A stretch of 64,000 nt of DNA, from NCBI GenBank assembly GCA_027623315.1, contig JAQBYD010000005.1:16699-80698 (forward strand), written 5' to 3'. A model generated the notes under the pieces. It was given only the letters and a program-made list of their open reading frames with translations, did no database searches and was not told the DNA's origin. A program made the position numbers and the translations under genes. The stretch is from Verrucomicrobiota bacterium. Its GTDB lineage: Bacteria; Verrucomicrobiota; Kiritimatiellia; CAJWTS01. This document shows, one piece after another, positions 1 through 64,000 of the stretch. The stretch's first letter is position 1; each line of letters opens with the position of its first letter.

Positions 1-214
1 AGATGGTGCGTCCTCCTGCCAGGTAGCCGCGCAGAACGTCGTGTGCCGCCGCCAGTCCGGCGCGTGTGATCGCGTGATCGGGCCCGTAGAGGCCCATGTT
101 GCTCACGGACCGGCCGATCGACGCAACTAGCTCGACCGTCTTCTCTTCGCTGGCCTTGCGGATGGTTGGTTTCTGCTTCGGTCGGCTTGCGCCATCGGGT
201 GGAGCCATGGACAT
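1..214 (-). CDS. 5' part of a hypothetical protein, running off the window start
   Basis: Manual translation MSMAPPDG...SIGRSVSNMGLYGPDHAIT...; open to position 1; AAGGAAAG-like RBS upstream. Confidence 0.6.
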   Translation of the reverse strand, partial: MSMAPPDGASRPKQKPTIRKASEEKTVELVASIGRSVSNMGLYGPDHAITRAGLAAAHDVLRGYLAGGRTI

Positions 215-248
215 CTTTCCTTGTCACCGAGGGAGATAAACTAAAGTA

Positions 249-261
249 TTGACCCTGTCAA
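249..261. promoter_or_regulatory. TTGAC-N3-GTCAA palindrome between divergent genes (overlapping -35 boxes or an operator)
   Basis: Perfect dyad ttgaccctgtcaa in the intergenic region. Confidence 0.35.
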
Positions 262-342
262 ACGGCATGCTAGGAGACGCGGAGCTTGGAACCATTAACG
301 TCATAGCCCTGAAGCCGCAACCACAATAAGGAGAGCAATACC

Positions 343-942
343 ATGCAACGTTGGTCACTACTCATATCGGGAATCGCCTGTCTTGTGCTCATCTCTGGCT
401 GTGGCTGTCCTCGAAAGTCGAAGAAAGAAGACGATGCCGGGCCGGTAGCATCCAAAATTGCCGAAAAACTGATGGAGCATGCCATCAAGAAGAGTGCGGA
501 CGGGGACGCCGATGTTCAGATCAAGGACGGTAAGCTCCAGATCAAGACCGCGGAAGGGGAAACGACACTGGACTATGGCGAGGGCAAATTCGAAATCCAG
601 TCCGATGAGGGAAAGTTCTCGATGTTGTCCGGCGAGAACGCGAAGATTCCAGAGGGATTTCCGGATGAATTGCAACCTTACGACGGAGCCAAAGTTGTGC
701 AGGTGATCACGCACGAAAAAGGTGCGATGTTAGGCACGGAGACAGACGACTCCGCGGACGACGTCTTTGCGCATTACCAGGAGCGGTTCGTGGCGGATGG
801 ATGGACCGAACAGTCGAGCGTGAAGATGCCGGCGATGAAGATGCTGATCTATCAGAAGGACGACGCCACGGTGACGATCAACGTCGTGCCGTACGAGGGC
901 AAGACACGCGTACAGCAGACATTGACTCGCGACTTGCGCTGA
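343..942 (+). CDS. Putative lipoprotein, function unknown
   Basis: RBS AAGGAG; lipobox LISGC; C-terminal KIPEGFP..L.PYDGA / Y.ERF..DGW fold common in lipoproteins. Confidence 0.8.
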   Translation: MQRWSLLISGIACLVLISGCGCPRKSKKEDDAGPVASKIAEKLMEHAIKKSADGDADVQIKDGKLQIKTAEGETTLDYGEGKFEIQSDEGKFSMLSGENAKIPEGFPDELQPYDGAKVVQVITHEKGAMLGTETDDSADDVFAHYQERFVADGWTEQSSVKMPAMKMLIYQKDDATVTINVVPYEGKTRVQQTLTRDLR

Positions 943-1032
943 CGCGAAACTCCACGGTCAGCGGGGTTTCAGCCTGGGATAGAAGCGTGCGTTCTTCGGG
1001 AGATCTGAACCGCCTATCACCCCTCCTGGCGC

Positions 1033-1080
1033 GCATCGCAGGGGGTCACGTACACGAGTACAGATTCCCCCCTGCGATGC
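1033..1080. repeat. Inverted-repeat hairpin
   Basis: gcatcgcaggggg ... ccccctgcgatgc, 13-bp perfect arms. Confidence 0.7.
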
Positions 1081-1290
1081 ACACCATGAGAGGCAATCTG
1101 ACGATCCAAATTCCCGACCCTCCTGCGTCGGGCATCAGAACGCAAGCTTCGGGGGCCCCCGCCGCGCAGCGCGGCGGATCAGAAGGATGGATCAAAGGCT
1201 CACTGATGTATGATCCAGCCGAGCTTGCCGCGCGGCACGCGTGGGCACGACGCCGGAGGCGCGGCTGACCTGAAACTTCCCGGATTTTTG

Positions 1291-1495
1291 CCCACGAATC
1301 ACACGAATCTGCACGAATTTCCAGAGCGGAGAGATCGCGGATGGCGCGGATACTTTCGATATGGGGCAGTGCAAATCAGCGCGAGTTCGGCTCGCTCTGA
1401 TTTACACTCCCAAATCTTGGTTTGGCCTCTTTAGCAGTAATCCGCGCACATCCCGCCTGCCCCACGTGCGGCAAGGCTCCGCCGCGCCCGTGCGG
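1291..1495. repeat. Composite of 9-mer micro-repeats (cacgaatca) and a 40-bp REP-like element
   Basis: cccacgaatcacacgaatctgcacgaat at 1291; 1456-1495 matches 44293-44332 at 38/40 nt. Confidence 0.75.
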
Positions 1496-1501
1496 ACAGC
1501 C

Positions 1502-1888
1502 ATCCCCGATCCATGCGCGGAGCGCTACCGGGGTTTCTTCAGCTCGACGCGCTCCGCGGGGATTCGCGATACAGAAAGTGCGACCGGAAAACCAATCGCA
1601 CTCTCCGCATCCCCAATCCACGCGCGGAGCGCTACCGGGGTTTCAGCTCGACGCGCTCCGCGGGGATTCGCGATACAGAAAGTGCGACCAGAAACCCAAT
1701 CGCACTCTCCGGATCCCCAATCCACGCGCGGAGCGCTACCGGGGTTTCAGCTTGACGCGCTCCGCGGGGATTCGCGATACAGAAAGTGCGACCTGCGTCC
1801 GATCGCACTCTCTGAATCCCAAATCCTGCGGAGCAGCGGACGACCGGGGAAGCGCTCCGCGCGTGGATTGGGGAGCCGGAGAGTGCGA
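1502..1888. repeat. Array of four long palindromic units (three tandem at ~104-107 bp period, plus one inverted)
   Basis: Units 1502-1583 (partial), 1596-1687, 1700-1791 and reverse-orientation unit 1803-1888; ends TCGCACTCTC / GA(G/A)AGTGCGA; inner stem cgcggagcgc/gcgctccgcg. Confidence 0.95.
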
Positions 1889-1898
1889 TTGGGATGCC

Positions 1899-2672
1899 TT
1901 AACTCAGGCTGCTCGATAGGGCGAGGAGCATAGACACGATCTCTTCTAGGTGGCACTTTCCTTGGGCCGCCGTTGCCGGAGAAATCGTCGATCTGGTCAG
2001 CATCAGATCCAGACTTGTAGCGGCTTGCAGGCCTGAAGCCTGCGCGATCTCCAGAAAGCGAATTCGATCGGTCACGGAGAACTTCCCGTTGCCTTCCGCG
2101 ATGTTCAACACGATGCTCGTGCACTGGCGGTCGAGGTCCCGGCCGCGCGTCATTCCTACTGGTTCTGATTGCAGGAGAGCCGCGCTCCAGCTGACGAAGC
2201 GCAGTGCTGATTGGAATACCTGCAGCTTTTCGTGGGCAAAGATAAATTGTGAACCCGCATCATCGGATGCGCCATACGGCGCTGACGCTTCGCGCGCCTG
2301 CATCCCTTCGGCGCCTCGGAGACCAATCACCGTCGCGACTACCCGATCGAGGAGCGTTTTCCCTTCGAGAACGCGGCCCGGTTCAATGAGCCTCCAACAC
2401 GCAAGCACGTCCAAGCATGCCGCACACTCAAGTGCCGACCCGTACGATATATCGAAGGTTTGTGCCCGATCCGGTCCCTTCGGTTTCGCATTGGCGCGGA
2501 CGATATTGCGAGAGATGCTCTCAGAAGCGCGAAGCAGGTGGTCGCGCGCGGAAATCGCGGGTTGCAAGCCCTGAAGCCATGGCGCCGACCATCCGACAAA
2601 CTCAAGAGAGGACTGATAGGCATCGAGTTTCTCGTGATTAAACCAAGTCTCGGGCGGGACGTCAGGAGGCAT
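1899..2672 (-). CDS. Tandem double four-helix-bundle protein (23S rRNA IVS protein / bAvd-like family)
   Basis: Two homologous halves: FNHEKLDAYQ..SISRNIVRA..SYGSALECAACLD and FAHEKLQVFQ..SIVLNIAEGNGK..DRIRFLEIAQAS. Confidence 0.88.
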   Translation of the reverse strand: MPPDVPPETWFNHEKLDAYQSSLEFVGWSAPWLQGLQPAISARDHLLRASESISRNIVRANAKPKGPDRAQTFDISYGSALECAACLDVLACWRLIEPGRVLEGKTLLDRVVATVIGLRGAEGMQAREASAPYGASDDAGSQFIFAHEKLQVFQSALRFVSWSAALLQSEPVGMTRGRDLDRQCTSIVLNIAEGNGKFSVTDRIRFLEIAQASGLQAATSLDLMLTRSTISPATAAQGKCHLEEIVSMLLALSSSLS

Positions 2673-2713
2673 TGTCTAAGCCTATGTCCCGTGGCTCTTC
2701 TCGGCAAGTCGGA

Positions 2714-2851
2714 TCACGCTCCCCGAATTTCGAATCCTGCAGCTTGCCCACCGAAGCAATCCCGCGGCCGCGGGAGCGTAGGAGGGAGCAGCGGAGCAGC
2801 GGACAACCGGGGAAGCGCTCCGCGCGTAGATTGGGGATCCGGAGAGTGCGA
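2714..2851. repeat. Long palindromic unit carrying a nested small REP-like element (2745-2786)
   Basis: Same family and orientation as 1803-1888; the insert tgcccaccgaagc...gcgtaggaggg recurs at 30048-30089. Confidence 0.9.
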
Positions 2852-2873
2852 ACGGAGTTATTCTAGTTTCACC

Positions 2874-3401
2874 CTAAGACTCCGGCGACTCGACACTGAT
2901 ATCCACCATCAGATCCGCGCTGACCCGCTCGAGATCGTCGCGCAGATCATCCAGGGAGGTATCGGGCGCCGCACTGAGGCGCAGCTGTGCGGTGAATAGG
3001 GGACCCGCGCTCAAGGGCGCGCCGGCGCATTCCGAAACCAGCTCTTCGATGTTCGCGCCGTACGCGTGAATGGCCTGCGTGACCGAGCTGATAATACCCG
3101 GCTGATCGTGTCCCGTCAGGCCGATCTGGAGCGTCATCCGATTCGGCGACGCATCGGCCTCGCTCCCGGCATGAATCGTTATCGACAGCCCCTGGTCTTG
3201 CAGGTCGAGCAGGGCCTGCTTTAACCGGTCGGCCTCTTCGTCCGGACAGCGAGCCCTGAGGACACCCGCAAACTGACCCGAAAGGCTGGCCATGCGGCTC
3301 TCCTCCCAGTTGGCTGCGTGGGCCTCGATCACACCAGAAAGGGCCTCCACGATACCCTGCTGATCTTTACTCAGAACGGTCATGACGAGGGATACGCTCA
3401 T
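2874..3401 (-). CDS. gcvR: Glycine cleavage system regulator-like double ACT-domain protein
   Basis: DQQGIV..NWEESRMASLSGQFAG and GHDQPGII..NIEEL ACT motifs. Confidence 0.82.
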   Translation of the reverse strand: MSVSLVMTVLSKDQQGIVEALSGVIEAHAANWEESRMASLSGQFAGVLRARCPDEEADRLKQALLDLQDQGLSITIHAGSEADASPNRMTLQIGLTGHDQPGIISSVTQAIHAYGANIEELVSECAGAPLSAGPLFTAQLRLSAAPDTSLDDLRDDLERVSADLMVDISVESPES

Positions 3402-3694
3402 GGCCGAAACCTTTTGCCGCACGTCCAAAAGTGTAAAGCGGAGAAATTCGGGTCAGATTGCGTCCGAGGTCCTGTTTCGTTCACAGCGGGCCGCCTGCGA
3501 CCAAAGGTGGCTGCAGGTAACCAAATCTGCGGCTCAGCGATGATCCTCTCACCGCAGACGCGACGACTAATCCTAATAAACAGGCGAATTGGCCCCAATC
3601 CGAGCGCTTGGCACAGCCCATGCTAAATCCAAGGGGTAGGAAAATTGAGACGATCAGGGGCATCGGCCGAATACATAGACAAAGGAGCAGGACC

Positions 3695-4219
3695 ATGTGG
3701 CAAGAACATACAGAATGGAACGGATCCCGGCCTTCAGTTCTAGTCATGCATGAGGACGAGGTGATTCGCGACTCCTATAGTAGCGCGTTGCGCCAGCACG
3801 GCTGCTCAGTTCAGTCCGTCCGCGATGGCAGCGCGGCCCTATCTCTGCTCAAGCACAATGAGTTTGATGTACTGGTTACCGATCTTCACGAGTCGCGCGA
3901 CGAGGGGATCCAGTTCTTGCAGGAGACCCTGCGCGTCCGGCCATGGCTGGGCGTCGTCGTGCTTTCCAGCGGGTTTGACCGGCAGGTTCTGCCGAAGATC
4001 TACGAGTTGGGCTGCACCTGCGTCCTGGAGCGCCCGGTCGCACTTGCGACGCTTTGCCAGAGCGTGATCCACGAGGCGCGTGCCCGCAAAGAGTTGGAGT
4101 CCACGCACTATGGATTTATCGCGGACCGGTTGCCGGAGAAGCCGATGGTTATAGGCGGCGACATGGAAACCGATGGCGATACGATTCGATTCAATCTTCT
4201 CAGCGTCGCGGGTCTCTGA
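3695..4219 (+). CDS. Response regulator receiver-domain protein (atypical)
   Basis: RBS AAGGAG; VLVMHED..FDVLVTDL..GIQFL..VVVLS..ERP receiver pattern. Confidence 0.8.
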   Translation: MWQEHTEWNGSRPSVLVMHEDEVIRDSYSSALRQHGCSVQSVRDGSAALSLLKHNEFDVLVTDLHESRDEGIQFLQETLRVRPWLGVVVLSSGFDRQVLPKIYELGCTCVLERPVALATLCQSVIHEARARKELESTHYGFIADRLPEKPMVIGGDMETDGDTIRFNLLSVAGL

Positions 4220-4231
4220 CGCGACGACGTC

Positions 4232-4286
4232 AAAAAGGACGGTGTCAGCACACATGCCTTCGTGTGCGCTGACACCGTCCTTTTTT
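4232..4286 (+). terminator. Intrinsic terminator, likely bidirectional
   Basis: aaaaaggacggtgtcagc...gctgacaccgtcctttttt just after the stop codon. Confidence 0.85.
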
Positions 4287-4406
4287 ACTTGCGTTCACGG
4301 TCTGATCTGAACAGAGTTCCGAGCCTTAAATCCCACGGACGCCGTGACGATGGTGAGCCGGGCAGGTGGGAAGCATTAACAACACGCTTGGGACGGAGGG
4401 AAGACG

Positions 4407-5573
4407 ATGGCCGACAAGGAACTCGCATTCACACTGATCAATCCGGCTACGCTGGCAAAATCTCGAAGCGGCGGCATCATCGCGCGCTACATGAGCCGAA
4501 CCGGCCTGGAATTGGTCGGCGCGCGCATGTTTGCCCCGGGCAAGGCCCTGGCTAGTGCGTATGCAGCCCTGGCTGGCCGTGATGGGTTTTACCCCGCCCG
4601 CACCGCAAAGCGGATGTCTGAATATATTCGCACGCAGTATGCCCCGGACGCGCAGAGCGGGCGACCCCGCCGCGTGATGATGCTCCTTTTCGAGGGCAAG
4701 GACGCCGTTCGAAAAGTCAGCGCCGCGACCGGTAACCCCCAGACGGCATGGAAGTCGGGTGACACCATTCGCGGGACTTTCGGAGATCTGGTCACGGACG
4801 CCAAGGGTCGGGACGTCTACTTCGAGCCGGCGGTGCTGGTCGGACCGGACGTGCGCAAGACTCGCGAGGTGCTCAAGCTGTGGAGTGCGCACTCGCAGCG
4901 CGACGGTGGCATTGTCGATCACGCCGGGGACGTGCCGCGGGGCAAGGGGGTGCAGTCGACGCTGGTGATGCTCAAGCCAGACAACTTTCGCTTCCCGAAT
5001 CTGCGCGCCGGCCAGATCATCGATGTCCTGTCCCGCTCGGGACTTCACATTGTCGGCGCCAAGAAATTCTCGATGACGGTCGCGCAGGCCGAGGAATTCT
5101 ACGGTCCGGTTCGTGCTGTTTTGCGGGACAAGCTTTCGGGCCGTTTCGGGGAGCAGGCGCGCGAGATCCTCGAGAAAGAACTTGGGTATGCCATCCCGCA
5201 CAAGGCGGCGCAGACGCTCACCCGTTTGGTCGGACCACTCGGCGCCGATAATCAATTTGAAGCGATTGTAGAATTCATGACCGGTTATCGTCCGTCCGAG
5301 GTGGATCCGGATCGCAAGACCACGCTGGGCAAGGAACACGAGCTTGCGCTGATCTACCGGGGACCCAATGCGGTGCCGGTCATTCGCGACATCCTGGGAC
5401 CGACCGATCCGTCCAAAGCGCCGGTCGGAACCGTGCGCAAGGAATTCGGCAAGAACATCATGGTCAATGCCACCCACGCCTCCGATTCAACCCGCAATTC
5501 GGCGCGCGAGATCAAGATTCTGAATGTTGCGGAAGACACCATCAGCCCGCTGGTGAATAAGTATTATCGGTAG
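4407..5573 (+). CDS. ndk: Nucleoside diphosphate kinase, long two-domain form
   Basis: TLVMLKPD, LGPTDP.KAP.GTVR.EFG...NATHASDS; a second NDK-like N-terminal domain (TIRGTFG). Confidence 0.9.
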   Translation: MADKELAFTLINPATLAKSRSGGIIARYMSRTGLELVGARMFAPGKALASAYAALAGRDGFYPARTAKRMSEYIRTQYAPDAQSGRPRRVMMLLFEGKDAVRKVSAATGNPQTAWKSGDTIRGTFGDLVTDAKGRDVYFEPAVLVGPDVRKTREVLKLWSAHSQRDGGIVDHAGDVPRGKGVQSTLVMLKPDNFRFPNLRAGQIIDVLSRSGLHIVGAKKFSMTVAQAEEFYGPVRAVLRDKLSGRFGEQAREILEKELGYAIPHKAAQTLTRLVGPLGADNQFEAIVEFMTGYRPSEVDPDRKTTLGKEHELALIYRGPNAVPVIRDILGPTDPSKAPVGTVRKEFGKNIMVNATHASDSTRNSAREIKILNVAEDTISPLVNKYYR

Positions 5574-5583
5574 CCGGGCATGC

Positions 5584-5958
5584 GTGGCGGGTGGCGAGTG
5601 GCAAGTGGCGAGTGGCGAGTGGTTTTACGACCCGCATACGATCCGGATCGAGCAAAGCTCTCTCGCGTGTTCGTAGCACTGCCGTTCGCTAACAAGCGTT
5701 ACCGACCGACCTGCCGGTCCCGTCCTGATTCCGGGTTGTCACTTCTTCGCCGGCCTCTGGCAGCACCCAAGCGTCAATTAAGGCGGCGTGGGGGCACGCC
5801 GTCTCCACGCCGCGTTTAGCAATCGATGATTATCCGAGGGTTTGGACCGATCGGTATCTCCGACTGGGGCATGGAGACGGGGTGCCCTCACCCCGCACAC
5901 CGTGAGTGACAACCTATTTCAGTACGGGACCCGCCCACTCCCCACCTGCCACTCCCCC
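5584..5958. repeat. Heptamer (gtggcga)n array with a degenerate inverted partner, enclosing an inner REP-like inverted pair
   Basis: Heptamers 5584-5622, complementary tract 5930-5958; inner inverted repeat 5788-5811 / 5868-5891 (21/24). Confidence 0.75.
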
Positions 5959-5966
5959 CTCCGGTC

Positions 5967-7238
5967 TCAGTCCCGCGCGAGAGCGACGCGAAGCACGCAG
6001 ATCGCGAGCAGCTCCATGGCCTGGCGGATTTCCTCGAGTGAAGGCAGGCTTGGCGAAATCCGAATGTTGCGGTCACGTGGGTCTTTGCCGTATGGAAACG
6101 TCGCGCCCGCCTTGGTCATTTTGACGCCGGCTGCATCGGCCATCGTGCAGACCTCCGCCGCGCATCCGTCCGGCGTGTCCAGGCTCGTGAAGTAACCGCC
6201 GGTCGGTCGGCTCCAGGACGCAACGTCGTAGGCGCGCAGCTCGCGCTCGAGGACCTCATCGACCGCGTCGAATTTCGGCTTGATGATCGTGGCATGCTGC
6301 TGCATGTGTGCGCGCACGCCGTGCATGTCCTGGAAGAACAGGAGATGACGCTGTTGATTGATCTTGTCCGGGCCAATCGCCTGGATCGACATGTTCTTCT
6401 TCACGGCGGCGATATTCGCGGCGCTGCCGCCGATCATGGCGACCCCGCTTCCGGCGAAGGTGACTTTGGATGTGGAGCCGAACAGAAAGACGCGATCCGG
6501 ATTCGCGGCGTCCTTGCAGGCCTGAAGAATACTCGCCAGTTCGTCGGGCGTGTCGGTGAGATGGTGCACCGTGTATGCATTGTCCCAGAAGATACGGAAG
6601 TCGGGCGCCGCGCAGTTCATCGCGGCCAAGCGGTGCACCACGGCATCCGAGTAGGTTTCGCCGGTGGGGTTGCTGTACTTCGGAACACACCAGATGCCCT
6701 TTATGGAGGGATCGTTGGCTACCAGGGACTCGACCTGGTCCATGTCGGGACCTTCACCGGTCAGATCCACCACGATCATCTCGATCCCGAAGTGCTCGCA
6801 GATGCTGAAGTGACGATCGTAACCCGGGCATGGGCAGAGGAACTTGATCGGACCGCACTGGCTCCACGGTTTGTCGCCGCCGGGGACGCCCAGCAGCAGT
6901 GCATTGGCGACCGTGTCGTGCATCAGGGTTAAGCTCGCGTTCGAGTGAACGATGATTTCGTCGGTTCCGACCTCCAGGAAGTCGGCAAAGAGTTGAAGCA
7001 CCTCGTCCGTGCCGCCGAGATTCCCGTAGTTGCGCGTGTCCACGCCGCCGGCCGTTTTGGTGCGGGTCTCGTCGACCAGTGTCAGCATCGGGTTGGCGAG
7101 ATCGAGTTGCGCCGGGCAGGGCTTGCCGCGCGTCATGTCAAGGCTCAGTCCCTGCGCTTTGAAGGTCTCGTATCGTTCGGCCAGTTGCTCGGTGAGTGCG
7201 CGGCGCGCTTCGGAATCCATCGATGCTAGTGTCGGCAT
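5967..7238 (-). CDS. PLP-dependent class I/II aminotransferase (putative aspartate aminotransferase)
   Basis: LDMTRGKP, PGYDRHF, VPKYSNPTG, FWDNAY, STSKVTFAG motifs. Confidence 0.9.
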   Translation of the reverse strand: MPTLASMDSEARRALTEQLAERYETFKAQGLSLDMTRGKPCPAQLDLANPMLTLVDETRTKTAGGVDTRNYGNLGGTDEVLQLFADFLEVGTDEIIVHSNASLTLMHDTVANALLLGVPGGDKPWSQCGPIKFLCPCPGYDRHFSICEHFGIEMIVVDLTGEGPDMDQVESLVANDPSIKGIWCVPKYSNPTGETYSDAVVHRLAAMNCAAPDFRIFWDNAYTVHHLTDTPDELASILQACKDAANPDRVFLFGSTSKVTFAGSGVAMIGGSAANIAAVKKNMSIQAIGPDKINQQRHLLFFQDMHGVRAHMQQHATIIKPKFDAVDEVLERELRAYDVASWSRPTGGYFTSLDTPDGCAAEVCTMADAAGVKMTKAGATFPYGKDPRDRNIRISPSLPSLEEIRQAMELLAICVLRVALARD

Positions 7239-7293
7239 GTCTCTCTCTATTTCTCCGTGGGGCTGGTTGAAGCCCCGTAATTTGTTGCGGGTA

Positions 7294-7375
7294 TGGGCGG
7301 AGGGGGACTCGAACCCCCATGCCTCGCGGCACAAGATCCTAAATCTTGCGTGTCTGCCAATTTCACCATCCGCCC
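7294..7375 (-). tRNA. tRNA-Leu (TAG)
   Basis: GGGCGGA acceptor stem; CAAGA-TT-TAG-GA-TCTTG anticodon arm; variable arm; GTTCGAGTC. Confidence 0.95.
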
Positions 7376-7746
7376 AGCGGAATCCGTTTTCACATTAGGC
7401 AGGTCGAATCGCTTGGGCAAATGTTTTTGTGGAGGGTTGCAAACCCGCCTTCCGTACGAAAGAAAAGAAGAGAGACCGCGCATGCTTTCGATAGCCGTAA
7501 TCCGCGCCCACGTGAGTGGCGTAGCCCGTATCAGCGTTGTCACACTTTCACCACAACGTGGCTCACGCCATCCGCGTCATCCGCGGTTCTATATCTGTCT
7601 GTATTCGCGAAGATTAGCGTTTCTCAGCAGATTCCCTCGACGAGGGAGCTGGGGAAGCGGTCAGACCGAGTGCCGTGGGCTGAGCAGGCAATTGGGGCCC
7701 CTGCCGTCTTGAATCATGGCTGGGCAAAGGTTACAAATGCTGCTCC

Positions 7747-8718
7747 ATGGAACCCATTTCGCGAGCCAAAGAAGTTATTGAGCTGGAGATTGCCGGGCTG
7801 CGCCGCGTGTGCGACACGTTGGGCGAGTCGTTCGAGACCGCAATCGAGGCGATCGAAGAGCGGCTGCGGCAGGGCGGCAAGGTGGTCGTCACGGGCATTG
7901 GCAAGAATCTGCACATCGCCCAGAAGATTTCAGGAACGCTGAGCAGCACCGGTACCCCCAGCGTGGTGCTCGACGTGCAGCAGGCGATGCACGGCGACCT
8001 TGGGATGCTGGCCGCGCATGATGTGATGCTGGCGCTGAGTTATAGTGGCGAATCCGAGGAATTGATGGAGTTGCTGCCCCGTGTGCGCGAATTCGGGGTC
8101 CTACTGATTGCCCTGACCGGCGTGCCGCAGAGCGCCATCGGGACGATGAGCGACACGGTGGTTTCAGTCGCGATCGACAGGGAGGCCTGCCCGTTCAATA
8201 TGGCGCCGACGGTTAGCACCACGGCGACCCTGGCGGTCGGTGACGCCTTGGCTATGGTCTTGCTCGACCGGCGCGATTTCACGCAGCAGGACTACGCGCA
8301 TCTACACCCCGGCGGCGCGATAGGGCGCACCCTGCTGTTGCGCATCCGCGACTTTATGCGTACCGGCGATCGGCTTGCGCGCGTGACATCGGGGCAGACC
8401 GTGCGCGACGCGGTGGTGGCGATGACCCGTGCCCGGTCGGGCTCGGCGGGGATCGTGGACGCGGACGGGGTGTTGTTGGGACTCTTTACGGACGGGGACT
8501 TGCGGCGGCATCTCTTTGACAGCCAGAACGTGCTTGAGCTTACGGTGGATGAGGTCATGACGCGTGATCCGGTGACCCTCGGCGCGGACGAGCGCGCGGC
8601 GGATGTCTTCGCGGCCTACGCCGTGAACGAGATCGACGATCTGCCGGTCGTCGATGAAGCAGGCCACCTCGTCGGCCTGATCGATATCCAGCAGCTCCCG
8701 AAGCTCAAGATCCTATAG
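7747..8718 (+). CDS. kdsD: Arabinose-5-phosphate isomerase, KpsF/GutQ family (SIS + CBS domains)
   Basis: TGIGK, HGDLG, EACPFNMAPT, HPGGAIG, GLFTDGDLRR. Confidence 0.92.
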   Translation: MEPISRAKEVIELEIAGLRRVCDTLGESFETAIEAIEERLRQGGKVVVTGIGKNLHIAQKISGTLSSTGTPSVVLDVQQAMHGDLGMLAAHDVMLALSYSGESEELMELLPRVREFGVLLIALTGVPQSAIGTMSDTVVSVAIDREACPFNMAPTVSTTATLAVGDALAMVLLDRRDFTQQDYAHLHPGGAIGRTLLLRIRDFMRTGDRLARVTSGQTVRDAVVAMTRARSGSAGIVDADGVLLGLFTDGDLRRHLFDSQNVLELTVDEVMTRDPVTLGADERAADVFAAYAVNEIDDLPVVDEAGHLVGLIDIQQLPKLKIL

Positions 8719-8795
8719 AGGAAAAACCGCGTCATTCGCGGTCAGAATCCGAGGGTCTCGAGGATCCAGGGCTCCAAGATTTTGGGCCCACGGTG

Positions 8796-9569
8796 CTACA
8801 GAAACACCCCGGCGGCGCCGGCGATGATGCAGTAGATCCCGAACCATTTGAAGTAGCCGGCTGAGAGAGCTTTGACGAGCAGGATGATTGCGCCGTAGCC
8901 GACGAGGGCGGATGTGGCCAGTGCGCAGAGCAGTTCAACCACGGTCAGATTGCCCAGCCCGGCGTCAGAAATGTCCAATGATGCCAGGATGATCGCGCCG
9001 CCCACGGCGGGCAGCATCAGCAGCAGCGAGAACTCCGCGGCTTTCTCCGGTGCGATGCCGAAGTGCCGTGCGACCGTAATCGTGGTGCCCGACCGGCTTA
9101 TTCCGGGAAGCAGGGCGATCGCCTGCGCGAAGCCGATGATCAGCGAAATGGGGCCGGTCATTTTTTGTGAGGAGCGCGGAGCGATGAAGAGCGTGCACAG
9201 CATCAGGCCCGTTACGATCAGCATCCATGCCGCGCGCGAAGGGTCGTCGAAAAGCGGTTCCAGCCGCTGTTTGAAGGCCAATCCGGCGATTACGATGGGG
9301 ATCGTGCCGCAAGTCACCGTCAAAAGGTCGTGTTTCCCTTCCCGGTTGAACTGCTTCACATCGGCGAGGAACTTGGCGATGCGGATGCGGTAGTAGGCCA
9401 GCACGGCCAGCAGGGTTCCAGCATGAATCGTGACCTCCAGCGTCACGTCCGGGGTCTCGAGGCCCAGAAAGCGATTCACGAGAACGATATGTCCCGAGCT
9501 GCTCACGGGCAGAAACTCGGTAAGTCCCTGGACAACGGCCAGCAGGATGACTTTGAGGATGTCGGGCAT
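8796..9569 (-). CDS. uppP: Undecaprenyl-diphosphate phosphatase
   Basis: VQGLTEFLPVSSSGH and PGISRSGTTI signatures. Confidence 0.95.
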   Translation of the reverse strand: MPDILKVILLAVVQGLTEFLPVSSSGHIVLVNRFLGLETPDVTLEVTIHAGTLLAVLAYYRIRIAKFLADVKQFNREGKHDLLTVTCGTIPIVIAGLAFKQRLEPLFDDPSRAAWMLIVTGLMLCTLFIAPRSSQKMTGPISLIIGFAQAIALLPGISRSGTTITVARHFGIAPEKAAEFSLLLMLPAVGGAIILASLDISDAGLGNLTVVELLCALATSALVGYGAIILLVKALSAGYFKWFGIYCIIAGAAGVFL

Positions 9570-9585
9570 TGGGGGGCTGATTCCA

Positions 9586-9636
9586 ACCGGGATGTGACAG
9601 GCTGTCGATAATATAGACGTAGAAGAATTTTTCCAT
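9586..9636 (-). pseudogene. Probable N-terminal remnant of a GIY-YIG nuclease
   Basis: Translates MEKFFYVYIIDSLSHPG, resembling the FYVYIL.S start of small GIY-YIG proteins, then loses similarity. Confidence 0.5.
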
Positions 9637-9678
9637 GACTGGCGTGCCAGGCGTAGCGGGCCGGCCTGAAACGGGGAG

Positions 9679-9750
9679 CCCGTCTTCGCCCTGCGCTACC
9701 GCTTCGGGCTTCGCCGGGCAGTCTTCGCGTGCCTGACGGCTCGCGAAGAC
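9679..9750. repeat. Small REP-like element plus hairpin adjoining the tRNA-Asp 3' end
   Basis: Reverse complement tgcccggcgaagc...gcgaagacggg; adjacent cagtcttcgcg...cgcgaagactg stem. Confidence 0.7.
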
Positions 9751-9827
9751 TGGCGGGAGCGACGAGACTCGAACTCGCAACATCCAGATCGACAGTCTGG
9801 TACTCTAACCGATTGAGCTACGCCCCC
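9751..9827 (-). tRNA. tRNA-Asp (GTC)
   Basis: CCAGA-CT-GTC-GA-TCTGG anticodon arm; GTTCGAGT; encoded CCA. Confidence 0.95.
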
Positions 9828-10080
9828 GCTAAAAGAACGGGTAAGCGAGGGTGTATAGAATTCTGCGAATTCAAAAGCAACAAAAAAACGTGAAGTCGCG
9901 CTCGCCGCCCCAGGGCGGTCTCATCCCTCTTTCACCCTGTAAATTCGCACAATCTTTGCATTCATCGGGTTGTGGCGGGGAGCTGCGTGGGCTATACTCA
10001 GGGCTGAGAAAAGTCGATTTCCTGCATAAGATGCGAACTTGCGGCAACTATCTTGTGAAACGGACGGGAAGAAAGGCACC

Positions 10081-11703
10081 GTGAGTCCAGACCGGATATC
10101 TAAGGAAGCGGACGGCGAGCTCTTGCAAGAGTATGCCGATTCCCGGGATGCACTGGCTTTCGCGGAGATAACGCGGCGGCATGGAGCGATGGTGCTCGGT
10201 GTTTCGCAGCGCATCACGCGCAATACGCATGACGCCGAGGACGTGGTCCAGGAGGCCTTCGTCGAGCTCTCGCACAAGGCCGGCAGCATCAGCTCGTTAC
10301 CCGGCTGGTTGCACCGCGTTGCCACCAACATCGCGAAGACAAAGATTCGGGCCGCCGTGCGTCGTCGTGAGCGTGAGCAGGCATCCATTGAGATCCAGGA
10401 TTCGGAGCCTTCGTCATGGGAAGCGATCTCGCCGCATGTGGATGCTGCGCTTTCCGAGTTGCCCCCCGAGATGCGCGAAGTCATGGTTCTGCATTTTCTC
10501 GAAGGAGCGAGCCAGGCCGAGATCGCGCAGCGTTTGAGTATGAACCAATCTACGGTATCACGCCGCCTGAAGTGGGGTGTCGAGCAGCTGCGTGTGCGTC
10601 TGCGTCACACGGGGGTGATCACCAGTTTCGGCATTCTCTCAATGCTCATGGCGGAGAACGCCGCCGCCGTCACGGCGCCAAAGGCTGTCATGGCCACGCT
10701 TGGCAAGATGGCCATGGTGGGCCTTGGGTCCGGTGAGTCGACCGCCGGCGCATCCACATCGTTGCTGCACGGTGAAATGGCGCGAGCAGCGGCCGTCATC
10801 GTGGTTGGCGTCGTGGGGATAGGGGCACTGGCGTATTTCCTTGCCGGTCCCGGAGACGGTGCGTCACTACGTACTGTGGTGGCGGACTACCAGCTTGATA
10901 ACGGCATGGCGACGCCGTCCGGACCCGCCGCGGCAGGGGCCACGGCAGCGCTCGCAGGTCCGCGTGATCATCTCGGACGCGGCGTGACGGCGATGAACGA
11001 CAACCCCGTCGCGGGCGACTACGAAATCACGACCGACCGACACCGATTTGCAATGGGATCCGCAGGCCGCGGCGCTGCGGCGCAAATTGGCGACCTTCCG
11101 ACGCTGCCCGGCGACGAGGTTGCAGAGGAGCCGCCGATGGCTGGAGCGGATGCGCGCGGGGCCGGCGGCGTGGGATCGGTGACCGACATGATGGCCGGCC
11201 ATTACGGGGCTTATCGACCCTTGCACGGCGGTGGATCGGCGGCTACGGCGGGCGATGAGTCGCTGGACGGGGCCGGATTTGGCGTGAACGGAGGCGCGGA
11301 TGGCGCTGCGGGCAGCTCTGCGAATATGGCGGGGGGCACCGCGAGCGCGATCGACGGTGCGTTGGCTGTCAACACCGGAACAGGCTCCGGGTGGACGGGC
11401 GGGTCCGCAGCGGGAGCGGAAGGCAGCGCAGGAACCGACGTCGGGTCCGGCGACGTTTCAATTAACTCCTTTGCGGCCAACGCGGAGATGCTTTGGGCAT
11501 TCACGGATATGGGATTGTATGCGTACGACTGGGCCCGCGGTGAGTGGCTGAATACGCCCGGCGGTCAGCATCCGTCGGACCCGTCGCGGAATATCCGCAT
11601 TGACGGCGCAGGCAATGTGATTATGACGGTGTATGCCGGTGGACAGATGCGCGATCAGGTCATCGGGCGCGTCACTGCGCCGGATCCCGCAAGCGAGGAG
11701 TAG
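10081..11703 (+). CDS. ECF sigma factor with C-terminal transmembrane helix and Gly/Ala-rich extension
   Basis: AFAEI..RH..MV, DAEDVVQEAF, GWLHRVA, region-4 HTH (SQAEIA..NQSTVSRRL); TM AAAVIVVGVVGIGALAYFL. Confidence 0.88.
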   Translation: MSPDRISKEADGELLQEYADSRDALAFAEITRRHGAMVLGVSQRITRNTHDAEDVVQEAFVELSHKAGSISSLPGWLHRVATNIAKTKIRAAVRRREREQASIEIQDSEPSSWEAISPHVDAALSELPPEMREVMVLHFLEGASQAEIAQRLSMNQSTVSRRLKWGVEQLRVRLRHTGVITSFGILSMLMAENAAAVTAPKAVMATLGKMAMVGLGSGESTAGASTSLLHGEMARAAAVIVVGVVGIGALAYFLAGPGDGASLRTVVADYQLDNGMATPSGPAAAGATAALAGPRDHLGRGVTAMNDNPVAGDYEITTDRHRFAMGSAGRGAAAQIGDLPTLPGDEVAEEPPMAGADARGAGGVGSVTDMMAGHYGAYRPLHGGGSAATAGDESLDGAGFGVNGGADGAAGSSANMAGGTASAIDGALAVNTGTGSGWTGGSAAGAEGSAGTDVGSGDVSINSFAANAEMLWAFTDMGLYAYDWARGEWLNTPGGQHPSDPSRNIRIDGAGNVIMTVYAGGQMRDQVIGRVTAPDPASEE

Positions 11704-11712
11704 TTGTCGTTC

Positions 11713-12282
11713 ATGCAAAGATTTGGAAACTCTCACGAAGCTGGCTCGCCGGCCGTGGTCGGCGTCATGATCGGACTGCTCGCGCTGGGCTGTCTGCAGG
11801 CCGCGACCGGAGAAGATGCGGGCGTGCCCGCGGGGGCAGCGGATGAACTGGGCCTCGGGCCATTGGAGGAAGTCGAGTTCTGGGAGAGCCGCCATAAGGA
11901 GCTTGAGCTGGAGATCGTGAAGAGGGGGCAGGAGCGGAAGAAGTCCCGGGCGGATTTGATGAAGCAGCGAGAGAACGTGGTCAAACTACAGCGCGAGGCG
12001 ATGACGTCCGACGAGGAAATCAAGAAATTGCATAGTCAGGTCGAGACGCTCAAGCGCCGCGTCAAAGAGGCGGAGGCGGAACTCCAGCAGAAGCTGAACG
12101 AGATTCCCGGCATTCGAGAGGGAACCGAGGGGCAGACCACCGGCGCGCGTCACACGCGCGATCTTGACGCGCAATGGAGAGAATTGTATGTGGAGAAGCG
12201 CACGGTTTGGGAAAAGTTGGTCGCCGCGAAAAAAAGGGCGGCTGATGCGAAGAAGGCATCCGAGGTTGCGGGAGCGCAGTAG
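11713..12282 (+). CDS. Secreted coiled-coil protein
   Basis: Hydrophobic N-terminal segment followed by E/K/R-rich heptad helices. Confidence 0.7.
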   Translation: MQRFGNSHEAGSPAVVGVMIGLLALGCLQAATGEDAGVPAGAADELGLGPLEEVEFWESRHKELELEIVKRGQERKKSRADLMKQRENVVKLQREAMTSDEEIKKLHSQVETLKRRVKEAEAELQQKLNEIPGIREGTEGQTTGARHTRDLDAQWRELYVEKRTVWEKLVAAKKRAADAKKASEVAGAQ

Positions 12283-12357
12283 GCTGAGAGATTCGACAAA
12301 TCCGGGACGCCCAGGCGGGGTCTCTGAACTAGCTTTCGATGAGGCACGCAGAATTTT

Positions 12358-15300
12358 ATGAGCAGATCCATTAGCAGGGACAAGATCATCGCCGCAGTGA
12401 TGGGACTCGTGCTCGTGTCATGTACGGCGGCGCTGGGGATTGATCGGCACGCGGAATCGGAGGGGCATTTCCTTTTTGTGTCTCCCGATAGTTCTGCGGT
12501 GCAGCAGATTCCGTTCACGACGGTCGTGGCTCGCGCCGAGATTGCGCGTGGGTTTACCGGGTTGAGCGTGCGCTGGCATGCCGACCGCGGGGTGCCTTCA
12601 TCGATTTCCGGAGAGGATTTATTGGCGAGCGTCGGAGACGCGCCGGGCGCGACGCCGTCATCTGACGCGATCACCTTACTCACCGAGTTGGAGGAGCTTT
12701 ACGGCATCCAGGATGCAAATCAGGAATTCGAGGTCGAGAGGGTTTCCGTGTCTTCGGACGGCTGTCACCATGTCCGCCTGCGCCAACTGCATCAGGCTGT
12801 TCGCGTCGCGGGCGCGTCGCTCATCGTTCATTTCGGTGCCGATGGCAAGGCGCGCCGTGTCAACGGCCGCTATCGCCCCATACAGAACGTGCCGTCGATC
12901 CCACGGCTGACCCCGGATCAGATCACGCAGATTGCGCAGAAAAATCTGGCCGCGATTGGATTGGGTGGCGGTGTGCTGGCTAAAGCGCCCGCGTTGTGCG
13001 TCTGGGCGAGTGCCCCGACGCCATTTCTCGCTTATGAGCTGACGATTTCCCGAGCGGCCGCCGGTGGAATGCCAGAGAAATGGCGTTATGTCATCGACGC
13101 ATTGACGGGCGAGGTGCGCGTGCGATTCAACGACATCAAGCATGTTGACCCGCCGTCGGAGTTTAGCGGGACTCCCGCGACGATCAGCGGAGAGGTCCTC
13201 GCGGGAGAAGGCGGCGCGGTGACGGCCATCGCAGGCTGGCGTGAGAACACCAGCGTTCACTACCTGACCAGCTTCTCGAACCTGTGGCAGGTGCTCAACG
13301 CGGGGAGCGAGGTCATATACAGCGACGGGGACACCTACGCTTTTCGTCCCACAAGCGACTGGGGCGCTAGCGACCCGGTAGAGATGTCCGCCGCGGTGAA
13401 TGTCAATTCGGTTCAAACCTATTTTCGCGACATCCATGGACGGGACAGTTACGACGATTTCGGGACGATGATACCGGCGCTGGTCCATTTCGGTGTGAGC
13501 TTCGTGAACGCCTTCTGGGACGGAGAGAGCATGGTCTTCGGCGATGGAGATGGCATCGCGGCGAATTCGCTCGCCGTGCTTGACATCACCGGACATGAGT
13601 TAAGTCATGCCGTCACGGAGTACAGCGCTAACCTGATCTACGCCTACGAATCGGGCGCCTTGAACGAGTCGTTTTCAGACATCTTCGGCGCGTTGATAGA
13701 ATTCTACGCACAACCCGATGGACGGGCCAACTATCCCGACGCCGTGCCGGGCACGGCCGACTGGTTGATGGGCGAAGACACATGGCTGGAATCGACCGCG
13801 TTGCGCGATATGCGTAATCCGGGCAGCACCGAGACGCTTTCGGAGGGGAGTCAACAGCCCAGCCGGTACCTGGGCACGGACTGGTTCGAAGGGGCGGGAG
13901 ACAACGGCGGTGTCCACTTCAATAGCGGAGTTCAGAATTTCTTCTTCTACCTATTGGTTGAAGGAGGGGCCGGCGACAATGATGGCCTCGCCTATGACAT
14001 CGATGGGGTCGGGCTTTCGGCGGCGGAGCAGATCGCGTATCTGACCCTTACGGAGTATCTCTTCCCGAGCGCGGAGTATGCTGACGTTGCCGAGGCATGG
14101 ATCGCGGCGGCGGAGGAACTGGATGAGCAGGGCGTCACAACCAATGCGTCCTTCGCTGCAATCGAAGCCTGGGCGGCATGTGGTGTTCTCGAACTGGGGA
14201 TCTGCACGCCGCCGGAGGGCTTCTCTGCCGGTCTGGATCTCAATTCCTACGAGCTGTTCCCGACATCGAAAGTCTACACGCTCACGAATCCGACAGACAC
14301 GAACCTGTACTGGGGCATCACGACGGCCGACCCGTGGGTTACCGTTTCGGAGACTGGGATCCTCCAGGCAGCGTTCACCATGACGAACGTCACCGTCGGC
14401 CTGGATTATGACATCATCACGAATTTCCCGGCCGGCCTCTATACGAGCGAAGTCGTATTCGCCAACGACGTACTGGATACGCGCACCTTCGAGCGGCCCG
14501 TCGTCGTGCGAGTCGGCGAGAATTACAGGTTTCAATCGGGTGTCATGGATTGGGTAGATCCTTCTGCCGGGGGACACGTGCTTATCGTGCATGTCCCAAA
14601 CGAGGATGCGATCACGATTCCGACGGCGTTTGATCTCTCGTACTACGGTGAGACGTTCACGAATCTGCACGTTGCCAGGGAGGGGCTGATAGGACTGCTA
14701 CCCGAGCCATCGCGCGGGGTGGAGAATGAGGATTTGCCGTCATTGCTGATGCCCGACGCCCTGATCTGTCCGTACTGGGACGACTTGGCCAGCCACCACT
14801 TACCTGGAGCGGTCTACTACGGCGTCGTGGGGTCGCCACCCAATCGGGCGATGGTCATCTCGTGGCTGACCGTTCCGCACGCTGCGGATTCGTCCGAGCG
14901 GTTCTCGTTCCAGGTGCTGATTCACGAGGCGGTCACGAACGAAGAAAACGACATTACGTTTCAGTATCTTGACTGTCGGCAGGACAATGCTGCCATCGGC
15001 GGCGGCCGTAGCGCGACGATCGGCCTTGAAGACCAGGGCGGTGTCATGGCCCGGCGCGTGTCCTTCAACGGACAGGTGCCGATCGCCAACGATGACGCCA
15101 TACACTTCAGCACGTCTCTGGCACCGGACGTCGTCGACCCGACCGGGCGTTTCGCTGTGCATCAATATGCGCAAGGCTCTGTAACCTTCGAGCTGCGTTT
15201 TAACGAATTCGTGCGAGGACTGGAGCTCTCGGACTTCACCCTCACCGGATCTGCGCCCGGGGCCACTATACAGAGTGTGTCGCATGGAGGATCGCGATAC

Positions 15301-18087
15301 CTTGTCGATGTGGGCGGGATTAGCGGACTCGGAAGCGTGATCATCTCGGTCAATGCAAGTGCGGTGACCGACTTTTCCGGGAATCCCAACCCGGCGGTGG
15401 GTCCGTTCATCTTCGTGGTGCCCCTCGTGCAGTCGGTGTTCTTTGATGATATGGAGCAAGGCGTGGGGGACTGGCTCGCCCAGGAGGAGGATGTCACCGA
15501 GATTATAAGTTCCGGATGGGAGTGGGGGCCTCCGACAGGGATCGGGGGGCCGCCATCCGCTTACAGTGGCGCTAGTTGCTGGGGCGTCTACCTTGGCGAC
15601 GGCGGCACCTACAGTAATTTCGCGAATACATGGCTGCAGGCTCCACCGCTTCACGTGGGTGACGATCCTTCGGTCGAATTCCGGCTGTGGAAGGATACCG
15701 AGGCGGGCTATGACTTTCTGTATGTTGAAGTCTCCAAGGGCCAGGGCTGGGACCGCGTCGCTGCTTTCAGTGGATACTCCGGTGCCTGGCAGTTGATACA
15801 ACTCGAATTGGATGAAGATACCTATGCGAACGAGACGATTTATGTTCGATTCCGCTTGGTGGCGGACGCATCGCTCAGCTTCTTCCATGGCGCCTACGTG
15901 GATGACTTTGCGATCCAGAGCCGTCGCGCGGATGGACTGTGGGTGCAGGCATACCTTCCGTTAAATGCGGCGCCCTCGACGATTAACCCCATCGGATTCA
16001 CGCTATACAATACATCCACGCAGACATTCCCGGATGTGCAGGCACACGTCAGTACTCTCAATACCGGCGCGAGCGTGCCGGGCCTTGATACGATCGACTA
16101 CGGTGATCTCCTCGCCGGAGCGCTGACGAACGGCTCCGGCACCGTGAACCTTTCGCTCGCGGATGCGTCCCAGTTTGTTGGCCCGACCGTATTCCTGGTC
16201 TATTCCGTCACGAGTTCCGCGGGGTACGCCGCGACGCAATTCCTGCCGTTCGAGGTGATCGGGATTCCGTTTACCGTCGGTGCGCATGTCCTGAGGGCGA
16301 GGTCATCCGGCAGCGTCAGCGATTGGCAGGGGGAGCCCCTGCAGGGCAATGGCGGTGTCGGGTCTGCAGTCTTCCAGCTTATCGGCGCCGGCAGCAACGG
16401 GTCGCCCGACCCACCGCGCGCGGACGGCGGCGTAACCGGCGACGATGCGCTCCTATACAGTGTGTCACCATTGTCCGCGATCGGGCGCTTCGGAGAGGGC
16501 GCCGGCATCCCGGAGGATGAGGGGCAATTCTCCAAGATCTTCCACCATAATCTTGGCAGTGGCTCCAAGGTGTTTGTTCGGGCGTGGGACGGAGCCAGCT
16601 TTCTCGGATCGGTCGCCTACGGCGATTCCAGCCGCTTCACACTGACCGGGGAGTCCTTGCTGGAGCATGATTTTGGCTCTTGGAATGTGATTAATCCAAC
16701 CGATGATCTTCGCGACACCAATGGGGACGGTGTGCCGGACAGTTACTATATTGCGGCTGGCCAGAATCCGTTTGCGTCCGGGGGTCTCTCGCTGGTGTGG
16801 GCGCCCTCTCCAGGATCGAGTGTGGTCAGTGGCTTGTCCAGACCTGGGCGTGTTGCCGCCACCGCTACGCACGTCTACATCGCGGATACGCGTCACGACC
16901 GCGTCCTCGTAGCCAGTCTTTCACTGGATACGATCATTCAGAGCTATGGTTCGTTCGGCACCGGCGACGGGCAGTTCGCTTGGCCCGAGGGTTTAACATA
17001 CGATCCCGCCAGTGGCCGACTGTACGTCGCTGACACAAAGAACGATCGGGTCGTGGCCCTCAATATCAGTGGATCGGGGCTGCTCTCGTTCAACTTCGCC
17101 TTTAACGGTACCGCGAGTCCGGTGGGGGCACTGAATACCCCTTACGATGTGGCCACGGATTCCTCGGGCAACATCTATGTTACGGATACGGACAATAACC
17201 AGATCCAGAAGTTCAACAAACTGGGCGAGTATCTGGATTCGGCCGGCGGATACTATAAGCCGAGCGGAATCGCCGTCGACAGCGCGGATCGTGTGATTGT
17301 CGCGGATACGGATCACCACCAGGTGAAAGTTCTGGACACCGATCTGGACAGCATCATTACCTTCGGCAGCCTCGGTACGGCGATCGGCGAACTGCAGCGC
17401 CCGATCGGTATTGGCATCGGTATCGGCGACCGCATCTACGTGGTTGAACAGGTTAATCATCGCATTCAGATCTTTAGCGCCGCACCGACCCCGACCTCGC
17501 TGGGCGCGTACAAGCCTCCCAGCGGCGCACACGGCGGTGGCGACGACGAGTTGCGCCTTCCGCAGGGCGCCTGGCCCGTTCTCACCGGTGATCGGCACCT
17601 CGTGTATGTCGCTGACTCGTGGAACGATCGGGTTAAGTGCATGGAACTGATCACGGATGGCGATCAAGACGGTATGGAAGACCTCTGGGAGGACCGGAAC
17701 GGTCTGGACAGCACGATCGACGACTCGCTCCTCGACAAGGATCTGGACGGAGTCAGCAACGTCGGCGAGTACCGCTTCGGCTCCGATCCCGACAACCCGA
17801 CGTCGTTCCCCTTCTCGACGGATGGTGGCAACGAGCAGTTCTTTGTCCGCGCGGTGGCACTTGGCGCGGGTGGCTCCGGTCATGCGGCCGAGGGCAGCCG
17901 CGGCGTCGTATTCAGCTTTGACGCTTCCGAGAGCGGCATCTACGAGATCCAGCATTGCGACGACATTGCCGGCGGCGCCTGGAACGCCGGAACGCTCGTC
18001 TACGCGGATGCAGACGGCGTGATTACCGTGACCAATTCCGTGCCGAACTCGAGCCGTTTCTTCCGTGTTCGGTGGTTGAATCCGTAA
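12358..18087 (+). CDS. Large secreted M4 (thermolysin-family) metallopeptidase with accessory domains and NHL repeats
   Basis: Signal peptide; FTP/PepSY-like prodomain; NAFWDG, HELSH, GALNESFSD, DNGGVHFNSG; NHL repeats (YIADT.HDRV); DxDxDG repeats. Confidence 0.93.
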   Translation: MSRSISRDKIIAAVMGLVLVSCTAALGIDRHAESEGHFLFVSPDSSAVQQIPFTTVVARAEIARGFTGLSVRWHADRGVPSSISGEDLLASVGDAPGATPSSDAITLLTELEELYGIQDANQEFEVERVSVSSDGCHHVRLRQLHQAVRVAGASLIVHFGADGKARRVNGRYRPIQNVPSIPRLTPDQITQIAQKNLAAIGLGGGVLAKAPALCVWASAPTPFLAYELTISRAAAGGMPEKWRYVIDALTGEVRVRFNDIKHVDPPSEFSGTPATISGEVLAGEGGAVTAIAGWRENTSVHYLTSFSNLWQVLNAGSEVIYSDGDTYAFRPTSDWGASDPVEMSAAVNVNSVQTYFRDIHGRDSYDDFGTMIPALVHFGVSFVNAFWDGESMVFGDGDGIAANSLAVLDITGHELSHAVTEYSANLIYAYESGALNESFSDIFGALIEFYAQPDGRANYPDAVPGTADWLMGEDTWLESTALRDMRNPGSTETLSEGSQQPSRYLGTDWFEGAGDNGGVHFNSGVQNFFFYLLVEGGAGDNDGLAYDIDGVGLSAAEQIAYLTLTEYLFPSAEYADVAEAWIAAAEELDEQGVTTNASFAAIEAWAACGVLELGICTPPEGFSAGLDLNSYELFPTSKVYTLTNPTDTNLYWGITTADPWVTVSETGILQAAFTMTNVTVGLDYDIITNFPAGLYTSEVVFANDVLDTRTFERPVVVRVGENYRFQSGVMDWVDPSAGGHVLIVHVPNEDAITIPTAFDLSYYGETFTNLHVAREGLIGLLPEPSRGVENEDLPSLLMPDALICPYWDDLASHHLPGAVYYGVVGSPPNRAMVISWLTVPHAADSSERFSFQVLIHEAVTNEENDITFQYLDCRQDNAAIGGGRSATIGLEDQGGVMARRVSFNGQVPIANDDAIHFSTSLAPDVVDPTGRFAVHQYAQGSVTFELRFNEFVRGLELSDFTLTGSAPGATIQSVSHGGSRYLVDVGGISGLGSVIISVNASAVTDFSGNPNPAVGPFIFVVPLVQSVFFDDMEQGVGDWLAQEEDVTEIISSGWEWGPPTGIGGPPSAYSGASCWGVYLGDGGTYSNFANTWLQAPPLHVGDDPSVEFRLWKDTEAGYDFLYVEVSKGQGWDRVAAFSGYSGAWQLIQLELDEDTYANETIYVRFRLVADASLSFFHGAYVDDFAIQSRRADGLWVQAYLPLNAAPSTINPIGFTLYNTSTQTFPDVQAHVSTLNTGASVPGLDTIDYGDLLAGALTNGSGTVNLSLADASQFVGPTVFLVYSVTSSAGYAATQFLPFEVIGIPFTVGAHVLRARSSGSVSDWQGEPLQGNGGVGSAVFQLIGAGSNGSPDPPRADGGVTGDDALLYSVSPLSAIGRFGEGAGIPEDEGQFSKIFHHNLGSGSKVFVRAWDGASFLGSVAYGDSSRFTLTGESLLEHDFGSWNVINPTDDLRDTNGDGVPDSYYIAAGQNPFASGGLSLVWAPSPGSSVVSGLSRPGRVAATATHVYIADTRHDRVLVASLSLDTIIQSYGSFGTGDGQFAWPEGLTYDPASGRLYVADTKNDRVVALNISGSGLLSFNFAFNGTASPVGALNTPYDVATDSSGNIYVTDTDNNQIQKFNKLGEYLDSAGGYYKPSGIAVDSADRVIVADTDHHQVKVLDTDLDSIITFGSLGTAIGELQRPIGIGIGIGDRIYVVEQVNHRIQIFSAAPTPTSLGAYKPPSGAHGGGDDELRLPQGAWPVLTGDRHLVYVADSWNDRVKCMELITDGDQDGMEDLWEDRNGLDSTIDDSLLDKDLDGVSNVGEYRFGSDPDNPTSFPFSTDGGNEQFFVRAVALGAGGSGHAAEGSRGVVFSFDASESGIYEIQHCDDIAGGAWNAGTLVYADADGVITVTNSVPNSSRFFRVRWLNP

Positions 18088-18761
18088 TGAGTCAAGCCTT
18101 GGTCAAATCCATGCACAGTGGCAGCCCCAAAGTAGAAGCGGCGTCCCGCCGCTTTCCAGCACTCATATCAGGACTCATATCAGCACTCATGGCGCGTTCC
18201 GTGAAAGAAAGCGGCGGGACGCCGCTTCTACTTTGGGGCGAAGCTCGGACACTTGGATGGTTCGGGACCGCACTTCTCGTGACCGCGTTGCTTGTACCAC
18301 CCGCCAGGGCTATCGCCGAAGACACGGCGACCACCCCTCCGCCCACGCGCACTTTCAACGACGTGAAGGACCAGTTGAACGCCATGGTTGCGGAAGAGCG
18401 CGAGTCCGTGAAGAAGAGCCGCGAGATGGTCGCCGGGATTTCACGATTGGGCGTCCGCGAGTTGAAAATTCGCGACCGGATCCTGGCGGCGGACCCGCAG
18501 TTGAAAGCGCTCAGCAAGAGTGGCGGCGACGCCGAATCCGGGCAAGAGCGCGGTTCGCGTGAGAAGATTCTCGAGCGCCGCCTGCGCGAGAAGAGCGAAG
18601 TGTTGGCTTCGATGATGGATGAGAAACAGGCCCTCATCGACGAACATGCGAAGCTCCAGCTCAAGATTAACGACCTGAGACAGCAGAAAGACTCTCTTTT
18701 TGAAGAGGTGCGTCCGAAAGGCCCCGAAAAGGCGGCGGGAGCCTCCAACGCTAAGCCTTGA
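18087..18761 (+). CDS. Secreted coiled-coil protein (start uncertain; a REPIN lies in the 5' region)
   Basis: ATG overlaps the upstream TAA; signal-like LGWFGTALLVTALLVPPARA; coiled-coil body. Confidence 0.65.
   Translation: MSQALVKSMHSGSPKVEAASRRFPALISGLISALMARSVKESGGTPLLLWGEARTLGWFGTALLVTALLVPPARAIAEDTATTPPPTRTFNDVKDQLNAMVAEERESVKKSREMVAGISRLGVRELKIRDRILAADPQLKALSKSGGDAESGQERGSREKILERRLREKSEVLASMMDEKQALIDEHAKLQLKINDLRQQKDSLFEEVRPKGPEKAAGASNAKP
18124..18239. repeat. GTAG-family REPIN-like element
   Basis: Perfect 33-bp inverted repeats gccccaaaGTAGaagcggcgtcccgccgctttc; 12-nt tandem repeats in the loop. Confidence 0.9.
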
Positions 18762-18925
18762 ACCGTCAGCCCTGAACTTATGCTTGAAAACGCTCGAGGT
18801 TCTGGTATTTGAGCTCTCTTACATGGCAATTTTTCTCAGAATTGGTGCATAGATCACCACCCGGCGGCAACTGGTATATAGAGAGCAAGATAGGTCTGTA
18901 GGGAAATTCGCAATCTTGAGATAGC

Positions 18926-21900
18926 ATGAAATTTGATACAAAGACTACCATCGCGATGGTTGCGGTGCTGCTTGGCTTCAGCAGTGCCCAGGTGCATGCA
19001 CTAGAGACGATCTCGCTGAGCGCCAACCCATCCAGCGGGGGTGATGTCTCAATCATCAATATTTCTGACGGCTCTGCCTCCGGGCAGGGCTACTTTGTGC
19101 AGGACACCAGCGCCACGGCCAGCGACACGATCAATATCGAAGCGATTGCCGCCGCCGGTTTTTCGTTTGTTCGTTGGAATGTGATTCTGGGTTCGGGCAT
19201 CATCTCGAATGCTAACGAGAGTATCGCGAACCTTACGTTCCTCGCGGATGGCGCAAATCACAGCATCCAGGCCCTCTTCGAGCTCACGCCCGCAACGATC
19301 ATTGTCAGCGCGGACGGCACGCCGCCGAACGGCTCGGTCCTCATCGAAAATATCAGCGAGGCATTGATCGTGGGCCCATCGAATACGGTTCAACTGATTG
19401 ATGTAGATATCGGTGAAGTCATTCGCGTCACGGCCTTTCCGTCCAACGGGTTCGTCTTCTCCCAGTGGACCGGGCTCACTCCATTTTCCGGTGAGCCCAA
19501 CCCCGCTACGTTTAACGGTGACGGGAACAACTACAGTTTCACGGCCGTCTTCGTGCCGGTGCCCCCGAGCCAGGTGCAGTATAACATTATCTCGGTGAAC
19601 TCCCTGGGCGAGACGGTCGGTGATCCTCAACCGCATGTCGGTCTGGCGCTTGTGGATGAAGACTCCTTCCAGAGTGCCAGCGTAACGTCGCCGCACCCGG
19701 ACCCGACCGAGCCGGAGGGCAAGCGTTCGGTCGTGAATGGCTGGAGCGCGATTGGATCAGCCCCGGCGGCCGGCACCGGTGACAACGTGCCGCAGTTTCA
19801 GATCACGGCGGATACGGTGGTGACCTGGAGTTGGACCCTGCAGTTCGGTTTGACGCTTACGGTTGATGGTAACGGCACGGCCGTCGCTTCGCCCGGTGCG
19901 ATCGACGAGAACTGGTATACAGAAGGGACCGTCGTCTCGCTAGAGGCCTTCGCCGATGCCGGGGAGGAATTTCAGTTCTGGGGTGGCGATATCAACAGCC
20001 TGCAGCCGACGGCGAGCGTCGTCATGGCTTCAAGCAAGGACGTGACGGCCGTTTTTGGCGCTCCTCTAGATCGCGACGGCGACGGCATGCCCGACGGTTG
20101 GGAGGATAAACATGGTCTGGACCCGCTGAACGCTGACGGCCTCGAAGGTGCTTTCGGCGACCCGGACGGCGATGATCTTCCCAATATCCAGGAGTACTTC
20201 ATCTCGCTCGATGTCACCAACGCGCTTTTTGAGATCAGTCCGGTCAATGCGGACAGCGACGGGGACGGGATGGATGATGGATACGAAGCGCTGTTTATCG
20301 GTTCATCGAGTAACTCCGGCGCCTCGATCAATAGTATAGCACCGGTTTCCATCATCGGGGAGAACGGTCCCAGCGGCAATCCTGACGGCGACTTTCTATG
20401 GAATACGCAGACTGGATACGAAACCGAGATCGGACTGCAGAATCTTCAGGAATACCTCGGCCCGGACGGGATCGCTCCGGGTATCTTTACGAACATTACC
20501 GTCGGCCTCAACAGCGGGCGTATTGTGAACAAGCGGGTGGAAAATCCGGATGACAGTGACCCTGCCGATCAGAGCTTCTCCAATACAACGGATTCTGAGA
20601 TCGGCGGCACAGGTCTGCTCGAGGGTGACGGCTTTGACGATGGCTTCGAGTACTCGTGGGACCAATGGCAGGCCGTGCATGGTGGCGATCCGGTATTCGA
20701 CCCTCTCAACCACCGCGTTCCGGATCGCTTCGGCGAACCGGCACTGCCGCTTTCAGTCGCCGTGCACGACTTCAACGGAGACGGGTTTCTGGACATGGCC
20801 GTCGCCAATTCCGGGCAGGAGACGGTGACCATTCTGCCGGGCATTGAAGGTGGTGGGTTTGAGGCCGTTGCGATGACCATCGACGTTGGCGCGACGCCCG
20901 TGGCCCTGGAGCAGATCGATGCGGATGGTGTCGGAGATTCGGACGATATCGTGGTCGTGAACCAGGGCGACAACACTGTCTCGATCCTGATCCACAGCAA
21001 CGAGCTTTTCTACCTCGACCCGACTGATTATCCGGTAGGCGGGACGCCCACCGCGCTTGTCGTCGCTGATTTTAATGATGACGGCAAGGATGACTTTGCC
21101 GTCGCGAACGGCGCGGGTAACTCGGTGTCGGTGTATACGAATGTCGGTGATCCAGAGGGAACGTTCGCCTTGTCCGATACGGTTGCCGTCGGGAACAATC
21201 CATCATCGCTCGACGCCGGGGCGGTGTTCAGCGAGGTGGATTCGGGAACGAACGATCTCGTCGTAGCCAACGCTGATGACGACAGTGTCTCCGTGCTTCA
21301 GAACAACGGAGATGCGACCTTCACGGTATTCGGCTCGTTCCCGGTTGGCGACGATCCGCGTAGCATCGTGTTGCGTGCGTTCGAGGGAGGCACATTCGTT
21401 GGCGAAGATTTGGTTGTCGATCCGATTAATGACGTGGCCGTAGCCTGTTTCGGATCGGATGATGTACGCAGTTACCGCGGCGACGGCGCCGGGGGCTTTA
21501 CGGCTGAAACCATCGCTTTCATCGGTGAGAATCGCGGCCCGCGACATCTCGCGAGCGGCCACTTCAACTCGGAGATCCCGACGCCGAACTTCGACCTCGA
21601 CCTCGTCGTTGTCAACCAACGCGTCGACTCGGCGAGTACCCTTCTCGGCTCTGCGCTGGATCATGCGTTCTTTCTGGCGTTTACCGTAGACACCGGACCG
21701 ACGCCGGTGTGGGTCGAGGTCATTGATCTGAACGGTGACGGGCTCGATGACGTGGTGATTGTCACGCGTGACAACGATACCGTCGCGACATACCTTGGCG
21801 GCGGCGATTCCACACTCTCGGCCCTGAACGTCTTTAACACGGCCGACCGGGTCACAGACCGGCGCTTTAACCCGGGTGACATTCACACGCTTCCACCCGA

Positions 21901-24900
21901 TTTTGGCCGGTCGGACTATGATTTGCAGTACAATCCGGAGACCGGTGGCGTGGGTCAGTGGCTGTCTGATGATTTGGAGTACAATGCCTGGAACTTGGCG
22001 ACGAATTCCATTCTGCGAACGGACTTTCCGAATCGCCGACGCTGCTCGCATCCATTTTTCTGGGACGCTGATTTCGACCGCATGCCAGACGGATGGGAAA
22101 TGGCTTTTGGGTATGATCCGTGGGACCGCGATACGGACGACAATGCCCCGGACGACGGGGATGAGAATCCCGACGGGGACTGGTTCGCCCAGACGGTCGC
22201 TACCAACGATCTCACCGGTGAGGCCGAGACGATCTACCACCACGACGTTTTGCTGGCCAACGATTTCAACCCCTTCACCGGGTATGGGTGGCTCTTACCT
22301 ACGCTCGCCGCTGCCGGGCCCGATACGGTTCAGTATGTGAACTATGAAGAGCTGATCGGCCCACGCCGCATGGCTGCCATAACCGCGAATGACCCGGATG
22401 ATACGGCGACACATCCATTGAAGGTCGACACCGACGGTGACGGTATATGGGACGGGTGGGAGTGGTACGTTGGACTGGATGCCCGGGTGGCCGGGGACCA
22501 GGAATCTGATCGAGACGGGGACGGTCTGATCGATCTCGATGAGTTCCGCAGCTTCAACACCTCGTCCAACAACCAGGCGGCGCTGACCCCACTCGTGGAG
22601 TGGGGCAATAAGATCGCCCCGACGGATCCGTTTGATGGCGACACCGACTGGGATCAGGTAGGTGATGGCGGTGAGCGCGCGGCGTTTAACTTTGCCGCGC
22701 TCGATGGGAAGTTCAACCCGGTGGTTGACGAAGACACCGGGGAAGTCACCTACTTTCACTTTACCGGCGGAGGACTGAATCCCACGACCGCAGACACCGA
22801 CGGTGACTTTTTGCCCGACGCATGGGAAGTGCGCTATGCGGGGGCTCCGGGCGGTACGGACGAAGTAGCGGCTATCGAAGGCGGCATGGATGGGACCGGC
22901 GCTGACGCCCTGACCGATTCCGATGGGGATGGCCTGCTCAACTACCAGGAGTACATGATCAGTGCGGTCTATCACTGGCAGCGCGCGTACAACAGCGGAG
23001 CCGCGGCCTGGACGCCCAATCGGGGCCTCTACGGCTACGAGCCGTATGACTTCTTCGATCCGGCTCTGTCAGACGGAGGCGAGGTCTTTGTGGGGCCGGG
23101 CGGGCGCGCACCAAAGACCTGGGACCCGCACTTCATGGTCAACGCATTTGTCCCCTTCACCTTCGTGACGGGCGTTCCGCCTGAATTGTGTTTCTCCTCG
23201 ACGGACCCGCGCGACATCGACAGCGACCTGGATGGGATGGATGACTTCTGGGAGGTCTTCCACGGCTTGAATCCGATATTCGGCGTTGAGGATGTGCTGG
23301 CGAGCAAGATCCTGTGCCCAATCCGCATCATCGTACCGCCGCCACTCACGCTCGCCGATATCGATGTGCGCATCTCCCCGTGGGTGTCGGGAAGACCCTT
23401 TATCGATGTCGATCAAGACGAGATCGGCAATATCTACGAAGCCGTCGTGCCCGATTCCACCGTGCCGCCGCCGTTTCATCACACCGATCCAAGCCCTTTC
23501 TGGATGACAGATACCAGCGATCCCGAGAGTCATGTCAATCTATACTACTGGCTGGGCAATACGTTCGGATTTCCGGTTGACTGGTGGTTCTGGGATACGC
23601 CGGGCCAAGCCTTCCCGATCCCGATTGCAGCACCGACGTACCTGTTCAGCTTCGAGATCAATGAGGGATTCGACACCGATAACGACAATATCGCGGACAT
23701 CGCTGAGATTGTGGGTCAACCGACCTCGCCGGGAGCCACCGATCCCCAGTCGAGCGAATCTCCCATCAAGCGGCGTGCGATGTATCTGAACGGCAACGCC
23801 CTGGTGAGGACACGGCATGACTACTTCCAGGAGCCCGAGGATCTGCGCACCTTCAGTGTGGAGTGCTGGTCGCGATCCGAGAATCCGGGGGCGGGACACC
23901 CGCAGATTCTGGTCGAACGTCCTATGAACGTTTTGAACCTTAATGTGATGGACTTTTCGCCGGGCATCCGTGCCAACTTCCGCATAGGATTGAACGAGAA
24001 CGGTGCGCCGTTCGCCTTGTATCACGGCTCAACAAAGGACATCATATTCGTTGTGGCGCAGGCGTCTCCCGCCTTCACCCCGCTCGCGAATGAGTGGTGT
24101 CACATTGCTGCGACCTATGGCGGATCGGTGCAGAGCAACGGTTTCTGGGTGGGCAAACTCACGCTGTATGTGGATGGGGAGATCGCCGCGCAGACCCCTT
24201 CGTCTGAGATTCCTGTTAACGGTTGGTTCGGCCCCCTGTCGGAGGACTTTCTCGACGTGGGATTCATCGTTCCCGCTCCAATCGTGATGGGTGCTGAAGA
24301 CAGAAATCCCAGTGGGTGGATCGATAACGAGCAGGCGTGGATCGGCGTCCCGCGAGGGCTGAATAACGAGGCCGTGAATGGACCGCCGGCACCTACAAAT
24401 TTCTTCCAGGGATGGATTGACGAGGTCCGAATCTGGGACGGCGAACTGACCCAGATAGAGGTTCGCTCCAATATGATGAACCGTTTCACGCGAGCCGACG
24501 TGATGAAGCACGTCATTGATCTCGGGGAAGTGAACACGACAAACAACATCTTTACTTTCGTCATGACCAATCTGCTCTATTCCTTTGGTTTCGATGACCT
24601 TCCAGACCCGGATCACAGCCCCGTGGCCCCGGACGGATTCGCGTTTCTCAATGGTCGGCCGACAGATCACATCAATGTGCGGTGGTGGGGGCAGTCCGCT
24701 CTGCGGTCTACGGCATACGACGAGTATCGCTACATCCCGTGGCTTGAGAACAAGGTGAATCATTTTCCGCGGACGCCTCCGCATGATACGGCGACGATCG
24801 CGGGTCTGGTCAGCAATGTTTTTCTCAATAACGCTGAACCCTATGGCTTCCGCTATCTACATGGCATTCGCTATGGCCTGGAGCACAACATCTGGCAGGC

Positions 24901-27508
24901 GGGGAGAGCCGGGGTATTCGTAACCACCTTCGATGACCGCGCCGAATTCAATGACGCACTGCCGCTGCTTGACGCCGAAGCCGACGAGGACGTCGAGATG
25001 TGGGACGGCGGTGGAGCGCCCTTCACGGATCCCTTTGACTCCGATGGCGACGGACTACCTGATGTGTGGGAAGAGACGTTCGGTCTCGATCCGCTCAACC
25101 CGAGCGGGGACAATGGTGGGAGTGGAGACCAGGATAACGACGGCCTCGACAACCTCGCGGAGTACCTTGCGGGAACCAGCCCCACCCAGTTCGATAGCGA
25201 CGGCGATGGCATCGTGGACTATTTCAGCCGTTCCGGGCCGGGCGAGCTGACCTTCGGCGAAATCTTTGATGACGGCGATGGAATTCCGGATGCATTCGAA
25301 GAACTGTTCCCCGGACCTGCGCCCACGACTGGCCAGCCTGGTCTGGATCCGTTCGCTTACGATGCGCATCTTGACCCGGACGAAGACGGCTGGAGCAATC
25401 TAGGAGAGTACCTGGGGGCAGGAACTCTGGTGCTTGACCCGATTACTGGATTCGTTGTACTGGCCCCCACGAGCACCGATCCGCTTAATCCCAACTCGTT
25501 CCCGCTTCCGAGCTTACAAGTGATTCTGACGGCAACCGGAACGCTGCCGGCAGGAACGACAACGATCATTGAATTTTATACGGATGAACGAATGGACGGC
25601 CTGCCGGTGGCGCGCCTTAATATCGCCGACAACATCGCTTCGATCACCACTTCGCTGATGGACGAAGGGCACCTCTATGAAGGCAAGCACTGGGTCATCG
25701 CGTTCAATGACGCGAATGGAAACGGTGTTCTCGATCCCGACGAATATGCGGGGATACCCAAGGAGCTGCCGTTTGTTGGACCGGGTGCAACGGTCCTTCT
25801 CACCATCCATATGACGAAGGAACTGCCGGGATACGGACGATTCTTCTGGGCGGGCGCATCTGCCGAATCGAATACGACCATTCGCATCAACAACCTCAGC
25901 GTAACCGGAGGACCCCTGGTGATCCAACGCAACGTCCTCGGGCCGCGCTCCTACTTCCACGAGGGCGATCATTGGCTGGAAGGGATGTTTGGATTGCCGA
26001 TTGGATCGTACGTCGTAAATCCGATGATTGGCGGCGTCGTGAACGCATCGAATCGCACCTTTTTCAGCGTGACTTGGTTGCCCCCTGACACACCGGTGCT
26101 GATTGCCCCACGGGGCGCAACGTTCGAATTCGTTGAGAATGAGTTCGTTTTTGAATTGGATCCGGAGAATGCCGCCTCGTATGACCTCCAGATCTCAAAC
26201 ACGGTCAGCGGTGAGATCGTGCTGAATACCACCATGCCGACGCACTACGTGGACGACGAATTTCTCGGCGCTCCCAGCGTGTACCGCTGCACCATGCGTT
26301 TCTATCCGGATGAGTGGGCCAACGCAGCCTATTGCTGGCGCGTGCGTGCACGAAATCCAGGAACCCCGGTGGCAGGCGACTTTACGAGCGGCTTCAGCGC
26401 CTGGGAGACCTTCCTACTCAACATTGAGGACGAGGGGGATAGTGCATCTCAGATCAACGGGACGGTCGTGTACTATGGATCGATCAGCGGTGGTAACACC
26501 GGCGGCGTTCCGAACGAAGATCTTTCCATCATCGTGGAGGCGCACCGCAACGCGACCTTCACCGGACTCCCCACAGGGCGCGACTCGTTCATCGGCTCTG
26601 TGGATTCAGATGACCGGCCTGGTGAGCAGGGAGACTTCAAGCTCAAGGGCCTGCGCCAGGGCGACTACTTTGTCGTGGCCTATATCGACTCCAACGGAAA
26701 CGGTAAGCTGGACGGATTCGAGTCATTCGGGTTCAGCAAGGATTACGTCTTTGCCAGCACGTATCGACCGCGCCTGGTCGAATTGAGTGGCACCGGAGCG
26801 GCCCTGGTCCAAGGGCTCAAGATTCTTATTTTCGATCGTGACCTCGACGATGACGACCTTCCGGATGGCTGGGAGTGGCAGCACCTCGCCCAGTTCGGAT
26901 ACGATGGTCTGGATGACCCCAATGGCGACAATCTGGATCTTATCGACGAGTACAAAACCGGGGCAGATCCGAATGTCTTCGATACGGATGAGGACGGGCT
27001 TACCGATGAGTTCGAGGTCCTGATCGGCTCCAATCCAACCCTTGCAAACTCGGACGAGGACAACGATGGGGTGCCGACCGTTCTCGAGATCGGATGGGAC
27101 AGCAACAATGGATACAATCCGTTTGATGCGAACTCGCATGGCCCCGCGGGAACGGACCTGGACATTCATAATCCGGACACCGATGCAGATGGCGTTAACG
27201 ACCTTCTCGAAATTGCCGCCGGCTCGGATCCGCTGGATGGGCAGGATACCGGCAGCGTGTATATCAAGCGCGTGACAGTCGATGATGCCGGTAACCCCGT
27301 GCTGGAGTGGGATTACTATGCAAATAATCGATCCATGAACATTACCTGTAAGGTCATGTGCAGTTCCAACCTGGTGGAGTGGACAACCGCGCCCGGGGGA
27401 AGTGAAGTGATGGACGGTGATTCCACCGGTTCAACCGCCTACACCAATACGGCCGCGAATCGCTGTTTCTTTAAGCTTGATCTATCGGTCGATCTCGACC
27501 AGCAATAA
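18926..27508 (+). CDS. Giant acidic secreted/surface protein (InlB-B-like repeats, TSP3-like DxDxDG repeats, FG-GAP/VCBS propeller, LamG-like domain)
   Basis: Signal peptide ending AQVHA; many DSDGDG.PDGWE repeats; DFNGDGFLDMAVAN; EWCHIAATY..LYVDG..GWIDEVRIW. Confidence 0.9.
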   Translation: MKFDTKTTIAMVAVLLGFSSAQVHALETISLSANPSSGGDVSIINISDGSASGQGYFVQDTSATASDTINIEAIAAAGFSFVRWNVILGSGIISNANESIANLTFLADGANHSIQALFELTPATIIVSADGTPPNGSVLIENISEALIVGPSNTVQLIDVDIGEVIRVTAFPSNGFVFSQWTGLTPFSGEPNPATFNGDGNNYSFTAVFVPVPPSQVQYNIISVNSLGETVGDPQPHVGLALVDEDSFQSASVTSPHPDPTEPEGKRSVVNGWSAIGSAPAAGTGDNVPQFQITADTVVTWSWTLQFGLTLTVDGNGTAVASPGAIDENWYTEGTVVSLEAFADAGEEFQFWGGDINSLQPTASVVMASSKDVTAVFGAPLDRDGDGMPDGWEDKHGLDPLNADGLEGAFGDPDGDDLPNIQEYFISLDVTNALFEISPVNADSDGDGMDDGYEALFIGSSSNSGASINSIAPVSIIGENGPSGNPDGDFLWNTQTGYETEIGLQNLQEYLGPDGIAPGIFTNITVGLNSGRIVNKRVENPDDSDPADQSFSNTTDSEIGGTGLLEGDGFDDGFEYSWDQWQAVHGGDPVFDPLNHRVPDRFGEPALPLSVAVHDFNGDGFLDMAVANSGQETVTILPGIEGGGFEAVAMTIDVGATPVALEQIDADGVGDSDDIVVVNQGDNTVSILIHSNELFYLDPTDYPVGGTPTALVVADFNDDGKDDFAVANGAGNSVSVYTNVGDPEGTFALSDTVAVGNNPSSLDAGAVFSEVDSGTNDLVVANADDDSVSVLQNNGDATFTVFGSFPVGDDPRSIVLRAFEGGTFVGEDLVVDPINDVAVACFGSDDVRSYRGDGAGGFTAETIAFIGENRGPRHLASGHFNSEIPTPNFDLDLVVVNQRVDSASTLLGSALDHAFFLAFTVDTGPTPVWVEVIDLNGDGLDDVVIVTRDNDTVATYLGGGDSTLSALNVFNTADRVTDRRFNPGDIHTLPPDFGRSDYDLQYNPETGGVGQWLSDDLEYNAWNLATNSILRTDFPNRRRCSHPFFWDADFDRMPDGWEMAFGYDPWDRDTDDNAPDDGDENPDGDWFAQTVATNDLTGEAETIYHHDVLLANDFNPFTGYGWLLPTLAAAGPDTVQYVNYEELIGPRRMAAITANDPDDTATHPLKVDTDGDGIWDGWEWYVGLDARVAGDQESDRDGDGLIDLDEFRSFNTSSNNQAALTPLVEWGNKIAPTDPFDGDTDWDQVGDGGERAAFNFAALDGKFNPVVDEDTGEVTYFHFTGGGLNPTTADTDGDFLPDAWEVRYAGAPGGTDEVAAIEGGMDGTGADALTDSDGDGLLNYQEYMISAVYHWQRAYNSGAAAWTPNRGLYGYEPYDFFDPALSDGGEVFVGPGGRAPKTWDPHFMVNAFVPFTFVTGVPPELCFSSTDPRDIDSDLDGMDDFWEVFHGLNPIFGVEDVLASKILCPIRIIVPPPLTLADIDVRISPWVSGRPFIDVDQDEIGNIYEAVVPDSTVPPPFHHTDPSPFWMTDTSDPESHVNLYYWLGNTFGFPVDWWFWDTPGQAFPIPIAAPTYLFSFEINEGFDTDNDNIADIAEIVGQPTSPGATDPQSSESPIKRRAMYLNGNALVRTRHDYFQEPEDLRTFSVECWSRSENPGAGHPQILVERPMNVLNLNVMDFSPGIRANFRIGLNENGAPFALYHGSTKDIIFVVAQASPAFTPLANEWCHIAATYGGSVQSNGFWVGKLTLYVDGEIAAQTPSSEIPVNGWFGPLSEDFLDVGFIVPAPIVMGAEDRNPSGWIDNEQAWIGVPRGLNNEAVNGPPAPTNFFQGWIDEVRIWDGELTQIEVRSNMMNRFTRADVMKHVIDLGEVNTTNNIFTFVMTNLLYSFGFDDLPDPDHSPVAPDGFAFLNGRPTDHINVRWWGQSALRSTAYDEYRYIPWLENKVNHFPRTPPHDTATIAGLVSNVFLNNAEPYGFRYLHGIRYGLEHNIWQAGRAGVFVTTFDDRAEFNDALPLLDAEADEDVEMWDGGGAPFTDPFDSDGDGLPDVWEETFGLDPLNPSGDNGGSGDQDNDGLDNLAEYLAGTSPTQFDSDGDGIVDYFSRSGPGELTFGEIFDDGDGIPDAFEELFPGPAPTTGQPGLDPFAYDAHLDPDEDGWSNLGEYLGAGTLVLDPITGFVVLAPTSTDPLNPNSFPLPSLQVILTATGTLPAGTTTIIEFYTDERMDGLPVARLNIADNIASITTSLMDEGHLYEGKHWVIAFNDANGNGVLDPDEYAGIPKELPFVGPGATVLLTIHMTKELPGYGRFFWAGASAESNTTIRINNLSVTGGPLVIQRNVLGPRSYFHEGDHWLEGMFGLPIGSYVVNPMIGGVVNASNRTFFSVTWLPPDTPVLIAPRGATFEFVENEFVFELDPENAASYDLQISNTVSGEIVLNTTMPTHYVDDEFLGAPSVYRCTMRFYPDEWANAAYCWRVRARNPGTPVAGDFTSGFSAWETFLLNIEDEGDSASQINGTVVYYGSISGGNTGGVPNEDLSIIVEAHRNATFTGLPTGRDSFIGSVDSDDRPGEQGDFKLKGLRQGDYFVVAYIDSNGNGKLDGFESFGFSKDYVFASTYRPRLVELSGTGAALVQGLKILIFDRDLDDDDLPDGWEWQHLAQFGYDGLDDPNGDNLDLIDEYKTGADPNVFDTDEDGLTDEFEVLIGSNPTLANSDEDNDGVPTVLEIGWDSNNGYNPFDANSHGPAGTDLDIHNPDTDADGVNDLLEIAAGSDPLDGQDTGSVYIKRVTVDDAGNPVLEWDYYANNRSMNITCKVMCSSNLVEWTTAPGGSEVMDGDSTGSTAYTNTAANRCFFKLDLSVDLDQQ

Positions 27509-27611
27509 TGGCCTCGACATGACGCCGTGGTAGTGATACACCACAGCCTCCGACACCGAAAAACTGCGCCCCGGCATATCGGCGCGCCGATACTAAGGAA
27601 AAACAACTGCT

Positions 27612-28583
27612 ATGAAGAAACTCGGATCATTGGGTGCGCTCCTCGCCGCAATCATCGCCATGGTTGGCTGCGAGGGCTGGGAAAGCGGAAGCGACGTGTT
27701 CACCTGGGACGACAGCTTCGCATTCGCGAACTTCAACGGCCTCTACCGTCCCGTCGACAGCTCCACGATCGTGTTCGGTTTCTCGGCACAGTCGAGCTTT
27801 ACGTCGGATACCAATGCGACGCCGACAACCATTGAGAACGCCGAGACTACCCTGGCCCAGGGGGACGGCAGCAGCATCTTCTTCGCTAGCTCCGATGAAG
27901 GGTTCATTATGTCGCCAGTCGTGTTGGCGTCATCGGTGACAATTGACGCCGGCGGATTCGAGATGCAGGACGATGGTGAGGGCAACCTAAGCGCCGACGA
28001 CGGATCGACGGGTACGATAGACTACACCACGGGCGGCTGGACTCTATCATTCGTCGCACCTCCCGCGAATGGCGTGCAGATCATCGCGACCTACACCTTC
28101 TCCCCGAGCGGCGTGATCGGCACCTCCGGCAGCGGAGGGAGCGGTAGTGGAATCGATCCCGACACGGCGCCGGGCTCCGACGACGCACTGCCGACGAGCG
28201 GCAATATTGTGACCTTTATCCTTCGCCAGACGGGCAACCTGCTCACGATAATCGATAGCAATGGCGACTCGTACAACGGCCAGATGGAGTCGCTCGACTT
28301 CACGCGCAGCAGTGCCAATCCGAATATCACGATCGCGACGGATGGCCCGATCGTCGGTCAGGCGACCATGCATGGCGTGTCACAGGGCGTCGGAGTGACC
28401 ATGTTCCTCACGCTCAACGGCACCCTCTTCCAGGACAACTTTGCCGACCGCATCATCCAGGGCACCTGGGTCCAGGAGGACGGACGCACGGCCGACATTT
28501 TTGGCGCCGCGCCCACGGTGACTGTCATCCAGGACACCGTTGGAACCGGGACGAACAATACGGCGAACACGACGACCCAGTAG
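27612..28583 (+). CDS. Lipoprotein, beta-rich and acidic
   Basis: Lipobox MVGC; GDG..F and DDG.GNL..GTIDYTTG..F..PP.NG module. Confidence 0.8.
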   Translation: MKKLGSLGALLAAIIAMVGCEGWESGSDVFTWDDSFAFANFNGLYRPVDSSTIVFGFSAQSSFTSDTNATPTTIENAETTLAQGDGSSIFFASSDEGFIMSPVVLASSVTIDAGGFEMQDDGEGNLSADDGSTGTIDYTTGGWTLSFVAPPANGVQIIATYTFSPSGVIGTSGSGGSGSGIDPDTAPGSDDALPTSGNIVTFILRQTGNLLTIIDSNGDSYNGQMESLDFTRSSANPNITIATDGPIVGQATMHGVSQGVGVTMFLTLNGTLFQDNFADRIIQGTWVQEDGRTADIFGAAPTVTVIQDTVGTGTNNTANTTTQ

Positions 28584-28727
28584 CATGTACACGATTAGGC
28601 CTGCGCCGCCGCCGTGGGCCGCGACACACCTGCCCGCTGGACCGCAAAGAGCGTGTGGCCGCCATTTGTTCTGGTAGGAGTTTCGCCGGAATGTCAGACT
28701 GGGACCGTCAAGACCCCCTCCAGTGAA

Positions 28728-29690
28728 ATGAAAGTCAAAGACTTTGATGAACTAGCATACCCGCGGCGTCGCCCGTGGTGGATCCTCCTGCTGTTGGTGG
28801 TGGTCGTCGCCTTCTTCGGGCTGCGCCGCAAGAATGCGGACGAGCCGAATCAGCCTGGGCCCCGGGAGGAGATCGCGGATGTCGAGGCCGTGGCGAACGA
28901 ACCCGCCGCAGAGCGTCCGGTCCACAGCGAGCCGAAAGCCGCACCGCCCGCGCCGTTACCTACGGGCGACCTCAATGAACTAATCGCAAGAGGGGATTCC
29001 AGCCTGGCGGCGGGTGAACTCTCCGAAGCACGCGCAGCGTACGTTGCTGCACTTCGTCGGTGCCGCAACGCCTCCCTTCGCAGGGAGATCGAGGATAGAC
29101 TCGGGCCGGTGCATGTCGACCTGGTCATGAATCCTCACATGATGCCCGAGAAGGTCCCGTACGTGGTGCGTCCCGGCGATTCGGTCGACCGACTGGCCAA
29201 GAAATACGGCGTGACGAAGGACTTGATTATCCAGAGCAATCGAATCGCCAACCCGAACCTGATCAAGGCCGGGGATCAGCTTCGAATTCTGAAGGCGAAA
29301 TTCAACGTGACCGTGAGCAAGTCACGCAACGATTTGCGGGTCGAGATGAATGAGCGATTCTTCAAGCGATACCGCATCGGAACCGGTGAGTTCGGCAAGA
29401 CTCCCGTCGGTACCTTCGTGATCGACCTCAAGCAGACGAATCCGGACTGGTGGGCGAAGGGTAAACGCGTACGGTTCGGCGAAAAGGAAAATATTCTCGG
29501 TACCCGCTGGATGTCGATCAAGGCATCCGGAGAAACGCCGAAGGTCTCCGGGTACGGGATTCACGGAACGTGGGACGATAGCACCATCGGTAAGGCATTG
29601 AGCGCGGGTTGCATTCGCATGCGCAATCCGGAGGTCGAAGAGCTCTACGTGCTCTTGCCCATCGGCACCCCGGTGACGATTAACGAGTAA
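28728..29690 (+). CDS. LysM-domain L,D-transpeptidase (YkuD family)
   Basis: TM anchor; YVVRPGDS..LAKKY LysM; GIHGT..IG.ALSAGCIRM catalytic motif. Confidence 0.92.
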   Translation: MKVKDFDELAYPRRRPWWILLLLVVVVAFFGLRRKNADEPNQPGPREEIADVEAVANEPAAERPVHSEPKAAPPAPLPTGDLNELIARGDSSLAAGELSEARAAYVAALRRCRNASLRREIEDRLGPVHVDLVMNPHMMPEKVPYVVRPGDSVDRLAKKYGVTKDLIIQSNRIANPNLIKAGDQLRILKAKFNVTVSKSRNDLRVEMNERFFKRYRIGTGEFGKTPVGTFVIDLKQTNPDWWAKGKRVRFGEKENILGTRWMSIKASGETPKVSGYGIHGTWDDSTIGKALSAGCIRMRNPEVEELYVLLPIGTPVTINE

Positions 29691-29692
29691 AC

Positions 29693-30123
29693 CGCGCTTT
29701 CTCAATCGGAGATCCCGCGGAGCAGCGGATAACCGGGGAATGCGCTCCGCGCTTGGATTGGGGATCCAGAGAGTGCGACGGAGATCATTCGAGCAACTCT
29801 CACTCTCCGAATCGCGAATCCCGCGGAGCAGCGGACGTCCAGGAACGCGCTCCGCGCTCAGATTGGGGATCCACGGAGTGCGCTGTAGCTCCCGAGGATC
29901 CAATCGCACTCTCCGAATCCCAATTCCTGCGGAGCAGAGAAGCAGCGGACAACCGGGGAAGCGCTCCGCGCGTAGATTGGGGATCCAGAGAGTGCGACCT
30001 GACCGCTTCGACTCCATCGCACTCTCCGAATCCCAAATCCTGCGGCTTGCCCTCCGAAGCAATCCCGCGGCCGCGGGAGCGTAGGAGGGAGCCGCGGCCG
30101 GAGGACCCGGGCAGCCTCCGCGC
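29693..30123. repeat. Second array of long palindromic units with unique ~19-21 nt spacers
   Basis: Units ~29693-29778, ~29797-29882, 29904-29997 and 30017-30123 (last one with nested REP); same family as 1803-1888. Confidence 0.93.
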
Positions 30124-30152
30124 TTGACTTCTCTTGTGCCCCCCAGCACGAT
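30124..30152 (+). promoter_or_regulatory. Putative sigma70 promoter for aspS
   Basis: TTGACT-17-CACGAT. Confidence 0.45.
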
Positions 30153-30176
30153 TATGCGCTTTCGGATTTAGAGATT

Positions 30177-31988
30177 ATGCATAGCTATAGAACTCATACC
30201 TGTGGAGAGCTGCGTGCGGAAGACGTGGGCAAACGAGTGCGTGTTTCGGGATGGGTATTCCACAAGCGCGATCATGGCGGATTACTCTTCTTCGATCTGC
30301 GGGACCACTACGGTCTAACGCAAGCCGTCTTCTACCCCGAGCGAGCATTCTTCGACGAGTGCCAGCACATGAAGCTCGAGAGCGTGGTGACCGTGACGGG
30401 GGAGGTCGTGAAGCGCGACGACGACACGATTAACCCGAAGATGCCAACCGGCGCGATTGAGGTCGTCGTGGACGAATTTTGCGTGCAGGGACCGGCAGAA
30501 ACATTGCCCCTATACTTGGCTGGTGACGACGAGGGACCCGAGGAGACGCGGCTCAAGTACCGGTTCCTCGATCTGCGCCGGGAGAGGATGCAGCGCAACA
30601 TCATCCTTCGCTCGAAGATTATCGCAAGCATCCGGAATCGCATGATCGGGCACGGTTTCAATGAGCTCCAAACGCCGATTCTGACCAGTAGTTCGCCAGA
30701 GGGCGCGCGTGATTACCTGGTGCCCAGTCGTGTGCATCCCGGCAAATTCTACGCCTTGCCGCAGGCCCCGCAACAGTTCAAGCAACTTCTGATGGTGGCC
30801 GGCTTTGAGAAGTATTTCCAGATCGCTCCGTGTTTCAGGGATGAAGATGCCCGTGCAGATCGATCTCCGGGGGAGTTTTACCAGCTCGATCTGGAGATGT
30901 CCTTTGTTGAACAGGACGATGTCTTTGCCGTCGTAGAAGATGTGCTATCGGGAGTGTTCGAAGAGTTCTCGGATCGAACCGTCGACAAGCCGCCCTATCT
31001 TCGGATTCCTTACCGGGAAGCGATGCTGAAGTACGGAACGGACAAGCCCGATCTGCGTAACCCGATCGTGAACGTTGACCTCACGGACGTCTTCACCGAG
31101 TCAGAGTTCAATGCATTCCGCACGGTGGTCGAGAAGGGCGGCGTCGTTCGAGGTATTCCCGTCAAAAAGATCGCGGAAAAGCCGAGAAGTTTCTTCGACA
31201 AGCTTGTCGAGTTCGCGCAAACCCACGGGGCGAAGGGACTCGCATACCTCGTATGGACTTCCGGAGGCGTCAAGGGTCCCATCGCAAAATTTTTGAAACC
31301 GGGCGAGCTGGAGGGAATTCAGAAACGCACTGGCAGCGAGGATGGAGACGTGGTTTTCTTCGTCTCGTCCGATGAGAAAAGCGCAGACCGCGTTGCCGGC
31401 GAGGTCCGCAACGAGTTGGGCCGCCAGCTGGATCTGCTTGAGAAGGATGTCTTCCGGCTCTGCTGGATCGTCGATTACCCCATGTTCGAACTGGATGAGG
31501 AAACCGGCAAGATAGAGTTCTCACACAATCCATTCTCGATGCCACAGGGAGAGATGAAAGCCCTCGAGGAGCAGGATCCGCTGGACGTACTGGCCTACCA
31601 GTATGACATCGTGTGCAACGGCATCGAGCTGTCCAGCGGGGCGATTCGGAATCACCGTCCCGAGATCATGTACAAGGCCTTCGATATCGCAGGTTACACG
31701 CGTGAGGATGTTGATCAGCAGTTTCGCGGAATGATCAATGCTTTCAAACTCGGGGCACCACCGCACGGCGGGCTCGCGCCGGGAGTCGACCGAATCGTGA
31801 TGCTGATTGCCGAAGAGGTCAATATTCGCGAGGTGATCGCATTTCCGATGAATCAGAACGCCCAGGACCTGATGATGAACGCACCGAGTGAAGTCTCAGA
31901 GAAGCAACTTCGCGAACTGCACCTCAAGCTCGAGCTTCCGAAGGAAGAGAGCGTCGAGCCGAAGTCAGAAGTAGTTAGTGAGAAGTGA
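30177..31988 (+). CDS. aspS: Aspartate--tRNA ligase
   Basis: [44 protein letters not shown]. Confidence 0.97.
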
Positions 31989-32070
31989 GAAGTGGTTAGT
32001 CGGAAGTGGTTAGTCGGAAGTCGGGATCTGTTCTGACTACTCACTTCTGACTACTCACTTCTGACTTCCC
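31961..32070. repeat. Inverted 7/14-mer micro-repeat hairpin overlapping the aspS and hisS stop codons
   Basis: gaagtcagaagtagttagtgagaagtg... versus ctgactactcacttctgactactcacttctgacttc. Confidence 0.8.
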
Positions 32071-33330
32071 AATAAGCGGCATCACCCGCTCTTCGCCATC
32101 GGCCATCGTCTTAAGCCGGCAGCTCCCCGCGGCTACGTCGTCGGGTCCGATGTAGGCCGCTTCGCGAAAGCCCTTCTTGTCCGCTCGCGAGAAAAACTGT
32201 TTGGGCTTCTCGGTGTGTGTGGCGAGGTCAACGGACTGGCCCGCCTTGCGCAATGCGCACGCGACCTCAACGGCCGCGTCGCGCTCGGAATCCGTCATGT
32301 AGCCCACGGTCACGTCGCGTGATGGCGAGCAACCGTCGAAGAGGTTTTTCTCCTCAAGCAGATCCGCAATAACGACGTCCCCGAATCCGAGCCCGACAGC
32401 GGTCGTCGGTTTGCCGCCTATTTCGGTCAGCAGGTTGTCGTACCGTCCGCCGCCGAAGATTGCGCGGCCCGTGCGCGCTGTGTCGTAGGCTTCGAATACG
32501 ATTCCAGTATAATAGCCGAGCCCACGAATCACGGAGATGTCGAACTGGATCATACTGGACAGGTCGTAGCGTGAGAGGCGTTCGAATAGCTCGTTGAGGG
32601 CATGCACGGCGGCAGAGTCTTCTCCAAGGAGTTGTGCCGCATCGTCCAGCGATTCGACCTCCAGCAGTCTGTTTACGCTGGCGATGGCGCTTTGATCGAG
32701 GCCGGCCTGGGTGAGGAAAGGCGTCAAATCGTCAACTTTATCGCGCTTGTCGAGGGCCAGGAAGACGGAGGGATGCTGGTCGGCGGGGATGCCGCTCCGA
32801 GCGAGAAGTTCGCCGAGCAAGGCCCGGTGGTTGACCCGAATCCGCACATCGGAGGCCGTGAGTCCCATCATGCCCATCGCGTCGGCGGCGGCCGCGAGCA
32901 CTTCGACCTCTGCGGTCAAAGCCGGTTCTCCAACGATGTCGAGATTCCACTGGTAATGCTCGCGCCGCCGGCCCTTGGTCATGCGTTCGTAGCGGAAACA
33001 TTGTGCAATCGTGAACCATTTGACCGGGAATGCGAGTTCTCCATGGCGGGCGGCGATCATGCGCGCGAGCGTCGGCGTCATCTCCGGGCGGAGAGCGAGT
33101 TCGCGGCCGCTCTTGTCGGCGAATGCGTAAATCTGCTGGACGATCTCCTCGCCGCCTTTGCGCTTGAGAAGCTCCAGGGTCTCTACCACGCAGGCATCGT
33201 ACTGCTCGAAGCCGAAACGCCGGGACGCACGCGTCCAGGCGTCAAAGACGAAGGATCGACGAAGCATCTCGTCGGGGTAGAAATCGCGCATCCCGCGAGG
33301 GGCGGCAAGGTTCTGCTTGGAGGGACTCAA
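32041..33330 (-). CDS. hisS: Histidine--tRNA ligase
   Basis: PRGMRDFYP, ALRPEMTP, FRYER..GRRREHYQ, RGLGYYTG, GGGRYD. Confidence 0.97.
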   Translation of the reverse strand: MSPSKQNLAAPRGMRDFYPDEMLRRSFVFDAWTRASRRFGFEQYDACVVETLELLKRKGGEEIVQQIYAFADKSGRELALRPEMTPTLARMIAARHGELAFPVKWFTIAQCFRYERMTKGRRREHYQWNLDIVGEPALTAEVEVLAAAADAMGMMGLTASDVRIRVNHRALLGELLARSGIPADQHPSVFLALDKRDKVDDLTPFLTQAGLDQSAIASVNRLLEVESLDDAAQLLGEDSAAVHALNELFERLSRYDLSSMIQFDISVIRGLGYYTGIVFEAYDTARTGRAIFGGGRYDNLLTEIGGKPTTAVGLGFGDVVIADLLEEKNLFDGCSPSRDVTVGYMTDSERDAAVEVACALRKAGQSVDLATHTEKPKQFFSRADKKGFREAAYIGPDDVAAGSCRLKTMADGEERVMPLIGKSEVSSQK

Positions 33331-33638
33331 GGCTGGCCGCCGCGCACCACTTCTTTCATCTTCTTGCCCGGCTTAAAGCGGACCACACGGCGTTCTGGGA
33401 TCTCGACCTTCTCTTCCGGTCGTGCGGGGTTGTAGCCCTGGCGGGCCTTGCGGCTCTTAACCTGGAAGACTCCGAAGTCTCGGAACTCAACATTACGACC
33501 CTGGACGAGACTGTCGACGATGTAATCGAGGGATTTCTGAAGCACCGCTTGCACATCTTGCTGAACGATGCCCGTCTCAGTTGCGATCCGGGCAACCAAC
33601 TCCCGCTTGGTAAGATGTCCATTCTGTTCGTCTTGCAT
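33327..33638 (-). CDS. HU/IHF family DNA-binding protein
   Basis: LTKRELV, VEFRDFGVF, RKARQGYNP, VRFKPGK. Confidence 0.93.
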   Translation of the reverse strand: MQDEQNGHLTKRELVARIATETGIVQQDVQAVLQKSLDYIVDSLVQGRNVEFRDFGVFQVKSRKARQGYNPARPEEKVEIPERRVVRFKPGKKMKEVVRGGQP

Positions 33639-33659
33639 GATCGTCTGCCCGAAGACTTG

Positions 33660-33688
33660 AGTCTCCGATGTCGTGGCGGGCGTGTCAA
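33660..33688 (-). promoter_or_regulatory. Putative sigma70 promoter for HU-hisS
   Basis: TTGACA-17-GAGACT. Confidence 0.45.
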
Positions 33689-33692
33689 GTGT

Positions 33693-34715
33693 CTACCAGG
33701 CTGGTTTCAATCCCGAGGCCTGGATGAAAGGCAGGATCGAGACCATCAGTTCCTCAAACATCTCCGTCGTTAGCTGTTGCTGTTGATCGCTGTACGCGGA
33801 TTCCGGATCATTATGGACCTCAATCATGAGCCCATCGGCCCCGGCCGAGATGGCGGCGGCCGCGAGGTCGGGCAGAAGGTCGCGGCGCCCGGCGGCGTGG
33901 CTGGGGTCCACAAATACCGGGAGGCTCGACTCTCGTTTGGCGATTGCAACCGCGCTGATATCAAGCGTGTTGCGCGTGGCGGTCTCGAACGTACGAATGC
34001 CACGCTCGCAAAGAATGATGTTGGGGTTTCCGTTCTTGGCTATGTACTCGGCTGCGAGCAACCATTCCTCGATCGTGGCCATCATACCTCGCTTGAGGAA
34101 GACCGGCTTGCCCGCCGCTGCCACCGCCTCGAGCAATGCGTAATTCAGGCCATTCCTGGCGCCGATTTGGAAGACATCAACCATGGGTGTCATCATTTCG
34201 ATATCGCTGACGCGGAGGACTTCCGAGATCACGGGCATTCCGGTCTCAGCTTTCGCCTGTTGGAGAATCTCGAGCGCTTCCTCTCCCAGGCCTTGGAAAT
34301 CGTAGGGCGATGTTCGTGGTTTGAACGCGCCTCCGCGAAGTATCGTGGCGCCGGACTGCTTGACGGCTCGAGCTACGCTAAGCGTCTGATCGAGGCTCTC
34401 GACCGAGCAGGGCCCGGCGATGACGTGCAGCGTGCCGTTACCGATCTCCAGATCACCGATGCGGACGATGGCCGTGCCGTCTTGAATCTCGCGGCTGACC
34501 AGCTTGTAGCGCTTCTGAATCGGCACCACGCGGTCCACGAACGACATGGCTTCCAACGCTTCCAGACTCTGGTGGGTCGTTTCATCACCGACAGCGGCTA
34601 CGACGGTCCGGATCTCGCCACGGATTGTGTGTGGCTCATATCCCAGCGCGCGCACATTGGCCTCAACCAGGGCGACCTCCTCAGAGGAGGCGCGTAATTT
34701 CATCACGATAATCAT
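33693..34715 (-). CDS. aroF: DAHP synthase type I-beta with N-terminal regulatory domain
   Basis: IAGPCSVES, RGGAFKPRTSPYDFQG, QIGARN, CERGIRTFE, VDPSHA. Confidence 0.95.
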   Translation of the reverse strand: MIIVMKLRASSEEVALVEANVRALGYEPHTIRGEIRTVVAAVGDETTHQSLEALEAMSFVDRVVPIQKRYKLVSREIQDGTAIVRIGDLEIGNGTLHVIAGPCSVESLDQTLSVARAVKQSGATILRGGAFKPRTSPYDFQGLGEEALEILQQAKAETGMPVISEVLRVSDIEMMTPMVDVFQIGARNGLNYALLEAVAAAGKPVFLKRGMMATIEEWLLAAEYIAKNGNPNIILCERGIRTFETATRNTLDISAVAIAKRESSLPVFVDPSHAAGRRDLLPDLAAAAISAGADGLMIEVHNDPESAYSDQQQQLTTEMFEELMVSILPFIQASGLKPAW

Positions 34716-34820
34716 GGTCTTTTCCTTTCAAACCAACAATCGCACCCGCGAGTGCGACTGGCAAGATGATTTGAGGGTCGGCCCGTGGGGCCTCACTGTG
34801 GTACTTTCGTTCTGGATCAA

Positions 34821-35339
34821 ATGTCACGATGGAAAGAACCTCTGGGGATCGCGATCACCCTCCTCGTCCTGCTCGGCGTGGTGGTAGCGGATGCCGTGGT
34901 TGATCGTGCGGCCGGCACGGTGCAGTCGGACCAGCGGGCGAATCTAGCCTTGGCGGATCTGCATGAACGAACCGGCGCGCCGCATCTTTCGATTGAGATC
35001 CTTGACGAGATATCCGCTCGCGACGGACGTCCGACTCGATTGGAGCTTCGCCGCGCGGCGCTATTGGTCAGGACCGGGCAGCTTACCGAAGCCGAGAAGA
35101 TCTACAACGACCTCCTGGCGCGGACACCACGATCCCCGGCCGTCGAATTCAATCTTGCAATCGTACGGCACCGACTGGGCCGATCGGACGAAGCCCAGGG
35201 CCTTCTGCGCGAATTCCTGGCCCGCTACGGCGATCTCCTCCCGGAGCACGCTGCGCGGGCGCAACTGGCGCTCCAACTGATGCAGAGCACCGCGCCAACG
35301 ATGGGGCGAGCGCATGGCCTCGCGCATCCGCCTCGCTAG
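34821..35339 (+). CDS. Membrane-anchored TPR protein
   Basis: N-terminal TM helix; TPR-like helices (EAEKIY..LL..P...FNLA). Confidence 0.7.
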   Translation: MSRWKEPLGIAITLLVLLGVVVADAVVDRAAGTVQSDQRANLALADLHERTGAPHLSIEILDEISARDGRPTRLELRRAALLVRTGQLTEAEKIYNDLLARTPRSPAVEFNLAIVRHRLGRSDEAQGLLREFLARYGDLLPEHAARAQLALQLMQSTAPTMGRAHGLAHPPR

Positions 35340-35438
35340 TCAACACGCGCCGTCGCCTTCTACCGCAATTCAGCTTACCGTTTCGCCCTCAGGCAGCGAG
35401 AAAGCGCACTTCAAGACCTGGGCACACGACGTCGGGGT

Positions 35439-35467
35439 TTGACCCGGTGGCCGGGGATCTGTACAAT
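35439..35467 (+). promoter_or_regulatory. Sigma70 promoter, probably giving a leaderless transcript
   Basis: TTGACC-17-TACAAT; ATG begins 7 nt after the -10 box; no RBS. Confidence 0.65.
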
Positions 35468-35473
35468 TCGCGG

Positions 35474-35809
35474 ATGAAGTTGTGGATTCACGGATTCGTC
35501 GCTCTCCTCCTGATTGCGGGGATGGTCTCCTGCCGTAAGGAACGGCCGCGCGTAGTGACGGTCCTCGTGCCGGGTCTGAATGGCGAGAAATGTGCCCAGA
35601 TCATCTCGGAGTCCCTCGCAAGAGCCGATGGGATCCGAATGAACACGCTTGAGTTTGATTATGAGAAGCGCGAAATAACGCTTGAATATGACAGCATGCG
35701 TACGGCCGTAAAGAACGTCGAGCACTTCATCGCGAAGGCAGGCTTCGACGCGAATACGGTGCCGGCATACAAGGAAGGCCTGGAGAGGCTGCCCGAAGAG
35801 TGCAAATGA
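35474..35809 (+). CDS. Lipoprotein with a heavy-metal-associated (HMA)-like domain
   Basis: Lipobox MVSC; VPGLNGEKC..I..L...GI..I.KAGFDAN pattern; only one Cys of CxxC. Confidence 0.7.
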   Translation: MKLWIHGFVALLLIAGMVSCRKERPRVVTVLVPGLNGEKCAQIISESLARADGIRMNTLEFDYEKREITLEYDSMRTAVKNVEHFIAKAGFDANTVPAYKEGLERLPEECK

Positions 35810-35855
35810 CGACGGCCTGATCGCCGTCATTTGCATTCGGTCCCGGGCGCGCTGC

Positions 35856-36743
35856 ATGAATGCCCTGATCGAGCAATTTCTAGATTACCTGGCCCTGGAG
35901 CGGGGATTGAGCCCGCATACGGGGGCAGCCTACGCCGCCGACCTGGCGGCGTTGCAACGCTATCTCGGTCGCAAGAGGATTTCCTCCTTAAACGCCGTGC
36001 GACGAAAAGAGATCGTGGATTTCCTTACCGCTGAAAAGGAACGCGGGCTGAGTGTAAATTCTCTCTCGCGGCGCCTGGTCGCGATCCGAATGTTTTTCCG
36101 TTATCTACAGCAGGAATCTCTGCTGGACCAGAACGTCGCCGAGATCATGGACTCTCCTCGCACATGGCGGGCACTTCCCGGGTTCCTGAGCGTCAAAGAA
36201 GTGGATCGCCTGCTGGGGGCGCCCGAAGAGAGCACTCGGCTGGGGCTACGCGATCGCGCGTTGCTGGAATTGATGTATGCGACGGGGCTTCGCGTGAGCG
36301 AGATTTCGATGCTGACATTGGACGATGTGCATTTCGATGCAGGCTACCTTCGGTGCATGGGCAAGGGAAGCAAGGTTCGAGTCGTGCCCTTCAACGAGTC
36401 GGCCCGGGAGCGTCTGCAGACCTACCTTGATCAGGCGCGCCCGACGTTACAGAAGGATCCCGCCGAGCGACACATGTTTCTCACCCGCCGTGGGGGGGCG
36501 TTTTCTCGCAAGGGGATCTGGAAGATGATTAAGCAACATGCTCTGCGGGCGCGAATCTCACAGTCGGTCTCGCCTCACACGCTGCGGCACTCGTTCGCGA
36601 GTCATATGCTGGCCAACGGGGCTCCGCTACGAGTGATCCAGGAGATGTTGGGGCATGCCGACATCGCGACCACTCAGATCTATACGCACGTGGACCAAGG
36701 GCGTCTGCGGGCGGTGCATGCAGAGTTTCACCCACGGGCCTAG
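35856..36743 (+). CDS. xerD: Site-specific tyrosine recombinase XerD
   Basis: RDRALLELMYATGLRVSE, GKGSK.R, SPHTLRHSFASH, QEMLGHADIATTQIYTHV. Confidence 0.92.
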   Translation: MNALIEQFLDYLALERGLSPHTGAAYAADLAALQRYLGRKRISSLNAVRRKEIVDFLTAEKERGLSVNSLSRRLVAIRMFFRYLQQESLLDQNVAEIMDSPRTWRALPGFLSVKEVDRLLGAPEESTRLGLRDRALLELMYATGLRVSEISMLTLDDVHFDAGYLRCMGKGSKVRVVPFNESARERLQTYLDQARPTLQKDPAERHMFLTRRGGAFSRKGIWKMIKQHALRARISQSVSPHTLRHSFASHMLANGAPLRVIQEMLGHADIATTQIYTHVDQGRLRAVHAEFHPRA

Positions 36744-36749
36744 ACCATT

Positions 36750-37535
36750 ATGTTGGGACGACGCAAGAACCCGAATCTGTTACTCGAGAAGACGATTGGG
36801 TACTCGTTTCGAAAGAAGGCGCTCCTTGTCAACGCCCTCACGCACCGCTCGTTTCGTTATGAAAATCGAGATGTGGAATTCGACAATCAGCGCATGGAGT
36901 TCCTGGGTGATGCCGCGCTTGGCTTCGTCGCCGGAGCATACCTCTATCAGCGTATGCAAGACAAGGACGAGGGACATCTCACGGCGATGAGAAGCCGCAT
37001 CACCAGCGGTAAGGCCCTGGCCGAGATTGCCACGACCATGTCGCTCGGGGACTTCGTGCAAATTGGCAAAGGCGAGGAGCGCTCCGGTGGACGCGATCGT
37101 GCCTCCAATCTCGCGGATGCCCTGGAGTCGGTGATCGGTGCTGCGTATCTCGACACCGGAGTGAAAGCGGTCGAGAAGATATTCAAGAAGCTCTTCGTGC
37201 CGTACCTGGACGGATGCGGGGAAGACCTATGGGCGGATAATCCGAAGGGAAAGCTCCAGGAGACAGCGCAGACCCTCTATCGCAAGAGCCCTGTCTATCG
37301 AGTGGTCGACCAGAGCGGACCGTCGCATTCGCGTGTGTATACTGTCGAGGTGGTCGTGGACGGGAAGTCAGTGGCCAAAGGGAAGGGACGCAATAAACGG
37401 GTCGCCGAATCGAGCGCTGCGGCGAAGGCGCTGCACGTTATTGATAACGATGCGCCGCAAGAAGAAGAGAGCGGGGTCACGCGCCGTCGACGGGGTCGTG
37501 CCGGCAGGCGCAGGGGCCCCCGCAACGACGACTGA
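36750..37535 (+). CDS. rnc: Ribonuclease III
   Basis: ALTHRS, NQRMEFLGDA, LADALESVIGA.YLD, dsRBD. Confidence 0.96.
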   Translation: MLGRRKNPNLLLEKTIGYSFRKKALLVNALTHRSFRYENRDVEFDNQRMEFLGDAALGFVAGAYLYQRMQDKDEGHLTAMRSRITSGKALAEIATTMSLGDFVQIGKGEERSGGRDRASNLADALESVIGAAYLDTGVKAVEKIFKKLFVPYLDGCGEDLWADNPKGKLQETAQTLYRKSPVYRVVDQSGPSHSRVYTVEVVVDGKSVAKGKGRNKRVAESSAAAKALHVIDNDAPQEEESGVTRRRRGRAGRRRGPRNDD

Positions 37536-37543
37536 ACGGACGT

Positions 37544-37573
37544 TTGACGATACAGGGCCACCCATCGTATAAT
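37544..37573 (+). promoter_or_regulatory. Near-consensus sigma70 promoter
   Basis: TTGACG-18-TATAAT. Confidence 0.7.
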
Positions 37574-37624
37574 ACGGGGCGAGGTCTCCCTGCGACCCCT
37601 GATTTCTCCACAAAACCCGGGAAA

Positions 37625-38623
37625 ATGCACAAAAACCAAACTATCAAAGCTCTGATTCTGTCCCTGGCCGTCGCGGGACCGATGTCATCACCTGAAGTGG
37701 CCGAAGGCGTATCCCGGTTAGCCGACAATCTGTCGCCGATCGTGCGCGATGCCATGGACGCCGGGATTGTCTCCGGCGAGCGTCCGAAAATCATCAAGTT
37801 GGGCAATCTGGATATTGAGAACCTCGTGGCGAAGCCCCGCCTCGATGCGGACTTCGTGAAGTTTAAGTTCATCGCTGCGGATACTACCTCGACCCAACGT
37901 GAAATTCTGAAGACGTGGTTGGGCAAGGGGGTAAACCATATTTTGCTCTCGGGGATTGAGATGAAGCTTTACGGGGAGTTCTTCGGTCTGAGAGCAAATT
38001 ATTACTCGCGGCGCCAGGTGTCCTTGACGCTTTCCAATCACGTGGTGAACACGGACTGCACCCGCTTAACCGGCAACATGGACTTCGAGTCCGTGCCCGA
38101 AGGGAGTGAGGTTATCGCAACCCGGGCGGATAAGCCGGCCGCCGGCCGCTTCACGTACGGCAAGACGACGGTCTACTTTCACCCCGGCCCTGTCGGGAAC
38201 GACGAAGCCCGCTGGATGTTGAACTTCTATCACTGGGCACTGGGATTGGATGTCCCGGGGCCTGCCGCTGAAATCCTGAATAAGCGAATCGCCGACGTCA
38301 GAATGGGCAAGGGAACTCACGACAGCCTGACGCTGCGAACGGGCGATGTGATCAAGGGCGTGCTGGATACCAAGGATCAGAAACTGAAGACCCTGGATGG
38401 ACCGCGAGCGTTCATGCGCAAGGATATCGAGATGATAATCCTGGAGTTCACCGCGGACAAAATGGACAAGGTGGCACTGCGCGATGGCAAGGAGTTCACG
38501 GGGACCTTGCTTGCAGCAGACTTCAAGATCCTATCCGGGGACGGTGAAGTGCAGACGTACTCGCGAGACAGCGTGAAGGTTATCCGGTACAACGTTCCGA
38601 GCAAGAAGCCCGAGCTCAAGTAG
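37625..38623 (+). CDS. Hypothetical secreted protein
   Basis: Signal-like N-terminus; two C-terminal D...L.G....G.. repeats. Confidence 0.7.
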   Translation: MHKNQTIKALILSLAVAGPMSSPEVAEGVSRLADNLSPIVRDAMDAGIVSGERPKIIKLGNLDIENLVAKPRLDADFVKFKFIAADTTSTQREILKTWLGKGVNHILLSGIEMKLYGEFFGLRANYYSRRQVSLTLSNHVVNTDCTRLTGNMDFESVPEGSEVIATRADKPAAGRFTYGKTTVYFHPGPVGNDEARWMLNFYHWALGLDVPGPAAEILNKRIADVRMGKGTHDSLTLRTGDVIKGVLDTKDQKLKTLDGPRAFMRKDIEMIILEFTADKMDKVALRDGKEFTGTLLAADFKILSGDGEVQTYSRDSVKVIRYNVPSKKPELK

Positions 38624-38744
38624 CCTCGGGTTCCACGCGCGTCCATCTCCCGGCCCGATCGATTCGCCGGATCTGCCCGCCAGCGCGGAATCTGAATTTT
38701 CTTGAAGACGGCCTGCTGTTGCCTGACACTATACCGTTTCCATC

Positions 38745-38818
38745 GGGCCGTTAGCTCAGTTGGTCAGAGCACTTGACTTTTAATCAAGGGGTCCCGGGTT
38801 CGAGCCCCGGACGGCCTA
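38745..38818 (+). tRNA. tRNA-Lys (TTT)
   Basis: CTTGA-CT-TTT-AA-TCAAG anticodon arm; GGTTCGAG. Confidence 0.95.
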
Positions 38819-38827
38819 CTTTTCCTT

Positions 38828-39781
38828 ATGAAATCGACCAAGCGGCTGCGCCAGGTTCTCGAAGGCCTTTTGGCTCGCCTGGGCGTGCTCGTCATTCCAC
38901 GGCTTCCCCGCGGTGCCGTCGTGCGCCTGGCGCGTGTGATCGGCAGCGCGGCCTGCGCCGTATGCCGCCGCGACCAAGAGGTCGGCCGGGCCAATCTCGA
39001 GCTGGCCCTCGGGGCGACGCACTCCCGTGAGGAGCGAGACAAGATCCTGCACGGGGCTTTCGTAACCTTCGCCCAGCTCATCCTGGACCTGTTCTGGTTC
39101 TCGCGCGACCAGCAGCGACGACTCGAGGAAGTTGTCGAAGTCGACGACTCCTGTCGCTTCTTTCTGGACCATCCGCCTTGCATCGCGCTGGCCGCTCATT
39201 TCGGGAATTGGGAGGTCATGGGGGCGCGATGCGCGGCGCTGGGAAGCCCCTTGACGGTCGTCTTCGCTGCCTTGGAGAATCCAGTGATCGACGAACTCGT
39301 CGCTCGACTGCGCCGCGGGTCCGGTCAAGTCGTCGCGGAGAAGACCGGTGTGCTGCGGCGCCTGATTCGGACCCTCCGGGATGGCGGGCACATCGCGGTA
39401 GTGCTCGATCAAAATACCCTTCCGGCCGACGGGGGCCGATTTGTGAACTTTTTTGGTTCGCCGGCGCCGATGTCGATGGCGGTGGCGTCCCTGTCGGAGA
39501 AGACCAGCGCGCCGGTCGTGCCGACTTTTTGTACGAGAAGGCCTGACGGCACCTACCGCGTATACCACCTTCCGCCCTTGCTCATGGAGCAGACGGAGAC
39601 AAGGGAGTCGTTTACGCAGCGCCTGGCCACGGTCCTCGAAGGTGAGATTCGCAAAGATCCGGAGCAGTGGCTTTGGATGTACAAGCGATGGAAATTTATT
39701 CCTGATGATGCAGAGGCGGATCGTTTCCCCGGTTATGCCCGCCGCTTGCACCCGGGTGAGAAGGCGGCCGCAGCAAAATAG
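38828..39781 (+). CDS. Lipid A biosynthesis lauroyl/myristoyl acyltransferase family
   Basis: AHFGNWE, LDQN, FVNFFG, IRKDPEQWLWMYKRWK. Confidence 0.9.
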   Translation: MKSTKRLRQVLEGLLARLGVLVIPRLPRGAVVRLARVIGSAACAVCRRDQEVGRANLELALGATHSREERDKILHGAFVTFAQLILDLFWFSRDQQRRLEEVVEVDDSCRFFLDHPPCIALAAHFGNWEVMGARCAALGSPLTVVFAALENPVIDELVARLRRGSGQVVAEKTGVLRRLIRTLRDGGHIAVVLDQNTLPADGGRFVNFFGSPAPMSMAVASLSEKTSAPVVPTFCTRRPDGTYRVYHLPPLLMEQTETRESFTQRLATVLEGEIRKDPEQWLWMYKRWKFIPDDAEADRFPGYARRLHPGEKAAAAK

Positions 39782-39852
39782 AATGCGCGTCGGAACGACA
39801 CGTGCGATAGTTTGCCTGCGAGATATGAACAGAGTCGACGGAAGGACGTAAG

Positions 39853-40734
39853 ATGAAACTTGGAGTCATTGGCGGAACCGGTGTGTACGGTATAGACGGA
39901 ATAGAAGATCTGACCCATGAAGAGGTGGAGACACCGTTCGGGAGCCCGTCAGACTCCTATGTCTGTGGAAAGCTCGACGGGCGTGAGGTCGTATTTCTGC
40001 CTCGTCACGGGCGCGGCCATCGCTTGTTGCCGTCTGAAATCAATCATCGTGCCAATATCTGCGGCATGAAGCAGCTCGGTGTCGACAGGGTCCTGTCGAT
40101 CAGCGCGGTGGGTAGTCTTCGTGAGGAGTATCGGCCTCGCGACATCGTTCTGGCGGATCAATATTTTGACCGGACCAAGGAATCAGCCGCGCATACATTT
40201 TTCGGTGACGGAGTCGTGGCGCACGCCTCCCTGGCTGATCCGGTCTGTCATGACCTGGCGCACTGCGTGCGCAGTGCGGCCGAGAAGGTCATCCAGTCGC
40301 GACCAGAGGGCGACCATGTCCGCGTGACCCGCGGCGGGACCTACGTCCAGATGCAGGGACCGGCGTTTTCCACCAGGGCAGAGTCGAACACTTATCGGGG
40401 GCTTGGCTTCGACGTGATTGGCATGACCAGCTTGGGAGAGGCAAAGCTCTGCCGTGAGGCCGAACTCTGTTACCAGCCGATGTGTATGGTCACCGACTAC
40501 GATTGCTGGCACGAATCGGAAGAGGCGGTGACCGTGGAACTCGTGGTGGCGCATCTGCATGCAAACGCAGCGCTAGCGAAGGATATTGTCCGTCAACTGA
40601 TCCCGGAGTTGGCGGAGTCCCCGCCATGCGGGTGCAGTTCCGCCATGGCCGGCTCGATATTGACCCAACCGGATGCCGTGCCGGCGGATGCCAGGGCGCG
40701 GTTGCAGCCGATCATCGGAAGATATCTCTCCTGA
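39853..40734 (+). CDS. mtnP: S-methyl-5'-thioadenosine phosphorylase
   Basis: IGGTG, FLPRHG, GPAFSTRAES, IGMT, VTDYDCWH. Confidence 0.93.
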   Translation: MKLGVIGGTGVYGIDGIEDLTHEEVETPFGSPSDSYVCGKLDGREVVFLPRHGRGHRLLPSEINHRANICGMKQLGVDRVLSISAVGSLREEYRPRDIVLADQYFDRTKESAAHTFFGDGVVAHASLADPVCHDLAHCVRSAAEKVIQSRPEGDHVRVTRGGTYVQMQGPAFSTRAESNTYRGLGFDVIGMTSLGEAKLCREAELCYQPMCMVTDYDCWHESEEAVTVELVVAHLHANAALAKDIVRQLIPELAESPPCGCSSAMAGSILTQPDAVPADARARLQPIIGRYLS

Positions 40735-40792
40735 TCCGCACGCGATGACTCGATTGCGGCAGGGCCGCTTGAAAATCCCCGGGTTGTTCCAG

Positions 40793-41542
40793 ATGCGCCT
40801 TGACCGCCAGATCCTTTTAGATTCAACGCGAGCATTGTGGCACAGCACGCTGGACCTGGTGTATCCCCGGCGCTGCGAGAGCTGTCACGGTGCGGTGCTC
40901 GACGAGGCACGCCACTTGTGCTGGGATTGCATGACCCGAATGCAGCTAATCCAGCAGCCGCATTGTGACCGCTGTGGAGATCCCATCGAGGGCAAGGTGG
41001 ATCATGACCCGATGTGCGCGTACTGCGCGCGGCACCGGATCTGGTTCACCCGCGCTCGTTCTGCGGTGCGTTACCGCGGACCGATCCGCGACGTCATCCA
41101 GTCATTCAAGTACAGGAACGCACTTTACTTGGGCCGGGACATGAACCTGTTGCTCCTGGCCTGCGTGCAGGCACACTACGGGGCCATACCGTTCGATGCC
41201 GTGACGAGTGTGCCGCTTTTCGCGAGGCGCGAGCGCGAGCGGACGTACAATCAGGCGGCCGTACTCGCACGCGCTCTCGCGTCAGAATTGCGCTCACCAT
41301 ACGACAATCGCCTCGTGACCCGGATTCGAGACACGCAGACCCAGACGCACCTCTCGGCCTCTGAGCGACGGCAGAACATGACAGGTGCGTTCGTGCCGCA
41401 CGGCTCGAACGGCAGGCAGGGACAGCGACTCCTTCTGGTTGACGATGTGATGACGACCGGGGCAACGGTCAACGAGTGCGCGCGCGCCCTCAAGGAAGCC
41501 GGCGCGGAATACGTCTATGTCGCCACGGTCGCGAGGGGGTAG
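40793..41542 (+). CDS. comF: ComF family protein (zinc ribbons + PRTase fold)
   Basis: CxxC pairs; ER.YNQA; LLVDDVMTTGATV. Confidence 0.9.
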   Translation: MRLDRQILLDSTRALWHSTLDLVYPRRCESCHGAVLDEARHLCWDCMTRMQLIQQPHCDRCGDPIEGKVDHDPMCAYCARHRIWFTRARSAVRYRGPIRDVIQSFKYRNALYLGRDMNLLLLACVQAHYGAIPFDAVTSVPLFARRERERTYNQAAVLARALASELRSPYDNRLVTRIRDTQTQTHLSASERRQNMTGAFVPHGSNGRQGQRLLLVDDVMTTGATVNECARALKEAGAEYVYVATVARG

Positions 41543-41700
41543 GGGTGATTGAAAAATGGACATTGAGACTTTCTGCAAGGCACTGGGCACGCTTCTGGTC
41601 TCGAGCCCCGACCCAAGTCTCCCCATCGAGCACCTTGTCGAGAACCACCCCGCATTAGTCCTCGTCAAAGTTCTCGGATCAGGAGGGCAGACATTTGAGA

Positions 41701-41846
41701 CAGGACGATTACTGGCAGGACGATTTTTCAGAGAGTCGATGGATGCCTGGAACAGCCAGACTTTACCGTCGCGCCCAGGGGCCGCATCGGACTCCAAGAG
41801 TCACATGCACACACCCAAACTAATCGTCCTGCCAGTAATCGTCCTG
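41701..41846. repeat. Perfect 25-bp inverted repeat built from a 15-nt unit
   Basis: caggacgattactggcaggacgatt ... aatcgtcctgccagtaatcgtcctg. Confidence 0.85.
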
Positions 41847-42013
41847 CCAGAACTCCGGGATTCAGGCGCGAAACGGATTCGGTCGGGTTCCCCGATGGGG
41901 TGGCTTTCAGCACGTTTGTCGCGCACGGCGAGATCAGATGGAGCCCGAAAGGCTCAAGGCTCAATTTCCAAGTCTCAAGGCGCATGTTGGTTGATCACTT
42001 GCCAGTTGCCACT

Positions 42014-42085
42014 CCTGAAACAAGAGAGTCCCGATCCCTGATCTCGGAGAGAGTCAGGGCGAGACCGGGCCTCTCTTGTTTCAGG
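42014..42085 (-). terminator. Long hairpin at the 3' end of the helicase gene
   Basis: cctgaaacaagagag...ctctcttgtttcagg arms; no clear U-tract. Confidence 0.55.
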
Positions 42086-44164
42086 TTAGCCCCGCTTTCG
42101 GGCAGGCTGTTTCGCGGCGGAGGGCCTCTTGACGGCCTTTTTCTTTGATCTGCGTGATGTAGGGCCCTTCTTCGCGGGCGTCGGAGAGGTGGTGGGTGAG
42201 GAGCCGCCGACGGCCTCGGCCTGGGATCGCTCCAGCAAGGCAGTTGGAGCCTGTTTGCCGTGCAGCTCGTAGAGAAAACGGGAGGGCAGGGGAGTGACGC
42301 GCTGCCCGAATCTCCCCCGGCTCTTGGCATACGTGATCGTGAGGCGCCGTTTGGCGCGCGTGATTCCGACGTAGGCAAGCCGTCGCTCCTCCTCAACCGC
42401 CCCGTCCTGAATCGATCTTAGATGCGGTAATAGGCCCTCTTCGACACCGACGAGATAGACTTCCCCGAATTCCAGGCCCTTCGCCGAATGCAGCGTCATC
42501 AGGGTAAGTTTATCGTCGCTTGGCTCGTCTCCCTCCTCTTCGTCGCTCGCGCTTAGGGCGACGTCGTCCAGAAATGTGCCCAGGTTGGCACCACGGCGAC
42601 GCCGGGCGTGCATCTCGGCCATGTTAACGACCTCCTTGACCGCCTCCCAGCGCTTCGCTCGCGCCGTTGGATCCGCGTACGCGCGTTCGAGTTCGCGATC
42701 ATAACGTACCTCCCGGATCAGCCGTTTGACCAGGTCGACAAGGTTAGGTCCGTCCTGCAACTCGCGCAGTCCGTCGATCGTGGACAGGAATCGTCGCGCG
42801 GACTCTACGGTTGCGGCTCGCAGGCCGGGGACCGAATCGCCTTGGCGGATCACTTCGGCGACGGAGATCGAACGCTGCGCGGCGACCGCCAGCATCGTCT
42901 CGACCGACGTCAGGCCAATGCCTCGCGGCGGAGTGTTGATCACGCGCAACAGCGAAAGCTCGTCTTCCGGATTGGCGACGAGCTTGAGATAGGACAGTAT
43001 ATCTTTGATTTCCTTGCGGTCAAAAAAAGACATGCCGCCGACGAGCACGTACGGGATGTTTTGCTCACGAAGCCTCAACTCGAACAATCTTGGCTGGATC
43101 GCGGTACGAAACAGAATGGCCACATCTCCGGGTGGGACGAGCCGGTCGCGGACGCGGGCGAGGACGTCCTCGACCACGTACTGCGCTTCGGCTTCCTCAT
43201 CGGGCAGGCTGTTGACCTGGATCGATTCGCCGCTCGCGCACGCGGCGCGAAGGGCCTTCTCGTGCCGCGACGTGTTGTTGCGAATCACGGCGTTGGCTCC
43301 ATCAATGATCTCTGGAGTGGATCGATAGTTTGTCTCGAGACGCACGACCACGGCCTTGGGGAAGTCGTCTTCGAAATTTAGTATCTTGGAGACGTCGGCG
43401 CCGCGCCATCCATAGATCGACTGATCGTCGTCACCGACGACACAGACGTTGCGATGTTCGCCGCCGATTCGCTTGACGATCTCGTACTGCGGCCCGTTGG
43501 TGTCCTGGTATTCATCCACAAGGAGATACTGGAAGCGCTTGCGGAACTGGGAGAGCGTGCGCTTGTCGTCGAGTAGCTTAACCATGTAGAGCAAGAGGTC
43601 ATCGAAATCGAGCACCCCGCTGGCGCGCAGGCCGGCGTCGTAGCGGCGATACGCCTGAGCGATATCGATATCCCGGTCGTCTCCGGATGATGCCAGGGCA
43701 TCGGGAGCCATCATGCGATTCTTGAGCAGGCTAACCTGGCCAAGGCACGCGCGCGGGGCGAGGGTCGTCTCGGGGATCTGTAGTTCGCGCAACGCGCGTT
43801 TCATGGCGACCAACTGGTCATCGGCATCACAGATGCCGAACGCCTTGCGGATGCCCACGCGGTCGCCGTACTGCCGGAGCGAGCGCATGCAGAACGAATG
43901 AAATGTACCGACCGTCAGATCGCTGACGCCGCGTTTTGAAACGAGTTGGCGGATTCGATCCTTCATCTCACCGGCGGCCTTGTTCGTAAAGGTCATCGCC
44001 AACACCGACCGGGGAGCGACTCCGCGGGACAACATGTGCGCTATCCGATGGGTGATGACCCGCGTCTTGCCGGTTCCCGCGCCGGCCAGAACCAGCAGCG
44101 GTCCTTTCGTCGTCCTCACAGCTCTTGACTGCTCGGCATTAAGTCCCCTGGTGAATTTGCTCAT
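42086..44164 (-). CDS. UvrD/PcrA/Rep family DNA helicase
   Basis: LAGAGTGKT, TFTNKAA, VDEYQDTN, VGDDDQSIY, NYRS, TLHSAKGLEF, EERRLAYVGITRA. Confidence 0.95.
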   Translation of the reverse strand: MSKFTRGLNAEQSRAVRTTKGPLLVLAGAGTGKTRVITHRIAHMLSRGVAPRSVLAMTFTNKAAGEMKDRIRQLVSKRGVSDLTVGTFHSFCMRSLRQYGDRVGIRKAFGICDADDQLVAMKRALRELQIPETTLAPRACLGQVSLLKNRMMAPDALASSGDDRDIDIAQAYRRYDAGLRASGVLDFDDLLLYMVKLLDDKRTLSQFRKRFQYLLVDEYQDTNGPQYEIVKRIGGEHRNVCVVGDDDQSIYGWRGADVSKILNFEDDFPKAVVVRLETNYRSTPEIIDGANAVIRNNTSRHEKALRAACASGESIQVNSLPDEEAEAQYVVEDVLARVRDRLVPPGDVAILFRTAIQPRLFELRLREQNIPYVLVGGMSFFDRKEIKDILSYLKLVANPEDELSLLRVINTPPRGIGLTSVETMLAVAAQRSISVAEVIRQGDSVPGLRAATVESARRFLSTIDGLRELQDGPNLVDLVKRLIREVRYDRELERAYADPTARAKRWEAVKEVVNMAEMHARRRRGANLGTFLDDVALSASDEEEGDEPSDDKLTLMTLHSAKGLEFGEVYLVGVEEGLLPHLRSIQDGAVEEERRLAYVGITRAKRRLTITYAKSRGRFGQRVTPLPSRFLYELHGKQAPTALLERSQAEAVGGSSPTTSPTPAKKGPTSRRSKKKAVKRPSAAKQPARKRG

Positions 44165-44266
44165 CGGATCAGGAATCTGTCATGTGCGGGCACACGAAGC
44201 CGCTGACACTATCAGGCGCGGACATACGCACACAAGACGCTAACTAAAAACCTCACCGGACTCGGG

Positions 44267-44359
44267 CCCACGAATCACGCGAATCATGCGAACCTGCCCC
44301 ACGTGCGGCAAGGCTTTGCCGCGCCCGTGCGGGGCGGGCAGGTTCGCGTGATTCGTGGG
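44267..44359. repeat. 9-mer micro-repeat hairpin enclosing a REP-like element
   Basis: cccacgaatcacgcgaa ... ttcgcgtgattcgtggg around cctgcccc...gggcagg. Confidence 0.8.
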
Positions 44360-44439
44360 CTCCTTCTCTCTCCGAGTTCAGTTGCACCCTCGAACAGTTC
44401 GGACTTTACATGTGAGCAGGCCGGTGTTTCGGTTCCTGC

Positions 44440-45774
44440 ATGTCTTCGCTCGATGATACCCTTGCACGCCTCTACGCGCGCCGTACCTTTGGCGTCAAGC
44501 TGGGGCTTGAGTCGATCGAGCTGCTGCTTGCAAAACTCGGCAATCCGGAGCAGGAGCTTGCGTGCGTTCATGTGGCGGGAACGAACGGGAAGGGGAGCGT
44601 CTGCGCGATGCTGGAGTCGATTCTCGGCGAGACAGGCTTGAGGCCCGGTATGTACACGTCGCCGCACCTTGTGCGCTTTCACGAGCGGTTCCGCATCGCC
44701 GGCCGCGAAATCGAGGACGCGGAGCTGGCAGACCTTGTGGAGGTCGTCGATGAACAGGCCAACGCCGTGGCAGCGGAGTCCGGAGGTCGGGAGATCACTT
44801 TCTTCGAATTCGCGACGGCGATGGCTTTTGAGCATTTCCGACGCAGCAGCGTGCGGTTGGTGATACTGGAGACGGGGCTGGGCGGCCGTCTTGACGCGAC
44901 CAACGTCGTGACGCCCCTGCTATCGGTCATTACGCGAATTGACCTGGATCACACTCAGCATCTGGGGCCCGATATCAGAACGATCGCGGCAGAAAAATGC
45001 GGGATCATCAAACCCGGTCGCCCCGTCGTCTGCGGAGCGATGCCGCTAGACGCCTCCGATGTGGTGCGTTCGGTCGCCCGGGATCGATCGGCGCCGTTCG
45101 TCGATGCTGAAGCCATCGTGTCGATCGAGTCCGTTAGCTGCGACCTGGATGGTCAGAAGCTGCGTATTGCATCCCAGGAAGCGTCCTACGGGACATGCCG
45201 TACGCCGCTGATCGGGCTGCACCAGGCGGAGAACGTAGCGACATGCATTGCGACGCTCGAGGAGCTGGGCCGGGCTGCGGGCCTTGAGATCGGCATACAG
45301 GCTGTTCGCGAGGGATTGGCTGCGCTGCGCTGGCCGGCGCGATTCCAGGTGCTGTCGAGGGATCCGGTGGTCATACTCGACGGAGCGCACAATCCGGGCG
45401 GCGCGGTTGTCTTGGCGGCGAGCTGGCGGCGCGTTCTGAAAGATACACCGATGGGGCTGATTCTCGGACGGGGCTCGGATCGGGATGACCCCGATTATCT
45501 GAGGGCCTTCGCAGGCCTCGTGAAACGGTGCTGGACGGTGCCGCTGGGGCGGGGGCAAGGCATCAGTCCCCCTGCCCTGGCGGCTGCGACTCGGGCGCAG
45601 GGATGGGACGCGAAGGCCTCCAGCCTGGACGAGGCATTGCCGCAGGCGCGGGAGTGGGCTGCAGCCAACCAGGCAGCCGTCTGTATTACCGGATCGCTCT
45701 ACCTGGCCGGCGAGGTGCTGGAGCGGTTTGCGGATGAGGCGCGCCCGAGGGTCGATCCAGTTCATCCCGTCTAA
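44440..45774 (+). CDS. folC: Bifunctional folylpolyglutamate/dihydrofolate synthase
   Basis: HVAGTNGKGS, YTSPHL, ETGLGGRLDATN, LDGAHN, GSLYLAG. Confidence 0.95.
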   Translation: MSSLDDTLARLYARRTFGVKLGLESIELLLAKLGNPEQELACVHVAGTNGKGSVCAMLESILGETGLRPGMYTSPHLVRFHERFRIAGREIEDAELADLVEVVDEQANAVAAESGGREITFFEFATAMAFEHFRRSSVRLVILETGLGGRLDATNVVTPLLSVITRIDLDHTQHLGPDIRTIAAEKCGIIKPGRPVVCGAMPLDASDVVRSVARDRSAPFVDAEAIVSIESVSCDLDGQKLRIASQEASYGTCRTPLIGLHQAENVATCIATLEELGRAAGLEIGIQAVREGLAALRWPARFQVLSRDPVVILDGAHNPGGAVVLAASWRRVLKDTPMGLILGRGSDRDDPDYLRAFAGLVKRCWTVPLGRGQGISPPALAAATRAQGWDAKASSLDEALPQAREWAAANQAAVCITGSLYLAGEVLERFADEARPRVDPVHPV

Positions 45775-45872
45775 TTTGATTCACGCCGGTCGATTAGCCC
45801 GCCGGTGAGTGCTCGGAGGCGGGGCTACGCTCGCGGCGTCGCAATGGGGTTGACCGGTGTCGCGCGTAGACC

Positions 45873-46212
45873 GGAAAGCGGCGTCCCATCCTTCGCGCTG
45901 CGCTTGCTTCGGAGGGCACGGCAGGCCGCCGCACTCCAAAACGCCTTCGGCGTAGGATCGTCAGCCTGCAGGGAGTCTGCGGTCCCGATCGCCCAGATCA
46001 TGTCCCGAATCTTCTGCAATTCGGAAATGCACTGCATCCGACTGTCTGATCTGCGGCGCTTCCGGCTGCGCTCTGTGAGCTTCTCAGCACAAAGCGCCGC
46101 AGGGCAACCGAAGACTGCATTTCGGCCGTGCCCGCCGAAGCCACGAGCTTGCGACGGCGAAGGCCGGGTGCCCGACGCAGGAGGTTCGAATCTCCCGAGA
46201 AATGCAGTCTTC
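45873..46212. repeat. Cluster of nested REP-like elements downstream of tRNA-Leu
   Basis: aaagcggcgtc...gccgccgcactccaaa interrupted by a small REP (45886-45918); 14-bp inverted repeat gaagactgcatttc (46110-46123 / 46199-46212) enclosing another copy (46129-46168). Confidence 0.7.
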
Positions 46213-46275
46213 CTTTCTCGTCCGCCAATTTGCAGAAGACCTCGCACGCGACCATCGCCCGGATCATGATTCGAT

Positions 46276-46359
46276 TGCCGGAGGAGGGACTCGAACCCCC
46301 ACGATGTCACCACCGGCAGATTTTGAGTCTGCTGCGTCTGCCAATTCCGCCACTCCGGC
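46276..46359 (-). tRNA. tRNA-Leu (CAA)
   Basis: GCAGA-CT-CAA-AA-TCTGC anticodon arm; variable arm; GTTCGAGT. Confidence 0.95.
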
Positions 46360-46463
46360 ATGGAGGATCGTTATCGTGCGCCAGTATTGAAGGGAATTCA
46401 ATACTGGAAACGCAGTCTTCCACTTGCGACGCCAAATTGCGGAAGATCTCGTTCGCAACCGTG

Positions 46464-48215
46464 TCACTTGGCGGGCTTCATTTCGCCCGACTTATACCGC
46501 GCCCAGTAGTCCTTCACTTTCCGAAGGACGCGCGGTGCCAGGATGGCGCTGCCCACGATATTCGGAAAGGCCATGCTCAGGATCATGGCATCCGAGAAGT
46601 CCAGCACGTCCGAAAGCTTATTTACCGCTCCGACGACGATGGCCGCTAGGAAGACGAGGCGAAACACGATCACGGTCTTGAGTCCAATGCCTCCAAAATG
46701 GTCAAGCAGGTAGATCCAGCCTCTTTCCCCGTAGTAGCACCATGAAATCATCGTCGAGTACGCGAAGAGCCCGATGCAGCCGGTCAGCACGTACGGAAAC
46801 CACGGGATGACGCTCCCGAATGCCGCCGTCGTCAAGGCTACACCCGCTTCACGCGGAATCGAGGCGTCGTTCCAGGCGCCGGTAATGATCACGACCAGCG
46901 CGGTCATCAGGCAGACGACAATCGTGTCGATGAACGGACCGAGCATGGCCACCAAGCCTTCGCGCACGGGCTCGTCGGTCTTCGCAGCGGCATGCGCAAT
47001 CGCGGCGCTGCCCAGACCGGCTTCATTCGAGAATGCGGCGCGCTTGATACCCATCACCATGACACCGGCCATTCCTCCAAAGAATGCGTTCTGTCCGAAT
47101 GCCATCTTGAATATCAGCGCGATGCAGTCGTCGAACTGGCGCCAGTTGGCGAGGATGATGAACAACGACGTGAGGACGTAGAGGCCGCACATTGCAGGGA
47201 CGATTCGAGAGGTTGCGAGGCCGATGCGCTTGATGCCGCCGAGTATGACTGCCCCTACAAAAACGGCCAACGTGATGCCGATGGCCCATGGCGCGCGGTC
47301 ACTCTCGATCCCGAAGGCCGTCGTAAAGGCTTCCACGGTCTGATTCGCCTGGAACATGTTTCCGCCGCCGATCGCGCCGCCCATGACCATCAGGGCGAAC
47401 ATCACGGCAAGTACTTTTCCGAGTCCCGCCCATTTTGCCCCCATGTCCTTTAAGCCCAGGTCCAGGTAGTACATCGGGCCGCCCGAGATCGTGCCGTCCG
47501 CATTCTGCTGACGGTAGAGTTGCGAGAGTACGCAACTGCTGAATTTGGCCGACATGCCGAACACGGCGGCCAAGAGCATCCAGAACACGGCGCCGGGGCC
47601 ACCGAGTTGAATGGCGATGGCCACTCCTGCGATATTGCCGAGCCCCACGGTTGCCGAGAGGGCGCTCGTGAGAGCGCGAAAGTGAGAGATCTCGCCTTCG
47701 TCTTGCGGCTTGTCGTATTTCCCCGCCACGATGTCAATCGCGTGACGGAAGCCGCGAATATTGATCCACCCGTACCAGAACGTGAAGAAGATCGCGCCGA
47801 TCAGCAGAAAGAGGACAAGGAACGGAATCTCGACGACCTTCTTGCCCGCAACGCCATCTTTGTCGAGAAGCGGATTGCCGTATTCATCGACTTCGTGAAT
47901 CTCGATCGACCCGAAGCTGACGTCAAAGAAGAGCACCGTAAAGATCGCTTGATTGACGTAGGAGAGCGCGGAGCGGGCCGGGGCGACCTCCTCGGCGTGT
48001 GCTTGATCGGCGTCCTCCAGCCCCGTGGTGGCCGCGGGCTGCTCGGAATCCGACTCTTCAGCCGGTGGACGAGCGAGAAATTCTCTGGCGTCAGGAAGTC
48101 CGGGGAGACCATCCGAGTCCTGGGCGACTGCCGAGAACGGCATCGAGGACATCCATGCAGCCAGGACTATTGGGGTCACCGCAAAACGGTGTAGGGAAAG
48201 CCAACTCATACGCAT
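46464..48215 (-). CDS. Alanine/glycine:cation symporter family protein
   Basis: ALSATVGLGNIAGVA, GGPGAVFWM, GGPMYY, FSNEAGLGSA. Confidence 0.93.
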   Translation of the reverse strand: MRMSWLSLHRFAVTPIVLAAWMSSMPFSAVAQDSDGLPGLPDAREFLARPPAEESDSEQPAATTGLEDADQAHAEEVAPARSALSYVNQAIFTVLFFDVSFGSIEIHEVDEYGNPLLDKDGVAGKKVVEIPFLVLFLLIGAIFFTFWYGWINIRGFRHAIDIVAGKYDKPQDEGEISHFRALTSALSATVGLGNIAGVAIAIQLGGPGAVFWMLLAAVFGMSAKFSSCVLSQLYRQQNADGTISGGPMYYLDLGLKDMGAKWAGLGKVLAVMFALMVMGGAIGGGNMFQANQTVEAFTTAFGIESDRAPWAIGITLAVFVGAVILGGIKRIGLATSRIVPAMCGLYVLTSLFIILANWRQFDDCIALIFKMAFGQNAFFGGMAGVMVMGIKRAAFSNEAGLGSAAIAHAAAKTDEPVREGLVAMLGPFIDTIVVCLMTALVVIITGAWNDASIPREAGVALTTAAFGSVIPWFPYVLTGCIGLFAYSTMISWCYYGERGWIYLLDHFGGIGLKTVIVFRLVFLAAIVVGAVNKLSDVLDFSDAMILSMAFPNIVGSAILAPRVLRKVKDYWARYKSGEMKPAK

Positions 48216-48245
48216 ATTCCGCTCCTCTTGCTGGTTTAGCGATCG

Positions 48246-48274
48246 AGTTTGCTGGGCCGGTTCCGCGTTGTCAA
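48246..48274 (-). promoter_or_regulatory. Putative sigma70 promoter
   Basis: TTGACA-17-CAAACT; RBS GAGGAG downstream. Confidence 0.5.
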
Positions 48275-48385
48275 TCCCACGGTTCCGGCGTTTCGTCTAA
48301 CGGTGACGCGGTTAGGTATCCCGCTTTCTCCAATGAACATACATCATTTCGCGACGGGGGCCGTGCTGCCGGAGCGGGTCCGAGC

Positions 48386-49528
48386 TCACGCCGCCGGTAT
48401 CTTTGAGGAGTGCGTGAGGAGCTGCATCCAGAAGTCGATTCTCACTCCCGTCTCCCAGTTGCCCTTCTTGCGGGTCACGAGGCGGCGTGCATTGCGCCCC
48501 AGGATCGCTTCGTCCACGCTCAGAACCGTCACAGTCGACTTGCCGAGGCGCGACGTCTCCTGCGGTGTCGCATGGCGGCCCTGTAGAGGCACACCACCTT
48601 CGGAGACCTGTATTGTGATCGGGCCGCCGCGGTATGCTTCGCCGGACCACAGGCCGGAATAGCGCTGAAAGTAGTCCGGACACGATGCCGTCTTCACGAC
48701 CAGTGTGAAGGCGGGTGGAACCTGTGCCAGGAAGTCGCCGAAACTGGATTTGGATGTATCCCGCTTGAAGCCGAAGAACGCGATCGGGTCGAGACCGATC
48801 AAGTTGCGCCCATCGTAGATGCCGTGCGGCGTCTTAGTGATGTGTCCAAACCTGGTATTCATGAGCAGCCCCACTTCGAAGTGCAGATGGCTGCGTGATA
48901 CCGGGACGCCGAGTGTCGAGGTGTTCCCCATGATTCCGAGCTCTCGGCCCATCGCAACGTACTGCGCCTCCCTCAGGGCTTTGTCGACCGTGGCGAGGTG
49001 GGCGTACAGCGTATAGACGCCTCCGACCGGATCGGCATGCTCGAGCACAATGTACTTTCCGTACGATGACCTGCCCGCGCTGCGGTTGATGTACACGATC
49101 TTTCCGTCGGCGACGGCATAGACGGGATCGAGGGGGCGCTGCCGCCGGTCACGTTGCAAAGGTGCGATATCGATGCCTTCATGAAATTTCGAGAGTCCGC
49201 TGTCGTACGAGCGCACCGAGCCGTATAGACCGGATTCGGGGCGCCCGCTGGACGTCGGTTGAAAGACCGTGGCGTCCACGCGATCGAGCAGTGCGATCTG
49301 CGCCGTCGGAAAGCGGACCTCTGCAAGCTGAGCCGGCTGCATGGAGGTCTCGCGATGAAAGGCTCTTGGGACAATCAGGGTTGCGAGGGCAAGCACAAGG
49401 CATCCCACAGCGGCAAGCCACAAGACACGCAGCGCCATTGGCGGAAGATTGCGCCGGTCGTCCGCGTCCCACGGAAGCGTGGGGAGGGGCCGCTTTGAGC
49501 CTGGCGTCTCATTATCGGTTTCGTTCAT
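48386..49528 (-). CDS. M23 family metallopeptidase with N-terminal TM anchor
   Basis: FHEGIDI, YGKYIVLEH, TLYAHL, HLHFEV. Confidence 0.9.
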   Translation of the reverse strand: MNETDNETPGSKRPLPTLPWDADDRRNLPPMALRVLWLAAVGCLVLALATLIVPRAFHRETSMQPAQLAEVRFPTAQIALLDRVDATVFQPTSSGRPESGLYGSVRSYDSGLSKFHEGIDIAPLQRDRRQRPLDPVYAVADGKIVYINRSAGRSSYGKYIVLEHADPVGGVYTLYAHLATVDKALREAQYVAMGRELGIMGNTSTLGVPVSRSHLHFEVGLLMNTRFGHITKTPHGIYDGRNLIGLDPIAFFGFKRDTSKSSFGDFLAQVPPAFTLVVKTASCPDYFQRYSGLWSGEAYRGGPITIQVSEGGVPLQGRHATPQETSRLGKSTVTVLSVDEAILGRNARRLVTRKKGNWETGVRIDFWMQLLTHSSKIPAA

Positions 49529-49589
49529 TCTTCGTTCCAATATTCTCTTTCCGAAATGCTGGAATATAGTACAAAGGAACAGGATATCA

Positions 49590-49832
49590 ACGCACAAGCG
49601 ATATCCCGGATCAACCGGCGTCGACGAATTCGGTTCGAAGATCCTCGAGAACCAGATGTGCACACTCTCCGACGGCGACCTCTATATTCCGGATTGGCTT
49701 CGTGCGATGGCCGCCGCCGGCATCGATCCGCCGCTGATTGTGGCGGACTTCACGCCGAACACGGGTGGCGCAGCGCGGCTGGAGCCATCTGCACGGTATC
49801 TGCGCCGAGTGCTCGATGGATTGAGCCTCTGA
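49590..49832 (+). pseudogene. C-terminal fragment resembling a sugar-phosphate isomerase/epimerase (TIM barrel)
   Basis: MCTLSDGDLYIPDWLRAMAAAGIDPPLIVADF...SARYLR resembles the PLGEG.VD....GYDG.L.E end; no N-terminal part. Confidence 0.4.
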
Positions 49833-49883
49833 GCAACCCAGCCGGTTCTCGTGTTGTACTCGCGCCGTGTCGGGCTGCGGAGG

Positions 49884-50990
49884 CTATTGGCAGAGCTTCT
49901 TGATCAGCCGTCGGTACACATCCACCGCGCGATCCAGTTGATCGAGTTCAATATACTCTCCGACCGTATGCGCCTGGGCGACGTTGCCGGGCCCCATCAC
50001 GATGGTTTCGGCGAAGTTCTGATAGGTCACCGCCTCGGTGCCGTAGGGCACCGTGATCGCCTGCTCGTGCCCGGTAAGCTCGCAGGCCGTCCGGGCCAGG
50101 GTCGAGTCCCGGTCGGAGTAGAATACAGCGTGGCCGAACGTCTGGACCTCGAAGCCATATGCCGTGACGCGCTCCAAAATGAGTCTCTCGATCGCCTCGG
50201 ATCCGGATCGCGGCATGCTTCGGAGGCAGACCGTGCACACGCTCTTCGCAGCGGTGACATTCGCGGCGGTGCCGCCGTCGTTGATCACCATGTTGAACCC
50301 GTTCGTCGGCGGATCGAACTCCCCGTTACGATAGCCCGGATTCGATTTGAATTCTTTGGCCAGCTCGGACATTTCCACAAGGAACGGGGCCATCTTGAAG
50401 TTGGCGGATTCTCCCTTGTCCGTACTCGAGTGCGCCGCGACGCCGTGTGCCGTGACGACGATCGTGATGGCTCCCTTATGGGCGTACACGGGGGTCATTA
50501 AGGAGGGCTCGCATACGACCGCGAACTGGGGCCATGCGGCTGCAAGGGTCGCTGATTCGGCTGAGATCTGCTTGGCGCCGGCGTGCCCGACTTCCTCATC
50601 CGACGTGACGCCGATGAAAACCGGATGCTTCAGATCGTTCGCATTCACCTGTGAAGCAGCGACAATCGACGCCGAGAGCGGGCCCTTCATGTCGCAGCTT
50701 CCGCGACCGTAGAGACGGCCGTCCGCAATGCGAGGCGCATAGGGCTCCCATCCTTCATCACCTGGAACCGTATCGCTATGGCTGAAGAAGCCCAGGCCAC
50801 CTTGGCCGTCGCCCTTCTTTCCGACGAGATTGAACTTCTCGACGCCCGCGTCATCGATATAGAGGAGGCGTTCGACGGAGAACCCCGCCTCCAGGAGTGC
50901 CGCCTCCGAGCGGTCGGCGACTTCCTTGTTCGTGTCGCGGCTGACGGACGGGATGGCCACCAGGTCGTGAGTCAGCTCTTGCACGTTCAT
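49884..50990 (-). CDS. argE: M20 family peptidase, acetylornithine deacetylase-like
   Basis: HSDTVP, GRGSCDMKG, DEEVG, EPS, AAHSS, YGTEA, QAHTVGE. Confidence 0.85.
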   Translation of the reverse strand: MNVQELTHDLVAIPSVSRDTNKEVADRSEAALLEAGFSVERLLYIDDAGVEKFNLVGKKGDGQGGLGFFSHSDTVPGDEGWEPYAPRIADGRLYGRGSCDMKGPLSASIVAASQVNANDLKHPVFIGVTSDEEVGHAGAKQISAESATLAAAWPQFAVVCEPSLMTPVYAHKGAITIVVTAHGVAAHSSTDKGESANFKMAPFLVEMSELAKEFKSNPGYRNGEFDPPTNGFNMVINDGGTAANVTAAKSVCTVCLRSMPRSGSEAIERLILERVTAYGFEVQTFGHAVFYSDRDSTLARTACELTGHEQAITVPYGTEAVTYQNFAETIVMGPGNVAQAHTVGEYIELDQLDRAVDVYRRLIKKLCQ

Positions 50991-51090
50991 GAGAATAATG
51001 CTTACACCCGGGGGCCGCGTCTAGTCAAGACGGCGCGAAGGATTCCGTTCGGCGTCAGCGCTTGGAGGCAAAGCGGGGTGCCGCTTTCGG

Positions 51091-51465
51091 CTAGGGCGTG
51101 AACGCACGGCAGGTATCCACCATCACCTTCATATTCTCCTCGGACACCGGCGGGGCGACCGAGCAGGCCGAGGAGAGGGTGAACCCCGCTAAGGTATGCC
51201 CCGCAGTTTCCAGGATGGTCGAGACGTCGCTGCGCACCTTCTCCTCGTCACCGTGGAGCAAGGTGCTGACAGGGTCGACGTTGCCCTTCATGAAAATCTT
51301 GCCATTCACGCGTTCAACGGCATTCTCCAGTTCCACGTCACCGAGTGGAGGCGGGTCGAGGCACTCGATGCCGGAGACGCCGCATTTCATGATCAACTCC
51401 AGACGATCGTCGATCGCGCCGCTACGGCCCAGGCCACTGCCCGCGGGGATGTCTGTTTCGATCAA
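51091..51465 (-). pseudogene. C-terminal fragment of a uroporphyrinogen decarboxylase (UroD/MtaA-like) family protein
   Basis: GAIDDRLE..ECLDPPPLGDVEL..KGNVDP..FTLSSACSV; about one third of the expected length; HTCG motif missing. Confidence 0.65.
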
Positions 51466-51516
51466 GCCTGACGGAGCTATCCGTGTTCGTAGTAGGAAAA
51501 GTGTGAGATATCCGGG

Positions 51517-52293
51517 CTAGTAGGTCGCACGTCCGCCGCTGAGGTCGAAGATGGCGCCGGTGCAGAAGCTGCATTCGCGTGACACAATAAAGGCCGTCAT
51601 ATCGGCGGCTTCGTCGAGGGATCCCGTGCGCTTCATGGGGATGCGGTCTGTCATGTACGTCACCATGGCGGGATCAGCCGCCTCCACCATCGGCGTGCGA
51701 ATGACGGCCGGCGCGATGCCATTCACGGTCACGCCGGTTTCGGCATATTCCTTGCCGATGGCCTTGACCAGACCGAGGACCGCTGACTTGCTTGTGGAAT
51801 ACCCGCACATGCCGGGATTGCCTTCCTTGCCGGCGATGGACGCGTAGAGCAGGATTCGTCCGTAGTCCTGCTGGACCATGGGCTTTATGGCGTGCTTGGT
51901 CATCAGAAACGAGCCCCGCAGGTTGACGTTGCAGACCTGGTCGAACTGCGCGGAATCGTACTCGAGGATCTTCGTGTTGGTGGGGCCCACGACTCCGGCG
52001 CAGTTGACCATGATGTCCAGGCGGCCGTGCTCGGCGAGTACGGCGTCGATTCCGGCGACGACGGACTCTTCACTCGTGATATCGACCCGAGTGGCCCCCA
52101 CGCTCAGGCCTTCATCGCTCAACGCATCCCGCGTCGCCTGGAGCTGTGCCTCGTCGCGATCGAACATGGCTACGATGGCGCCATGCGAAGCCAGTCGCCG
52201 GGCCACGGCCGAGCCGATCCCACTTGCGCCGCCCGTGACGACGGCAATTTGACCTGAGAATCTTGTATTTGTTGGTGTCACAGCGTCTCCCAT
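51517..52293 (-). CDS. SDR family oxidoreductase
   Basis: TGGASGIG, NCAG, YSTSK catalytic motif. Confidence 0.93.
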   Translation of the reverse strand: MGDAVTPTNTRFSGQIAVVTGGASGIGSAVARRLASHGAIVAMFDRDEAQLQATRDALSDEGLSVGATRVDITSEESVVAGIDAVLAEHGRLDIMVNCAGVVGPTNTKILEYDSAQFDQVCNVNLRGSFLMTKHAIKPMVQQDYGRILLYASIAGKEGNPGMCGYSTSKSAVLGLVKAIGKEYAETGVTVNGIAPAVIRTPMVEAADPAMVTYMTDRIPMKRTGSLDEAADMTAFIVSRECSFCTGAIFDLSGGRATY

Positions 52294-52341
52294 CTGAAGT
52301 GATTCTGGCAGATTCTATCTCCGATACGAAGACATCCTAAA

Positions 52342-52803
52342 TCAGGTCTTCGCACTCTCGGCAGTGTCTTTATCGTCTCCCGAACGGATAAGGGCATTCA
52401 TTTCCTTCTCGTAGCACTCGGGACAGATGCTGTGGGTGAGTGCAATCGTCGAGTGGTCGCTGAGAAGCGACTCGAGTTCCTCCCAGGCGCTTTCCTCGAT
52501 TCGAATCTTGCGGCAGTACGAGCAGACGGCAAGCATTCCCTTAACGATGCGGCGTTGCTGAAGGTAGGTATTGCCAACCGTGATGATTCCCGTGATGAGG
52601 ACCCCGGCTGACGCGACGCAGCCGCGAACAACGTCTGGCTCGCGTTCGGGTACGTCATATAGAAGTGACGGAATGTTCAGAAGCTCATTCACCCAGATGA
52701 GAAGCAGCAGGATCACGAACGCGGCCCACTGCCATACCGCAACGTAGCTGTAACCTTTCGTGACCCTGAGAACGAAGGCCTTGTTTTCGTGCATCTGTGC
52801 CAT
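52342..52803 (-). CDS. Two-TM membrane protein with C-terminal Cys/His (putative Zn) motif
   Basis: CSYCRKIR...W....THSICPEC. Confidence 0.8.
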   Translation of the reverse strand: MAQMHENKAFVLRVTKGYSYVAVWQWAAFVILLLLIWVNELLNIPSLLYDVPEREPDVVRGCVASAGVLITGIITVGNTYLQQRRIVKGMLAVCSYCRKIRIEESAWEELESLLSDHSTIALTHSICPECYEKEMNALIRSGDDKDTAESAKT

Positions 52804-53016
52804 ACTGCTTTCCTCCGGGTTGAGTTCGGAGGAGAAGGGAGCGGCGCGAGGTGCCCTTCCTCCGCTCTCGAAGACGGGGGAACTATAATGCGGAACGGAG
52901 GTGGCTGCAAATAGATTTACCGAACGCTCGGAAGTGGGCGATTCAGATTTGCCTTGAAGTGATCACGGCAAGTTAGTCAGAGTGAGAAATTCGGGCGAAA
53001 CCTGGAGTAGAGCGCT

Positions 53017-54729
53017 ATGAGCGAACCAGAAAATAATCATGCATCGCACTTTATTCGCGATATTATTGAAGAAGACGTCCGCGCGGGGAAGCACGACGGG
53101 GAGGTGGTTACTCGATTTCCACCGGAACCGAACGGCTTCCTGCATATTGGCCATGCGAAGGCCATCTCGCTGGATTTCGGCGTCGCCGCCGACTTCGGCG
53201 GGCGCTGCCATCTTCGCTTCGACGACACGAACCCGGATAAGGAGAGCCTGGAATTTGTCGAGGGCATCAAGAGGGATGTCCGCTGGTTGGGATTTGATTG
53301 GGGTGAGCATGAGTACTACGCCTCCGACTATTTCGAAAATCTCCACGATTTCGCCGTCGCATTGATTCGGAGCGGCAAGGCCTATGTCTGTGATCTGCGC
53401 GTCGAGGAGTTCAAGCAGTACCGGGGCGTGCCGACGCGGCCCGGAAAAGAAAGTCCGTCGCGCGATCGCCCCGCGGACGAGAACGAAGAGCTCTTCCGAA
53501 GCATGCGCGCGGGCGAGTTTGAAGACGGCGCGTTCGTTCTGCGCGCACGCATCGATATGGCCTCGCCCAATCTCCATATGCGGGATCCAGCCCTCTACCG
53601 AATCAAGAGGAGCACGCACTACAGGACGGCCGACACCTGGTGCATCTATCCGACGTACGACTTCGCGCACTGCGTATCGGACGCGATCGAGGGTGTCACG
53701 CATTCGCTGTGCACCCTGGAGTTTGAAGTGCACCGACCCGTTTACGACTGGATTCTTGAGCAGTTGGGCTTCGAGAATCCGCCCCGGCAGATCGAATTCG
53801 CTCCGCTCAATCTCAACTACACGGCGCTGAGCAAACGGCTTTACGAACCCTTGATCCAGGCCGGCGCCGTCAGCGGCTGGGACGATCCGCGCATGCCGAC
53901 TCTCGCCGCGCTGCGACGGCGCGGGTACAGTGCCGAATCGATTCGGGCACTTTGCGCGGAGGTCGGGGTCACCAAGTTTGAGAGCACGACCGACGTCGGG
54001 TTGCTGGAGCATCATCTACGCCAGGACCTGAACCCCCGTGCGCCGCGCGTGATGGGTGTATTGCGCCCGCTGAAGGTCGTCCTCACCAACTACCCGGAGG
54101 GCGAGGGCGAAGCCCTGGACGCGATCAATAATCCCGAAGATCCGGACGCCGGGTCACGCAAAGTCCCGTTCTCGCGAGAGCTCTACATCGAACGGGATGA
54201 CTTTCACGAGGATCCCCCGAAGAAGTTCTTCCGCCTGGCACCGGGGCGAGAAGTCAGGCTGCGCTATGCCTATTTCATCACATGCGACGAGGCGCTTAAG
54301 GATGCCGACGGCAACATCGTGGAGCTGCGCTGCCACTATGATCCGGAGACCAAGGGCGGGGATTCAGCAGACGGCCGCAAGGTCAAGGCGACGCTGCACT
54401 GGGTCTCCGCTCCGCATGCGCTGAAGACGGAAATCCGGCTTTATGAGCGCTTGTTCGCCGACGAGAATCCGCTGGGCGACAAGGATCGGGATCTGAGCGA
54501 GGCGCTGAATCCGGATTCACTGGAGGTCGTGACTGGCTATGTGGAGCCCAGTGTTGCGAGTGCAGAGACCGGTAGTCTCTATCAGTTCGAGCGGCTCGGA
54601 TACTTCTGCGTAGACAGCGAAGACTCAACGCCCGAGCGCATGGTGTTCAACCGCACCATCACGCTTCGGGACACGTGGGCCAAAGCCACGGTCGAACGTA
54701 CGGCCATGGCCGAGTTTTCTGTGAAATAG
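53017..54729 (+). CDS. glnS: Glutamine--tRNA ligase
   Basis: [41 protein letters not shown]-like (YQFERLGYF). Confidence 0.96.
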
Positions 54730-54910
54730 TTGGCGCGAAAGTAGTAGTCGCCCGGAAGCTCGCCCGCAGGTGTTGTAATCTACTGCGGGTGCAGTACATT
54801 CGGATGGCTGCATTTAGCCGGGGGGCGTATTCTGATCGGTAGAGAAGAAACGGAATGGTTCTATGGACACCTCGCCCTGGCCCTTTCACCGGGGGGAGAC
54901 GGAGAAAATC

Positions 54911-56242
54911 ATGTCGATACGTGTAAGATTCGCACCCAGCCCAACGGGACAGGTTCACATCGGGAACATTCGGGCGGCGATCTACAACTGGCTTTTCGCG
55001 CGGCATCACGGCGGGAAATTCCTGCTTCGCGTCGAGGATACGGACCGCGAGCGGTCGACCCCCGAGGCCGTTGCCACGGTCTTTGCGGCCCTGCAATGGC
55101 TTGAGATCGACTACGACGAAGAGCCGGTTTACCAGTCCTCGCGCCAGTCCGCGCATCTCGAGGCCGCCGAGAAGCTGCTCTCGGCCGGCTTGGCGTATAA
55201 GGCCGACAAGGGGGACACCGGGAAGGGCGAGGCCGTGTTGTTCAAGATGCCGGGACGAGATCTTTCGTTTCACGATGAGTTGAAGGGCGAACTGTCCAAG
55301 AAGGCGGAAGATCTCCAGGATCTCGTGATCGTACGCTCCAACGGCACCCCCGTCTTTCATCTCGCCAACGTGGTGGACGATATTCACATGGGGATCACGC
55401 ATGTGATTCGCGGAGACGATCATATCGAGAATACGTACCGCCATGTCGCGCTCTACGAAGCGCTGCAAGGGCAGGTCCCGCGCTTCGCGCATCTTCCGAT
55501 GATCGTGAATGCACAGGGGAAGCCGTACTCGAAGCGCGACGGCGCCGCATTCGTCGGGGAGTTTCGTGACCAGGGCTACCGGGCCGATGCGTTCTTCAAC
55601 TACCTGGTCCTGCTCGGCTGGGCGCCCGGCGATGACCGGGAAGTGATGAGCCGAGCCGAGATCGTCCAGGCCTTCGACCTGACGCAGGTCAAGTCGTCCG
55701 CCGCGCAGGTGGATCTCGCAAAGTGTGAATGGATGAACGGCGAGTACATTCGCGCGATGCCGCTCGAGGAGTTTCGCGCGCCGTTCACCGAGACGCTGAC
55801 CTCCAACGGAGTCGACCTGTCCGGATTTTCCGAGGAGTACACCAGGCAGGTCATGGAACTAATGCAGGTGCGCACCAAGCTCTACGCGAAGATCCCGGAC
55901 GACACGCGTTTCTTCTTCTGCGAGGATTTCGAATACAACGAGAAGGGCGTACGGAAGCGGCTGCAGAGGGACGGCGCGCTGGATCATCTGTCGGCCTTGC
56001 GAGAGCGGCTGGCGACGCTGGACGACTTCACGGCGGTGTCGCTCGAAGAGTGTGTGCGAGCCGTGGCCGAGGAGAGGGGGGTGTCTCCCGGAGAACTGAT
56101 GCATCCCACTCGCGTGGCGGTCTCGGGGCTCACGTATGGTCCCGGCCTGTTCGAGATCCTCGAAATCCTCGGCAGGGATCGTGTTGGCGCGCGGATGCAA
56201 CGTGTCGGCGAGCGCTTCGCCGGGCCGCCCGCAGACCTGTGA
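54911..56242 (+). CDS. gltX: Glutamate--tRNA ligase
   Basis: RFAPSPTG.VHIG, LRVEDTD, HVIRGDDH, PYSKR. Confidence 0.95.
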   Translation: MSIRVRFAPSPTGQVHIGNIRAAIYNWLFARHHGGKFLLRVEDTDRERSTPEAVATVFAALQWLEIDYDEEPVYQSSRQSAHLEAAEKLLSAGLAYKADKGDTGKGEAVLFKMPGRDLSFHDELKGELSKKAEDLQDLVIVRSNGTPVFHLANVVDDIHMGITHVIRGDDHIENTYRHVALYEALQGQVPRFAHLPMIVNAQGKPYSKRDGAAFVGEFRDQGYRADAFFNYLVLLGWAPGDDREVMSRAEIVQAFDLTQVKSSAAQVDLAKCEWMNGEYIRAMPLEEFRAPFTETLTSNGVDLSGFSEEYTRQVMELMQVRTKLYAKIPDDTRFFFCEDFEYNEKGVRKRLQRDGALDHLSALRERLATLDDFTAVSLEECVRAVAEERGVSPGELMHPTRVAVSGLTYGPGLFEILEILGRDRVGARMQRVGERFAGPPADL

Positions 56243-56368
56243 TAATGATTGATGCACGGGTATCCAGAATCCAGTTTCTGCTCTATGATACGCCGAGCCC
56301 ACACTTCTGCGGGTTCCCAGTAAGAAACAACGGCGAATAACAAACAGCCCATACCGAGTCGCCACACT

Positions 56369-57712
56369 ATGAATCGAACCGTTGCCATCGTCGGTCGCCC
56401 CAACGTGGGGAAGTCCTCTATCTTCAACCGTGTCGTCGGGCGGCGTGTCGCGATCGTGCATGAGGAGAGTGGGGTCACGCGTGATCGCCTGATTCGTGAG
56501 GTAGAGCGCGAAGGGGACCGCCTTCAGCTGATCGACACGGGTGGGGTGGGTAATATGGACAGTGCGCACTCACCGGGTGAGATCGAGGCCGGCACGCGTC
56601 GCCAGGTTGACGTCGCACTCGAAGACGCTGCCGTCGTGATCTTTGTGCTGAATGTGGAAGACGGAATCGTGTCCCTCGATGAAGAGGTCATGCGACTCCT
56701 GCGCGCCAGCGGCCGCGACGTGATCGTGGCGGCGAACAAGTGTGACACCGTTGAGCGCGATAGCCTGGCCGACGAGTACCAGCGGTTCGGGTTCGACGTT
56801 TTCCCCGTATCGGCGCTGCACAGCCGGGGCATAGGGCCACTGATGGATGCGGTTGTTGATCGACTTCCCGCCGTGGAGAAGTCGGGCACGCCGGACGCAC
56901 TCAAGGTGGCCGTAGTGGGCCGTCCGAACGTGGGCAAGTCGTCGTACGTCAACCGTCTGCTGCATAGTGACCGGGTGATCGTGTCCGAAGTCCCCGGCAC
57001 CACGCGAGACAGCATCGATGTACCGTTCCGTGTAGGCGACGGGGTCGGTGCGCGGCATTACGTGCTTACCGATACGGCCGGCCTGCGGCGACGCGGGAAA
57101 GTGGATAACGCCGTGGAGACATATAGTGCCATGCGCGCCGTGAAGAGCATCGAGAGGTCCGATGTCGTGGTCCTGATGATCGACGGGGAGCAGGGCCCCA
57201 CGGCTCAGGATCGCAAGATCGCGGCCAAGGTTGAGTACCTGAAGCGGGGCTGTGTACTCGTCGTGAACAAGTGGGATCTATGCGATCACACGACCCAGCG
57301 GCAGTACGTGGAGACCTTGACCCGGGAACTTCCGTTCTTCGCCTACGTGCCGACCGTTTATATATCGGCCAAGACGGGATACAACGTGCGCAAGAGTATT
57401 GATGCCATTGATCACGTCGCCGCCGAGGTTAGCCGCGAAATTCCGACTGGAATATTGAACCGGGTCGTTCTGGATGCTTACGAAAGAGTCCACCCGCCGC
57501 TGGTAAAGAATAAGCCGCTCAAGATCTACTATTGCACGCAGATCGGCCAGAGGCCGATTCGGATTGGGCTCTTCGTGAATGAACCCAAGCGTGTGCAGCC
57601 GGCATATCGCACGTACCTCACGCGCGAGATTCGGTCGGCGTTCGGGCTCGAGGGAGCACCGGTCGTGTTGCAGTTCAGGGCGCGCCGTGAGTCGAGGGCC
57701 CGCGCACGATGA
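56369..57712 (+). CDS. der: Ribosome biogenesis GTPase Der/EngA
   Basis: Two GRPNVGKSS G-domains and a C-terminal KH-like domain. Confidence 0.97.
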   Translation: MNRTVAIVGRPNVGKSSIFNRVVGRRVAIVHEESGVTRDRLIREVEREGDRLQLIDTGGVGNMDSAHSPGEIEAGTRRQVDVALEDAAVVIFVLNVEDGIVSLDEEVMRLLRASGRDVIVAANKCDTVERDSLADEYQRFGFDVFPVSALHSRGIGPLMDAVVDRLPAVEKSGTPDALKVAVVGRPNVGKSSYVNRLLHSDRVIVSEVPGTTRDSIDVPFRVGDGVGARHYVLTDTAGLRRRGKVDNAVETYSAMRAVKSIERSDVVVLMIDGEQGPTAQDRKIAAKVEYLKRGCVLVVNKWDLCDHTTQRQYVETLTRELPFFAYVPTVYISAKTGYNVRKSIDAIDHVAAEVSREIPTGILNRVVLDAYERVHPPLVKNKPLKIYYCTQIGQRPIRIGLFVNEPKRVQPAYRTYLTREIRSAFGLEGAPVVLQFRARRESRARAR

Positions 57713-59334
57713 CGTCACGGCGAAGCGTGATGCTCTCGATCGTGCTGCTGTACGCGGCGGCCGTAATCGCCTGGGTGTGGCACGTCCCCTATCGACCGGA
57801 CTATCTCCTGCGCCCCATCCCTCCCACGGCGGCGTTCGTGAGCGTGCACGATGAGTTGGATCAACGATGGCTGGATGTCGCACAGTCGTCCCTGCTCGCC
57901 AATGTCTTGATAAAACAGGGCGTTTCGCAGGAGGATATCGCCGCGATTGCCCAGGACCCGGATCTGAAACGTTGGATTCCGCGTCTTGCCTCGAAGAGAA
58001 CCGTCGTCGCGTACGTGCCGCAGTATGGGCCGCTTCGCCGTGAGGCCTGGGTCGTGGTGACCTGGGTTGGCCGTTACAGCCGCCTGCTGCGCTGGTCCGA
58101 AAGCCTCGGGCTGGCGGACGATATTCGCGGGCGCACATCGGCGTTGGGAACAGAAATCTACGAATTGGTCGACCCGGTCGGAGCCGGCGACAAGGCGTTC
58201 ACCTTCGCGCTTGAAGATGGGGTGCTCATCGGTTGTTGGACCGCTCACCCCGGTGGTGTTTCCTATCTGCACCGTCGGTCACGCGTGCAGGACGGGAGTC
58301 CGTGGAGGGAACAGACGGCGTTGCTCTCGGCCGCGAACCCTGATCGCGGTCTCGTCTTTCCGAATCGCGTGGTTCGAAATCCGGTTCTCGTACGACCATT
58401 GCAGGTCGAATTGAATCGAATGCAAACGGATACGCTCGAGGTGTCGGTGTCCGGCCACGAACAGATCATGGTCGAGGAGGTGGCCGCCATCTCAGACGAT
58501 CAACTGGAAGATCTGAGTCGACTGCTCGGGGCCCTGCCGGACGCCGTCGTGGGTCTCCCTGCGGGATTGATTAAATCGATGTTGCCGTCGCGCGATCGAC
58601 GTATCTTCGATATCGTGACCAGCGAAGCGCTGCAGCAGATAACGGCAGAGAACCAGGGGCTTCCCGTGGTCGCGGCCGCGTTGAGCGGGGACTTCAGTGG
58701 CCGGGTCGGTCGGGGCAACCCGTACTTTCTCTTCCAGGGCGTCAAGGTGCCGACACTCTTCCTGGCCGTCCCGCATTTGAACGCCGACAAGGCCGCCGCC
58801 TCGGCCGGGTTGATGCTCGACCAGATTAACGGGCTCTTCCAGGCTGGGCTGATTCCGCGTCGCGCGGAGGTAGGCGACCGCTCGATGGTGATCGTGGAGG
58901 GGACCGGGAGCGACTTCTACAGTGAGCTTGATATCAAGGAGCGTGTTGCCTACGCCGTCTGCGACCGCTGGGTCGTCCTGTGCAGCAACTCCGACGCGCT
59001 GCGCAAGTTGCTTGCGCGCTACGATCGAGAAGAAGCGATGCGCTTTGACCCGGACTTGCGCTGGCGACGTGGCGTGTCGAAAGACGGGGCGTCGCTCTAT
59101 TCGTGGATTCACGTACCGCGCGTGATCGGATCGATCCGGGCCGGCCTTACGCTTGCCAAGTTCCTGGTGCCGCGCGATGAGCAGGGCGCGCGCGTTCACG
59201 ATCGGATTGCACAAGCCTCGAGCGCCGTTGATGTTCTGGCCGTGTTGGACGAGATTGAGCTTCGGATTCAAACTCGCGAAGACGGCTGGTACGCGAATCT
59301 CGCCGTCGAAGGCAAAGTCTCTTCAACGCCGTGA
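57709..59334 (+). CDS. Hypothetical membrane-anchored protein
   Basis: ATGA overlap with der; N-terminal TM helix; 541-aa ORF. Confidence 0.75.
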   Translation: MTSRRSVMLSIVLLYAAAVIAWVWHVPYRPDYLLRPIPPTAAFVSVHDELDQRWLDVAQSSLLANVLIKQGVSQEDIAAIAQDPDLKRWIPRLASKRTVVAYVPQYGPLRREAWVVVTWVGRYSRLLRWSESLGLADDIRGRTSALGTEIYELVDPVGAGDKAFTFALEDGVLIGCWTAHPGGVSYLHRRSRVQDGSPWREQTALLSAANPDRGLVFPNRVVRNPVLVRPLQVELNRMQTDTLEVSVSGHEQIMVEEVAAISDDQLEDLSRLLGALPDAVVGLPAGLIKSMLPSRDRRIFDIVTSEALQQITAENQGLPVVAAALSGDFSGRVGRGNPYFLFQGVKVPTLFLAVPHLNADKAAASAGLMLDQINGLFQAGLIPRRAEVGDRSMVIVEGTGSDFYSELDIKERVAYAVCDRWVVLCSNSDALRKLLARYDREEAMRFDPDLRWRRGVSKDGASLYSWIHVPRVIGSIRAGLTLAKFLVPRDEQGARVHDRIAQASSAVDVLAVLDEIELRIQTREDGWYANLAVEGKVSSTP

Positions 59335-59381
59335 GGCGTGCCTTCAACGAGCGATGTCCTTCTCCCGCAACGAGGGCGGGT

Positions 59382-59984
59382 CTATTCGGTGGTTGGGGTA
59401 AGCAGCAGGTCCCGCCAGGCGCTGCGCGCGTGCTGTAGCGCCAGTGCACGATGCGAGATCCTGTTCTTAACGTCTGCGCTGAGTTCTGCAAAAGTTTCGC
59501 GGTATCCTGCGGGACGGAAGATGGGATCGTAACCGAACCCGAGATTTCCGGATCGTTCGGTCGCGATCGAGCCTTCGCATACTCCATCCAGGGCGCGGGC
59601 GTCGCCGCATGGACTGGACAGCGCGATCACGGTCCGAAATCGTGCGCGTCTGTCATCGATGCCCCGGAGTTCTTTCAATAGCAGGGCCATGTTGGCCCCG
59701 GCGTCCGGCGGATCTCCTGCATATCGCGCCGAGATAACTCCCGGTGCGCCATCGAGAGCGTCCACTTCAAGCCCCGTGTCGTCAGCCAGCGCCCACAATC
59801 CGCTGGCGCGCGCCAGCTCGACGGCCTTCTTGACCGCATTCTGTTCGAGCGTCTCTCCGTCTTCGACGACTTCAGCGAGACCGGGGATGTCTGCGCAGGA
59901 CACGAGATCTAATCCGGGAAGATCCAGGATTGCGCGAATCTCGTCGAGTTTGCCCGGGTTACGAGTGGCGATGAAAAGATTCAT
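59382..59984 (-). CDS. rdgB: Non-canonical purine NTP pyrophosphatase (RdgB/HAM1)
   Basis: ATRNPGK, ADDTGL, SARYAG, GFGYDPIF, KNRISHR. Confidence 0.95.
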   Translation of the reverse strand: MNLFIATRNPGKLDEIRAILDLPGLDLVSCADIPGLAEVVEDGETLEQNAVKKAVELARASGLWALADDTGLEVDALDGAPGVISARYAGDPPDAGANMALLLKELRGIDDRRARFRTVIALSSPCGDARALDGVCEGSIATERSGNLGFGYDPIFRPAGYRETFAELSADVKNRISHRALALQHARSAWRDLLLTPTTE

Positions 59985-60027
59985 GCAGGTCAACGCGTGT
60001 TGGCCGCGCGGACGCGGTCAACGAAAA

Positions 60028-60116
60028 TGGTGCTCGGGGCGGGATTCGAACCCGCACAGCCTGTTACGGCCACCAGGCCCTCAACCTGGCGTGTCTGCCA
60101 GTTCCACCACCCGAGC
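60028..60116 (-). tRNA. tRNA-Leu (GAG)
   Basis: CCAGG-TT-GAG-GG-CCTGG anticodon arm; long variable arm; encoded CCA. Confidence 0.95.
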
Positions 60117-60207
60117 ATTCCTGGCTGAAGCGGGTTAACTTACCCATCCGGCGAACCACAAATCAAGCACGCTTCTTGGCGGGGTGGTCCCGGGCCGCGC
60201 CGGCTTG

Positions 60208-60966
60208 CTACGGGCCTGGTTTTGCAGGGAACTCCTGCAGGGCGAGGCCGGTTCCCATGAACTCTACGCGCAGGGGTTCATGCAGCTCGCGCAGGGCGTT
60301 GGGGTCTCGCTTGATGTCATAGCTCCAAGTCGCGCTGCGGTCAGTCTTGCGGAATGTCGAGGCGGTGACGATTCGCCCCGGTACGCGCACCTTTACCGAG
60401 ACACGGAATCCGGAGAAGATACTCATGATGGTCCGAAACTCCTCGGACCCTGCCTGAAGCGTCGGGATATCGTAGTCGCCTTCTTCGCTGATGCGAATTA
60501 CGAGCTCGTAGTTTCCGTTCTCCAGCTTGGTCAGCGACATGTTCTGGCCGGCGAAGTGATCGAGTTTTCTCAGATGTCCCAGGTCGTCAAACGCGCCCTT
60601 TATCTCGATCGAGTCCCAGGATTCCTCCTTGTTGTGGTCCAATGCAGAGATCCTGAGGCCGGGCCCTTTGTTGGACTCGAGATGTTTCTGGACATACTCG
60701 AAGTCGAAGAGTTGAGGGCCGAGCACGCTGGTGGAACGGCCGGCCGCGGGGTGGTTGGTCTGGGGCCCGAGACCGTGAAGCGTCTCCGTAAGGTCTACCA
60801 TCGACTGGAGCCGTTTGATCGTGGACTCGGGCGCCGCGTATTTCAGCCTGGCGATGATGGCGCCTTCGGAGTCCAGTTCGATTTCCTGGTCAACGTCAAG
60901 GCATCCGCCGAGGCATGCCGGAACAAGCGCGATCAAAAGCGCGCGAAGGTATGGCTGGAGATTCAT
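60208..60966 (-). CDS. Putative lipoprotein
   Basis: Lipobox LGGC; ATGA overlap with ftsB; V.VPG.IV..S motif. Confidence 0.75.
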   Translation of the reverse strand: MNLQPYLRALLIALVPACLGGCLDVDQEIELDSEGAIIARLKYAAPESTIKRLQSMVDLTETLHGLGPQTNHPAAGRSTSVLGPQLFDFEYVQKHLESNKGPGLRISALDHNKEESWDSIEIKGAFDDLGHLRKLDHFAGQNMSLTKLENGNYELVIRISEEGDYDIPTLQAGSEEFRTIMSIFSGFRVSVKVRVPGRIVTASTFRKTDRSATWSYDIKRDPNALRELHEPLRVEFMGTGLALQEFPAKPGP

Positions 60967-61274
60967 GGGGTCGCAGGCGATTCGTCCACGGGAGGCTTGA
61001 GCACGACTTCATCGGGTCGGACCATGCCCATCTCGCGTGCCGTCCGCTCGACGAAACGCCGGTCGCTGTGAAACTTGGATTGATTCGAACGCAGGTCCGC
61101 GATCTTCTCGTCGACGTCGCGGCTCTCTTTCTCAAGGTCCAACTTCTGTTCATGCAGCCGGCCCTGGCGGCTCAGTTGCGGAGCGACCACGAGCGCGGTC
61201 CCGATCAGGCAAAGGATCACGATGATAGCCCAGGCCATGTTGTACAGCTTCTTTAGCTTCTTGTTGGTCGCCAT
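60963..61274 (-). CDS. ftsB: Septum formation initiator (FtsB/DivIC)
   Basis: TM + coiled coil + VERTAREMGMVRPDE; lies directly downstream of eno. Confidence 0.85.
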   Translation of the reverse strand: MATNKKLKKLYNMAWAIIVILCLIGTALVVAPQLSRQGRLHEQKLDLEKESRDVDEKIADLRSNQSKFHSDRRFVERTAREMGMVRPDEVVLKPPVDESPATP

Positions 61275-61302
61275 GGAGCGTCCTGCTGAAGTGTTCTGTG
61301 GC

Positions 61303-62703
<1,401 letters not shown>

Positions 62704-62705
62704 CT

Positions 62706-63605
62706 ATGCACGTAGCTGTTTTGGGTGCCGGGGGAATGCTGGGACACGATGTCGTGGACCGCTGCCGCGAGGAATCAGTCGAATGTACGCCGCTGAATTC
62801 AGCAGACGGTGACATCACGGACCCCCTGAAGCTCGCGCGTGCCGTCCCGGTGTGCGATTGGGTGATCAACTGTGCTTCGTACACACGCGTGGATGATGCT
62901 GAGGCGAACGTGGAGCAGGCGCGCCGGGTCAACCGGGACGGGGCGGGCCACATCGCCGAGTTATGCGCACGCCGGGGAATCTTTCTCTTGCACGTCAGTA
63001 CCGACTACGTCTTCGATGGACGCAAGCAGGGCGGGTACGTGGAGAGCGACCCGATCAATCCGCTCAACGTGTACGGGGAGACCAAGTTCGAGGGTGAGCA
63101 GGCTATCCGCGAGTCCGGCTGTCGGGCGATCATGATGCGCACACAGGCTCTCTTTGGAACGCACGGCTCCAGTTTCGTGAAGACCATCGCGGAGCGGATT
63201 ACGAAGTCCGGGGATCCGCTGAAGGTCGTGACCGACCATGTGACGTCTCCGACCTACACGGTGCATCTCGCGCAGGCGATAATCCGGTTGCTCGCGTGCG
63301 GTAAACACGGCATAGTTCATGTCGCCGCGACCGGCACGTGCACGTGGTACGATCTGGCATGTGCGATCGTGGCTCGCGTGAAGCCGGGACACCCGGTCGA
63401 GCCGGTTACGGCGGATGCTTTCCAGACGCCGGCCCGCCGGCCGCCGAACGCGACGCTGGATACAACACGATTTGAACGATGGACCGGGTGGGCGATGCCG
63501 GCGTGGCAGCAAGGGATTGACGGGTTTCTCGCTGAAACTGGACTCGGCAAGGCTGCCATAACCGAAAGCGTGAACAGGGCCGAGACGAATCAAGGCGGAG
63601 AATAG
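62706..63605 (+). CDS. rfbD: dTDP-4-dehydrorhamnose reductase
   Basis: GAGGMLG, HVSTDYVFDG, YGETK.GE, SPTY. Confidence 0.93.
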   Translation: MHVAVLGAGGMLGHDVVDRCREESVECTPLNSADGDITDPLKLARAVPVCDWVINCASYTRVDDAEANVEQARRVNRDGAGHIAELCARRGIFLLHVSTDYVFDGRKQGGYVESDPINPLNVYGETKFEGEQAIRESGCRAIMMRTQALFGTHGSSFVKTIAERITKSGDPLKVVTDHVTSPTYTVHLAQAIIRLLACGKHGIVHVAATGTCTWYDLACAIVARVKPGHPVEPVTADAFQTPARRPPNATLDTTRFERWTGWAMPAWQQGIDGFLAETGLGKAAITESVNRAETNQGGE

Positions 63606-63620
63606 GCGTCAGCCGAAGGT

Positions 63621-64000
63621 ATGAAGATACTCGTGACAGGCGGAGCGGGATTCATTGGAAGCAATTTCGTGCGGTACGTCCTGAAGACGTACCCCGATGA
63701 TCAGATCGTAAACCTCGACAAATTGACCTATGCGGGGAATCTCGAGAACCTCGCCGGGCTTGAAGATCAGAAGCGATACGCCTTCGTGCGCTCCGATATC
63801 GGTGCGGAGGTGGAAGTCGACGCCGCCCTGTCCGCCGGCGACTTTGACGCCATCGTCAACTTCGCGGCTGAGACACACGTGGATCGTAGCCTGCAGGATG
63901 CGCAAGTTTTCGTGCAGACCAATTCGATGGGAACGCAGGTGCTCCTGGACGCCTGCCGCCGCCACAAGATTCCCCGCTACCTGCAGGTATCGACCGACGA
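63621..64000 (+). CDS. rfbB: dTDP-glucose 4,6-dehydratase (5' part, truncated by the window)
   Basis: Manual translation MKILVTGGAGFIGSNF..DKLTYAGN..NFAAETHVDRS..QVSTD. Confidence 0.93.
   Translation, partial: MKILVTGGAGFIGSNFVRYVLKTYPDDQIVNLDKLTYAGNLENLAGLEDQKRYAFVRSDIGAEVEVDAALSAGDFDAIVNFAAETHVDRSLQDAQVFVQTNSMGTQVLLDACRRHKIPRYLQVSTD

Follow-up and report, generated by a model that had tools for sequence, protein, structure and literature searches.

The closest described counterpart of the locus analyzed here is the open reading frame-bearing intervening sequence (IVS) of the 23S rRNA, found in Coxiella burnetii, Leptospira and Brucella, which carries an S23p (PF05635) ORF. The Coxiella IVS has a 28-bp terminal stem and heptamer repeats before the S23p ORF and is excised by RNase III; it is considered a selfish element of unknown origin, its ORF is reported as decaying and probably untranslated, and its authors cite the old idea that the ORF served mobility (PMC4990558). 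Three further systems offer partial parallels: REP/REPIN elements with their RAYT gene, in which a single Y1 (HUH) transposase gene is flanked by a hairpin repeat family that is also dispersed without the gene; bAvd, the four-helix-bundle accessory protein of diversity-generating retroelements (DGRs), to which PF05635 is homologous, with PF05635 being the commonest family beside DGR reverse transcriptases (PMC10053308); and BIME-type mosaics and nested palindromic repeats, which are described as gene-free. PF05635 is a very common family of unknown function and the origin of the rRNA intervening sequences that carry it has been open since the 1990s. Literature searches returned no description of PF05635 genes bracketed by cognate repeats outside of rRNA, nor of a link between PF05635 and dispersed repeat families, supplements excluded, and two papers on heptamer repeats do not contain the terms S23, four helix or intervening sequence.

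The window is a 64,000-nt stretch of contig JAQBYD010000005.1 (assembly GCA_027623315.1, Verrucomicrobiota bacterium; positions 16,699 to 80,698), and its features are collected in the table. A first-pass annotation had described a four-helix-bundle gene lying between two same-orientation hairpin units, with three further units in the opposite orientation beside it and a gene-free array of the same unit at 29.7 kb, where spacers of about 20 nt hold the position occupied by the gene. That observation is confirmed, with the corrections that the three further units are two full units and one truncated unit, that one flanking unit is composite, and that the protein is a tandem two-domain form, which the annotation had not recorded.

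Coordinates of the gene, its hairpin units and neighboring features (positions within the window)
Feature	Position	Strand	Details
Gene for a tandem two-domain PF05635/TIGR02436 protein	1899-2672	-	257 aa
Hairpin unit after the stop codon	1803-1888	-	10 nt from the stop codon; same orientation as 2714-2851; -53.1 kcal/mol, z -6.3
Composite hairpin unit before the start codon	2714-2851	-	41 nt from the start codon; left arm 2714-2737, nested second hairpin module at about 2738-2790, right half 2791-2851 (95% identical to 1828-1888); z -1.6 to -2.0
Outer arm	1798-1825		28 nt, 86% complementary to 2829-2856 across the whole gene, 1003 nt apart
Partner of the outer arm	2829-2856		pairs with 1798-1825
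Hairpin unit, opposite orientation	1700-1793	+	97% like 1596-1689, period 104; z -3.7
Hairpin unit, opposite orientation	1596-1689	+	z -4.9
Truncated unit, opposite orientation	1502-1583	+	truncated at its 5' end; unit model positions 14-94
Gene-free array	29693-30130	-	units 29693-29778, 29799-29882, 29904-29997 and a degenerate fourth unit at about 30016-30130; spacers 19-20 nt
Nested module within the gene-free array	about 30042-30090		
ACT-domain, gcvR-like gene	2874-3428	-	upstream of the gene on the same strand; GcvR model match below cut-off
Lipoprotein-like ORF	343-942		convergent, on the other side
Solo arm of a GxxExxY cassette family	about 1281-1325		family that brackets the GxxExxY gene on contig C61 of the assembly

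The protein matches PF05635 in two stretches (82.5 bits, cut-off 33.8; E 3e-23), its only Pfam match, and TIGR02436 (67.6 bits, cut-off 24; E 9.6e-19). An AlphaFold model built on five paralogues (pLDDT 87.9) predicts two four-helix bundles joined by a disordered linker at residues 127-140. One bundle at a time superposes on XCC0516 (2GSC, TM 0.90, rmsd 1.4), BT_0352 (2RLD) and Bordetella phage Avd (4DWL, TM 0.84; TM 0.82-0.84 across 4DWL and 8UB7 chain E), while a direct sequence search of the PDB returned only 2GSC, at E 0.006. The tandem form departs from the single domain of about 120 aa that forms a homopentameric ring in this family, though about 30 of the 80 related loci found in other genomes share it. 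The protein is mildly acidic (pI 5.6; 5.7-6.2 for six other paralogues), and no catalytic or transposase domain was detected.

The unit is an imperfect palindrome of 86-94 nt, such that its orientation can be defined. The three simple units tested fold as long hairpins of -45 to -53 kcal/mol, with 0 of 200 shuffles as good, whereas the composite unit is weaker. A 37-nt arm pattern allowing up to 3 mismatches gave 6 matches in the window and 0 in 100 shuffles. The module nested in the loop of the composite unit also occurs on four other contigs of the assembly (C24, C95, C124 and C125) and in the degenerate unit of the gene-free array. Genome-wide (3.9 Mb, 129 contigs, 95% complete) there are about 17 units at 11 loci, of which 5 adjoin this gene, so the association is not explained by the abundance of the unit. 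Rfam identified 5 tRNAs in the window, no rRNA and no family at the units, and a promoter and terminator scan found nothing at the units.

The association between gene and repeats was tested by aligning the 250 nt before each gene with the 250 nt after it, both directly and as a reverse complement. The genome holds nine PF05635 genes (eight above cut-off and one weak; one lies at a contig end), of which six scored ≥20, compared to 2 of 597 scored control ORFs (600 sampled from 2,747 ORFs of 540-1200 nt), and both control positives are PF01797 RAYT-like genes. Each of the six genes has a different flank family, with 0 cross-family matches, and each family has gene-free copies at 1 to 24 other loci. 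Five of the ten RAYT-like genes in the assembly have their own, again different, flanking repeats; none is flanked by the unit studied here, and the six families do not flank RAYT genes apart from one 14-nt match. An attempt to count families by clustering 14-mers seen at least 4 times lumped 621 regions into one component, because the families are adjacent in mosaics, and was of no use for that purpose.

Outside of this genome, a scan of one genome per species returned 80 related loci, mostly from Kiritimatiellota, Lentisphaerota, Verrucomicrobiota and Planctomycetota, of which 71 had enough flank to score. At a threshold of ≥16, 43 of 71 loci had matched flanks (21 of 30 two-domain genes and 22 of 41 one-domain genes), compared to 1 of 78 displaced control intervals in the same loci; all 43 are inverted matches and 14 also match directly. 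The remaining 28 of 71, like 3 of 9 in this genome, fell below the threshold, which is conservative: in seven further loci from genomes in one or few contigs only one reached it (20.5), but five of the other six have short arms visible by eye that abut the neighboring genes and score 12.5-15.5. Three two-domain loci (Victivallales, Balneolia and Lentisphaerae) show the layout seen here, with arrays of same-orientation hairpin units of period about 90 on both sides of the gene, and their arms are built from 12-14-nt iterons.

To determine if the arms belong to the gene, the upstream arm of one locus was compared with the reverse complement of the downstream arm of another, a similarity that shared synteny cannot produce. 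Similar arms were found in 40 of 60 pairs at ≥70% protein identity, 122 of 384 at 55-70%, 19 of 212 at 45-55% and 7 of 234 at 30-45%, and 32 of the 40 positive pairs at ≥70% have unlike sequence beyond 300 nt from the gene. In a maximum-likelihood tree of 29 two-domain proteins, from which two loci were dropped for internal stops, the four two-domain paralogues of this genome are not one clade, and well-supported branches force at least 3 changes. One paralogue, on contig C74, groups at 100/100 support with proteins of Kiritimatiellota and Lentisphaerota whose arms use the same iteron core as its own. Over five clades defined from the tree, 47 of 65 within-clade pairs share a repeated 8-mer in their flanks, compared to 35 of 286 between clades. 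These genomes are related and the counts overstate independence, though the motif persists over protein branch lengths of 0.4-1.0 changes per site. The protein of this window sits on a long branch, and its arms share no repeated 8-mer with 25 of the 27 other loci compared (two with one locus and one with another). The protein is under purifying selection in relatives, with dN/dS of 0.07-0.27 in 10 of the 13 pairs tried (2 were saturated and 1 failed).

Compared with the IVS, the locus has the same protein family, an ORF enclosed by complementary terminal arms that could close a stem, and, in relatives, short periodic repeats next to the ORF. It lies between protein-coding genes and not in a 23S rRNA helix, its arms are complete, self-folding units in arrays that also exist gene-free at about 10 loci, and its protein is a tandem form. 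Compared with REP/RAYT, there is a single gene flanked by its own hairpin repeat family, a repeat dispersed gene-free in intergenic regions, and several orthogonal gene-repeat pairs in one genome, but the protein is predicted to be a four-helix bundle and not a Y1 transposase, and copy numbers are low. Compared with bAvd, the predicted fold is shared, but there is no adjacent reverse transcriptase, no template/variable repeats were noted in a general repeat comparison, and the protein is acidic with two domains. As in BIME-type mosaics, the units are modular, occur in both orientations and sit in arrays, one with a second hairpin module nested in its loop, but here one array holds a protein gene of a family that is bracketed by repeats again and again. 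Relative to an insertion sequence or MITE, inverted arms are present, but no transposase domain was found and no target-site duplication or short arms of its own could be recognized at the gene-unit junctions.

The reading best supported by these comparisons, though still tentative, is that the gene and its hairpin units form one selfish cassette of the IVS type, pointing to a barely described kind of gene-plus-repeat element, the units having spread or persisted without the gene as MITE-like or solo copies at about 10 other loci. What the analysis demonstrates is the association of gene and arms, the specificity of the arms to the gene lineage, the joint inheritance of gene and arms across genomes and phyla in different contexts, and purifying selection on the protein. 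It is inference that the protein, as an oligomer, recognizes its own arms (iterons or hairpins, as DNA or RNA) and acts as a specificity factor that recruits a host enzyme to copy, move or maintain them, in trans on gene-free copies too, which would be a REP/RAYT-like logic without a recognizable transposase. It is likewise inferred that in transcripts the arms form duplexes that RNase III can cut, which would release the insert from the upstream gcvR-like message. The first-pass interpretation, a repeat-plus-protein system analogous to REP/RAYT whose bAvd-like protein either binds the hairpin RNA or ssDNA or is carried as cargo between units, is partly supported: the REP/RAYT analogy holds as a pattern, the closest known counterpart is the IVS, and cargo remains a live alternative.

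Some of the evidence does not fit this reading. The protein is mildly acidic with no detectable catalytic domain, and part of the PF05635 genes here and elsewhere fell below the flank threshold. The polarity of the arms relative to the gene is not fixed, with the upstream arm purine-rich in 18 and pyrimidine-rich in 20 of 48 loci. The two flanking units are 95% alike but are not each other's unique nearest relatives, as 2786-2851 is also 95% like the unit at 29904, and there is thus no sign of a duplication made at insertion. The locus is a mosaic of several repeat families, as expected of an insertion hot spot. Empty orthologous sites had been named beforehand as a test, and no empty site or excised form was found: among 40 relatives the gcvR-like neighbor has only distant matches (29-35% identity) in 4 and none in the one genome of the same family, so no syntenic comparison was possible, and the unit was not found in 39 of the 40, the one hit being a weak 40-nt match. 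Four DNA sequencing runs and no RNA run were listed for the stretch; their contigs break at the repeats, and apparent joints, for example 1613 to 2785, carry letters of the paralogous unit at 29.9 kb and are other copies rather than empty sites, which bears neither way on excision or expression.

The strongest alternative, though an unlikely one, is that the hairpin units are an independent REP/BIME-like family moved by something else, such as a RAYT or a host process, and that the gene landed or was captured between two units of an array that is a preferred landing site. Units without the gene, the position of the gene exactly where a spacer would be, pieces of other families in the same intergenic region (including the GxxExxY arm), the presence of about 10 RAYT-like genes, 5 with their own REPs, and the lack of a unique likeness between the flanking units all favor this view. 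Conversely, no RAYT-like gene of the assembly carries this unit, each PF05635 gene has a different family, arms and gene are inherited together with motifs that follow protein clades, and 0 of the 597 control ORFs other than RAYT-like genes are embedded in this way. Additionally, in 151 sampled genomes of the phylum, all at least 90% complete, 27 of the 105 with PF05635 have no Y1_Tnp match, although a missing match in a draft genome is not proof of absence.

Less likely still is that the hairpins are RNA processing or stability elements only (RNase III sites or 3' stabilizers) that insulate and express the gene within the gcvR-like transcript, without a role in mobility or an interaction with the protein. 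The RNase III sensitivity of IVS stems (PMC4990558), the strength of the hairpins, and the co-directional upstream gene with no promoter-like site in between are in its favor, while an excess of G-U over A-C in the stems in one orientation (13 to 3) is weak, as it comes from 11 related copies and is contradicted by fold energies that do not favor the mRNA strand (-53.1 kcal/mol on the plus strand compared to -46.1 on the minus strand for 1803-1888). This alternative does not explain the gene-free arrays, the opposite-orientation units beside the gene, the free polarity of the arms or the clade-specific arm motifs. Chance is rejected by the control comparisons, and an Avd of a DGR, despite the predicted bAvd-like fold and the frequency of PF05635 beside DGR reverse transcriptases (PMC10053308), is also rejected, and a cassette mobilized by a reverse transcriptase is very unlikely: the single RVT_1 match of the genome is on contig C91, which carries no PF05635 gene, 59 of the 105 PF05635-positive genomes have no RVT_1 match (among them genomes with 10-18 PF05635 matches, and one genome with 7 that had neither RVT_1 nor Y1_Tnp, with the same caveat on missing matches in draft genomes), and a general repeat comparison of positions 1-6000 listed no long repeat pair other than the hairpin units.

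The regular bracketing of these genes by repeats specific to their own lineage, the existence of the repeats without the gene, and the agreement of motif and protein clade across phyla turn a family of unknown function, present in 105 of the 151 sampled genomes and often in many copies, into a concrete hypothesis that the protein recognizes its own arms, and offer a source for otherwise unexplained intergenic repeat arrays. A broader possibility, which the evidence allows but which is doubtful at present, is that PF05635 proteins are the sequence-specific recognition subunits of a widespread class of mobile cassettes that lack a transposase, each protein lineage maintaining and spreading its own hairpin or iteron repeat family much as RAYTs do with REPINs; the rRNA intervening sequences would then be one special case, many unexplained intergenic heptamer and hairpin arrays would be footprints of the class, and this genome would be a natural test panel. 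What this window adds is the long, REP-like hairpin form of the arms, the tandem protein, and six orthogonal gene-repeat pairs beside five RAYT-REP pairs in a single genome. In keeping with the cassette reading, both GxxExxY (TIGR04256) nuclease genes of this genome are bracketed in the same way, with inverted scores of 30.5 and 27.

The window also holds repeats that match those beside genes elsewhere in the same genome (G000; contigs prefixed C). A solo arm built of CACGAATC-type iterons belongs to the repeat family that brackets, in inverted pairs, the GxxExxY (TIGR04256) nuclease gene of C61, and this stretch also has very high summed contig depth in the two aquatic runs. A gene-free hairpin with a loop of about 90 nt, in the convergent gap between a comF-like gene and a UvrD-like gene, has arms that match those around the second GxxExxY gene, and beside it in the same gap are pieces of the heptamer arm family of the PF05635 gene on C37. 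An inverted repeat (29 nt, 86%) matches in sequence the REP copies that follow the RAYT-like gene of C72.

Coordinates of additional repeats and genes in the window and in genome G000
Feature	Location	Positions
Solo iteron arm	window	1281-1325
GxxExxY gene	C61	3236-3640
Gene-free hairpin and adjacent pieces	window	41699-41731 and 41822-41849; also about 41556-41600 and 41945-41975
Second GxxExxY gene	C85	8322-9143
PF05635 gene	C37	18684-19070
Inverted repeat	window	5783-5811 and 5868-5896
RAYT-like gene	C72	27645-28292
Long imperfect hairpin	window	996-1117
Second hairpin module	window	about 2738-2790 and about 30042-30090
Second hairpin module	C24, C95, C124, C125	
Paired PF05635 genes	C12	7555-8241 and 9332-10117
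Array-flanked PF05635 gene	C32	11242-12400
Identity to X3 contig	window	2223-2482

A second, independent hairpin module, centred on a CCGCGGCCGCGG palindrome, occurs alone at several loci and nested inside the loop of the main unit at two places. For another long imperfect hairpin (50-nt arms, 70%), contigs of sequencing runs X1 and X2 include a form that skips 1015-1117 with 7 other letters in its place, which is either a paralogous copy or a filled/empty polymorphism of that hairpin.

The two PF05635 genes on C12 are about 1.1 kb apart and each has its own repeat family (24 and 12 other loci). The first has lost most of its N-terminal domain. The PF05635 gene on C32 is flanked by about 500 nt of a purine-rich tandem array on one side and its complement on the other, and the open frame upstream of the domain runs into the array. 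Lastly, a 260-nt contig of run X3 (another study, marine sediment, depth 2) is identical to part of the four-helix-bundle gene in the window; that run holds little else of the stretch.
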